Positions 1 through 64,000 of a stretch of DNA of 64,000 bases are shown one piece after another; positions within the stretch are counted from its first letter, which is position 1, and each line of letters opens with the position of its first letter. The stretch comes from Eledone cirrhosa (lineage: Eukaryota): assembly GCA_964016885.1 (NCBI GenBank), contig OZ024743.1, forward strand, positions 89,218,001 through 89,282,000. The letters run 5' to 3'. A program made the position numbers and the translations under genes. Under the pieces are notes generated by a model, which searched no databases, was not told the DNA's origin, and saw only the letters and a list, made by a program, of their open reading frames with translations.

Positions 1-3000
1 TATAGGATATGTTCTCATCTATCCCCAGGTATCTGTAGCAGTCCTCATCAGATATCGGTGAAACAGTTAGGCCATTGATGACAATGTTGCTAGATTGGGT
101 TGTTGTTTTTCCTCCGCTTTACAGTCATATATGTGCATTTATGTTGGCTAAACTACATTCCTATATCCTTTGAGAATGTTGTAACCAGGTCAAGATTTTT
201 TTCATTCCATCTATGTTCTTGGCATAGCGTTTCAGATCATCCACAAAGAAATAATGGGTTAGGTTTTATGTATGTATGTATGTATGTATGTATGTATGTA
301 TGTATGTATGTATGTATGTATGTATGTATGTATGTATGTATGTATGTATGTGCATGATATTATGTCAGGTCGCTCCTGAGTGTTACTGGTAACATGTAAC
401 AGGAGTTGCGGAATGAATAACGAAACCTGAATAAAAAGCAGGAGGAACTCTTGAGAACCAACGACCATCACTAGTGTGTACACACATATATATATCGTGT
501 GGGTGTGTTTGGGATTGTTTGCATGCACGTGCATGTGTATGCATTTTTTAAACTTTAAAACTTTTAACTTATGAACTTTTAAATAATCCTTTTTTATTTA
601 ATTTTATCTTATTTATTTATTCATTTATCTATTTATTTATGTTTATACTTATTTATTTTGAATATCCTGCAGTTTATATAGCTAGCAATAATCTTGTTTA
701 TTTCCTGTGAGAAAGACACTCTAATAAATAAAAAACTCTAATAAACCAGTGGTTGTTACAATTACTGATCATCTTGCATCTGCTTGTCATTGGATTTTGG
801 CTTCGATACTTAGAGAGCATCATGTGTCTTTGATCACAATCACATGCTACTTTGATCACATTGTGCAGATATCTCTTCAAAGTCCTGTGGCGATGGAGAA
901 GCAGTGACATATACAGACCTAACGAGTTGGAGGTATACAGTTGCTAATCTACACGCAGGCGGCTTAAGGCTTACCTAACGTCATTTCTAGTTTTCGTAAT
1001 AGAAACTGGCTTGGGCGGAATCTTTTCTGGCCAGCTCTTTCAAAGGAGAAGGCCATTCACCCAAATCTTGGGGGTTGGATATCTATAAAAGGTGACCCAA
1101 ACATTGTCTGTTCCTCCTTCAAGCTGGTCAGCTACCTGCAGCTGACGGCTGTTCATACTGGCAGGTAAACAAGAAGAAGAATAGTAATTTTCAGAAGAAT
1201 GTTCAAAAGAATAGAATTACAATGAATGTTGCTACATGGAATATTAGAATACCTCTTGACGGGGAGTGGTTTAATTTGCAAGTCAGCCAGTGGACTGATA
1301 ACACATGGTAAAATACATGAAGACATAACTCAGCTGATAGTGCCAGAAGACACAGTTAAAGTGTTACATCTACAGCTGAGTGAACTGGAGCAACGTGAAA
1401 TAAAGTGTCTTTCTCAAGGACACGACGCATCACCCGGCCCGAGAATCGAACTCACAACGCCTCGATTGCAAGCCTAACAATCTAACCACTAAGCCACGCA
1501 CCTTCACAAGGATGAAAGGTAAAGTTAACTCCGGCGGGATTTGACCTCAGGAGGTAGAAAGTCGCACTACTTACTGCAAAGCATTTTGTCCGACGCTCTA
1601 CCAATTCTGACAATAAATAACTCTTCCTTAAGGATTAATATTGGAATATATTTACAAGATTTCGAGGATCTGAAGATGTCTTAAATCCATTACATAAAAA
1701 CCTTAAAATATAATTTCCATCGAACAAGTCTTCACTTCTTCCCAGCTATGCCCTCCGCCAACAAACAGCCCACCCCAAGGATGCCAAATATAAAGGCGTA
1801 TTTATGGAAGAAAGTGTGTGTAAAACGAGAAAGTAAACTAGTGTTATTTCAGATGGTGACTTACTGTGAGGTGTGGTCTAACATCAGCACTGTTGCTACC
1901 GTAGGATGGAAGTGGGGGTACGGTGACGGGTGGGTAGGGAATAATTAAAGCAACAACAAATACCCTCTCACTACCTGGCTACGTACGTTCCTATAGTCAT
2001 GTTAGCAGCCGCTCGGTTATGTTGATATATAACTTTGTTTTGTTAAGAGTTCGAGAAAAAAAAAGGGCAAAAGAAAGAAGAAATAGAATAAGCGATCCAT
2101 TCCAAAACAGAAAACATTGAAAATACAAAAAGAAAAACAGAAGAAAAGGAAAATTCTTTTCAAACATTTTCTGAGATCCACATAGTTCTTATATCTGCTA
2201 CAGATTCCCTAATATGGCCAGCAAGAGATCACTGGTGAAGTTTTCTCACGATTGATTTGGCCATTTATTTCAGAAGAAATAGCCAACTCACTTCTAGCCG
2301 CTCATTTCTATCCTCTGATTTCTATCCTTCGACGGCATTAATAGGTTCCTTACGCCGAGTTTTCCTATTTTCCTACGAATTCTAATACACCCATGTTCAA
2401 AACTCGGCATTCGAGTTAATTTTGTTTAATTTCATATAGTTATTAGCAGTCCAAAGGTGGCCGATTGAGCGTTGGGTATTTTTTCTGGACTTACTGCGTT
2501 CTGAGTTCAAATCTTGCCTAGAGCTGGCCAATGACTTGTCTGTGAAATTTACTAGACTTCACATTTAGCCCGAGCCTATTTCTAGTTTTGGAGGTCTACA
2601 AAGCACATTATCCAACGTTCTAACGACTCTGCAAATTTGCTGCCGTATAATTTACTCCTATTAAAAAAAAAAAAAATAAATAAATAAAGTTATGCCGTAT
2701 GCTAAAAATCAAAATTTTGAAGTTTTGACTCATTAGAGTAGACAAAATGTCATGTCATTATATTCTGAGGTTGGTAGATTGGCAGTATCGGTAGAGCATC
2801 GGACACCATGCTTCGTGACGTAGAGTTACGGTCCTTTACGGTCTGAGTTCAAATCCCGCCGAGGTTAACTTTGCCTTTCATCCTTACGGGTTTGATAAAA
2901 TAAAGTACCAGTAACGTACTGGAGTCGGTTTAATCGACTTTCCCCTCCCCCAAATTACTGGCCTTGTGCCTATACTAGAAATCATTATATTCTGAAGTTG

Positions 3001-3429
3001 GTGGATTGGCATTATCGGTAGAGCGTCGGACGCCATGCTTCGCGCCATAGAGTTACGGCCCTTTGTGTTCAAATCCCGCCAGGGTTAGCTCTGCCTTTCA
3101 TCCTTACGGGGTCAATAAAATAAAGTACCAGTAATACACTGTAGGTCGATTTGATCGACTTTCCCTTCTCCCCAAAATTGTTGGTGTTGTGCCTAAATCA
3201 GAAACCGTTATATTCTGAGTTCAAATCCTTTCATCGTTCCAGGATTGGTAACATAAAGTACCAGCTACATATTGGGGTCACTGTAATCAATATTGCTTCT
3301 CATCAAAATGTTTCCTATTTTTTGTTGTTGTTCTTGTTAGGGATTTGGGGAATCAAATTTATGATCTTTCTTATGGTCGTCTGCCAAACACCCTGACCAC
3401 TAAAACATGCGCCTTTGTAACAGATCACA

Positions 3430-3915
3430 ACTCCACCGTCATCGCCACCACCACCACCAACATCACCACCAGCAACATCACCACCACCAATACCACCACC
3501 ACCACCACCACCATCACCACCAGCAACATCACCACCACCAACACCACCACCACCACCAATACCACCACCAACACCACCACCACCACCAGCAACATCAACA
3601 CCACCACCACCACCACCACTACCACCAACACCACCACTACTACCACCACCAACACCACCACCAGCAACATCACCACCACCACCACCAACACCAATACCAC
3701 CACCAACATCACCACCACCACCACCACCACCAATACCATCACCACCACCACACCACCACCGCCACTACCACCACCGATACCACCGCCACCACCACCACTA
3801 CCACCACCACCGCCGATACCACCACCACCGATACCACCACCAACACCACCACCACCACCAGCAACATCACCACCACCAATACCACCACCACCACCATCAT
3901 CATCAACAACAACAT
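3430..3915. repeat. (ACC)n-type low-complexity tract
   Basis: Explains the poly-T/H/P ORFs; a similar tract lies at 26155-26660. Confidence 0.95.
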
Positions 3916-4811
3916 CAGTAGCAGGCCTCAATTAATATCCACTTGAATTTGTCTTTGTAATTAGCAGAAGGAATTCAGACCACCAGAGGGCAGCACCGAA
4001 TACATCCGTTGTCAAGGATATAGAGGTCTGATCTTTGTGTTATTAGCGATATCACATATCTCTCGCTACTACCGTCACGTGAGTGGGGTGGATAGGGGGG
4101 ATAGACTGAGGAGAAAGGGAGGAGGAGAGAGAGGAGGGGGGTAGAAGAGAGAGGAGAGAGAGTGGAAAGACAGAGAGGAGAGAGAGAGAGGAGAAAGAGA
4201 GAGGAGAAAGAGGGGAGAGAGAGGAGGGAGAGATAGAAGAGAGAGGGAGAGATAGAAGAGAGAGGAGAGAGCGAGAGGAAAGAGAGGAGAGAGAGATAGA
4301 AGAGAGAAAGAGGAGGGAGAGATAGAAGATAGAGGAGAGAGAGAGGGGAGAGAGAGATAGAAGAGAGAGGAGAGAGAGCGAGGAGAGAGAGATAGAAGAG
4401 AGAGGAGAGAGAGCGAGGAGAGAGAGATAGAAGAGAGAGGAGAGAGAGAGAGAGCGAGAGAAAGGAGGAGAAGAGGTAGGACGGAAGAGGAGAGAGAGAG
4501 AGGGGAGAGAGGTAGGAAGGGGTAATGTTGTTAGTCACGTGTCATGTTAAAAGCTTAGAGAAATGTAAACAACACGACTTTGGTAATAAGAATATTTTCC
4601 GTCCCTTAGCTTATATAGCCCTCCCCCACATGCTGCTATATAGCAATAAACTCCCCTCCACACACCTACGTGCCACCTACACCACACCCCGCCTACACCG
4701 CATCTCGCCTACACAACATCTCGCCTACACCACTCCCCACCCCGCCTACACCACACCCCGCCAGCATCCCGCGCAACCTACACTGCATATCACTTAGACC
4801 TCTGACACACA

Positions 4812-4852
<41 letters not shown>

Positions 4853-5799
4853 CCATATCAACTTCAGGGTGGGAGTAACGTGAGAACAGATGACCCTCTT
4901 CCGGCTTGCCCGCTTTCTACCCCCCCCCCCCCCTGAAGGGTGGGGGAGAGGCCAAGCTATTAACCCCTAGTAAAAAAAGGGTCGTTTCCACGTTTCACAT
5001 TTCAGTTTCCCTGAGCCCTGAAAAAATATATATTTGAAGCAAAAGGGCCAAATGCCGTCCAATATCTGGTTAGGGCCCTTTACGATCTGAGTTCAACCCC
5101 CCACGAAGTAAACTTCTTACGTTTCATCCTTCTGAGGTCGCTAAAATATAAATATCAGTGAAGCATTGAGATCGATATAATTGACTGCTTCTGTTTATTT
5201 TAAGTGGAATAAGGGCAGTGGATTGGTAGAGCGTCGGACAACATGCTTCGTGGCATAGAGTTACGGCTCTTGACGCTCGGAGTTCAAATCCCGCCGCGTT
5301 GAGCTCTGCATTTCATTCTTACGGTGGGGTTGATAAAATAAATTACCAGTAACGCACTGGGGTCGATTTAATCGACTTTCCCTTCTTGTTGGCCTTGTAT
5401 CTAACCATTTTGAGTGGAATGGAACGGAGCTCTGACGATTTCGAGGATGAGTGTTTTAGTTGTTCGATCAACGGAACAGCCTGCAGGTGAAATTAACGTG
5501 CAAGTGACTGGGCATTCCATAGAAGGAGAGATTCAGCACGACCCTGTGTGTGTGTCAAGGCTGGTCATTTAACTTACAGCTACATTCCAGACTACCTAAT
5601 CTCTATCAAAAGGTCTGGGTCGACCCGAACCTATGGTAAATAACCCTTGCCCACAGTGACAAACAATGGAATCGAACCCGTGCCCTAATGATTTCTGAAG
5701 CAATTTCTTAACTATTTGGCCATGATGCATTCATTTAATAACCAAATACCGCCTGAACTGGGGAAATGTTATTCTGTTTATATAAAGGTTGGACGAAGA

Positions 5800-6115
5800 T
5801 AAGGCACTCCGTCGGTTACGACGACGAGTGTGTCAGTTTATCTGATCAACGGAAAAGCCTGTTCGTGAAATTAACGTGCAAGTGGTTGAGCATTCCACAG
5901 ACACGCGTACACTTAACGTAGTTCTCAGGGAGATTCAGCGTAAGACAGAATGTGACAATGCTGGTCCTTCGAATTACAGATTCAACTCATTTTGGCCAGC
6001 TAAGTGGACTGGAGCAACGTGAAATAAAATATTTCGCTCAAGGATGCAACGCACCGCTGGGAATCGAACTCACAACCTTACGATTGTAAGCCGAATACCC
6101 TAACCATAAGGTCAC
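5800..6115 (-). mobile_element. Second tRNA-derived SINE family with CORE-like motif
   Basis: Minus B-box gagttcgattc and a gtgtccttgagcaagacactt-like core. Copies at ~1370-1505, 23800-23905, 36130-36245, 37690-37815 and 62205-62310. Confidence 0.75.
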
Positions 6116-6580
6116 ACGTCTAGATGAAGACAGGCAGATAAAGTGTTTTGTCGTAATCGTTCCGGCTGTCTGAGTTTAAATTCCACCGAGGTCAACTTTG
6201 CCTTTCATTCCTTCAAGATCGATAAATAAAGTACCTATCCAGTATTGCGGGGTCTCCCCCCTCTCTCTCACTCTCTCTCTCGCTGCCTCCGGTTGTCCAA
6301 ACCTGGAGAGGGGATGGGCTCTCCCAGGTTTAAAATGCCCAATACACGCCCATATGTTACCACGGCGCCTATATTACTACATCAGGAGTTACTGGTACAT
6401 AAATACAATATTACGATTGTTCGTTACACCGGGAATACTAGAGAGGAGAAGTGGCACATTTTCTAAACTAGAACACACAAAAAATACAAAGATACAGAAA
6501 GAAGGAATATATATAATTATACATACACACACACACACACATACGCACACACACACATACATACACATATATAGACACTT

Positions 6581-6621
<41 letters not shown>

Positions 6622-7868
6622 CACACACATATGTATATATATATATGTATATATATACACATACACATGTATATATAAACAAAAAGAAACAATCAAAAAA
6701 TGTTAGCGCTTTTATATTAAGAGAATTCTTTTTAAAAATACGACTGTCTTTGAATTCCTCACCCATTTCCCCTGAAGAATTAGACAGACAGCTTTTATTT
6801 CAGCAAAGTTCCTTTGATTTTCAACTAACTCCTTTGAGTACGAGATCTTTGCTAAAAAGAACTAGGATAGACAAAACGGCGTGAGGTGGTGGGGAGTGGG
6901 GCACGGGGAATAAGAAAAAAGAAAACATCAGAAAAGGATATAAAAAAATAAGGGCAGTGTATGCCGTATGAGTTCAAATCACTTATTTGGCAGAAAGGGA
7001 TGGAAGAATGCTTTAGAATAGAGATACTTGGAGAAGACGCAACCTACTATTTATCCAGATGTCTATAACGAAAATCTAAACTGTATTTTCTGGCGCCAGA
7101 TGGAATTATCTGAATTCAGAGAGCATTTCTTATAATCCTATTACATCGTGGAAGAGACATTTCAGCAATTCAAAACCACACAATAATTGTTAAATTCACT
7201 TTACATTTATTATTTAATTTCTTGGTATCAATATCTTTGTCGTACTATTTGAGATCTGGTCTGTGACCCAGGTTACAAATGTTTTTGTTTCAACATACGG
7301 TCTCAAATCAAGTTACTTGGCAAATAAGTACGATTTTCGATAATCAAACACCGAGATTTCTAATTTAGGCAAGAGGTCAGCAAATTTGGGAGAAGGGCAA
7401 AGTTGATTGAACCAACCCCAGTACTTTATTTTATCAACCCCGGAATGATGTAAACCAAAGTTGACCTTGGTAGAATTTGAACTCAGAATATAAAGAGCAA
7501 GAACAAATATCACGATGGCATTTTATTCAATGCTCTTCCAATTCTGCCAATCCATTATCCTCTAATTAAGGCTAATATCAATGCCATTATCCTCACAATT
7601 TGAAGACCTCTCGGGTGTTCAAATGTAGAAAAGTAAGTAAGGGAGAGAATTACTACAGTTTTAGTTGATCCAAAGATTTTTGGAAATGTTGTGTCATGTT
7701 TATTTCCTTATGGAGGTAGCTAATTGGGTAGCTAATTGAACAAGGAACAGTAATTTGTAATTTTCTATTTCAACACAATGAATCACAATAAACTGTAGAA
7801 CTGTTAAACTGAAGTGAGTATATAATAATCATAATAATAATAACACTGAACGTAATTATGTGGAGATA

Positions 7869-8084
7869 GATAGAATTGTGTACTTCTGAAACCGTCAGAC
7901 TGTACTTCGAACCTGTTGGATAGAATTTGGTACCCCTCAAACCCTCAGACTACTTCAAACCTGTTGGATATAATTGTGTACTCCTCGAACCGTCAGACTG
8001 TACTTCAAACCTGTTGGATACAAGTGTCTACTCCTCAAACCGTCAGACTGTACTTCAAACCTGTTGGATAGAATTGTGTACTCC
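7869..8084. repeat. 50-bp tandem repeat, about 4.3 copies
   Basis: gatagaattgtgtactcctcaaaccgtcagactgtacttcaaacctgttg. Confidence 0.9.
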
Positions 8085-9006
8085 CGTTTAACTGAAGCAT
8101 AATACATAGGCAAAAAATACGAGCACACTTAAAGCACGTGATTGTGATATGATTGGCTGTCGTTAAATAAAAACAATTAAACAGCACATATTAGATAACA
8201 ATTAAAATGAGTTCAATACATGACAGGAAAATTTTCAGATAATACTGCAGGAATGGTGTCATTCCAAGTCTTCTATCATCGACATACTTAATGGTAGCAT
8301 TGGTTATTTCTCCAGCTCAATAAGAAGACTAAATGGAATAGAACTCCGTTAGTTTCGACGATGACTATTCCAGTTGTTGGATCAACGGAACGGCTTGCTC
8401 GTGAAATTAACATGCATGTGGCTGAGCATTCCAGAGACACGTGTAATCATAACATAATTCTCAGGGAGATTCATCGTGACACAACTGGCCTTTTGAATTA
8501 TAGGTACAGTTCATCTGACGGACTTTCAAACAGTTTCAGTCAACCCAATTTCACTCACATTGCATGGGTTGATTGGAGGCTATGGTAAGTCACAATTGCC
8601 TAAAATGTGACGCTATTGGATCGAACCTGGGGGTCTATTGATTGTGAAGCCAACTCCTTAACCATTCGGCCATGCTATGTCCACGAGAATAGTAAATATT
8701 CTAATAAGGCTACGTTAAGATGTTGAGATACGTGTCTTGTTTCCGTTGTATTTCGTCTGAAAATTTAAATCTTCAATATTTTGTCTATGGAAGTGAACAA
8801 AAGACGTAAGATGACGAAATTACCGTTAAACTGACTCGAAACCGGCTCTGCTCCTGCTAATCTTTTGTCAAAAATTCACTTGACCAGTAAACTTTCTCGA
8901 GGTAACATATACTGTACTGTCTGTCCATCCACCCACTTCGACACTATTTACTTTGAAAAAAGAACCGACACAATTAAAAATTAAGTTTAAAATATAAATA
9001 TACGTA

Positions 9007-9169
9007 TCGTATTTCCCGGCGTCGAAGAGGCTACTTTTCTAAAATAAGTCTCAAAAATCTAGGAGGCCGAAGGTTGTTTATTGTTTCCTTTTTTCATTTT
9101 TCAAATTTTTGGTTGTCAAAATTAGGGGCGTCCTCGAGAACGAAGCGTCTTCGGCGCCGGGAAATACGG
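9007..9169. mobile_element. MITE, Tc1/mariner superfamily (Tc2-like termini)
   Basis: TIRs cgtatttcccggcgtcgaaga / tcttcggcgccgggaaatacg with TA on both sides. Confidence 0.75.
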
Positions 9170-9431
9170 TATGCTTTTCAAATCTAACGCAATATTTAAA
9201 AGCTACCAAGTTTGTATACAATTTCACACATACACATGTATACATGTACACACACACACACACACATATATATATATGTGTGTGTATGTGTGTGTGTGTG
9301 TATAGATCATGCAAACGCCCCCATCTCGCATTCTCGTCTCTATACTTTTATTGACACACATATTCAGCGTACAATTCCTTTCCCCTTATATACATCCTCA
9401 CATAATACATATATACATGTGTGTGTGTGCA

Positions 9432-9500
<69 letters not shown>

Positions 9501-9582
9501 GTGTGTGTGTGTGTGCTCATGCGATTACGTATTTATGTGAGGAATAAACAACACATAATACCATTGTAATAACAATACTGTA

Positions 9583-10572
9583 ATAGCTACATCGCCATCT
9601 ACATCAACGTAGCTACACCGCCATCTACATCAACGTAGCTACACCGCCATCTACATCAACGTAGCTACACCGCCACCTACATCACCGTAGCTACACCGCC
9701 ATGTACATCAACGTAGCTACACCGCCATCTACATCAACGTAGCTACACCGCCATCTACGTCACCGTAGCTACACCGCCATCTACATCAACGTAGCTACAC
9801 CGCCATCTACATCAACGTAGCTACACCGCCATCTACATCACCGTAGCTACACCGCCATGTACATCAACGTAGCTACACCGCCACCTACATCACCGTAGCT
9901 ACACCGCCATGCACATCAACGTAGCTACACCGCCATCTACATCACCGTAGCTACACCGCCATGTACATCAACGTAGCTACACCGCCACCTACATCACCGT
10001 AGCTACACCGCCATGCACATCAACGTAGCTACACCGCCATCTACATCACCGTAGCTACACCGCCATGTACATCAACGTAGCTACACCGCCATCTACATCA
10101 ACGTAGCTACACCGCCATCTACGTCACCGTAGCTACACCGCCATCTACGTCACCGTAGCTACACCGCCATCTACATCAACGTAGCTACACCGCCATCTAC
10201 ATCAACGTAGCTACACCGCCATCTACGTCACCGTAGCTACACCGCCATCTACGTCACCGTAGCTACACCGCCATCTACATCAACGTAGCTACACCGCCAT
10301 CTACATCAACGTAGCTACACCGCCATCTACGTCACCGTAGCTACACCGCCATCTACATCAACGTAGCTACACCGCCATCTACATCACCGTAGCTACACCG
10401 CCATGTACATCAACGTAGCTACACCGCCATCTACATCAACGTAGCTACACCGCCATCTACATCAACGTAGCTACACCGCCATCTACGTCAACGTAGCTAC
10501 ACCGCCATCTACATCACCGTAGCTACACCGCCATCTACATCAACGTAGCTACACCGCCATCTACGTCAACGT
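9583..10572. repeat. 26-bp minisatellite, about 38 copies
   Basis: Unit gtagctacaccgccatctacatcaac with recurring variants. Confidence 0.95.
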
Positions 10573-11913
10573 ACACAGTTTTGATAACGTAGATTCTAAA
10601 CAAACATTACATAAATGAATAAAACTAAAACTAACTAAATTTCTTGCACTATATCACATAAAAAAGACAATTACTGGGTTAATTTGGTAACTATAATAAC
10701 GGCAACAATAAAAAAAAGAGAAGGAAACAAAAGAAAAAAAAGTAATAGGGAAATATAGAGGAAAAAAGGGAAAAAGAAATGTTTTTGGCGGGGAGGGCTT
10801 GTCACTTACGAATATCATCTCAATGATAAACAATCATTGTAAGGCTTAAAAAAGAACGCTTATCTCTCGCTATCATATCTCGTTCGTACATGACTAGCCG
10901 TCAGTTTATTTCACTTCCTATTTCAAAAGTAATTTGCGTTAAACAATTTAGTTTCGTTCAGCAGTTGTGTTTCTTGTCAAGAAATTGTGTATATTAGTAT
11001 CATTACTGTAGATTAGCGGTGGATTGGTTAGAGGGCGGTGGATTAGCAGTATCGGTAGAGGGTCGAACACCATGCTTTCCAGCATAGAGTTACGGCCTTT
11101 ATGATCTGAGTTCAAATCCTGCCGAGGTTAACTTTGCCTTTCATCCTTACGAGGTCGATAAAATAAAGCACCAGTAACGTACTGGGTCGATTTAATCGAC
11201 CTTCCCCTTCCCACAAACTACTGTCCTTGTGCCTATACTAGAAACAATTGTTGTAGATCAGCAGAATCGGTAGAGCGTCGAACACTATGCTTTGTGGCAT
11301 ATAACAACATTCCTTTACGTTCTGAGTTCAAATCCCACCGTGGTTAGCTTTGCCTTTCATCGATATAAATTCAATAAAATAAAATACCACTAACACGCTG
11401 GGCTCGATTTAATTGACCTCCCCCCCCCCCCAGATTATTGGCCTTGTGTTTAAATCAGAAACTATTATCATAATATAATAAAGGGAGAAGTGCGGCACCG
11501 CGACCTGAATATATATTTTTATCCCGTTAGTAAAATAAGTTAGATTACTTTGAATAAATAATTGTTTCTACTTTTGGCACAAGGCCAGCAATTACCCAGT
11601 GCATTACTGGTACTTCATTTTATCGACCCCGTAAGGATGAAAGGCAAAGTTAACCTTACTTTGAATAAATAATTGTTTCTACTTTAGGCACAAGGCCAGC
11701 AATTACCCAGTGCGTTACTGGTACTTTATTTTATCGACCCCGTAAGGATGAAAGGCAAAGTCAACCTCGGCGGGATTTGAACTCAGATCGTAAAGGGACG
11801 TAACTATGCTGGAAAGCATGGCGTCCGACCCTCTACCGATACTGCCAAATGAATGAATATTATATCATTTCCTTTCCTGGTTCGGACAGCCGAGTTCTTT
11901 CAGAGAAGGAGAG

Positions 11914-11949
<36 letters not shown>

Positions 11950-12679
11950 TAAGAAAGAGATTTAAAGGAAGAATCGACCTCAGTACTGAACTGGTACCGT
12001 TTTTTTTTATCGATCTCGAAAGGATGAAATGCAAAGTTGACCGCGGCAGGATTTGAACTCAGAGAGTAGAGAGTCGGAAGAAATGCCGCCAAGCATTCTA
12101 TCTGAGCTTCTAATGTCTGCCAATTTACCGCCTTATCAGCCTATGTACCGAGATTTTAAATCATCTGCAGGCGTTTTGTATTTTTTATTTCTGGACAGGG
12201 AATGTAGCTTTTTAGATAACGGGACATTTTTTCTTTTCTTTTTAAATTGAAAAGACAATGGAACCGCAGCCCATCGGCATACGTGGTTCAATTCCCGGAG
12301 ATCCCTGGTACTTTATTTAATCGATCCTAAAATGATGAAAGTTGACCTCGACAAGATTTGAAATCAGAACGTAAAGGGCTTAATAATAATGGTTTCTTAT
12401 ATAGGCACAAGGCCAGAAATTTTAGGAGAGGGGGAAAGTCGATTAAATCGACCCCAGTGCGTAATTGGTACTTTATTTATCGACCCCGTAAGGATGAAAG
12501 GCAAAGTTAACCTCGGCGGGATTTGAACTCAGATCATAAAAGTCTGTAACTCTATGCTGCAAAGCATGGCGTCAGACCCTCTACTGATACTGCCAATACA
12601 TAATAATAATATCAATAATAATAATAATAATAATAATAATGATTTCTTCTCTCTGATGATGATGATGATGATGATGATG

Positions 12680-13510
12680 GAAGAAGTTAAACAGCGAATT
12701 AAGGTAAAAATCTAATCGGGTTAAGTGCTACACAAATAGACAAAAACAATACGAACAGAACAGATTATTCTCTACAAATCAGAAAATGTTCTTTAGAAAA
12801 CTGTTAGGGGGGAAATGGTACAGAAGTTGCACCTAATGCTGAAGAATCCACAGAATTTTGGTAAAATCTATGGGGATTGTAAAGGAGCATAACAAAGATT
12901 TGAGATGGATAAATGAAGTTGGGCATAAGTTATCTAATGAACCAAAACAGAGATGGGAAAGAATTTCAAAGGAAGACGTTCAAGAGCGAGAAATGCCAAA
13001 CTGGAAATCTCCTTGACCGGATGGGATCCAAGGATTCTGGTTAAAAAAATTTAAAAGTGTTCATTCAAGTGTCTTTATACCTCCATTGATCTTTATGCTA
13101 GAAATATAGGTTTGCAACCCACCAAGAAATTGTATCAACTCAAACCAGAGAAGTTTCTAGAAAATCAGATTGTGAAACTCTTGTAGGACTTTACAATCCA
13201 GACAGATAGAGTTCTTGAAAATACAAGGCCAGATATAACATTGATAGAGAAAAGTACTGGAGGTGTTTGTTGATAGATGTAGCTTGTCCAAGATACCATT
13301 ACACCAATGGCAAATGACACGAGCAAATCATAAAGTATGCAGATTTGAGAATAGATGTCGAGAGATTGTGGAGTATGGAGCGCTTGGGTTGGTAACAGAA
13401 AACCTCCAGAAAAACCTTGATATAATTGGAATCAGTCCCAGCATCACAACATTGCAGAAAACACTTTTGGGAACAGCAAATATCCTGTGCAAAGTAGAGC
13501 CTATCTGAGG
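12680..13510 (+). mobile_element. Decayed R4/Dong-like non-LTR retrotransposon (restriction-like endonuclease)
   Basis: Broken frames give MPNWKSP.PDGIQGFWLKKF, DFTIQTDR..RPDITLIEK, LIDVACP and GALGLVTENL..LQKTLLGTANIL. Bounded by (TAA)n. Confidence 0.75.
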
Positions 13511-14396
13511 TTACATAACTTATTAGGGAGTCAATTAAATAACCTACTACCAATAAGATGATCACTGTGCAAATGAAAGATAATACTAATAATAATAATA
13601 CTGTCTCAAGGATTTACTAGTCGTGGTGTGCAGTGTTAAACATTTAAAATCTTAAGAAAAATCCACCCCCAAAACAAACAAAACAAAAAAAAACAAAACA
13701 AAAAAGAACGCTATCACCAAATAATGCTGGCGCCCACACTTATACCATTCCCTTTCTTCAGCTCGACAGACATTTAACAACACAGATACACCAGCTTTGA
13801 TATAATATATATGTCAGTTATATTACGGTCGTTATTGTGCATTTTTCTCACAGTACAGACTGTTAATGTGTTTTTCATCTAAGAGAAACACTTAAAATCT
13901 TGCAGGGGAAAAAAAAAATTATATCATCGTCAGACAATGCTGTAGTAAGTAGTTTAAGCTATCTAGAAGAAATGCACAACCAAGTTTAATCAATGGCGTT
14001 TCGTTTCATAGATTGTCTGCATTCTCATTACAATGGGCGTTCTTCGCCGTCCTCGTGAATTCTCGGGCGTTAACATGTCACCGAGATAACGGCGGAAAAA
14101 TGGAAGTGGAGCTGTTTTATTTTCGTTTTCAGCTGACCTTAAGCCCAGGCGTCTGCAAACAGAAACGAAAATTGCCGTCTGGGCTATTTTATTGCACTAA
14201 TTGGAATCTGGGATATATCTGGGATATATCTGGGATAAACAAACTCCTAGCTTCGACATTCGCTACAGATAAATAACAAACAACAACAAAAAACAACAGA
14301 AAAATAACAGAACCACATAAACGCCAGTCGTCGCCACTACTACTACTACTACTAATACTTCTACTATTACTACTACTGCTACTGCTGCTGCTGCTG

Positions 14397-14427
<31 letters not shown>

Positions 14428-14477
14428 TGCTGCTGCTGCTGTTGCTGCTGCTACTATTACTACTACTACTGCTGCTG

Positions 14478-14544
<67 letters not shown>

Positions 14545-14831
14545 AGTATATAAATCAAAGAGATAATTTTCGTCTCAACCGTACGTGGAAAATGTGCAGG
14601 ACAATATAGATAAAATAAATTTGAAGACTAAAAGACATTACTTTGATGTTTCCACTTTACAGATGTTACACTGCAGAACTCCTGAATTTAATGGCTGCAA
14701 TTTCATATCTTCTACTTAGACTTTGCTCCATAAAGCATCAAGTACTTCTAACAACGACAGTTTCATGACTTTTATATAGTTTACTGGTAAAAATGGCAAA
14801 AATGTATTCCTATATACAAACATTCCGTACA

Positions 14832-14862
<31 letters not shown>

Positions 14863-15135
14863 GTGCATGCATACATGCATACATGCATATATACATAATA
14901 CATACATACACACACACACATACATTTATACGTACATTACATACATACATGCATGTGTACATAGCTACATACATGCAAGTATACATGCTTACCTACATAA
15001 TACATACATGCAAGTATACATGCTTACCTACATAATATATACATTCATACATACGTATTTTACATACATACATATATATATACACGTACGTACATACATA
15101 CATACATACATACATACATACATACGTATATACAT

Positions 15136-15166
<31 letters not shown>

Positions 15167-15216
15167 ATTGAAAGTGAAGAATAACATGGTCAACAGTACA
15201 AAAAGGGGATTTATTT

Positions 15217-15328
15217 ACAGTCTAACAATTGTTTCTCTGATTAAGTTGTCTAAAAATTGCTGAACACTAGAAGCAGTGCCACTCAATTTCAAATACGATG
15301 TTAGCTTAATCAGGTCATCAGAAACTGT
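15217..15328 (-). ncRNA. Type-I hammerhead with long stem-II insertion (Penelope-like pLTR)
   Basis: Minus strand: acagttt-CTGATGA-cctgattaag...cttaatcaga-GAAA-caattg-TT-agactgt. Palindromic stem III. Confidence 0.75.
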
Positions 15329-16505
15329 TACAAAAAATATATATAACCGGCAAATTTACAAATTCAAATTACATCATCAATAATAATATTGATAATAAAG
15401 ATAGAGAGAGAAAAAAAGAAAGAAAGGGAGATAGATAAAGGAAAGAAAGAAAAAGAAAAAGAAAAAGGAGAAATGAATACAGAAAAATATAGAGTGGAGA
15501 AATGATGATAGAAAGAGGAGAGACCAGCATAAAGGAGAAATAACGTAGGAGAGAAAGAGAAATAGAGGGAAAATAATGATATCAACAATAAATGAATAAA
15601 CGTTAATACATGAATAAATGTAAATAAATATATGAATAAATAAATAAATAAATAAATAAATTACATCCAATATGATACAAAATGGTACAAAGTATGAAAA
15701 ATGAAAATAAATAAGTAAAAAAGTAAAAACGTGTGAAGAAAATTTAAACATATTAAGATTATTGAAAGTGGTTTTTGAGAGTGGCTAAAATATAGAGAGA
15801 TACGAAGGTATAAATATGATAATGTTAAATATATTTAAGTGTGTATTGGTTATTTTAATAAATAAATAAATTAATTAGTTGAAAGTTATATTATATGATA
15901 AAGTAAAATGTTAGAGATGAAATAAATTTAGGGAGAGAAATATAGAGATAGAGAGTGAAAAATAGAGATAGATAAAATAAGAATGTAAATATAAGAGGTT
16001 TTGATGTTGTTCATTGATAGATGATGGCAATTATAATAATGATGATGATGATAATGTGATATTATAATAGATCTAAATGGTACAATTTGGGTTATGGAAT
16101 AGATAAGATGGAATTAAGCTGGTTTAAAGTTCTCAAATTTGGTCGCCGTTTTATGCCGACAGAAAATAATTATTTCAATTTTACTGTTAACAAACATTTT
16201 GTTGTAATTTAAAATTTGGAAGGATCCTTTATGCTGGTCTCTCCTCTTTCTATCATCATTTCTCCATATATTTTCTTCTCTCTATATTTTTCTCTGTATT
16301 CATTTCTCCTTTTTCTTTTTCTTTCTCTTTTTCTTTCTCTTTTTCTTTTTCTTTTTCTTTTTCCTTTTTCTTTTTCCTTTTCCTTTCTTTCTTTCGTTTA
16401 TCTATCTCCCTTTCTTTCTTTTTTTCTCTCTCTATCTTTATTATTAATATTATTATTGATGATGTAATTTGAATTTGTAAATTTGCCGGCCATATATTTT
16501 TTGTA

Positions 16506-16609
16506 ACAGTTTCTGATGACCTGATTAAACTAACATCGTATTTGAAATTGAGTGGCACTGCTTCTAGTGTTCAGCAATTTTTAGACAAGAGAAACAATTG
16601 TTAGACTGT
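16506..16609 (+). ncRNA. Inverted copy of the same hammerhead with a damaged stem II
   Basis: acagttt-CTGATGA-cctgattaaac...agacaaga-GAAA-caattg-TT-agactgt. Lacks the cttaatc segment of the 3' arm of stem II. Confidence 0.6.
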
Positions 16610-17061
16610 AAATAAATCCCCCTTTTTGTACTGTTGACCATGTTATTCTTCACCTTTTCAATTTTATTACTCCAAGATAAACTTACATAGGAATACAAGT
16701 GAAATCATAAACTCGTCATCTAAGTAAACCTCTTGAGGAGTCAAACAACGTCGTACGCTAAAACTATCCATAATGGTTTCTTATATATGCACAAAGCCAG
16801 CAATTTGGGGAGAGGGGAAAGTCAATTAAATCGACTCCAGTGCGAGCCTGGTACTTTATTTTATCGACCCCGTAAGGATGAAAGGCAAAGTTTACATCGG
16901 CGGGATTTGAACTCAGATCATAAAGGGCCATAACTCTATTCTGCAAATTATGGTGTCCGACGCTCTACCGATTCTGCCAAACCACCGCCCTATCCACAAT
17001 AAGAAGTATTCACAACCTCTAACTGGATGACCTATAACGATATTTTGTTATCCCTTATATA

Positions 17062-17660
17062 TCTGTATATATATATAAATCTGAAATTTTCTGTATGTAT
17101 GTGTATATGTGTATGGACAATTTTTAATGAGGGCTCATATATTCTAAACCATTCATGCGATTTCTTTGAAATTTTTTACAGAGCTTCTCCTTGCACAAAA
17201 CCTGTACATGATCTCAAAGGCTTTCAAAAATCGATATTGGGGCTTTTGGAGACGTTTCGGTTATTTGTGTGAATTTTCGTAATTAAGTAATCAAGAATTA
17301 TCTTTCGTAATTCGGCTCATTCGGATTTTAATTTACTCTTTGTACTTGAAAGAAAGAGACTAACAATATCATTTTGTATATTTCACAACCAGCAATTTCT
17401 AACAGATTACTAAGTTAAGTTATAGATTTGACATTGTATAATTTATCGTTTCAAGCTTGATGTTCATACATTAAGTGATGTCATAACTTTTACAATATTA
17501 TGCTTAAATTTATCTAAAATTATTTCGCTGGAATAGTGCCTAAGGTTTTCATGTTTACATAAAGTACGTTTTTCTTCTATGTATTCAAATTTACTTTGTT
17601 TAGTTTAATGAGCTACATCGAAAGCTACTTGAACCGTCCAAAGGACGGGTAGTTTAGCTA

Positions 17661-17661
<1 letters not shown>
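17062..17661 (+). mobile_element. Non-autonomous Helitron
   Basis: 5' a|TCtgtatatatatataaa; 3' hairpin ccgtcc-aaa-ggacgg then CTAG|t; inserted between A and T. Confidence 0.75.
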
Positions 17662-17701
<40 letters not shown>

Positions 17702-18267
17702 TATATACATCCATCCATGCATGCATACATTCATACATACGTACGTACATACATATATACATACATACATACGTTCCGTACAGACACATCTATACATAGA
17801 TACATGCATACATACATACATATATATACACACAAACATTTATATATATATTTGTATATATATGCCTCCATATATACTCATACATCCGTATATATGCACA
17901 CGTATGGATGCATAATTATACATACATATGTTTTTGTGTGCATGTATGTATGTTTGTTTGTATGTATGTATGTACTCGATAACGAGGGGGCATCCATCAT
18001 GTAAGTATGTATATATGTACGTACGTATGTATGTCTGTATGTCTGTATGTCTGTATATATGTACGTACGTATGTATGTCTGTATGTCTGTATATATGTAC
18101 GTACGTATGTATGCATGCATGTATGTGTCTGCCTGTGAATGCATGCATGCATGAATATGCGCGTGTGTGTATTTGTATGTGTATGTATTTGTGTTGTATG
18201 TGATTTAAACACACATAAACAATAAACAGCGATGAAAGAAAATAGTGATATATCAAGTAGATCTCTT

Positions 18268-18955
18268 TTCGTAATGTGGTGACGTCACTATATTATGTCT
18301 TGGTCTGTATGTATTGCAATGATGTCACCGATGGTAGTGATTACGTAATGATGTGGCGTCATTACATTATGTTGCCATTATGTAATATGGCGACGGCACT
18401 CTATTATATCATAGTCTGTATGTATTGTAATGACGTCACCGATCTTGGCCATTATGTAATAGTATGACCACATGACATTAGATATGGTTATTACGTAATG
18501 TGGTGCCGTCACTGTTATGTCTTAGTCTGCATATATTGTAATGACGTCACCGATATTGGTCGTTATGTAATGTTATGACGTAATCACATCAGATATAGTA
18601 GTAACGTAATGTGGTGACGTCACTATATTATGTCTTGGTCTGTATTTATTGTAATGATGCCAGAGATCTTGGTCATTATGTAATGTTATGACGTCATCAC
18701 ATTAGATATAGTTGTAACGTAATGTGGTGACGTCACTATATTATGTCTTGGTCTGTATGTATTGCAATGACGCCAGAGATCTTGGTCATCACGTTATGAA
18801 GTCATTACATTAAGTATAATCGTTACGTAATGTGATGACGTCACTATAACACACCGCGCTCTTTATATTATGTGACGTCATAGTATACCCTAGCTTTTAT
18901 GTAATGTGATGACGTCACTATAGTAGGGGCATTTATCATTATGTAATGTGATTAT
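18268..18955. repeat. ~110-bp higher-order satellite rich in TGACGTCA
   Basis: cgtaatgtggtgacgtcac-like units at 18270, 18495, 18605, 18718 and 18826. Confidence 0.85.
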
Positions 18956-19547
18956 TTCAAATCCCGTCGGGGTTAACTTTGCCTTTCCTCCTTACAGGGT
19001 CAATAAAATAAAGTACCAGTAACATACTGAGTTAGATTTAATCAACTTTCCCCTCCCCCAAAAATTGTTGGCCTTGTGTCTAAATCAGAAATCATTACGT
19101 ACATACATACAAACATAAATACATTCACACACATACATTCACACAAACACACACATATAGTCATGATAGCAGCGTTCAGTGATTTGGAGATGAGAGGGTA
19201 AAACAAGTATAACGTTTTATTTATTAACTCTTTATTTATTTTACTCTTTTACTCTTTTACCTGTTTCAGCCATCCGGCTGAGGCCATGCTGGGACACCGC
19301 CCTTGTTTTTTTTTTATTAACTCTTTTTTTTAAAACTCATTTAATATAATGGTTACAGAACGAAAACACTAACAAATATAATATATACAAAGGAAAGGGA
19401 AAGGAAAAAAAAGAAAGTGAAAAATTACACAAGCAGGTAATACACACATCTTAGACCCCATAGAACAAAATGCAGGCGAAAGAGTGGAAAACGAGCCGCT
19501 ACCAGAGCAAAAGATAGCAATATAGCGAGGAACACTGGGAAACCTCT

Positions 19548-19990
19548 CTAATAATTTTTGAGGCAGGCCAGCATGCTCGCAGCGTTACCTGTGGCGACGC
19601 TGAGCTGCTGGAACAACCAAGTGCGCTCACGAGCATCACCAGTTACCTCTGTTTGGCGAGCCGACAGTGAAGATAAGAATCTCGCTGTCAGTAGCCCGAC
19701 TCCCCCAAACGTCTCGAACGCCACAGGCTGGATAATGTAGTTAGCTGACAGAACACGGTATTTTAGGATTTTTTTCCGTTCAGTTGCGGATGCTGTAGCC
19801 ATCGTCCTTATCGCTGCATCCAGAATGTGGGAAGAAGCAAAAGAGTTACTAACTGTGACGTCCCAGGTAAGGCACCTGCCTCTTGACCAGGAGCACAGAG
19901 TAAGACCGTAAAGTCTTTTCCCATCAATTCAGGACAACCCAGACGGTTCCAAAATTGAGGGGATGTTTGCCCGGGCCAAAGCTCTTAAGT
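19548..19990 (-). mobile_element. CRE-like non-LTR retrotransposon 3' end (RLE domain)
   Basis: GRCLTWDVTV; ERKKILKY..PVAFETFGG..RERTWLFQQLSVA.GNAA. Related fragments at 38060-38300 and 63060-63150. Confidence 0.75.
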
Positions 19991-20169
19991 GATAATAGGA
20001 CAGTGTGTGTATGTGCGCGCGCGTGAGTTTTTCGGCGTTCTTAAATTAGAGACACGTGTGTGTGTGTCACTGTTTTTAAGTTAGAGACATATATGTGTGT
20101 ATCCCTTTCCTTCCTTTTACACACACATACATTCACACAAACACACATACACATTGCGGGATGGACGGG

Positions 20170-20830
20170 TGGACAGAAGTCCCTCAAATTTATATACATG
20201 TGAATGGAGTTCTACTGAAGCAGTTAGAGAAGTTCACGTATCTTGGAGCCGTGTTCATGAGTGATAGAATGCAGGAGGCTGAATTAAGTGCAAGAATTGC
20301 AAAAGCTGATGCAGTAATACGCCAGCCTCAGTATTCAGCAATCAGAAGGGGAGTAGGTGTAAAAGCCAAACTCGCTGTCTTCCTGGTATTCCTGCCAACT
20401 CTTACCGAGGATCATGAATCTTGAGTAATGACCAAAAGAATACAATTGCAAATAAAAACGGCAGAAATGGGATTCCTCCGAAGGGTCTTTGGAGTAACGT
20501 TACTCGATAAAGTGCATAGCTCAACGACCAGAGAGTCACTCCTGGTAGAGCCGCTACTTCTCCGAATTGAGAGATCACAACTCCGATATTATGAGCATGT
20601 GGTTAGAATGTCTCAGTCGCTGGACGCATTTTACAGGCAAAACCAACCGGCAAGAGACCCAGCGGTAGACCTTGAGCAAGATAGTTGGATAACATCCATG
20701 AGCTTGGCTGGTCACGCTTTGGGATCCAGTTGGATCAGTTAGAGATGTTTACTAATGACAGACTCGCTGGAAGAAGTGTTTGAGAAGGACTCTACCCCCA
20801 CGGCCCTCTCAGAAATAAGTGGGCGAAGAA
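20170..20830 (+). mobile_element. RTE-clade LINE, RT C-terminal fragment
   Basis: LKQLEKFTYLGAVF..RIAKA; AEMGFLRRVFGVTLLDK..IERSQLRYYEHVVRM. The same 3' part recurs at 27980-28260 (+) and 32750-32950 (-). Confidence 0.75.
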
Positions 20831-22169
20831 GATATTGTCAATTCACTTTGAAATTTACATATATCTATATGCATATATATTTGCGTATAATACCAATATG
20901 CACAATACATATGCTAGCAGAAAACCGCTTGAAGGGCGGTTTTTCTGTTAGCTATTATAACAGATCTGTTCTTTCTGTAATATGATGACGTCAAAACAGT
21001 CTGAAGCAATTCGACTCGCCGTAGATTCCTGAATAAAAATAGGTTCATTTTATGTGAAGTGAAATGATTCGACTGGGATTCAAACATGTGGTGCAGTAGG
21101 AACCCACAATCATAGCCCGGCGTTCATATTCTAGCTTCTTTACTTGATACAGCCGACTGTTCCGTTGATAAAACAAACCTGCACCACTCGTCGTCAGAAC
21201 CGGTGGAGGTCCAGGAACATGTACTGGTATGTATGTATAACAAGAAAATATAATATATCTGTGACTCACATTGTATTTGTTAATTTCACTGTCTGTTGTA
21301 CCTGCATTCCTATCTCTTTTTGTGTATCGGGTATTTCGTTGCTATTTCTTGTTCTTGGATTTCAAAAGCATACACTTCAAAGTGAGAGCTAATATGGCGG
21401 TTGTTGGTTAATGATAGACTAGTTAATTACTTGTCACTGTGAAACTTTCTGACAACATGGCCATACACACTCTTCTGTTGTAAGAAGACAGCCTTTCATC
21501 TAATGTTCTTTTGTACGTTTCATTGGTCATTATTCTAAGAGTAATTTCTGAAGAGCTTCTTTCCAACTCTCTTAATTTTATTTATCTTTATCTCATCTAT
21601 GCAAACGTTCATCCATAGTTGTATTAATATAAATGATGTCGTCAAAGTTAGGTGATACGGCATTCGATGGCTGTTTGAATCGATCTTAAGCCTTTGGCTC
21701 ATTGTTTTGCTTTTAGGTAGAAGTAGTCTACACCATCGGTGATGTTTGACTTTTCTAGCGTTCTTTAATCACTTTCGAAGGCGGCGAATTGTTAGAGTCG
21801 TTAGGACGTCGGGAAGAATGCTTTGTGATATTCGTTCCTGCTCTCTGCTCTCGGCTCTCCCCAGAGGCAAACTTTGCCTTTCATCCATTCATGAGTCCAG
21901 TACTGAGATCGACTCTTCCTCTCTCTCTCTATATATATATATATCCCCCCTCTATCTCTCTCACACACACACACACGCACACACTCTCTCTTTTCTTCTC
22001 AGGAAGAAATCGACCGTATTCAGATATAAAGAAGAATTAGTTTTGCTAAGTTTAAAAATATCCAAGGCACGCTGTATGTCCTTCACGACACCTCTATGAC
22101 TCCACCAGGTAACCAGTATTAACATATGCATTGAATGCTCTCATTAGGATATATGACTCAGTCGTAACT

Positions 22170-22585
22170 ACATCTAGCACTGGAGTGACCTTAATTTTCA
22201 AAACGAAAAAAAGAGAGATTGCTCTAATTATAAAGGAATCCCTTTGATAAGCTCCCCGGTAAAGTCTATGCTAAGTGTCTGGCAAAGAGATGTAGGGAGA
22301 TTGTCGAGTCCAAGCCAGCTGAAGAACTGTGGCTTTCACCCTGGATGCAGCACAGCTGACCAAATATTTACACTGAGTATTGCTAAGAGATATATACTTA
22401 TTTCGTAGACTTCGAAAAGGCATATGACCGCGTTCCACGGGACTCGTGGAAGGATCTGTAGGAGTATGGGATCGACGGTCAGTTTTTTTGTCGCTTTGAA
22501 GTTCTTATACGAATGCGCTAGTAATTGTATTCGGGTAAATGGTGCTAAGTCAAAACCATTCAATGTGGGTGTCGGACTCGGGTTG
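22170..22585 (+). mobile_element. LINE reverse transcriptase core fragment
   Basis: Broken frames: PGKVYAKCL, CGF.PG.STADQIF, FVDFEKAYDRVPR. Confidence 0.7.
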
Positions 22586-23986
22586 GAAGTGGTATCAAGA
22601 CTGGCGGCTGGAATTTGCAGATGCTACAAAATGCAATAGCAGGAAAGCACTTATGGACCATTAATGAAAAGTTTGTAGATCCATTGTCCAAGATATATGT
22701 TCAGCTCCATACCTATTACAGGATATATATGTAGGTTCGACTCCCATGTACGTCAATACTCATTATTTCCTTTTCTAGAAGGTTCTAAGCTCCACTACCA
22801 GGCTAAACATTTCTTTAGTGAAAAATATGGTGAAAGCTTCTATTTCTACTAAATTTAAAACCACTCGCTGTTTCAAAACAAACTTACTTGTCATATATAT
22901 ATAATAAGTTGACGGGACTAGCATGGGTTTCACTGCTAGTACCGGTTGCATCTCAGCATACTCAATAAGTAATGTTATGTACATTCCCAGAGTAGACACA
23001 TAGTTATTTGCTTTAATTCAACACACGTAAATGGGTACCTCCAATATATACCCGTACTCGAGTTTTGGCCACACTTAATGCAGCAGTAGAATGCACAGCA
23101 TCCACTGTCTGCATTTATTATGCAACAATACACAATCGGTGCAGGTGGCTTCATCAATGGGTTTCGCCTAATCAATAACTAATCGATCGACAGAATTCGA
23201 TTCCAGTCCGTATCGGCTAAGACAGTGAATGTGACGGTCAACAGAGTAAAACATTAGCAACTGAAATCCCTATGCATCATCACAATGCCGTCAAACGACT
23301 GGCTATTGGTTCAGAGATTTACATGACGGTAGCAGACGAAATTCAAATTGCCTGGACCAAATTATAGCTTAACTTGGAGTTAGGGAGAGAGAACGCAGTT
23401 CCTTAATTCATAAGTTACAAATGGTCATGATATCTGGAACCTTCAGGATCTGTAAAATATTCTTATTATTCAAAGGATGCACAAGAGCACAAGAGAGGAC
23501 GAATATTTTCTTTTCCATACAACATTGCCAGAGGGAACATGGCCGGTGAAAATAAACTCGAATTTAGAGAAAGAGAAAACATGCATACATAAAAGGGGTA
23601 AAGACTCCCTTCGGTCACTAATGACCATGGGGTTTGCACCTAGAGAGTCCCCCCCCCCCCCGAGGCACAAGTCTGGGCAAGGTTGTTTGTGGAAGACCAA
23701 CAGTCGCCCATGCATACCAGTCTCCCTCTCTCCGCGCCACAGATGTTGTCCAAGGGAAAGGCAATGACCGATACAGCTTGGCACCAGTGACATTACAACT
23801 CATTTCTACAGCTGAGTGAACTGGAGCAACGTGAAATAAAGTGTCTTGCTCAAGGACACAACCCGAAGCCCGGTCTGAGAATCGAACTCACAACCTCCCG
23901 ATTGTAATGCATACATATATACATATATACATACATAGATACATACATAAATACAGACACTTACAGGGAGATTAGTACAGCTTGTA

Positions 23987-24018
<32 letters not shown>

Positions 24019-24277
24019 TGTAATAGATACACATAAACAGAAAGAGAGAAAGTGTTTGTGTGTGTTTGTGGTATAGAGAGGGGGAGAGGGAAAATAAGAG
24101 AGAAAGGGGGTGAAGTGAGAGAGAAAGAGAGAAAGGAGGAAGAGAGAGAGAGAGAGGAGGAGAGAGAGATATGAAGAAAGACAACCAGATGGGCAAAGAA
24201 ACAGGTGTAAAAATATATAGATTGATATAAGTGACAGTTTGATAAATAGAGAAACATGTTTACATACACATATACAG

Positions 24278-24331
<54 letters not shown>

Positions 24332-24398
24332 ATATATATATATATACACACACACACACAAACACACATAAACACAAAAACACATATATATACACACA

Positions 24399-24446
<48 letters not shown>

Positions 24447-27042
24447 CACACACACAAACATGCACACACATACACACACACACACACACACACAAACATG
24501 CACACATATACACACACACACATGCATTCACACATATCCACTGGCATGCACACCCACACATACTCATGCACACACACAAACATGCACACATACAAGCACA
24601 CGCATACATACAAGCACACATACAAGCACACACACATACATACACATACACATACATAATACACACACCTTATTTTATTGCCTGTCCCTTTGCTTCATAA
24701 CTTCCTAGCAGTGTCCTGTTTATTTTTCATTTTTTCATCTGATCTGGAGTTCTGGATGAGGGTGCCCTACACTTCAAGCCGAAACCTGACAGAAATCCTG
24801 GGTGGATAGCTGAGGATTGGAAAATGTCTTGTTTCTGTTTTGACTCATTTCTACCTGGTTTATTATTACAATATCTTTCATCATCATCATCATCATGGGT
24901 TTTACGGGTTGTCACGTACTGAGGCTGCACAGAAGAGGTGACTACGTCTTACCTGCACTGGCCAGGTAACCATGTCATATCTGTACTCGTTCGGTGACCA
25001 CGTCATACCTGTACTGGTCAGATAGGTGACCACGTCATGCCTCAGTTTTTTATTTGGTTCCTACAGCTGGATGCTATTCCTAATCACTTTACAGGGTGTC
25101 CTAGGAGCATTTTATCGCAACTCTGGCACTACCCACCTTACAGGATTGGCTATATATATATATAGAATAAACTTGCATTTTATTTTGGCTGTGGTTATTT
25201 TAAGCTGTGAACATGTCACAGCTACCCCATTATATGTTTACAGCATTAAATACTCACAGCGAGATTATACAATATGCTTATTATACATAAACATTAAAGC
25301 GGTGAGTTGACAGTATCGGTAGAGCGTTAGACAGTATGCTTTGCAGTATTTAGTTACGTCCCTTGACGTTTTGAGTTCAAATCCCGTCGATTTTAGCTTT
25401 GCCTTTCATCCATACGGAGCCGATAAAATAAAGTACTAGTCACGCACTGGGGTCGATTTAATCGACTTTCTCCTTCCCTACATTACTGGCTTTGTGACTA
25501 AATTCGAAACCATTATTCATAAACATATAGTATATGGTTCCATATATATATATATATCTTTATTAAGTTCTTATTTTGGTGGTGGATTGGCAGTATCAGT
25601 AGAGGATCGGACGCCATGCTTTGATGCATAGAGTTACGGCCCTTTTCAATCTGAGTTCAAATCCCGCCGAGGTTAACTTTGCCTTTCATCATTACGGGGT
25701 CGATAAAATAAAGTACCAGTAATGCACTGATATTTGCTGGCCTTGTGCCAAAAGTAGAAACAATTAATTTCTTATTTTGTCTCCATTAGTATCTGTATCT
25801 CTTTCAAATAGAGACAACTCTCCCTCTCCTTGCCAATTTCTACCGTTCTCCCTCACTATTTCACCTGCCACCCCTAATACTCTCTAGTTATCTTTTACAT
25901 CAGTCCTCACCAGGCTCCTCTCTCCCTCCTCTCATTAACATAACGTCAGTGATGAAGCAGCAGAACAGATAAGACTGACACATAAATATTTACACACCAT
26001 AAAACACCAATCACCTTTGGCTCAAACTTGTCACTTCTCATGAAATACAACCTCTTCCGTTTCCGGTAACTCTTCTGTCTGGAGCCTTTATCTCTCCCTT
26101 AATGCTACCATCAAGAACTCCTACACCCTAAAGGATGGGGTTAATGTCTTTGTGGAGGATGGTGGTAGTGATGGTGGTGGTGATGGTGGTGGTGATGGTG
26201 GTAGTGATGGTGGTGGTGATGGTGGTAGTGATGGTGGTGGTGATGGTGGTGGTGATGGTGGTAGTGATGGTGCTGATTGTGATGTTGGTTCGTAATAGCT
26301 GATAGCGTTGTTGATGGCTGCGTTGGTAGTGAATGTAATGATGATGGTGGTGGTGATGATGATGATGGTGATGGTGGTGGTGATGGTGATGGTGGTGGTG
26401 GTGATGGTGGTGGTGGTGGTGGTGATGGTGGTGGTGGCGGTAGTGATGGTGGTGGTGGTGGTGGTGGTGATAGTGGTGGTGGTGTTGATGGCTGCGTTGG
26501 TAGTGAAAGTGATGGTAATAGTGCAGGTGATGATGGTGGTGTTGCTGATGGTGGTGGTGATGGACATGGACAGGGTGACGGTGATGGTGGTGGTGATGGG
26601 GCTTGTGGTGCCGCTGGTGGTGATGATGATGGTGGTGCCGCTGGTGGTGATGATGGTGGTGGTATATTGAAGGGTTTAATAATATTATTAAACCCTTCAA
26701 TATACAAAGCTTAATTTAATATTATTCTTAATTCCTTTTTCTCTTCGTGCATAAACTTCATTAACTTTTAATTTCAAATTCTTTTAAATTATCTATTATC
26801 TTCTAACGGCTTTTTAACTTCTCTCTCTGAGACAATATATATTTTTTTCTCAGTTGTAAAGGCTATCTCTCTCTCTCTATCACCCATCTCATCCTTCCTT
26901 CTTATACTCCTCACCCACCATTCTTTACTCTCATCTCCTCCTCTTCCTTACCCCCCCCCCTCACTTTTTCCAATCTCATACACCAATCTTAAATTATTTT
27001 TCATATGTTGATTTAAAACTTCACTATTCACAAGTGTATCCC

Positions 27043-27113
27043 TATTTTATCTGATGAGAACGCAGATATCATCCCATGATGATATTTGTTTTTGAAATGC
27101 GCATAATAAAATA
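27043..27113 (+). ncRNA. Hammerhead family A
   Basis: tattttat-CTGATGA-gaacgcagatatcatc cca tgatgatatttgttttt-GAAA-tgcgca-TA-ataaaata. Confidence 0.85.
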
Positions 27114-27276
27114 CTTGGAACTCTTTTAACCATCTTTTGATCTTATATTATTTATACTCCAGTCCTACAAACTGTAGAGTGCTACTTATCCGATATTTGC
27201 ATTGCTTTATTGTGCTACAATAAAACTCATTTTTTAAGGGTATGTCAATATTTATTTATAAAACTAACCTATATTA

Positions 27277-27342
27277 TATTTTATCTGATGAAAGCGCACC
27301 ATAGTTTGCTCTGGTGGCCCTTGAAATGTGTATAATGAAATA
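27277..27342 (+). ncRNA. Hammerhead family B
   Basis: tattttat-CTGATGA-aagcgcacca...tggtggccctt-GAAA-tgtgta-TA-atgaaata. Outer helix tatttataaaac/gttttataaata. Confidence 0.8.
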
Positions 27343-27381
27343 AATATGGTTTTATAAATATAGTTTCCATTTGTTAATATC

Positions 27382-27462
<81 letters not shown>

Positions 27463-27625
27463 TTTATATATATGTAAACCTTTTCAGTAAAATCTCATTA
27501 CTTTCATAACAGATAATATTAGATTTCAAAGTATTTGTCTTCTGTTATTAAATTGAAGATTAGTTATTTCCTTAAGCTTCCCATAATTCTTTATTTTGGA
27601 CACACACACACACACACACACACAC

Positions 27626-27725
<100 letters not shown>

Positions 27726-28887
27726 AGTGAAATCTCATTACTTCGATAACAGATAATATTATATTTCACTAGTTAAATATTTGTCTTTTGTTATTAAGAT
27801 GAAAGTTATTTCCTTAAGCTTCACATATTTCATGATTACGTTATGTAAATAAAACACAAAGGTAATACAATAATACTCTTGTTAAAAATATACTAAAGAA
27901 AGCGACAACTTTCTTTCTAACACGTTATATTGTAAACTCGACTGTGTTACAGTTTGATAGTTTTTATTAAGGATTTTCTTTTCTCCGAATTGAGAGATCA
28001 CAGCTCTGATACTATGGGTATGTGGTTAGAATGTCTCAGGAAAGAATGGCTGAACAGATTTTACGGGCAAAACCAATTGGCAGGAGACCCAGGGGTAGAC
28101 TCCGAGTAAGATGGTTGGATAACATCTATGAGCTTGACTGGTCTTGCTTGAGGATCTAGCTGGATCAGTTGGGGCGGTTGCTTCTGACAGGACCTGCTGA
28201 AAGGAGTGTTTGAGAACTCTTCCCCCAAGACCCTCTCAGGTATAAGTGGGCCAAGAAGAAGTAGAAGTAGAAGAAGAAGAAGAAGAAGAAGAAGAAGAAG
28301 ATACAAGTGCCGGGGATTAACTGATAGCTTCGTCTTCGTAAAATCGGAAAGACAGCAGCCCGCCAAAGGAAGGACCCCACGACCATCTCAAGAAGAAGAA
28401 GAAGAAGAAGAAGAAGAAGATTTGCTTTGTATTTTCGTTTTAGTTCTTTGTGCTTAGTTTGGGACAGTAACTTTCCTAAATACAGATGTGTATTAACATT
28501 TAGGGGTTTAGTTTTGTTAAGAGAAGTTTTTTTCAACACAATTCATTACATATGTAACAGTGAATCTCAAGTAGTGTATTTAGTATACAGAAGTCGTCCC
28601 TGGGGATATCTAACTGCAGTAATATTACTGAAAGCTGGTTTCTTCTGTTGTCGTTGTGGTCGTTGTTATTGATGTTATTGTTATTATTATTGCTGTTGTT
28701 ATTGTTGTTGTTTTTGTTGTTGTTGTTGCTGTTGTGGTCGTTGTTATTATTGTTGTTATCATCGTTGTTACTGTGGTCGTTGCTACTGTTGTTGTTGTTG
28801 TTGTTGTGGCGGTCATTGTTACTATTGTTGTTATTATTATTTTGTTGTTGTTATTATTGTTGTTATTATTATTTTGTTGTTGTTATT

Positions 28888-28922
<35 letters not shown>

Positions 28923-29044
28923 GCCCAAAGGACAGTTCTGATCAAAGGCATTCCAGCATTGACCATACATACTTGTTTCAATAGGAATACTTTACTTAAC
29001 TTATTCTTCAGACATTACACGACATACCTTCAGATATGACACGG

Positions 29045-29878
29045 CTTGACCATTAGATTCTACATAACTTGACCTTCAGGTTCTCCATAACTTGACCTTC
29101 AGATCCTACATAATTTGATCTTCAGATTCTACATAACTTGACCTTCAGGTTCTGCATAACTTAACCTTCAGATTCTACATAATTTGATCTTCAGATTCCT
29201 GATAACTTGACCTTCAGGTTCTCCATAACTTGACCTTCACATTCTACATAATTTGATCTTCAGATTCTACATAACTTGACCTTCAGGTTCTGCATAACTT
29301 AACCTTCACATTCTACATAATTTGATCTTCAGGTTCTACATAACTTGACCTTCAGATCCTACATAACGTGACCTTCAGGTTCTATATAACGTGACCTTCA
29401 GATTAAACACAACTTGACCTCCAGATCCTACATAACCTGATCTTCAGATATTAGACGATTTGACCACCAGATATTACACGACTTGACCTTCAGGTTCTGC
29501 ATAACTTGACCTTCAGATTCTACATAACGTGACCTTCAGGTTCTACATAACGTGACCTTCAGATTAAACACAACTTGACCTCCAGATCCTACATAACGTG
29601 ACCTTCAGGTTCTACATAACTTGACCTTCAGATTCTACATAACTTGACCTTCAGATCCTACATAACGTGGCCTTCAGGTTCTACATAACTTGAGCTTCAG
29701 GTTCTACATAGCTTGACCTTCAGATCCTACATAACGTGGCCTTCAGGTTCTACAGAACTTGACCTTCGGATCCTACATAACGTGGCCTTCAGGTTCTACA
29801 TAACTTGACCTTCAGGTTCTACATAACTTGACCTCTAGATTCCACATAACTTGACCCTCAAATATTACACAACTTGAC
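29045..29878. repeat. 23-bp minisatellite, about 36 copies
   Basis: Unit ataacttgaccttcagattctac. Confidence 0.95.
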
Positions 29879-30229
29879 ATACATACAATATATAGCATGA
29901 TATAAAGGTTGTCATACAACTGTAAAATAACTTAAATCGAACTCATTACCTTATGATCGTGAACCGAAGACCCCTAACTACTAAGTCACGCGCCGCCCTA
30001 GCGTAGGATACCCAAATGGGTGGTAAAAACAAAGAAAACAATGAATAAATAAATCTAATTCTTCTACTTTGAATGTCAAATGCTGTTGCAGGAATGTATT
30101 TATACAAATTGTTCATACGTTGTTCATTGAGTGTCAAATTATAATTCTTCTTTTCAATGACTATCACATGTGGTAGAAAGAGATAATGACGCGGATGTTA
30201 AAGAAAAGTATGTAATATAATATGTGTAG

Positions 30230-30400
30230 GCATGGTAGTATGGTTAACGGTGTTATCTTCTCAACCACGTAGTTTCGGGTTCAATACAGCTGCTTGGCAA
30301 CTTGGAGCAAAGTGTCTTCTAATATATTCTCGGGTTGGACCAATCAATGTCTTGTAAATGAAATTTGGTAGGCGGAAGGAAACTGTGTGGAAACCTGTCG
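30230..30400 (+). mobile_element. Third tRNA-derived SINE family ending in (TATG)n
   Basis: gggttcaatac B-box-like, gcaaagtgtcttct..ggaaactgtgtggaaacc. Minus copies at ~8520-8670, 54595-54725 and 57840-57990. Confidence 0.65.
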
Positions 30401-30462
30401 GGTGTATGTATGTATGTATGTATGTATGTATGTATGTATGTATGTATGTATGTATGTGTGTG

Positions 30463-30494
<32 letters not shown>

Positions 30495-30504
30495 TGTATG
30501 TATG

Positions 30505-30535
<31 letters not shown>

Positions 30536-30891
30536 GTCTGCTAACAGATACAAACAAAGAATCAACCGTTTTACAAATGTTTGAGCAAGCATTGTAGTAG
30601 CTTGCAATAAGCTAACATATATTTAAAAATTCCAGTTCGCTCAACGCTTCATAAAACGACTGATTCTTTAAGGCTTTAAAATGACGGTTAAGTGGTCAGT
30701 CCCTTTGGTTTAATGATAATACAGTCATCTGGCATATAGCAAATGTGAGTTCGATTCCCACAGATATCACTGTCCACCACTTTTTTTTTCGTCACAAAGG
30801 TTTTATATGCCTAACTTGTTCGACTATTTAGAGTCAAACTTGCGTTGTAGCACCTCATGACAAGCTAACATACTTTCAGTATGTATGTATA

Positions 30892-31019
<128 letters not shown>

Positions 31020-31069
31020 GTTAAAACAATGAAATTAAACACAAAACTGTTAATTCATAGTAAAACACA

Positions 31070-31203
31070 TTATTTTACGATCGTTTCTGGGGGGTAGTTC
31101 CCTGTATGTTCATTTAATTATTGATCTATGTAAAACATATTACAAAATATCATAGCAAGAAAAAGATACATACGTCTTCACTACCCGCCGTCTTCAGAAA
31201 TAA
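31070..31203 (-). ncRNA. Hammerhead with CUGAAGA core and large stem-II insertion
   Basis: Minus: ttattt-CTGAAGA-cggcgggtagt...actacccccca-GAAA-cgatcg-TA-aaataa. Homologous to 47967-48115. Confidence 0.7.
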
Positions 31204-31352
31204 AGACCCTACCATTGAGTGGTAGATTTATCTGTGTATCTGTATATATATATCGTTTCTGAATTTGTTTAGCAAGATTCTTTATCTGAAATCGTGTGTT
31301 GAAACCGATATTGTTATACTTATTGGCAACATGACCCTCCCAAAGTATAACA

Positions 31353-31431
<79 letters not shown>

Positions 31432-32137
31432 TATATACTGTAATGGCTGTAGGGGTGGTTATGGTGGTGGAGGTGATGGTGGTATTGGTGATCATGGCGG
31501 TGATGGTGGTAGTGGTAATGATGATGGTGGTGGTCTGGTCATGGTGGTAGTGGTGATAGTGTTGGTGGTTGTAGTGAAGGTGGTTGTGATTGTAACAGTA
31601 GAACTGAAGATAGAATTGGTGGTGGTGGTAGTTGTAACAGTAGGACTGACGTTATTGTATGATTGTAGCTATGGTTGCGGTGGTTGTATCCAATGGAGAT
31701 AGCAATGACGAGAAGGGAGTGGGGAAGGCTCCGGGAGCAAGATGGTGGAGATAGGGAGGTTATGAAGCTGATTAAGACACACATATCTCTCGTTCTTTAA
31801 TGAGATGAAATATAAGATGTCGTGATAAGAAGTCAAAAGAAGCCAATGTTAAGAAGGAAAGAACAAAGCTATCATTTTTCACAACGATCACAACTTGATA
31901 ATAGTTCACAGTATTCCACCATCCACAAGATGTTTCTATCTCAAATGATATGGCCGCCATCTAGCAGTGAAATTATGTGTGAAGATTTACGAGTTAAAAT
32001 TGTTTTGATAGCCACTGTTGGTCTATTAAAGAAGACGTATTCAGGGTTATATATATAATTTTATGTTGAAATGACTTCAACAGGACTATATATATATACG
32101 TCGTTTGATTGGTTGTAAATGAATACATCCCTAGTTA

Positions 32138-32231
<94 letters not shown>

Positions 32232-33900
32232 TATAATATATATATATATACATATATGTACAACTGTTTAGTGACTACATCCATGGGTGCAATATAATAT
32301 AATACATATATGTGCGTGAGTGTGTGTTTACGTTTGTGTCCATATCTGTATTTATATCCTGTAATTTAGACTAAAAGAGGTTGATAAGATACGTACCATA
32401 CAGATTAAAAAAAAGATCTGTGGTCGATATGAGCGACTAAAATCGACTAAATTCCTGACTGAAACCAGTAAAAAAAAAAGTGAAATGAAAGAATAAGCAA
32501 AAAGAACTGGAGCATGTCCAAGAAAATTTCTATCTTGCAATTCTTACATTGTCATCATTGCCTTCTTCTTCTTCTTCTTCTTCTTCTTCTTCTTCTTCTT
32601 CTTCTTCTTCTTCTTCTTCTTCTTCTTCTTCTTCTTCTTCTTCTTCTTCTTCTTCTTCTTCTTCTTCTTCTTCTTCTTCTTCTTCTTCTTCTTCTTCTTC
32701 TTCTTCTTCTTCTTCTTCTTCTTCTTCTTCTTCATTTCCGTGAGGATCGTGGGGTTGGGGTTTGGAGTGGTTGTGGTGTATAGTCCTCAGACAGACCTTC
32801 TAGGGAGTCCTATCTGTAGCAACCATCTCCTAATAATCTGGCTAGATCCCCAAGCAAGAAACCAGCCGAGGTTATGTTATCCAACCATCTTCCCCAGGTC
32901 CTCCTCTGGGTCTCCTGTCGGTTGGCTTTACCAATAAAATCATCTGCAAAAAAATAAAAGCAAACAAACAAAACAAATAAAATAATAATAATAATTGTTT
33001 CTACTTTTGTCACAAGGCCATCAATTAACCAGTACATTACTGGTACTTTATTTTATCGACCCCGTAAGGATGAAAGGCAAAGTTAACTTCGGCGGGATTT
33101 GAACTTAGACCGCAAAGGGACGTAACTATGCTGGAAAGCATGGCGTCCGACCCTCTACCGATACTGTCAATAATGAATAAAATAGAATCTGTACTGACTT
33201 TTAGTCTGCTTCTTTGTGGAAAACATTTATTCTGTTTCCCTAAACGTTTTAAAAATTTCAATTCATTATATTGCCTCTGTCGAAAATTAATAATTTTTCT
33301 TTAGTTCTTATAACGATCAGTCGTGTAAGGATTTTGTATCTTCAAACATTTAAAAAAAAAAAAAAAATATTATATTGCAGTGGTCGAAAATGTTTAGATT
33401 TTGTTGAGTTGCATAAATGCGAAATAGGCGGTGATTTGGTAGAGTCGTTGGGACGTCGGATAGAATGCTTTGCAGTATTCTTTTCCACTTTCTGCTCTCT
33501 GAGTTCAAATCCTGCCGAGGTCAACTTTGCCTTTCATCTATTTAAGGTTGATAAAAAAGTACCAGTCTAGTACTGGGGTCGACACTTGCTCTATATCTCT
33601 CTCTCACTTTTTTTCTCTCACTCTCTATCCTTCTCCAGAAGAAATCTGCTGTATTCAGGTCAGGAGAGGAGATGGGTTCCCCCAGGTTTTTTTGTAAATG
33701 CCCTAGAAACGCAGAATTTCAATATGGCGCCCTTATGACTCCCTCGGGAGTTATGGGTCCATACATAAATACGAAGCGTTGTTGTTGTATCCCTCCCTCC
33801 TTTTTCTTTTAATAAAATAGACTAATTTGATACTTGCTGGTCAGGTGTCTCTATCCACGGGTACAATGTTTATAAAATAACCTTATAATATAAATTTTAA

Positions 33901-34287
<387 letters not shown>

Positions 34288-37200
34288 TAATTTAATTGTT
34301 CGATTTAACTAGAAGTCAGAAACTAGCAGAAACTTACCTTCGATTTTCTTCTTTAAAATACAGGCAGGACAAAGCAAGCGGGGCTTTCTCATCGAGAAGA
34401 TAACTTCCACAGTCGTCTATACTTTTCTCTGTATACAAAAATGGAAGAACATATTAGTTGTCTTCCAGAGATATGATTGGTCATTAAATTATTCCAGCAA
34501 GTCGACCCCGACGGTATTCGAAATCTGCTTTACTGGCGCAAGTTTATTTTGTTCGACACTCCATCGATTCTACCATCATTATTCCGAATATATCATTGAC
34601 AGAATTGCTAGAACTTTGAACAACATTTCCTGCACTATTTGTTCCGGTTCTATATATTCAGAATTCAAATCCCACCCACACCAACTTTGCCTTTTATCAT
34701 ATCAGGGTTAATAAAATAAAGTACCAATTAGCTCCTGGGGTCGATATAATCGACTGTTAACTCTGCTACACCCCTTCCAATTTCTAGATATTGTACAAAT
34801 AAAAGAAAATCAGTGTTTCTAGTCGTATTAATGACTCTAGCATGATATGTAAAGATGAGTTGTTTAGAAATAAAACTAGCCATGCTTGACGAGTGATTTG
34901 TGGTGTGTACTGAGTGCTGTGTGTTTCCATTGTTCCCAAACAAACCCAATCATGGGACCAGGCTCAGTAAGATAATACCACAGACGTCTACAATACTTCT
35001 CACTTTACTCAGCCCTTCATTTATAAATGGAGTTATCTGTGTTTTTCTATCTATTTTTCAAAGAGAAAACAAGAGAGAGAAATAAAGATGGTTTGTCTTG
35101 ACATTTCAAGTAAGTAGCTACTCGAAATACTTAGAAAACAAAAAAAAAAAGAAAGAAGTTGCTCCATAAATTAAGAGATTTTATTACTTTAATTACCAAG
35201 GGAGATGAATGAGAAAATTAAGTCGTAATTTTCTGATACGCGATATTAAGACGTTCTGATATAGGACACCACCACCATTACTACCACTAGCACCAGCACC
35301 ACCACTAATACCACCACCACCACCATCACCACCACTACTACTAACATGGCTGCCGCCATCGCTAAGAAAGAGCGGGTTTCTAACAAAGAAACAAAGCTCT
35401 ATCGTTGAAATTTTGATATACGAAAACGGCGAGTTAGATATTTCTTTTACTGTTCCACTTCTAGATTGTATTTGCAAAGTGTGTTAGCTGGTCAATATCT
35501 TGGCTTAAAACCTTAGCTTAAAACCTTAGCTTTTCTGGATTGTCACTTTGACATTTACTAACATAGCCAAGTGCAAAAATAATTACCGGCATAAAGGTGA
35601 ATTTATAACCTACGTACAACAGCTGAAGCTTTCGAAATAGTTATATGTAATTATTTTCTTTTTCATTGATTCTGGAAGGAATGTTCACGTTGGTAGGGCA
35701 GCTGACCTCTATGACACTACATAGTTATTTCTTTTCTGTCCTAAATAACCATATCAGGTCAGTTATGTTTGCACTTGGTGGAAGTTTTGATGGGAATGTT
35801 GCACTAATCTTCTCTGTGCTGATATGTATCGACAGTCGATCGACAAGATCCCAGACCTCGTTAAATCGTACCGAGGAAACAATGTTTCCATTGGTCTTTC
35901 CATTTGCTAATGTTATGTGGATTGGCAGTATCGGTAGAGGGTCGGACGCCATGCTTTGCAGTATAGAGTCACGGCCTTTTATGATCTGAGTTCAAATCCC
36001 GCCGACGTTAACTTTGTCTGTCATCCTTACGGGGTCGATAAAATAAAGTACCAGTAATACACTGGGGTATTTGCTGGCCTTGTGCCAAAAGTAGAAACAA
36101 TATTATCTACCGGTCGCAAATCCAGACAGAAGGAGCAATGTGAAATAAAGTGTCTTGTTCAAGGACATAACGCATCGCCCGGTCCGGGAATCGAACTCAC
36201 ACTCTCATGATTGTGAATCCAACAACCACTCAGCCACCCGCCTTCACTTTGATATGTATAAATGTATTCAATTACAGTAAGATTCTCTATATTTATCCCA
36301 GCACAATCTTTCCTCCGGATGGTATTATATAACAACATCATGCCACATTGTACAGTAGTACTTAGATAACTTCTTTGGGAAGCTGCTGAGCACGTGTGTA
36401 GTTTCTTATACAGAAATGTAATATAACCGACATTATCATCAGTTTCATCTTGAGGTTTTAAGGACTTCGCTGATTTTTTTTCTTCATTAGAGATTTCATA
36501 TCTATCTCCTGCTTTTGGTTAGCAAAAGCATTGTCTTCAAAATGTGACGTGCTGCAACGGTCAAGAGTCCAAGAAAAACTACACTTCATGTTAATGTTAG
36601 TATCATCTTCAAGTTTACGGGGGACATATACACACATACCACCACCCTTTTGTCTTTTGAGTTTTATTGAGTCGTTATTTTCCAGATCTTTCTTAAGGCA
36701 TGCTAATTCAGCATTTGTGTATTGGAGATCACCAGGAAGTGAATACTTTAGTGGGTGTTCACTATCGCCCCGTAGGATGGTGTTCTTTTCCCTTTTAAGC
36801 ACTTAATTGATGTATATACTTTCATCAATGTTATTAAGATGATGCTGTCTGAGTGAAATCATACGACATTCAAGGGCTGAATCTTAAGCAATGATCTTAA
36901 GCCTCACCTCTTTTTTCTCAGATAGAGCCTGTTGATATCACTGGTACTGTGGAAGCTTCCAATTGATGTAAAGTTTTAAGGAATGTTAATATTTATTGTG
37001 AGTGAGGGTGGCAACCTGGCAGAATTGGTGGAGCGTCGGATAAAATGCCATTGCTGTATTTGTTCTGACTCTTTGCATTTTATGTTCAAATCCTCCTGAG
37101 GTTAACTTTGCTTCTCATCCTTTCGAGGTCGATAAAATAAAATACCAGTCAAATATTGGGGTCGATATAATTGACTTTCTCCTCGATTCAAATTGTTGGT

Positions 37201-38059
37201 CGTGTGCCTAAATTAGAAATCAATATTTAATGTGCAAATATCGTCTATAGCACTCATGGGCAAACTGCGGCCCGTTTAACTTTCTGAATGGCACGCCTAA
37301 TAACAAAATTACTTTGAATTTCTTTTAGTAGTGCGGTCCACCTTATGATGAGCCACATTCTATGCGACCCATTGCTCGAAAAAGATTTCCTATGCCTGGT
37401 CTGCATACTAGTCAGTATCCTAAATATTAGTATCAGTACTGGTACTTCAAATGCATTGTGGGATATTACAATCATGTTATTATATCTTATCTAATCTGGC
37501 CGTGTTTACACTTGCAAATAAGAAGAACCAGGGCCGCACCTAGGAGCATTGGATTTGGTGTACTTCATATTAGTTTCGGTCCTGAATACAATCAGGGGTC
37601 ACTGCTTCTCCTGAAGGTCAATAGTTCTCTTCTAACTCGATGCATGCATCTGGAACTACTGCCACCCATTGATCTGGGAGAATTGCAACTCATTTCTACA
37701 GCTGAGCAAACTTGAGCAGCGTAAAATAAAGTGTCTTGCTTAAGGACACAACACATCACCCAGTCCGAGAATCGAACTCACAACCTTTCGATTTTAAGCC
37801 CAATGCTTTAACCACTTAAAGGAAAGCTCTAACTGCCATATTTTTTAAAGTCTCGTATATTATACTTTGGTCACTCTATCTTTGTACGTTTTACCTTTGT
37901 ACAATATGTTTTTTTTATCAATGCCTTGTGTATGTGTCTTTGTGTGAGAGTGAGCATGCAATCAATATATATGTATAATACATAAATATTTCCATGGTCA
38001 TACACCAAACAAGATATAATAAAATACTTTCACTCATTGTCTTCGTCTCTATCGCTCTC

Positions 38060-38300
38060 CCCATCTCCTCACTATTATAAGCAAATGGGGACCCACGTGC
38101 TGGCCTCCCCACGGCATCGGTGGACAGAATAGAGAAGGCTTTTCCCCGGAGGATGGTGAAGAAGACGCGTTGGAAGAGCCATTCCAGCTCGCGAGACTCA
38201 CACCTGCAGGTAGCCAACTCTGTACCGATGGTGATCAGTAGGGAGGTGGTTCTAGAACCAAGGACACCAGCAGTCTTCTCTGCTATCTGTAGCATCCATT
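38060..38300 (-). mobile_element. CRE-like retrotransposon fragment
   Basis: GVLGSRTTSLLITIGTELAT..ESRELEWLFQRVFFTILRGKAFSIL. Confidence 0.65.
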
Positions 38301-39263
38301 GGGTGGTATAGGGAAGATAAAGAAATTATTGACGCAAAGATTCTGGGTTTGGAAAAAAGTTTTCTCACGTTCAACTATCAAATACGAACATTTCTTTTGG
38401 CCAAATTCCAACCCTATATCGGCTGAAAATATTTAACTCCATCTGTTTCTCAGCATTATAAACATTTCTGGTGTAGATCTTTGGATCATCCACAAAGATA
38501 TTTTAGGCTGTATTGGCATCTCTTGATTTAGTAGACCCTAGTATATAATCCCAGGGTTTTCATAAAAGAAATGATATAGGATTTAGTGCCAAAATAACTA
38601 GAAGTATAGACAAACTGTCTCCTTGGAACATTCTTTTTAAAATATGATTTTACGTTAACAAAGTTTCTCCCTCAGCGTCTTGAGTCCGTGTCTTAAAGTT
38701 ATTAATCCCACTCACACAAGATTTTGGCGTGTAGAATCTCCGTACATTTTCGTTAAATAAGATGTAGTTTCTGTGCTGTGAAATATATTATTCACCTTAT
38801 ACTTTTAAACTGGCGGTTAAATGACAAGTTGTGTAGTGGAAGTTGTAATTGTTATTCTACTTTTGTTATTCACCTTTGTATGTGTTGAGTTATTTTGTTA
38901 TCGTCTACACTGTATCTCCTAGTTGTTCGTTCAAAGTGATAACAGTTGTGTACAAGCAGCTACTAATTGGACAATAGTGTCATTGTCATTACATATTTTC
39001 ATATATTCAGCAGCTCCAGCGATATCACCCCCCCCCCCCACACACATATGCATATATATATATATATACACATGTATTGACGAGCTTGTAGCATCAACTA
39101 TAATCTCGCTTGCACATATTACTCACTCAATGAACGATGGAATGAACTTGCGAGGAACAAAACCTGTCTCAGAGTGCTTACAATATATATATATGTGTGT
39201 ATATATATGTATATTCCAATTCCACCCCACCCGTCCCTTCAATCTATCTTATTTCTTATTCTT

Positions 39264-39299
39264 TCTTCTGACGAAGGACTAGCGTCCGAAATATTAAGA
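39264..39299 (+). ncRNA. Minimal hammerhead (family C)
   Basis: tctt-CTGACGA-a-ggac-tagc-gtcc-GAAA-ta-TT-aaga. Confidence 0.7.
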
Positions 39300-39383
39300 C
39301 CCTCTTCCTGCTATTTCAAACGTTAACCTAATATATTCCTTCCATATACTGTACCGATTGTGTTGTTATTTTTGTTTACCTTT

Positions 39384-39444
<61 letters not shown>

Positions 39445-39650
39445 TTTAATTTGGTAGTTTACCACTGGGTAGAATTGGTTATTCTGCAATGTTAATCATG
39501 ACGTAATATGAGAAAAGCACTCAACATTATGCAACTCAACCATCTTCGATGTTGAATCATGTTGGTGGTGGGCGAACGGAGTAAATGTATTATAAAGTGA
39601 GATGATAGGAGGTCAAATATGTTGAATTTACTTAATTTTTGATTCCTGCA

Positions 39651-39710
39651 TACACTATGCACATTTCAGTGGCCTGGTTGCATAAGAACCCGGTGGCGTC
39701 ATCAGGTGTA
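39651..39710 (-). ncRNA. Hammerhead, imperfect stem II
   Basis: Minus: tacac-CTGATGA-cgccaccgggttcttatgcaaccaggccact-GAAA-tgtgca-TA-gtgta. Confidence 0.6.
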
Positions 39711-39832
39711 AATTGCGTAATAGGTGTATACCAATGGAATGATGGTAAACTTTAAGGAAACAATCAAAGAAAAGACAGAGAGAAAAAGGTTGTTTTTTGA
39801 CCCAGAGACGGACGAAGTAGCATGCTTCACTT

Positions 39833-40036
<204 letters not shown>

Positions 40037-40240
40037 AAGTATGTATACGTACATACATATATGTATACAGACGTACAGTAGTATGTATATATATATACAT
40101 ACATGCACACATATATATATGTACGTATGAATTCACCGAACATTTATTATAATGCTCGGAGTGTTTGTAAACAAACATCCCGTATTAAGCGGTAGTGTCC
40201 AGCAACCATCGTTGCTCATTTGTTCAACACTGACAAAAGA

Positions 40241-40283
40241 ACGCTGTACTAGTTTCAAGCTTATTAGCTATCGTCAGCAACGT
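40241..40283 (-). ncRNA. Hammerhead (430-bp monomer family), inverted copy
   Basis: Minus: acgttg-CTGACGA-t-agct-aata-agct-t-GAAA-ctag-TA-cagcgt. Confidence 0.85.
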
Positions 40284-40770
40284 ATACCTTCCTGCCAGAT
40301 GATTGAACGTCTGAAAGTATATACTTTCCTTATGCATATTAACGGCTGAGCAGCCTAATTTGCATATCGAGTGAGTTAATCGGCCGGGGTACCGAAAATG
40401 ATAAACGGAAAAAATGAAACGAAATTTCATTTCTCACTCTTAGTACCGAGCATTATAATAAACATACCGAGCATTATAATAAATGTTTGGTGAATCCATA
40501 CGTACATATATATATGTGTGCATGTATGTATATATATATACATACTACTGTACATCTGTATACATATATGTATGTACGTATACATACTTATATTTAAGTA
40601 ACAGCCGTACTAAGAGTGGGAAATGAAATTTCGTTTCATTTTTTCCGTTTATCGTTTTCGGTGCACCCGGCCGATTAACTCACTCGATATGCAAATTAGG
40701 CTGCTCAGCCGTTAATATGCATAAGGAAAGTATATACTTTCAGACGTTCAATCATCTGGCAGGAAGGTAT

Positions 40771-40813
40771 ACGTTGCTGACGATAGCTAATAAGCTTGAA
40801 ACTAGTACAGTGT
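40771..40813 (+). ncRNA. Hammerhead (430-bp monomer family)
   Basis: acgttg-CTGACGA-t-agct-aata-agct-t-GAAA-ctag-TA-cagtgt. Confidence 0.85.
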
Positions 40814-40952
40814 TCCTTTGTCAGGGTTGAACAAATGAGCAACGATGGTTGCTAGACACTGCGGCTTTATACAGGATGTTTGTTTACAAACACACCGAGC
40901 ATTATAATAAATGTTCGGTGAATCCATACGTACATATATATATGTGTGCATG

Positions 40953-40988
<36 letters not shown>

Positions 40989-41090
40989 CTACTGTACGTC
41001 TGTATACATATATGTATGTACGTATACATACTTATATTTAAGTAACAGCCGTACTAAGAGTGAGAAATGAAATTTCGTTTCATTTTTTCC

Positions 41091-41147
<57 letters not shown>

Positions 41148-41234
41148 TAAAACAGAGAACAAAAACAGTAACGAAGAGTGCGGTGCAAAGTGTTAGTATT
41201 AGGTTCACGCTCGAGAATGGGGGGGGGGGGGGCG

Positions 41235-41342
<108 letters not shown>

Positions 41343-41698
41343 CCGTCCCTTGTCTTAGACGGTACATGTTAAAAATGACACATCGCCAGCACAAATGTAA
41401 CGTTAAAAATGAAATTTTGAAAGGCTACTCATAGCTGAAACCGGCCAATACAAGAACAAATTAGACAAACAAGATTATTTCAGAAAACTCAGCTATTTTC
41501 TTTAAAAAAACAATAATATATTTTGTATGAACTAATTTCTTTAAATTGTCTACTGTAAATTTGCATGAATATATAAACATTAGGTGCATCTTCAAATCTT
41601 TATAAATATATAAACATATAAATATATATATATATAGATATGTTGATTTAAAACTGCACTATCCACAAGTGTTTTTTAACCTTCATATCATGTCTTCC

Positions 41699-41769
41699 TA
41701 TTTTATCTGATGAAAACACAAATGTTATTGCATGATGATATTTGTTTTTGAAATGCGCATAATAAAATA
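41699..41769 (+). ncRNA. Hammerhead family A
   Basis: tattttat-CTGATGA-aaacacaaatgttatt gca tgatgatatttgttttt-GAAA-tgcgca-TA-ataaaata. Confidence 0.85.
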
Positions 41770-42266
41770 CATGGAACTCTTTTAACCATCTTTTGATCTT
41801 ATATATATATATATATATTTACGTAACGTACGTGTGTATCAATATATGTATATGTATATGCACGCCCCCTCTCCCCCACCCCCTCTGACCCCTTCCCATC
41901 CACACGCACACACACACTGACTTACACCCCACCCTATGTACACACTGGTTTTTCCTATTACCCGAACATGGAACTTCGTTCTTCCCCAAACTCTCACACT
42001 CACATCCACACATACACACACACACACGTACACCTACACACATCCACACACACCACCTTCGGCCTCTCCGCTCGGATCCGTTGTCTTCCTCTCCCCTCTC
42101 CCCCCATCCACCCACCCCTCACACGCCTCACACCCTTTCACCACTTGTTTCATTTTAATTTTTTTACCCTCTTCTAAATTTTTTCCTTCCCTTTAACCCC
42201 CCCTTTTAATGTCTTTCCACCAGTCCCCCTCACACCCTTGGAACACTTTTCCTTCCAACTTTTCTC

Positions 42267-42294
42267 CTGACGAAGGGCTTATGCCCGAAACGTC
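42267..42294 (+). ncRNA. Degenerate family-C hammerhead core
   Basis: CTGACGA-a-gggc-ttat-gccc-GAAA-cg-TC, but no stem I partner follows. Confidence 0.5.
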
Positions 42295-42405
42295 CCCCGC
42301 CCCCACTCTCAAGCGTGAACCTAATACTAACACTTTGTACTGCACTCTTCGTTATTGTTTTTGTGTTCTGTTTTAACTTAAATATATGTTTATATATATA
42401 TATGT

Positions 42406-42476
<71 letters not shown>

Positions 42477-42596
42477 GAAATCAGTAAAATCGAATCTCTG
42501 GCGGTTTGCAAGTAAATTTGGCCTACTTATATGAAATGATGAGTTAGCAAAGCACTCGATAAGATAGGACCTCAGAGTAATAACATACGTTTAAAT

Positions 42597-42673
<77 letters not shown>

Positions 42674-42810
42674 AGAGTTAAACAAGATTCAATGAATACA
42701 TCAAAGAATGAGTTTTACAATAGCTTGGAAGCACTCTACAGTACATATTTTCCAGAGTTATTAATATTAATTCCAAATATTAACAAAATAGATATTCTTG
42801 TGATCAATTA

Positions 42811-42877
42811 TATTTTATTATACATATTTCAGAGGTACTGAATTAAGTTCAACAGTACGTCCTCATCAGATAAAATA
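42811..42877 (-). ncRNA. Hammerhead related to families A/B
   Basis: Minus: tattttat-CTGATGA-ggacgtactg...cagtacctct-GAAA-tatgta-TA-ataaaata. Its 3' half recurs inverted at 42932-43000. Confidence 0.8.
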
Positions 42878-42991
42878 AAATGATACATGACATAACCTGA
42901 CATGGTAGATGGTTAAGATTTAATCAAGGTAGAAATATGTATAATAAAATATAATTGATCACAAGAATATCTATTTTGTTAATATTTGGAA

Positions 42992-43040
<49 letters not shown>

Positions 43041-43357
43041 TATATATATGTATATATGTATGTATGTACGTATAAATATATACTTATAAATGCATGTACT
43101 TTAAGTTGTATATGAGTGTGAGTGTAAATGTAGTAGGGTGAGGAAGAAGGGGGGGGGGGTGAAGAGGTGGGGTGACATAAGAAAATGTGGCAATAGTTGT
43201 AGGTTAAGTAGACAGTCGGCCTTGAACGAAGAGAATAGTCATATGTGTGACTCTACACACATACCGCACACCGCCCCGCCAAAGTAAACTCACCCACACG
43301 CTGCTCCATCTCACCTAATATGACATGATGTAATGCACCACCAACAACTGCATATAT

Positions 43358-44260
<903 letters not shown>

Positions 44261-44552
44261 ATATGTGTGTGTGTTTATATGAGATTCTATCTACATAGTG
44301 TTTCCCAACACTTGAAATATTTCAGACATCATCTCCTACAGTTTTGAAATCTCGCGTGTACTTACATGAACATCTCGCCCCTTCACACAATTTCCTTCTT
44401 TCATTCTTTCTTTTTCCCACTCTCTTTTCAGTCACTCTCTCCACACACATACACACACTCTCTCTCCACACATGTGTGTCCATATGTCTACATATATTAC
44501 ACTTGACATGTACGCATACATGTGTGTGTTGGCACACAGCCGCCGTACATAT

Positions 44553-44598
<46 letters not shown>

Positions 44599-44674
44599 CG
44601 AAGGAAATGTGGTAAGGAACCAGATGGACCATATCGCACCAAAGTACTCAATACTTAGGGTAGTAGAGTGGGTA

Positions 44675-44797
44675 ATAGGAACAAGTAGGACCCCGACGGC
44701 TGAGCTCAAGCCCTTTCGACGGCTAATTCTGGACTAAATTTAGTCCAGAATTAGCCGTCGAAACGGCTTGAACTCAGCCGTCGGGGTCCTACTTGTT

Positions 44798-44802
<5 letters not shown>
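44675..44802. repeat. Near-perfect palindrome (64-bp arms) of a small repeat also at 43972-44032 and 49571-49705
   Basis: Centre ggactaaa|tttagtcc; two mismatches between the arms. Confidence 0.85.
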
Positions 44803-44862
<60 letters not shown>

Positions 44863-45003
44863 AAGAATTAGAAATAGAAGCCAGGACTATCCGTCATCAG
44901 TAGTCTACCAGCCATCATAGATATTTCTTCGCATTACAGACCATATACCTCCGGCTAGGGCAATACAATAACTAAATTAAGTTATTGGGATAAAAAGAGG
45001 TGG

Positions 45004-46038
45004 GTGGAGAAAGAGTGTGTATATGTATACATAAACACACACACACACACACATATATATAGGAAACCTAATAATAGGAATAGCAACCACAAGTGCACCA
45101 AAGCGGAGGGTGCCACCGGAAGTAACCATTACCATGGAAACTACTGTGGTGCCTTAGGAAGAATCAACACACCAAACACTAAAAACAAAAATAGAAGAAG
45201 AAATAATACATTTTTCAACCCTCCTTTCAACCTAAATGTCTCCACCAACATACCTAGGGCTTTCTTCTCACTACTAGATAAAAACTTCCCTCTAGGACAC
45301 AAGTACCACAACCTTTTAAACAAAAACACTATTAAAATCTCATACTCTACGACGCCTAACTTAGCATACCACATAGCTAGCAGCAATAAAAGTAAAATGA
45401 ATTCTTACTTCCAACAAACAAAATCACAACAGGATGCAAACCTTCTAAATACCTCTGTAGCAAGCAACCATAGTAACGGCAGTAACAATAGAAATAACAC
45501 TAGTATAAGAAATAACACCGGGGTTGACAACCCGAATGTCCAAAATCCTATAGCTACCACCCAGACTTCTGCACTGCATTATAACCAGCAGACTAACACA
45601 CAGGATAATTGTAACTGTAGAGCTAATAGAACCTGCCCTTTAGATAAAAAATGCCTAACCAAGGATATCATATACTCATGCACCGTCACAACTAGCAACT
45701 CTTCAGAAACCTATGTAGGCTCCACTTCTAACTGCTTCAAAATCAGATATAATTCGCACATCCACTCGTTCAAAAAGCACAGCCTAGCCAACTCCACCTC
45801 ACTTTCTAGCTACATACACTATCTAAAAACTAAAAATAAACCATACACACTCAAATGGGAAGTGATAGGCAGCGCGACCTCATACAAACCACCTAATAAA
45901 TTTTGTAACCTCTGTATACTAGAGACCCACAATATTATCTTCTCCAACCGTAACCTACTTAACAAAAAATCTGAGGTGTTTGCAACTTGCCAGCACCGCT
46001 TCAGACATTCCTTCCAAAACTTTAAACCCAATATATAG
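45004..46038 (+). mobile_element. Penelope-like element ORF remnant: linker, Cys motif and GIY-YIG endonuclease (no RT)
   Basis: FFNPPFNLNVSTNI; KNTIKISYS; CNCRANRTCPLDKKC (CxCx5Cx5C); DIIY...YVGST..FKIRYNSH; CNLCILE; LLNKKSE..CQHR. The called start lies in microsatellite, so true homology begins near 45180. Confidence 0.88.
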
Positions 46039-47496
46039 CAATGTCGGACTTGAACCAAACACCACATTTAGCATCAAACACCAGGGGCACACCTTATACC
46101 ACATACCCAACACTAACTGATCTAATATAACACAAACAACGACATCCCTCTGGAACCCTTCGCAGGGAGAATACCCATTTATACCTCTACGTCAGGTGTA
46201 ACAACATCCACCCACTTGAACTGCACTACACCACTCCATAGGTAATTTGAGCATGTATTGATTGGTTTGGTAGTGTTATGCGGAGGAAGTGCCTTCCTTA
46301 GACAGATGAAAAACGATTTAATCTAGTAACGCTGTTGAGCAGTAGGACCAGGACGCTGAGCGCAGAGAATGAATGTAATGCAATTGGCGTGCGGGTTGTA
46401 CATATATGGATGATTTGGCGGTCTGAGAGGGGTCGTGAAGACTGCGAATTGACCTCTGGCCGGACCTGGTGATGATTATCTTTCGACATCCAATGTAGCA
46501 AGCGATGACCCAGAACTTACCAGAGATCATTGTGTCTTGAAGTGATTCTGCAATCACCGCGCCTGGTCCTATGAGTAGACTACAACCACAGAGATCATTA
46601 ATTTAGAATCCTCGCTCATCGTCTATAATATTCATTTGTGGCACCCTACGATGGAGGTTAATTCACCATAATAATACGAACACCTTCAGCACAACTTAAT
46701 TAAACTACTCTATAGCTAAAACACTTTATGCTTTAGAAATATTTTGGAAGTTGCGCATAACCATAGAAATTAGGGCCTATATTGAGACACATTTCAATAG
46801 CTAGGTATATAAACCCCGGAGTTACCTCCCCTCATGCATTAACTCCCCTTAGCCACACACACACTTCCGGGTGGTATTCAATGTCGTTCCTCGAAACGTA
46901 ACAGCCTCCTGTATTGAACTAAAGAACATCAGACTATGATTCTCTAACTGGATTGTCAAACGCTCAATATCGAATTGTCGTGGATTATGCGAGGGGCATA
47001 TAATTGAAAAATACACTCCCCTGACCATGAAAATGTCGAAGTACATGAAGTACTTGTCATCCCTTCGCTGTGCATCTCCAATACTTTTAATATTTTTAAT
47101 ATTTTTAATGCTTGCACTATTTTTAATGCTTATATCATTTCTCCACACACAGACTATATCAATCATATAAAGAATCTGCCACCAGATCAACCAACCTAAC
47201 ACTCTTGTTTACCTACCTAAGTGCCTCTACTACACGTATCTCTCTGCCACACTATATAAACAAGACGCACGTGCTTGCCACACATATAACATTTGCACTA
47301 CATAACCGCTTATCTTCATGTTGTATTTTAACCTGTATTTTTGATTTTTTGATTGTACCTTTTAATATGAATGTAATCTCGAAATGTGTTCTGCCACTCT
47401 AAATTCTGTAATGAATGTTGACCCACAATATTTGCATATGTATCGGTATGTCTCTTGGCTGAAAAGGAGGTCATATAACTGTCCATTCATTAATAA

Positions 47497-47549
47497 ATTG
47501 CTCCGAAGAATCCAAACCTCGGTTTGGAGGAAACAGCTGTAAGCACAAT
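47497..47549 (+). ncRNA. Variant hammerhead (CCGAAGA core), probable pLTR of the upstream Penelope-like element
   Basis: tgct-CCGAAGA-a-tccaaacc-tc-ggtttgga-g-GAAA-cagctg-TA-agca. Confidence 0.65.
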
Positions 47550-47626
47550 AATGTTTTGAACAGTTCTTTGATTCTTATATTTCATATATATGTATATATA
47601 TATATATGTATATATATATATACATA

Positions 47627-47751
<125 letters not shown>

Positions 47752-47759
47752 GTATATAT

Positions 47760-48172
47760 ATAAAATATTAAACAAATAATGAACAAACAATTCCTTATAT
47801 TAAACAAAAAAAGTTCACTATTTAACGATCGTTTCTAGGGTATATATGTGCTATAATTGGTATGCATATTTAACAGATCTATGTACAAAATTATACAAAA
47901 TTATACAAATTATCAAGATTAAATATACATACCTAACTCATATATACGCCGTCTTCAGAAATAATGATTATTTCTGAAGACGGCGTATATATGAGTTAGG
48001 TATGTATATTTAATCTTGATAATTTGTATAATTTTGTATAATTTTGTACATAGATCTGTTAAATATGCATACCAATTATAGCACATATATACCCTAGAAA
48101 CGATCGTTAAATAGTGAACTTTTTTTGTTTAATATAAGGAATTGTTTGTTCATTATTTGTTTAATATTTTAT
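47760..48172. repeat. Perfect inverted repeat, 206-bp arms, 1-nt spacer
   Basis: Centre cagaaataat-g-attatttctg at 47966; arms match out to 47760/48172. Confidence 0.92.
47967..48115 (+). ncRNA. Hammerhead with ~115-nt stem-II domain (mirror copy on minus at 47817-47965)
   Basis: attattt-CTGAAGA-cggcgtatatatg...catatatacccta-GAAA-cgatcg-TT-aaatagt. Confidence 0.72.
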
Positions 48173-48311
48173 CTTGACTCTGTATACCGTTTATCTTTCA
48201 CCGAAATTGGATTTTCATTACATCTCTTCTTTCCATGATATCCGGAATACATTGAGTTCTTCATACGGATTGGACACTACCGTAAACTCTTGGTAGATTT
48301 ATCTACATATG

Positions 48312-48345
<34 letters not shown>

Positions 48346-48511
48346 TATATAAATATATATATATATACACACAAATATATAATACATACACATATATATA
48401 TATATACATATACATACACATACACACACACACAGACACACACATATATATATATATACACATACACACACACAAATATATATATATATATATACATACA
48501 CATACACACAC

Positions 48512-48580
<69 letters not shown>

Positions 48581-48595
48581 TATATACATACACAT

Positions 48596-48662
<67 letters not shown>

Positions 48663-48671
48663 TATACACAT

Positions 48672-48728
<57 letters not shown>

Positions 48729-48739
48729 CACATACACAT

Positions 48740-48773
<34 letters not shown>

Positions 48774-48876
48774 GTATATAATAGTTAAAATGGAAAACAC
48801 AAATAACAAAAACAAAGCGAAGAGGCAGTACAAAGTGTTAATATTAGGTTCACGCTTGAGAGTGGGGGTGGGGAAT

Positions 48877-48904
48877 GACGTTTCGGGCATGAGCCCTTTA
48901 TCAG
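48877..48904 (-). ncRNA. Degenerate family-C hammerhead core
   Basis: Minus: CTGATAA-a-gggc-tcat-gccc-GAAA-cg-TC (core G8>A), inside a repeat shared with 42150-42385 and 41140-41232. Confidence 0.4.
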
Positions 48905-49216
48905 GAGAAAAGTGGGCAGGAAAAGAGTTCCGGGGGGGGGGGGGGAGTGGTGGAAAGACATTAAAGGGAGGGAAAGAAGGGCGGAAAAACATTTTTTAGA
49001 GGGTAAAAAAATTAAAATGAAACAAGTGGTGAAACACAAAAATAAAATAATAAAATAATGAACAAAAAATCGGAGACTGGAAGAGAAAAGATTTTGTGAG
49101 AGAGTTTTGGGAAAAGTTAAGAGGTTGGTCACGGCGAATTGAATCAGGGTTGAGCCGGTGATCGAAATCCTACGGGATAAGCCTGGTGAAGGTGGTACTC
49201 CACGTACACACACACA

Positions 49217-49286
<70 letters not shown>

Positions 49287-49391
49287 TGTATATATATGTA
49301 TATATATATATATATATGTATAAAGGCCGACGATGGTTGCCGAACACTGTACGGCGTAATTCGGCGTAATTATAATAAATGTTCGGTAAAC

Positions 49392-49430
<39 letters not shown>

Positions 49431-49762
49431 CATGTATGTATATATATACATAGTACTGTACGTCTGTACACATATATGTATGTACGTATACATACTTATA
49501 TTTAGGTATCAACCGTACTAAGAGTGAGAAATGAAATTTCGTTTCATTCTTTTCCATTTATATATATACTAGAAATAGCCGTTGAAACGGCTTGGGCTCT
49601 GCCGTCGGGGTCATACTTTTTCCTATTTCCCACTCTACTACCCTAAGTATTGAGTACTCTGGTGCGTTATGGTCCATCTGGTTCCTTACCACAATTCCTT
49701 TGTTATATATATATATATATATATATAATATAAGATCAAAAGATGGTTAAAAGAGTTCCAAG

Positions 49763-49833
49763 TATTTTATTATGCGCATTTCAAAAACAAATATCATCAT
49801 GGGAGGATATCTGCGTCCTCATCAGATAAAATA
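49763..49833 (-). ncRNA. Hammerhead family A
   Basis: Minus: tattttat-CTGATGA-ggacgcagatatcc...gatatttgttttt-GAAA-tgcgca-TA-ataaaata. Confidence 0.85.
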
Positions 49834-49964
49834 GGGATACATGATATGAAGCTTACAAAACACTTGTGAATAGTGAAATTTTAAATCAACATATCTAGGA
49901 AGCTCCAACCGTTAAGGTTGTCTTTTTACCGGGTATGTAAATATTTATTTATAAAACAAATCTG

Positions 49965-50030
49965 TATTTTATCTGATGAAAGCGCACCATAATTTGCCTT
50001 GGTGGCCCTTGAAATATGTATAATAAAATA
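49965..50030 (+). ncRNA. Hammerhead family B
   Basis: tattttat-CTGATGA-aagcgcacca...tggtggccctt-GAAA-tatgta-TA-ataaaata. Confidence 0.82.
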
Positions 50031-50189
50031 AATATGGTTTTATAAATATAGTTTCCATTTATTAATATATTGTGTATTTACTCCACTTAGCTGTTGAGTG
50101 CTTTATATCAGTTATAAACATTTTAAAGCTTGTTGAATCCCAACAAATTAAATATAACCTCTGCATATATATATATATATATATATATA

Positions 50190-52049
50190 TTTATTATAAA
50201 CATACAGAATATTTTCGAATATTCTATGTCTATATTCACATATATATCGCTATTTCAGAGCATTTATTCCAATTTCTAATTTCTGCCGGACCGGCAACCG
50301 CTCTTTCAAACCAGTTCCTGTACACAGCTAAGTATTCTATAAGTCTCTAGCTGTGTCATTCTCGATAAAAGCACTGGATATGTAGTCCTGATGATTTCTA
50401 ACAAGAATGAAACGCGTAGATTACTTCCCTTGCTTTTATCGAGAATCTAATTGTAATACGTGACGTATTCTATTCTATAGCGATTAGGTCTTCAAAATGT
50501 TTATTATAAACATACAGAATATTTTCGAATATTCTATGTCTATATTCACATATATATCGCTATTTCAGAGCATTTATTCCAATTTCTAATTTCTGCCGGA
50601 CCGGCAACCGCTCTTTCAAACCAGTTCCTGTACACAGCTAAGTATTCTATAAGTCTCTAGCTGTGTCATTCTCGATAAAAGCACTGGATATGTAGTCCTG
50701 ATGATTTCTAACAAGAATGAAACGCGTAGATTACTTCCCTTGCTTTTATCGAGAATCTAATTGTAATACGTGACGTATTCTATTCTATAGCGATTAGGTC
50801 TTCAAAATGTTTATTATAAACATACAGAATATTTTCGAATATTCTATGTCTATATTCACATATATATCGCTATTTCAGAGCATTTATTCCAATTTCTAAT
50901 TTCTGCCGGACCGGCAACCGCTCTTTCAAACCAGTTCCTGTACACAGCTAAGTATTCTATAAGTCTCTAGCTGTGTCATTCTCGATAAAAGCACTGGATA
51001 TGTAGTCCTGATGATTTCTAACAAGAATGAAACGCGTAGATTACTTCCCTTGCTTTTATCGAGAATCTAATTGTAATACGTGACGTATTCTATTCTATAG
51101 CGATTAGGTCTTCAAAATGTTTATTATAAACATACAGAATATTTTCGAATATTCTATGTCTATATTCACATATATATCGCTATTTCAGAGCATTTATTCC
51201 AATTTCTAATTTCTGCCGGACCGGCAACCGCTCTTTCAAACCAGTTCCTGTACACAGCTAAGTATTCTATAAGTCTCTAGCTGTGTCATTCTCGATAAAA
51301 GCACTGGATATGTAGTCCTGATGATTTCTAACAAGAATGAAACGCGTAGATTACTTCCCTTGCTTTTATCGAGAATCTAATTGTAATACGTGACGTATTC
51401 TATTCTATAGCGATTAGGTCTTCAAAATGTTTATTATAAACATACAGAATATTTTCGAATATTCTATGTCTATATTCACATATATATCGCTATTTCAGAG
51501 CATTTATTCCAATTTCTAATTTCTGCCGGACCGGCAACCGCTCTTTCAAACCAGTTCCTGTACACAGCTAAGTATTCTATAAGTCTCTAGCTGTGTCATT
51601 CTCGATAAAAGCACTGGATATGTAGTCCTGATGATTTCTAACAAGAATGAAACGCGTAGATTACTTCCCTTGCTTTTATCGAGAATCTAATTGTAATACG
51701 TGACGTATTCTATTCTATAGCGATTAGGTCTTCAAAATGTTTATTATAAACATACAGAATATTTTCGAATATTCTATGTCTATATTCACATATATATCGC
51801 TATTTCAGAGCATTTATTCCAATTTCTAATTTCTGCCGGACCGGCAACCGCTCTTTCAAACCAGTTCCTGTACACAGCTAAGTATTCTATAAGTCTCTAG
51901 CTGTGTCATTCTCGATAAAAGCACTGGATATGTAGTCCTGATGATTTCTAACAAGAATGAAACGCGTAGATTACTTCCCTTGCTTTTATCGAGAATCTAA
52001 TTGTAATACGTGACGTATTCTATTCTATAGCGATTAGGTCTTCAAAATG
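50190..52049 (+). mobile_element. Six-copy 310-bp tandem array, one hammerhead ribozyme per unit (non-LTR retrozyme-like)
   Basis: ttattataaacatacag recurs at 50191, 50501, 50811, 51121, 51431 and 51741. Copies appear identical by eye. Flanked by (TA)n. No ORF. Confidence 0.9.
50358..50446 (+). ncRNA. Type-I hammerhead ribozyme, array unit 1 (repeated every 310 nt, five more times)
   Basis: gtagtc-CTGATGA-t-ttct-aaca-agaa-t-GAAA-cgcg-TA-gattac. Stem I is extended by a perfect 16-bp helix attctcgataaaagca/tgcttttatcgagaat beyond an internal loop. Predicted cut after GUA at 50418. Confidence 0.9.
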
Positions 52050-52164
52050 GTTATATATATATATATATATACAATGTTAAGGTATTAAAACATATTTGAA
52101 ATGTATAATAGTCGTGTTTCTCAAACAATATATGACCCTATCTCTCTAAATATATCTTTTGAAT

Positions 52165-52233
<69 letters not shown>

Positions 52234-52882
52234 ACAAAATAATCCCAATGTATTGAATCTAACGGCGCAATTTTACGACCAGAACACAGTTTAGAGGTAT
52301 TCAAATTTATTATTTGTAATTCTGGCATAAGGTTAGCAAATTTGGGAGTTATACATAATTGTTTAAATCAACACCAGCATTTGAAGGGAACTTTATTTTA
52401 TCGACCTTTGAAGGACGAAAGGTTAAGTAGATCTTGGTGGGATTTGAACTTAGAATGTAAAGAGCCAGAATAGATAACGCAATAGTATTTTATTCGACGT
52501 TCCCCCAATTCTGCCAATCCAACAGTCTCATTAAATATTATTATTAATTTCTAACAAGATCTTTTGGAGAAAGGGGGGAAAGTTGATTATATCAACCTCA
52601 GTACTTAACTGGTACTTTATTTTATCGACCTTGGAAGGATAAAAGACAACGTTAACCTCGGTGGGATTTGAACTCAGAAGATAGAAAGTCGTAACTATTT
52701 ACTGCAAAGCACTTTGTCCGTCGCTCTACCGATTCTGCCAATCAACTGCGCTTCAGAATTAATATTGGAATGAAGATGACGAAAGAAAGCGAAATAGATA
52801 ATTAGATAAAAAGAAAGATAGAGAGAGCGACAGAGAGGGGAGAAAAAAGAAAGGGGAGATAGATAGATAGATAGAGAGAGTG

Positions 52883-52947
<65 letters not shown>

Positions 52948-53044
52948 GGGTTATAGAGATAGATAGATAGAGATACATAAACAAAGATAGAGAGAGAGGA
53001 GAAACAGAGATAGTAAATAGATAGAGATAAATAGACAGAAAGAA

Positions 53045-53087
<43 letters not shown>

Positions 53088-53334
53088 AATGAAAATATAG
53101 AAATTATTGTGAGCAAGAAGCCAACAGTATTTCATAATATATAAGTGACTATAACGTCAACATGGAAAATAATTAACGTAAGATGTGGGAAAATAATTCA
53201 AACTCAATTTAAAAAAATCAAGACAGAGATTTTATCCACAGATTTTGTGAAATCCAGGGAAAAACCAATAGAGCCTTAACTCTGATTAAAATAAAGTTTA
53301 AATACTCATCCTTCAATTTGAAAAAAATACAAAT

Positions 53335-53415
53335 GCTCTATATAGTCTTAAGAAGATTATTTCACGAAACTTTTCTGTGGGGATGGTCACGGTTGTAATC
53401 GTTCATCAGTAGAGC
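53335..53415 (-). ncRNA. Solitary hammerhead candidate with a full hairpin stem III
   Basis: Minus: gctcta-CTGATGA-acga...tcgt-GAAA-taatctt-ctt-aagacta-TA-tagagc. Confidence 0.6.
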
Positions 53416-53704
53416 TCAAACACGATAACCCTAGTGCCACTGCCAAAATATGCCAAAATATGCCAAAAAGGGAATTTAAAAGCAGGCTAGTTCACCTCGT
53501 GCGTAATTATGAAAATAAACACACATGGAGAGACATGGCTGGTGACGTCAGAATGAGACGAATGTCTATTTACAAGAAACAGCAGTAAAAAACATTCCGA
53601 AAAAAACTCTACAAAATGTAGAGTTTATATATAGAAGTGCATCACCCCCCCCCCCCCATAAAAAAATCAACCAATTAATAAAAAAAAATAAAAATAAACA
53701 ATAA

Positions 53705-53932
<228 letters not shown>

Positions 53933-54018
53933 TAAAATCCGACGTTCTTATAAAATAAATTTTGCGTATGTGTATCTATCTATCTATCTATTTATCTATA
54001 TATCTATATATCTATATC

Positions 54019-54092
<74 letters not shown>

Positions 54093-54731
54093 TGTGTGTT
54101 GTATACATGGTGGCTGCCAACTCGTTTTCGAGTACGGCCACTACTTTATATCCATGTAGGAGAACACCTACCGATGTGCTGAACGAGTGTGACTTTTTAG
54201 TCCAGCCAACGACTTGAAAACTCTGGTACAAACACTACACTTGTGACAATTATTGACACATAGTGCTGGGCCGATGGTACCATGTGATGACAAGTGCAGA
54301 GAGATCTCCAGATATAAAGCAATGCCTGTGCCGTGAAGCTTTTATAGTGAGCAAGGCACTGCACAAAGCCAGTCCCACTCTCTTAACCAAGATGTTATTT
54401 ACCAAAAAGAAGAACAAGTCAACATCATTGGATACCATCAGGGTTGCAGGTGTTATATTAGAGTTTTCCTTCTCCTAGAATTCTGCCTTGACAAAGGCTA
54501 AGGGGTCATCTCTCCCAAGATGTATGTTGTATACATACATACATACATACATAATACATACATACATACATACATACATATACACATACATTTACAACGG
54601 GCTTCTGCAGTTTCCGTCAAACAAATTCCTCAAAAAAGCATTGGTTAAACTGAAGATGTTGTAAAATACACTTGCTCAGAATCACGTGGTTGTGAAGTGA
54701 ACCCTTTTACCACACAATCGTGCCTGTATAT

Positions 54732-56387
54732 CAGGGGTTCCTCACCTTTGCGTCATCGCCCACTTTCACATGGACGCCCCCCCCCCCCCCACACCTGTAT
54801 AGTAAATATTCAAAAGCATACAAAAAAATATTTGATAAAAGTTTGTTACTGATTTTTTAATGATGTACTGAAAAAAATTAAACATTTTCATAATTATATA
54901 ATTAAAAAGAATATACACTACGTGTAATTAAATAAACATTCAGCGAGAAATTGTGTTATTACTAAGTGGAGTTCTTGATAATTGTGTCAGGTTTTTTATG
55001 TATTACAGTGGAGAGAACTTCTTCAATATATATGTGGAAGGTGTTTCCTATAGTGTACGTCTTACCAGCCGTGACCACAAGTAATGCAATATTGTACGAC
55101 GCAATCATCCCCTTATCTGTCTATATATCTGTTAGAATGACTTTCGCTGACATATTTTTGTTTTTAACTGTCTATGTTTAATATGCTGGCTAAGATCTGT
55201 ATGTCTGTAACATGTGCTGCCCTAAATAAACATATACATATACGCCAGGTCCGAACACAAAGGAACCAAGCGTAATTGCTTTCTGAAATTCCAAGACTAA
55301 CGTTATACGCTTTTCCAATGAAGTCTTACGTTGTAAGTAATATGATAAAGGACAAAGGTTTTTTCCTCTGGTCAGCATACTTAGAAGGATATTTTAAGTA
55401 CGGAGGCTTCATGGCTTCGTTGCTTAAATATTGGTTGCACATAAGACACATATATAATTGACTGCTCTGAAGAAAAGCGATAAACCCATAAGATAAATAA
55501 TCAATGCTGTATTGATGCCAAATTATCTTAAATGAAGACATTGAGTATTTTAAAAATTGTACAATACACAGAAAATAGTAGGAACGATAACAACATTTTC
55601 GTTCACCAAGTGATATTGTAAATCAGAATTACCTCCTCTCTACCACATCACTAATACATCTCGTGAAAACTGAAAACCACAGAACTGTAACACCGACTTC
55701 CAACCGGTAGAAACAATAGTTTATAACTTTGCCTATTAATCCCTATGGTGAGCAAATGGGGTCCCAGGTGCTGGCCTCCCCGCAGCCCCGGCGGTCTGTT
55801 TTCAGTAATCTACATATACAAGAACACAAAAACGTTGCAATCACTTTGCAATCAATACAATCCAACAACTTCATGTGGCTGACGGTTTAAATGAGCACGA
55901 ACATTAAACTGAACAGATCCCATTATGGGATTCTCATATTTTGGGGCGTTGTCGAGTTTATCCTTAGGTCATTTGTTAATTTTACTGGAAAAGTTGTTCT
56001 TGGTCTTCCTTTGTCTGGTTTATATCCGAAAAAAAAAATCATTTAGTCCGAAGGAAAAACTATTTGAATGTTGACCCCTGTCAAAACTAAAGAAAATACC
56101 AAAATGTTCCTTAATTACGGAGATGTTTATATCTTATCTAGGAATATGGCTCAGTTATTCCCATTTAGTCTCCTGTTGTTCTTTTTTCAAAATACAGATA
56201 TTTTGAATATTTCTTTTGAATACTTTTTCCGGGTAGCATACATTGAAATACTTTCTTAATACTCAAAACCCTATATCAATCACCAAAATATCCAATCCCC
56301 CATCATTTTCTGTTCAGTTGCTCATCGCCCACCCAACAGTTGAAATCGCTCACCGGTGGTCGATATCGTCCAGGGTTGGAAACCTTG
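54732..56387 (-). mobile_element. hAT (Buster/Charlie-type) DNA transposon, internally deleted and decayed
   Basis: Imperfect TIRs caggggttcc / ggaaaccttg. Perfect 8-bp TSD ctgtatat (54724-31, 56388-95). Minus-strand QYSIDYLSYGFI..MCLMCNQYLSNEAMKP resembles the Buster-type N-terminal zinc finger. Confidence 0.85.
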
Positions 56388-56436
56388 CTGTATATGAAAA
56401 GTACTAAAACAACTTGACATTATATGTGCAGGCATG

Positions 56437-56624
56437 GATTGGCGGTGGATTGGCAGTATCGGTAGAGGGTTGGACGCCATGCTTTCCAGCATAGTTATGT
56501 CCCTTTACAATCTGAGTTCAAATCCCGCCGAGGTTGACTTTGCCTTTCATCCTTACGGGGTCGATAAAATAAAGTACCAGTAATGCACTGGGTAATTGCT
56601 GGCCTTGTGCCTAAAGTAGAAACA
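56437..56624 (+). mobile_element. Same SINE family, 18-bp TSD
   Basis: attatatgtgcaggcatg at 56419-36 and 56625-42. Confidence 0.9.
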
Positions 56625-58303
56625 ATTATATGTGCAGGCATGTCTGTGTGGTTAAGATAGCTCTGGGAGTGGTGGCTGCGTTGGTGATGATAGTGGTAGT
56701 GGTATATGGGAGTAGTAGTTGCGGTCATGGCGTCTGTACTGGAATTAAATATCTATGGTAGAGGTGGTGATGGCAGTTTTTAGAGGAAACAGTGGTGATG
56801 ATAGCTGCGGGAGTTGAAGTTGTGATAGTGATGATGATGGTGGTGGTGGTGGTAGTGGAAGTAGTGGTGGAAGTGGTGGAAGTGGTGATAAAGGTAAGTA
56901 TGGGATCGGTAGTGGTGGCTGTGGTGGTGCTAATGGTAGTTGATTTGGCAGTTGTGGAGATGATACATGTGGTACTATGAGATAGTGGTAGTTGATGTGA
57001 AGGAGATAGTGGTTGTGGTAGTGTTAAATGTTGCCAAATTAAAATTCATATTTTGTTTTAGCTAGATATGTTGTGGTTTTTAGCTAGAATTAGCCAAGAA
57101 TGTCACACAATTAGTTTAAAATATAGGCATGGGAAATGTATTAAAAAATAATAATAAAATATTGATTATTTTAAAAAGTAAATATCGTTATTTTAATGAA
57201 AAAGCAACCCAAACATATTTTCTTTGCCTTGCATATGTTGCCATTAGTTGAAGTAGATTGGCCTAGCTCACAAATATATGGACATTCAATGTCTATTTCT
57301 GTCTTGGTATCTATATAAGTTGATATTGTAAAGATTTTGTCAGATTGTTCATAACTACTCCAACATTTATTATGTCATATTAAACAGATTTTATTCATAA
57401 AACAAAACTTGAGAAACTGTTATACCATTACATTTCTTAACCTTCACTTAACATTGGCAGAATCGACAGAAGCTGTGTAATATCTAAGCAACATCCAGCC
57501 CCTAGAATTATAGAATGAACTCTCTTCTACAATGTATAACTTTGATCTCTTTAACTCCACGGTTAACATATATCTTTGCTTAAAGTTGCTACTTTCATTC
57601 ATATTTATATTTTTATCGGTTCCAGGGCAGTGGATTGGCAGAATCGTTAGAGCGTCGGACAATATGCTTTGCGGCATAGAGTTACATCCTTTTACGTTCT
57701 GAGTTCAAACCCTACCTTTCATCATTCCGGCTCTATAAAATAAAATACCTGCCGAACATCGGGGTCGATGTAATCGACATATCCCCTCAGAGTGAAGCCG
57801 GAGAAATGTCTTGGGTGGCTGGTCGATTAAATATATATATACGAAGGATTCCTGCAGTTTCCTTCTACCAAATTTCAGTCACAAGGCATTGGTTAATTCG
57901 AGCTTATAGTAAAATACACTTTCTAAAGTTGAACCTGAAAGTATGTACTTGTAAAGCGAACCCCTTAACTACACAGCCACTACTGCGCCTATAATAAAAT
58001 CTAAGTACTTTGCTCTTAAATCACACTCTAAAAAATAATAAATAAATGAAATCAACTATGTTTAGATTATTAAAAAATAGAAATTTAGAAATGTGACAGC
58101 TTAAAGAAAAACTTAGAAAAGTAAGACTTGAAAGCATCGTATTTTTTAAGTAGATTTCTTGATAAGTATTAAAATATATTTAAAATGATCCATAATAAAA
58201 AAAAAAGACGAAAAAGACATAAAACATTTATTCGCCCCCAATCCATCCAATCTAAAATAAATGAAAATGATATATTTAAAATGATAATATATATATATAT
58301 ATA

Positions 58304-58345
<42 letters not shown>

Positions 58346-58579
58346 GTCAAATCACTCGCATTCTAAAACGAAACGAATGAAAACAAAATGTATTAAAAAC
58401 AAAAAAACGATATATTTAAAATAACATTCATTTAAAGAATGAAATGAGACGATGTATTTAAAGTAACATTTATTTAAAGAGAGAAATAAGACGATATATT
58501 TTAAGTGATATTTTTTAAAAGAGTAAGATGATATATATAAAATGATTTATGTTCATAACAATAAGACAAGTATTGATTA

Positions 58580-58877
58580 AATCGTGGTGGGGGATATACG
58601 GTATCCTGAATCTTCCAATTCCTTTCTGACCTTTTCCACCATTCTCCTGCTGACGCTGAGAAAGTCTGAAATTTCCTTATTTGTCCTCCCGGCGCGGATT
58701 CCAAGAAGAACTCCCTGTCTTTTCCACAAATTTGGAGGTTCAAAATTATTCATAATCAATTATTCTGAAAATAAATAATGGAAATATAGTCACTGTTTTT
58801 ATGAAGACAACGGAAGTAAAAAAAATTTGCATAAAATTATCAGTTGAAAATTGCGAACAAATATCGTCCACACCCTG
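58580..58877 (-). mobile_element. Tc1/mariner 5' end fragment
   Basis: Minus TA|cagggtgtggacg terminus, followed by HTH-like GIRAGRTNKEISDFLSVSRRMVEKVRKELED. Confidence 0.7.
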
Positions 58878-59666
58878 TATCATAAACGATTTAATTATAC
58901 GTTTAAAAAGCCTACACACTCTCAACTATTTGTAATTATCGTTGGTGATATAGAAGCCTTCTTTGAGTTACAGTTCTCTGTATCAAGATTAGGACGATGA
59001 ATTGGCAGAACAATTAAATTGTTTCGTAGTATTTGGTTGTGTATTTTACTTTCTGAGTTCAAATCCCAACTTTGCCTTTCATTCTTCCAGGCTCAATAAA
59101 ATAAAGTACCATGACACAACCTTCACATAATTAATCTCTATCTGATCCGACTTTATTGACCAAGTAACACATGTGGAGAGGATGTGTCAGAGCGAGAATT
59201 GGATAAAAGGAAACCATTACGTCATGGGTATCATCATGCTGCTAGACTATATGACCGAATTTATTTAGTGTAAGGAGATTAAAAGACACGTTATTGACAC
59301 CCTAGTTTTAATAATCATTGAGATGAAGTCTTTATATTTTTCAGGGTTAGGGTTAGGGTTAGCTTTGTAAATATATCGTTCATCATAGTTATATACTTAT
59401 AATAGTTATATACTCATACATATAGATGTATGTATGTGCGCAATCATACGCGTTAGGTGTAGAAAATCATAATCTCTCTATCTCTCTCATCACAAACTCT
59501 CTCTTTCTATATACATGGTAGTTGAAATGGGGGTGGTGGCGACGATATACCGGAAGTGCAACTTTGAAAAGAAGTCAATTTTAAATTATTTATTTTTATG
59601 AAATTATTTTTGTTTACGAAATTTAGTAGATAAATTATGTAATATTCATTCATTATTTATTCAAAG

Positions 59667-59850
59667 GGCGGTGGATTGGCAGTATCGGTAGAGGGTCGGA
59701 CGCCATGCTTTCCAGCATAGTTACGTCCCTTTATGATCTGAGTTCAAATCCCGCCGAGGTTGACTTTGCCTTTCATCCTTACGGGGTCGATAAAATAAAG
59801 TACCAGTAATGCACTGGATAATTGCTGGCCTTGTGCCTAAAGTAGAAACA
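59667..59850 (+). mobile_element. tRNA-derived SINE with Deu/Nin-like core, young copy with 15-bp TSD
   Basis: A-box-like tggcagtatcgg, B-box gagttcaaatcc, core gcctttcatccttacggggtcgataaaataaagtaccag; TSD attatttattcaaag. Roughly 30 further copies, e.g. 2776, 3001, 5215, 7355(-), 11033, 11677(-), 12392(-), 16774(-), 25300, 25579, 32997(-), 35917, 37005, 52560(-), 59931, 60279, 61675, 61915. Confidence 0.9.
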
Positions 59851-60763
59851 ATTATTTATTCAAAGTAATCCAACTTATTTTACAAACGGGATAAAAAAAA
59901 TAATAAACCGTACGCAATCCCGCAGACCTTGGTGAATTGGCAGTATCGGTAGAGAGTCGGACGCCATGCTTTCCAGCATAGTTACGTCCCTTTACGGTCT
60001 GAGTTGAAATCCCGCCGAGGTTAACTTCGCCTTTCATCCTTATGGGGTCGATAAAATAAAGTACCAGTAATGTACTGGGTAATTGCTGGCCTTGTGCCAA
60101 CAGTAGAAACAATTATAGTTTAGATATATTTATTCAAAGTAATCCAACTTATTTTACAAACGGGATAAAAAAAAATAAACCGTACGCAATCCCGCAAACC
60201 TTCCTTTATTATAGTTTAGATATATTATAGTTTAGATATATTATAGTTTAGATATATTCATTCATTATTTATTCAAAGTGGATTGGCAGTATCGGTAGAG
60301 GGTCGAACGCGATGCTTTTCAGCAAAGAGTTACGGCCCTTTATGATCTGAGTTCAAATCCCACCGAGGTTAACTTTACCTTTTATCCTTACGGGGTTGAT
60401 AAAATAAAGTACTAGTCACGCACTGGGGTCGATTTAATCGACTTTCCCCTCCCCCCAAATTGCTGGCCTTGTGCCTATATAAGAAACCATTATTTATTCA
60501 AAGTAATGCAACTTATTTTACAAACGGGATAAAAAAATAAATAAACCGTACGCAATCCCGCAGACCTTCCTTTACTATAGTTTAGATATAGTAAAGGAAG
60601 GTCTGCGAGATATGAATAGCTGTTTGATAATTTTTTCATATATACTGTTTAACAAAAAAGGGTTTTATGTTGGTTTTTATATATACATATATAAATCGTT
60701 TCAAATATATAATTTCCTGTTTTCTTTTAAATATATAACGTTTCAATACATCGTTCCATCCAC

Positions 60764-60819
<56 letters not shown>

Positions 60820-60845
60820 CTGTAATTTTGCCTCCTGTGATTTGT

Positions 60846-60909
<64 letters not shown>

Positions 60910-60995
60910 GTAGGAGGTGAGTTTTATTGTAGTACAATAAAGCAATGCAGATATCGGATAAGAAGCACTCTACAGTTTGTAGGACTGGAGTATGC

Positions 60996-61323
60996 ATAAT
61001 ATAAGATCAAAAGATGGTTAAAGGAGTTCCATGTATTTTATTATGCGCATTTCAAAAACAAACATCATCATGCAATAATATTTGTGTTTTCATCAGATAA
61101 AACAGGAGAACATGATATGAAGGCTAAAAAACACTTGTGGATAGTGCAGTTTTAAATCAACATATGTTGATTTAAAACTGCACTATCCACAAGTGTTTTT
61201 TAGCCTTCATATCATGTTCTCCTGTTTTATCTGATGAAAACACAAATATTATTGCATGATGATGTTTGTTTTTGAAATGCGCATAATAAAATACATGGAA
61301 CTCCTTTAACCATCTTTTGATCT

Positions 61324-61331
<8 letters not shown>
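60996..61331. repeat. Perfect palindrome, 168-bp arms, no spacer
   Basis: Centre aaatcaacat|atgttgattt between 61163 and 61164. Confidence 0.92.
61223..61293 (+). ncRNA. Hammerhead family A (mirror copy on minus at 61034-61104)
   Basis: tgttttat-CTGATGA-aaacacaaatattatt gca tgatgatgtttgttttt-GAAA-tgcgca-TA-ataaaata. Confidence 0.85.
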
Positions 61332-61365
<34 letters not shown>

Positions 61366-61500
61366 AAGTTAAATAAAAGTCAAATGATTAAAATTTAGCT
61401 TCGTTTATTACTGCTATATATATTTCAGTGACAGCCATCTTTGGCTGTGACCTCTTCAGGCAGTTTGAATTAGTATGGTATAGACAAGTACATATGTTGT

Positions 61501-61533
<33 letters not shown>

Positions 61534-62425
61534 ATGTTATTTTCAGTAATTTTGAAATGGAGGTGGAAGAAATAAGTGTTTGTTTTGAATATATGTCGTT
61601 TTCATTTATTTTGAGTAAACGAAGGAGGCAAATCAGCGTTTTCTCGTTTTTGATATATATGGGGTTGTTAGGGCTGTGGATTGGCAGAATCAGTGGAGCG
61701 TCGGACAGAATGTTTTATAGCATAGAGTTACGACCCTTTCGGATCTGAGTTCAAATCCTGTCGAGCTTATCTTTGCCTTTCATCCTTACTGAGTCGATAA
61801 AAAAAGCGTACCAGTAATGCACTGAGGTCAATTTAATCGACTTACCCATCCCCCCAAATTGTTGGCCTTGTGCCAAAATCAGAAACCAATATGTATGGGC
61901 TTGTTAAGGAGGTAGCTTGGCAGAATCGTTAGAACGTCGGACAACGTGCTTTATGGCAGATACTTACGATTCTTTACGTTCTGAGTTCAAATCCCACCGT
62001 GGTCAACTTTGCCTTTCATTCATTCGAGGTCGATAAAATAAAGTACCAGTAACGCACTGGAGTCGATATAATCGACTTTCACCTCCTGTTCTGGGAAAGA
62101 AGGAGCGTGACGTACCCCTTATTGTCGTGGACAATGTCTTCAGAAGGCTATCTGTGAAGGTTAGTTGTAATTCCGTTGGTAAGACTGCCGTGTAGATCAC
62201 AGGAACAAGAAATAAAATATCTTGCTTAAGGACGCAATATTCTGCTCAGTCCAGGAATCGAACTCACGACTTTACAATCGTAAGCATACACTCCCTAACT
62301 ACTAAGCCACTATATTTATATATCTTTATTATATATTACACACAATTTCACAATATATTTTCGATCGTAAACCTAACACTCTAACTACTAAGCTACGTAG
62401 CTTCACTATATTTATATACATTTAG

Positions 62426-62485
<60 letters not shown>

Positions 62486-63229
62486 TTCGTGGAATATTTT
62501 CGCAGAGGGTTAGAAAAATCGGATGAGTATGAAACAAAATGCCTATTGTGTCTCTTTTATATTAATTATTATTGTATGTATGCATGGTCCCTGGGGGAGT
62601 TGCTGAGGCGTTGTATTGACATACGGAGTTTCTAGGGTATTTTGTATACCTGGTGGAGACTATCTCCTCTCTAGGTCTAAAATACAACAGATTTCTTCCA
62701 GAGAAAGATAGAGAGGAAATGAGAAAGAGATATAGAGGAAGAACCGCCCCTAGTATTAGACTGCTACTTTTTTATTGACCTTGAATGGATTAATGGCAAA
62801 GTTGACCTCCTTGGGATTCGAGAGCAGAAAGCTGAAACGAATACCGTAAAGCATTCTAGCCAATGCTCTAACGACATATCTTCAACTAGTCAAGAACTGA
62901 TATTGCTGACGTTGATATAATCCCATCATCTCTCCTTCAAAATAAGTCACCTTTGCTTAAGTAACAGTTGAGGTTCACAGTTGTATAAATGTAAATATAC
63001 TTCATTTGTAGAAGTAACGTCCGAACGAGTAACCTCCATCACCAACTAACTTGCTATGGGTCTCGGCTGACAAGATGGAGAATGCATTACCTTGGAGGAC
63101 GGCGAGGGAGACGCGCTGAAACAGCCACTCCGTCTCACGGGGCTCGATAAAAGGCAATATATAATCCACCCACACCTCACTAAAAAGGGCTGAGGACACT
63201 ATCTACTCTTAATATTCGAGTATGTACCA

Positions 63230-63470
63230 CAGAGACACACCAATTTTCTACTATCTACCCGTAGTTTTTGTGTGTTTACCACAGAAACACCAATTTTCTA
63301 CTGTCTACCCGTAGTTAGTTGGGTATTTAACACCTATTTCTACTATCTACCCGGATATCAAGCAAAAACAAACATACATATTTTCTACTACCTACCCGAG
63401 TATCTAGCACAGAAACACACCTACTTTATTTTACCATCTACCCGTAGTTATTCGTGTATCTAGTACTATA
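63230..63470. repeat. Degenerate ~40-50-bp tandem repeat
   Basis: Recurring ttttctactatctacccgtag. Confidence 0.75.
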
Positions 63471-63922
63471 CAAATACATCTATTTTCATTTCAAGACCCC
63501 CATCAATAAAGGGAAATCTCGAACCCTCAAATGTTAAAAGTTTCCTTTATCCATTTCGTAAAAAAAAAAAAAAAAATACTAATTCTGACCCACATCCATC
63601 CCATCCCACCTACCAACAAATACCAACTAAGAAGGTCAACTCTATTGCACTTTGACTCCTTAATGTCTTTATAAGCCCTATCAAATCTATTTGGTTGGTT
63701 GGTGGACGGCGGAGGAGAGGAGAAATATTTAGATGTAAAGGGAGTGTGTGTGTATATATATATATATATGAGGGAATTGTAGTTTACTTGAAGCATTACG
63801 TAGTGAGGTATAAACGTTTGGAGTTAGAAGGCCAAAACAATGCAGGTATGGATATAGAATATAAATACAAATGCAAAAGATATTGTTGACAATTAGTCTT
63901 TTACCTTAAATTTATTTGAATA

Positions 63923-63959
63923 TCCTTAATTTTCAAGATAATATCTCTTCTTCAGAGGG
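63923..63959 (-). ncRNA. Minimal hammerhead candidate (family C-like)
   Basis: Minus: cct-CTGAAGA-a-gagat-att-atctt-GAAA-at-TA-agg. Confidence 0.5.
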
Positions 63960-64000
63960 AAGTAAAGGGGTTAATCCACACGCATGCTTACACCTTCACG

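What the first reader, a model, noticed from the sequence alone, without database searches (positions are those of the whole stretch)
50190..52049. Retrozyme-like 6 x 310-bp hammerhead array, sense-oriented inside a beta-tubulin intron
Seen: six apparently identical non-coding 310-bp units inserted in (TA)n. Each has a complete type-I HHR (gtagtc CTGATGA..GAAA cgcg TA gattac plus a 16-bp outer helix). Further helices occur in each unit (acacagcta/tagctgtgt, tgccgg/ccggca, atcgctat/atagcgat). Established: non-LTR retrozymes of invertebrates are small tandem HHR repeats processed to monomeric and circular RNAs; short palindromic stem III HHRs typically work as dimers. Inference: tubulin pre-mRNA passing through would be cut at 50418, 50728, 51038, 51348, 51658 and 51968, releasing five 310-nt monomers able to circularise. 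The array edges are permuted relative to the cut site, as expected for rolling reverse transcription of a circle. This could be an undescribed cephalopod viroid-like circRNA family.
Basis: partly seen in the sequence, partly recalled or inferred. Interest (0 to 1): 0.92.

Follow-up and report, generated by a model that had tools for sequence, protein, structure and literature searches.

The report
Self-cutting RNA repeat hijacking Penelope transposons
This is one copy of a very young, roughly 17,000-unit family of small ribozyme-bearing repeats whose other insertions carry the footprints of Penelope-type transposons and share mutations across every repeat, which likely means each was copied round and round from a single small RNA circle; its place in a tubulin intron is probably incidental.

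Summary
Confirmed: six identical 310-bp units (50190-52049), each with a type I hammerhead, sense in a 19.5-kb beta-tubulin intron. It is a non-LTR retrozyme-type repeat: 16,909 hammerhead copies genome-wide, at least 1,200 insertions in (TA)n. New here: most insertions examined (87 of 104) are two head-to-head arrays whose outer 3' ends always pair one short end (130/139 nt after the cut) with one end about 35 nt longer (85 of 85), the inverted-copy-plus-tail signature of Penelope-like elements. Variants private to an insertion sit in every unit and both arms (36 of 38 concordant; 16% by chance). They are mostly A>G in long helices; two sites recur on several lineages at about 5% (808 and 786 units; control T>C site 3). 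Best reading: a Penelope RT/endonuclease primes twice on one ADAR-edited, probably circular monomer and rolls. Not shown: cleavage, expression, circularity, the helper element. The tubulin setting looks incidental.

The parts
50190..52049 (+). Array of six identical 310-bp retrozyme units; single arm; starts at phase 82 and ends at phase 81 (phase 1 = base after the cut). Same haplotype as 17 of 84 insertions examined, counting itself.
50382..50424 (+). Type I hammerhead of unit 1 (repeats every 310 bp): stem I 50382-50387/50419-50424, core 50388-50394, stem II 50395-50408 with U.U base, GAAA 50409-50412, palindromic stem III 50412-50417, predicted cut after 50418
   Evidence: cleavage not tested
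50358..50446 (+). 16-bp outer helix extending stem I (50358-50373 with 50431-50446). With stem I it holds the recurrent A>G sites of other insertions (phase 276 = 50384, phase 20 = 50438, phases 259/260).
50419..50728 (+). Predicted 310-nt cut-to-cut monomer (five such in the array); predicted circular RNA
   Evidence: fold; existence as RNA not tested
50477..50590 (+). Domain shared with sister families (phases about 59-172). Holds a covarying hairpin and the two family-wide 3' end sites (phase 130/139 = 50548/50557; phase 165-167 = 50583-50585). Inferred binding and reverse-transcription start region for the helper protein.
50165..50189 (.). (TA)n target, left flank
52050..52072 (.). GT plus (TA)n target, right flank
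34041..34281 (+). Beta-tubulin exon upstream of the host intron
53733..53918 (+). Beta-tubulin exon downstream of the host intron
44959..46035 (+). 5'-truncated Penelope-like element (GIY-YIG end) in the same intron; member of a young family with intact 832-aa ORFs elsewhere; no sequence link to the unit, so not shown to be the helper

Best explanation
The array is one insertion of a young non-coding hammerhead repeat family that a Penelope-like retrotransposon protein likely copies into (TA)n sites by rolling reverse transcription of a single, probably circular, 310-nt RNA. Shown by sequence: anatomy, copy number, (TA)n targeting, head-to-head arms, fixed and asymmetric 3' ends, private variants shared by all units and both arms, recurrent A>G in helices. 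Inferred steps: read-through transcripts self-cleave after GUA, likely as paired hammerheads via ACGCGU; monomers are ligated, as RtcB does in vitro for axolotl and mussel retrozymes; ADAR edits about 5% of molecules at each hot spot; a dimeric RT/GIY-YIG protein nicks both target strands and starts two cDNAs about 35 nt apart on the same RNA; each rolls for 0.1-45 turns; the two cDNA ends are joined head to head, often through a few bases of microhomology. The window's own array is an atypical one-arm copy, and the tubulin gene is a bystander host.
For: 16,909 cores; 1,206 tailed and 1,243 short (AT)n junctions. In the first 218 Mb of C1, all 63 outward-facing end pairs are tailed+short, none like-with-like; 85 of 85 complete two-arm insertions likewise. 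This matches the inverted copy, the one-ended 30-40-bp tail and the (TA)n bias of Penelope-like elements (PMC8557442, passages) and the two internal RT starts of a predicted dimer (PMC11167929, parts 1-2). Arms share haplotype in 36 of 38 against 16% by chance, 9 with a haplotype seen once. Insertion-wide extra variants: A>G 22 against T>C 4 (at least 16 against 4 events, p = 0.0016), opposite to single-unit variants (9 against 19; Fisher p = 0.0014). A>G at 30 paired A-U sites 20 times; C>T at 21 paired C-G sites 0 times. A276G: 808 units, the first 100 in 13 insertions spread 4/3/3/3 over four lineages whose markers lie 8-19 nt away. A20G: 786 units. Unpaired control T230C: 3, background 4. 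No pile-up of 5' ends at the cut site: 5 of 197 within phases 303-11. Lineage variants spare the catalytic core and keep the stems; sister families covary in 20 of 64 pairs.
Against: No cleavage, expression or circle was observed. Eight of nine Xenopus retrozyme dimers did not cleave in vitro (10.64898/2026.07.22.740005), and stem II here is weak. The anole Penelope inserts without needing its hammerhead and uses uncut RNA in vitro (PMC11167929). No autonomous element sharing the unit's 3'-end domain was found in the loci held. By distinct sites the A>G excess is not significant (9 against 4, p = 0.07), and only one control site was counted. Two of 38 insertions have discordant arms, one from different lineages (L150), one mosaic for A276G (L067). 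Loci were mostly chosen by their canonical ends and all lie on C1. The window's own ends (82/81) do not fit the two start sites.
Confidence: 0.72

Rival explanations
1. Penelope-type mobilisation, but from uncut linear multimer transcripts of homogeneous source arrays; the hammerhead is a passenger and no circle is needed.
For: Anole Penelope uses unprocessed RNA and internal starts (PMC11167929). Arms could simply copy long arrays. L067 is mosaic for A276G.
Against: Per-molecule edits on a multimer should be mosaic, yet A276G and A20G run through whole insertions and both arms on several lineages. Core and stems are conserved across lineages and sister families.
Confidence: 0.14
2. The template is a single cut linear monomer whose ends are held together by stem I, re-read by repeated end-to-end template jumps.
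For: Explains all-unit sharing equally well. Two lineages carry an extra base at phase 2, next to the junction.
Against: No run-off pile-up of 5' ends at the cut. Single-unit errors are not concentrated at the junction.
Confidence: 0.08
3. Short Penelope-type insertions expanded afterwards at the DNA level (slippage, unequal exchange), which homogenised each array; A>G reflects selection for G.U wobble, not editing.
For: Local amplification is proposed in 10.64898/2026.07.22.740005. Long arms (L035/36, L060/61) show repeated variant blocks, so some later expansion occurs. The window's exact 6.00 units could arise this way.
Against: Both inverted arms carry the same private variants. Wobble-neutral C>T is absent where A>G is common. 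Hot spots are about 200-fold over the single-unit background.
Confidence: 0.05
4. Assembly artefact or a host-co-opted regulator of the tubulin gene.
For: Exact integer copy number and off-phase ends; no laid contig bridges this junction. Sense position in an intact-looking gene.
Against: Thousands of arrays with distinct junctions and lengths. Near-zero divergence means recent arrival. The same gene holds many other hammerhead remnants in both orientations.
Confidence: 0.01

Closest known systems
Non-LTR retrozymes of animals (coral, mussel, axolotl; Cervera and de la Pena 2020, PMC7229834)
   Same: Dispersed tandem 150-450-bp low-GC units, one type I hammerhead each, no ORF. Axolotl Amex1 has a palindromic minimal stem III and Amex2 a U.U at the base of stem II; both cleave better as dimers.
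   Different: This ribozyme combines both weak features. Head-to-head arms, fixed asymmetric ends, (TA)n targeting and inherited A>G hot spots were not in the parts I read (parts 2-4 of 6; word search found 0 'inverted', 0 'microsatellite', 0 'octopus'); the supplement was not seen. RNA evidence exists there, none here.
Penelope-like elements: insertion architecture (Craig et al. 2021, PMC8557442) and internal initiation (Frangieh et al. 2024, PMC11167929)
   Same: Inverted 5'-truncated copy, 30-40-bp tail at one end, (TA)n/AT-rich target, two start sites downstream of a hammerhead.
   Different: No ORF; both arms are multimers of one small unit; the tail rule is absolute in this sample (85 of 85), where the paper says 'often'.
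Xenopus retrozymes related to Penelope pseudo-LTRs (Li, Clavereau, Pollet 2026, 10.64898/2026.07.22.740005)
   Same: Proposes retrozymes are non-autonomous Penelope derivatives.
   Different: Its evidence is co-occurrence and pLTR similarity; here it is insertion-site mechanics, and no related pLTR was found. Main text has no 'tail' and no molluscs.
Hammerhead viroids and viroid-like RNAs
   Same: Small, highly paired, predicted circular RNA with a hammerhead.
   Different: Genome-encoded with a DNA stage; ribozyme in one polarity only; no sign of RNA-to-RNA replication.

Membership tests
Non-LTR retrozyme | Tandem units of about 150-450 bp, GC under 50% | tested here: met
   310 bp, 34% GC
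Non-LTR retrozyme | Complete type I hammerhead in every unit | tested here: met
   6 of 6 by anatomy; below Rfam cut-off; structure-neutral variation
Non-LTR retrozyme | No coding capacity, no linked ORF | tested here: met
   Longest stop-free stretch within the array about 60 codons; no ORF between arms apart from one 272-bp spacer. PBS/PPT not searched.
Non-LTR retrozyme | Dispersed, many loci, target duplication over 4 bp when present | tested here: met
   At least 1,200 insertions; duplication-like matches of 11-34 bp in 11 of 85, most within imperfect microsatellite and so uncertain
Non-LTR retrozyme | Self-cleavage in vitro | not testable with these tools
   Energy only: intermolecular stem III -7.5, hairpin form +6.0 kcal/mol
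Non-LTR retrozyme | Expressed as monomeric linear and circular RNA | not testable with these tools
   Only contigs of unrecorded kind were available
Penelope-mobilised element | Inverted 5'-truncated copy at the 5' end | tested here: met
   87 of 104 insertions; absent in the window's own copy
Penelope-mobilised element | 30-40-bp tail at one end only | tested here: met
   63 of 63 and 85 of 85; not met by the window's copy
Penelope-mobilised element | (TA)n target bias | tested here: met
   70 of 85 have at least four AT units on both flanks; the sample was largely chosen on AT junctions, but the 10 loci chosen by the core alone also show AT-rich flanks
Penelope-mobilised element | 3' end shared with an autonomous partner's pseudo-LTR | tested here: inconclusive
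   None found in the fetched loci; one Penelope family examined at full length
Autonomous Penelope-like element | RT plus GIY-YIG ORF | tested here: not met
   Unit is non-coding
Viroid-like replicon | RNA-to-RNA replication, ribozymes in both polarities | tested here: not met
   Hammerhead scan finds + polarity only; other ribozyme classes gave no Rfam hit; replication itself not testable

The most novel reading that the evidence does not exclude
The genome holds a fossil record of a circular RNA's life: each insertion is a twin-primed rolling copy of one ADAR-edited RNA circle, made by a Penelope dimer whose two active sites start 35 nt apart. This would be genomic proof of the circle-template model for animal retrozymes, an explanation of the Penelope inverted-copy-plus-tail structure, and a route by which A-to-I edits become heritable DNA. 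Rare one-arm arrays such as this intronic one, free of a fold-back antisense arm, would be the source loci that feed the circle pool.
Probability: 0.45. Interest if true: 0.85.

Novelty: new variant of a known kind. Interest (0 to 1): 0.66.

Why it matters
Two open questions meet here: whether animal retrozyme circles really are the templates for new genomic arrays (proposed in PMC7229834, untested there), and how Penelope elements make their inverted, one-tailed insertions (called undefined in PMC8557442). A young family with over a thousand near-identical insertions, natural edit marks and a mapped pair of start sites makes both testable. It also shows a 310-nt non-coding RNA building about 5 Mb (0.17%) of a genome. 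The class itself is known, and the tubulin link adds little.

Tried and rejected
DNA search of the own genome with the unit returned nothing, not even the window; uninformative, replaced by patterns. Rfam gathering scan: no hits. Sequencing-run search: no RNA holder listed; says nothing about expression. Laid contigs: X1, X3 and X6, under three other organism codes, each hold one 340-nt contig (310+30, a closed loop) identical to the unit at depth 10-15 with no flank. A tandem repeat in trace DNA gives the same picture as a circle and the run kind is unknown, so it is not used as evidence. X2 shows A295G and AT loose ends at phases 139 and 170 but may be the assembly's own sample. No contig bridges the right junction, so an empty allele could not be tested. 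Helper search: the co-resident 832-aa Penelope family shows no similarity to the unit beyond AT runs and no hammerhead by my scan; eight larger sister-family loci and a profile scan of all held loci gave no ORF-linked copy. Pfam gave no RT hit for that ORF and only a weak GIY-YIG hit for the window fragment; its Penelope label rests on motifs I recognise and on PMC8557442's description. Literature on intronic ribozymes and splicing: the one paper opened (PMC3365414) had nothing usable, so the effect on tubulin is left open. Earlier scan findings: none. Edge permutation as proof of a circle: rejected. Not-in-print claims rest on searches of an open-access library only.

Full report
Observation. 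The six units are identical and the repeat spans exactly 50190-52049 between (TA)n runs. Each unit has a complete type I hammerhead with the cut predicted after 50418+310n. Stem I and a 16-bp outer helix are stable; stem II is weak (U.U then 4 bp) and stem III is the palindrome ACGCGU, worth -7.5 kcal/mol between two ribozymes and +6.0 as a hairpin. Rfam sees only a sub-threshold HH9 match. The circular monomer folds better than shuffles (z = -4.5). The array lies sense in a GT-AG intron (34282-53732) of a beta-tubulin gene with five open exons seen. Below, phase 1 is the base after the cut (window 50419).

A large young family. The exact 33-nt core occurs 4,578 times and a four-position degenerate form 16,909 times, about 5.2 Mb; reversed controls are 0. 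Single-unit differences within insertions are 119 in 150,632 bases. Older sister families (motif count 6,339; units 313-332 bp) share phases about 59-235 but have different hammerheads, several with a U3-A8 core and a GUC cut. An alignment of nine units shows compensatory change in 20 of 64 predicted pairs; these sequences are related, so this is not a probability. Within the family, lineage variants fall on N7, loop II, position 10.1 or keep stem I paired.

Insertion anatomy. The first ten loci, chosen by the core alone, were mostly two arrays head to head with 3' ends pointing out into AT-rich flanks; all 8 complete two-arm cases paired a short with a long end. Exact junction patterns gave 1,206 ends at phase 165/167 and 1,243 at phase 130/139. 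Using the 89 of 100 listed long ends that fall in the range covered by the 100 listed short ends, 63 outward pairs were found, all mixed. Over 104 insertions fetched (mostly chosen by such ends, all on C1 except the window), 87 were two-arm, 14 one-arm by script (one cut by an N gap, a few with tiny second arms) and 3 complex; 191 of 197 3' ends fell in the two clusters, 5' ends were spread, arms were 0.1-45 units (median 3.3), and 42 of 87 inner joints overlapped by 1-5 bases. All 85 complete two-arm insertions were short+long; 11 had duplication-like flanks of 11-34 bp, only L034's outside microsatellite. Scaling suggests roughly 1,700 insertions (inferred). This is the Penelope pattern: inverted truncated copy, one-ended 30-40-bp tail, (TA)n bias (PMC8557442, passages), and two internal RT starts with both strands nicked and extended by a predicted dimer (PMC11167929, parts 1-2 of 4).

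One template molecule per insertion. Among 84 insertions with two or more full units (715 units) there are 36 haplotypes. The two arms agree in 36 of 38 insertions with at least two units per arm, against 16% by chance; 9 share a haplotype seen only once. After setting aside 12 lineage markers, insertion-wide variants are A>G 22 times against T>C 4, the reverse of single-unit variants (9 against 19). By distinct sites it is 9 against 4, not significant. Seven of nine A>G sites are strongly paired (p = 0.005), and wobble-neutral C>T at paired C-G sites is never seen (0 at 21 sites against 20 at 30 A-U sites). Genome-wide, A276G (UAG context in stem I) is in 808 units; the first 100 lie in 13 insertions spread over four lineages whose markers are 8-19 nt away, so recurrence rather than recombination (counted from the listing). 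A20G is in 786 units. One control, T230C in an unpaired CTA, is in 3 single units, equal to background. UAG in duplex RNA as the preferred ADAR site, and heavy editing in cephalopods, are recalled, not from a call. Edits made molecule by molecule but present in every unit of both arms imply a single monomer read many times. The lack of 5' ends piling at the cut (5 of 197 in 19 positions) favours a closed circle over a cut linear monomer. Exceptions: L150 has arms from two lineages, L067 is mosaic, and long arms show later duplication.

The window's copy. It has one arm, begins at phase 82 and ends at phase 81, the only such case among the 14 one-arm insertions. 3' ends near phase 81-90 occur at 4 places in the genome, two of them copies of one insertion. 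Both edges fall on the AT-rich patch TTTATTATA, so priming and joining, or later trimming, at the same microhomology could give exactly six units; this is unexplained. The gene's introns carry 11 other hammerhead-like motifs of other repeat families in both orientations, so the tubulin setting looks incidental. A one-arm sense array cannot fold back on an antisense arm and is therefore a plausible source of circles; untested.

Helper. A young Penelope-like family with intact 832-aa ORFs exists, with a fragment in this same intron, but it shares no sequence with the unit, and no ORF-linked copy of the shared domain was found in the loci held. The first look found 63,623 endonuclease-like candidates, so the helper may be another family. 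Best named relatives are from Argonauta hians, in line with a cephalopod host but weak.

Comparison and novelty. By every feature testable here it is a non-LTR retrozyme (PMC7229834, parts 2-4 of 6); cleavage and circular RNA are untested, and 8 of 9 Xenopus dimers failed to cleave (10.64898/2026.07.22.740005, parts 1-3 of 5). Those papers propose circle-templated reverse transcription and a Penelope helper; one mentions RNA editing as a possible source of RNA heterogeneity. I found no report of cephalopod retrozymes, two-arm tailed retrozyme insertions or inherited edits (searches; other papers seen as listings only). Supplements were not read and subscription journals are not covered, so this may be incomplete.

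Verdict. Real; a new variant of a known kind; interest 0.66. The value lies in the family's mechanistic record, not in the tubulin location. Confidence in the full model 0.72; in Penelope-type mobilisation alone above 0.9.

Noticed in passing
window 27051, 27285, 39705, 40277, 40777, 41707, 42869, 49825, 49973, 61096, 61231: Eleven further type I hammerhead-like motifs of several other repeat families, often as inverted pairs inside (TA)n; the genome appears very rich in them.
   Followed up: partly
window 44861-47584; full copies such as L132:3795-6290: Very young Penelope-like family (97-100% identical endonuclease ends, several intact 832-aa ORFs) with no hammerhead found by my scan.
   Followed up: partly
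L081:3956-4276, L080:2439-2770, L197, L200, L203, L209: Sister retrozyme families with a U3-A8 hammerhead core and longer stem III, sharing the 3'-end domain and the same two-arm layout.
   Followed up: partly
window 44600-44800 and 49560-49700: Short inverted-repeat element in (TA)n with a near-perfect central palindrome; also seen in L081 and L181. Probably another non-autonomous family.
   Followed up: no
L150 (G000:C1:136719097-136726313): Two arms of one insertion come from different lineages, so two RNA molecules can sometimes serve one event.
   Followed up: partly
L037:3599-3870: 272 bp of unrelated sequence captured between the two arms.
   Followed up: no
runs X1, X3, X6 laid on window 51730-52170: Three runs under different organism codes each hold only a closed 310-nt loop identical to the unit at depth 10-15; trace DNA or a free circle cannot be told apart.
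   Followed up: partly
G000:C4 about 89204600-89296200: The host beta-tubulin is a long-intron paralogue spanning more than 91 kb.
   Followed up: partly
L216, L217 (G000:C4:196461458-196471441): The same two-arm insertion with a phase-82 end appears twice, inverted, 7 kb apart: a local inverted duplication.
   Followed up: no
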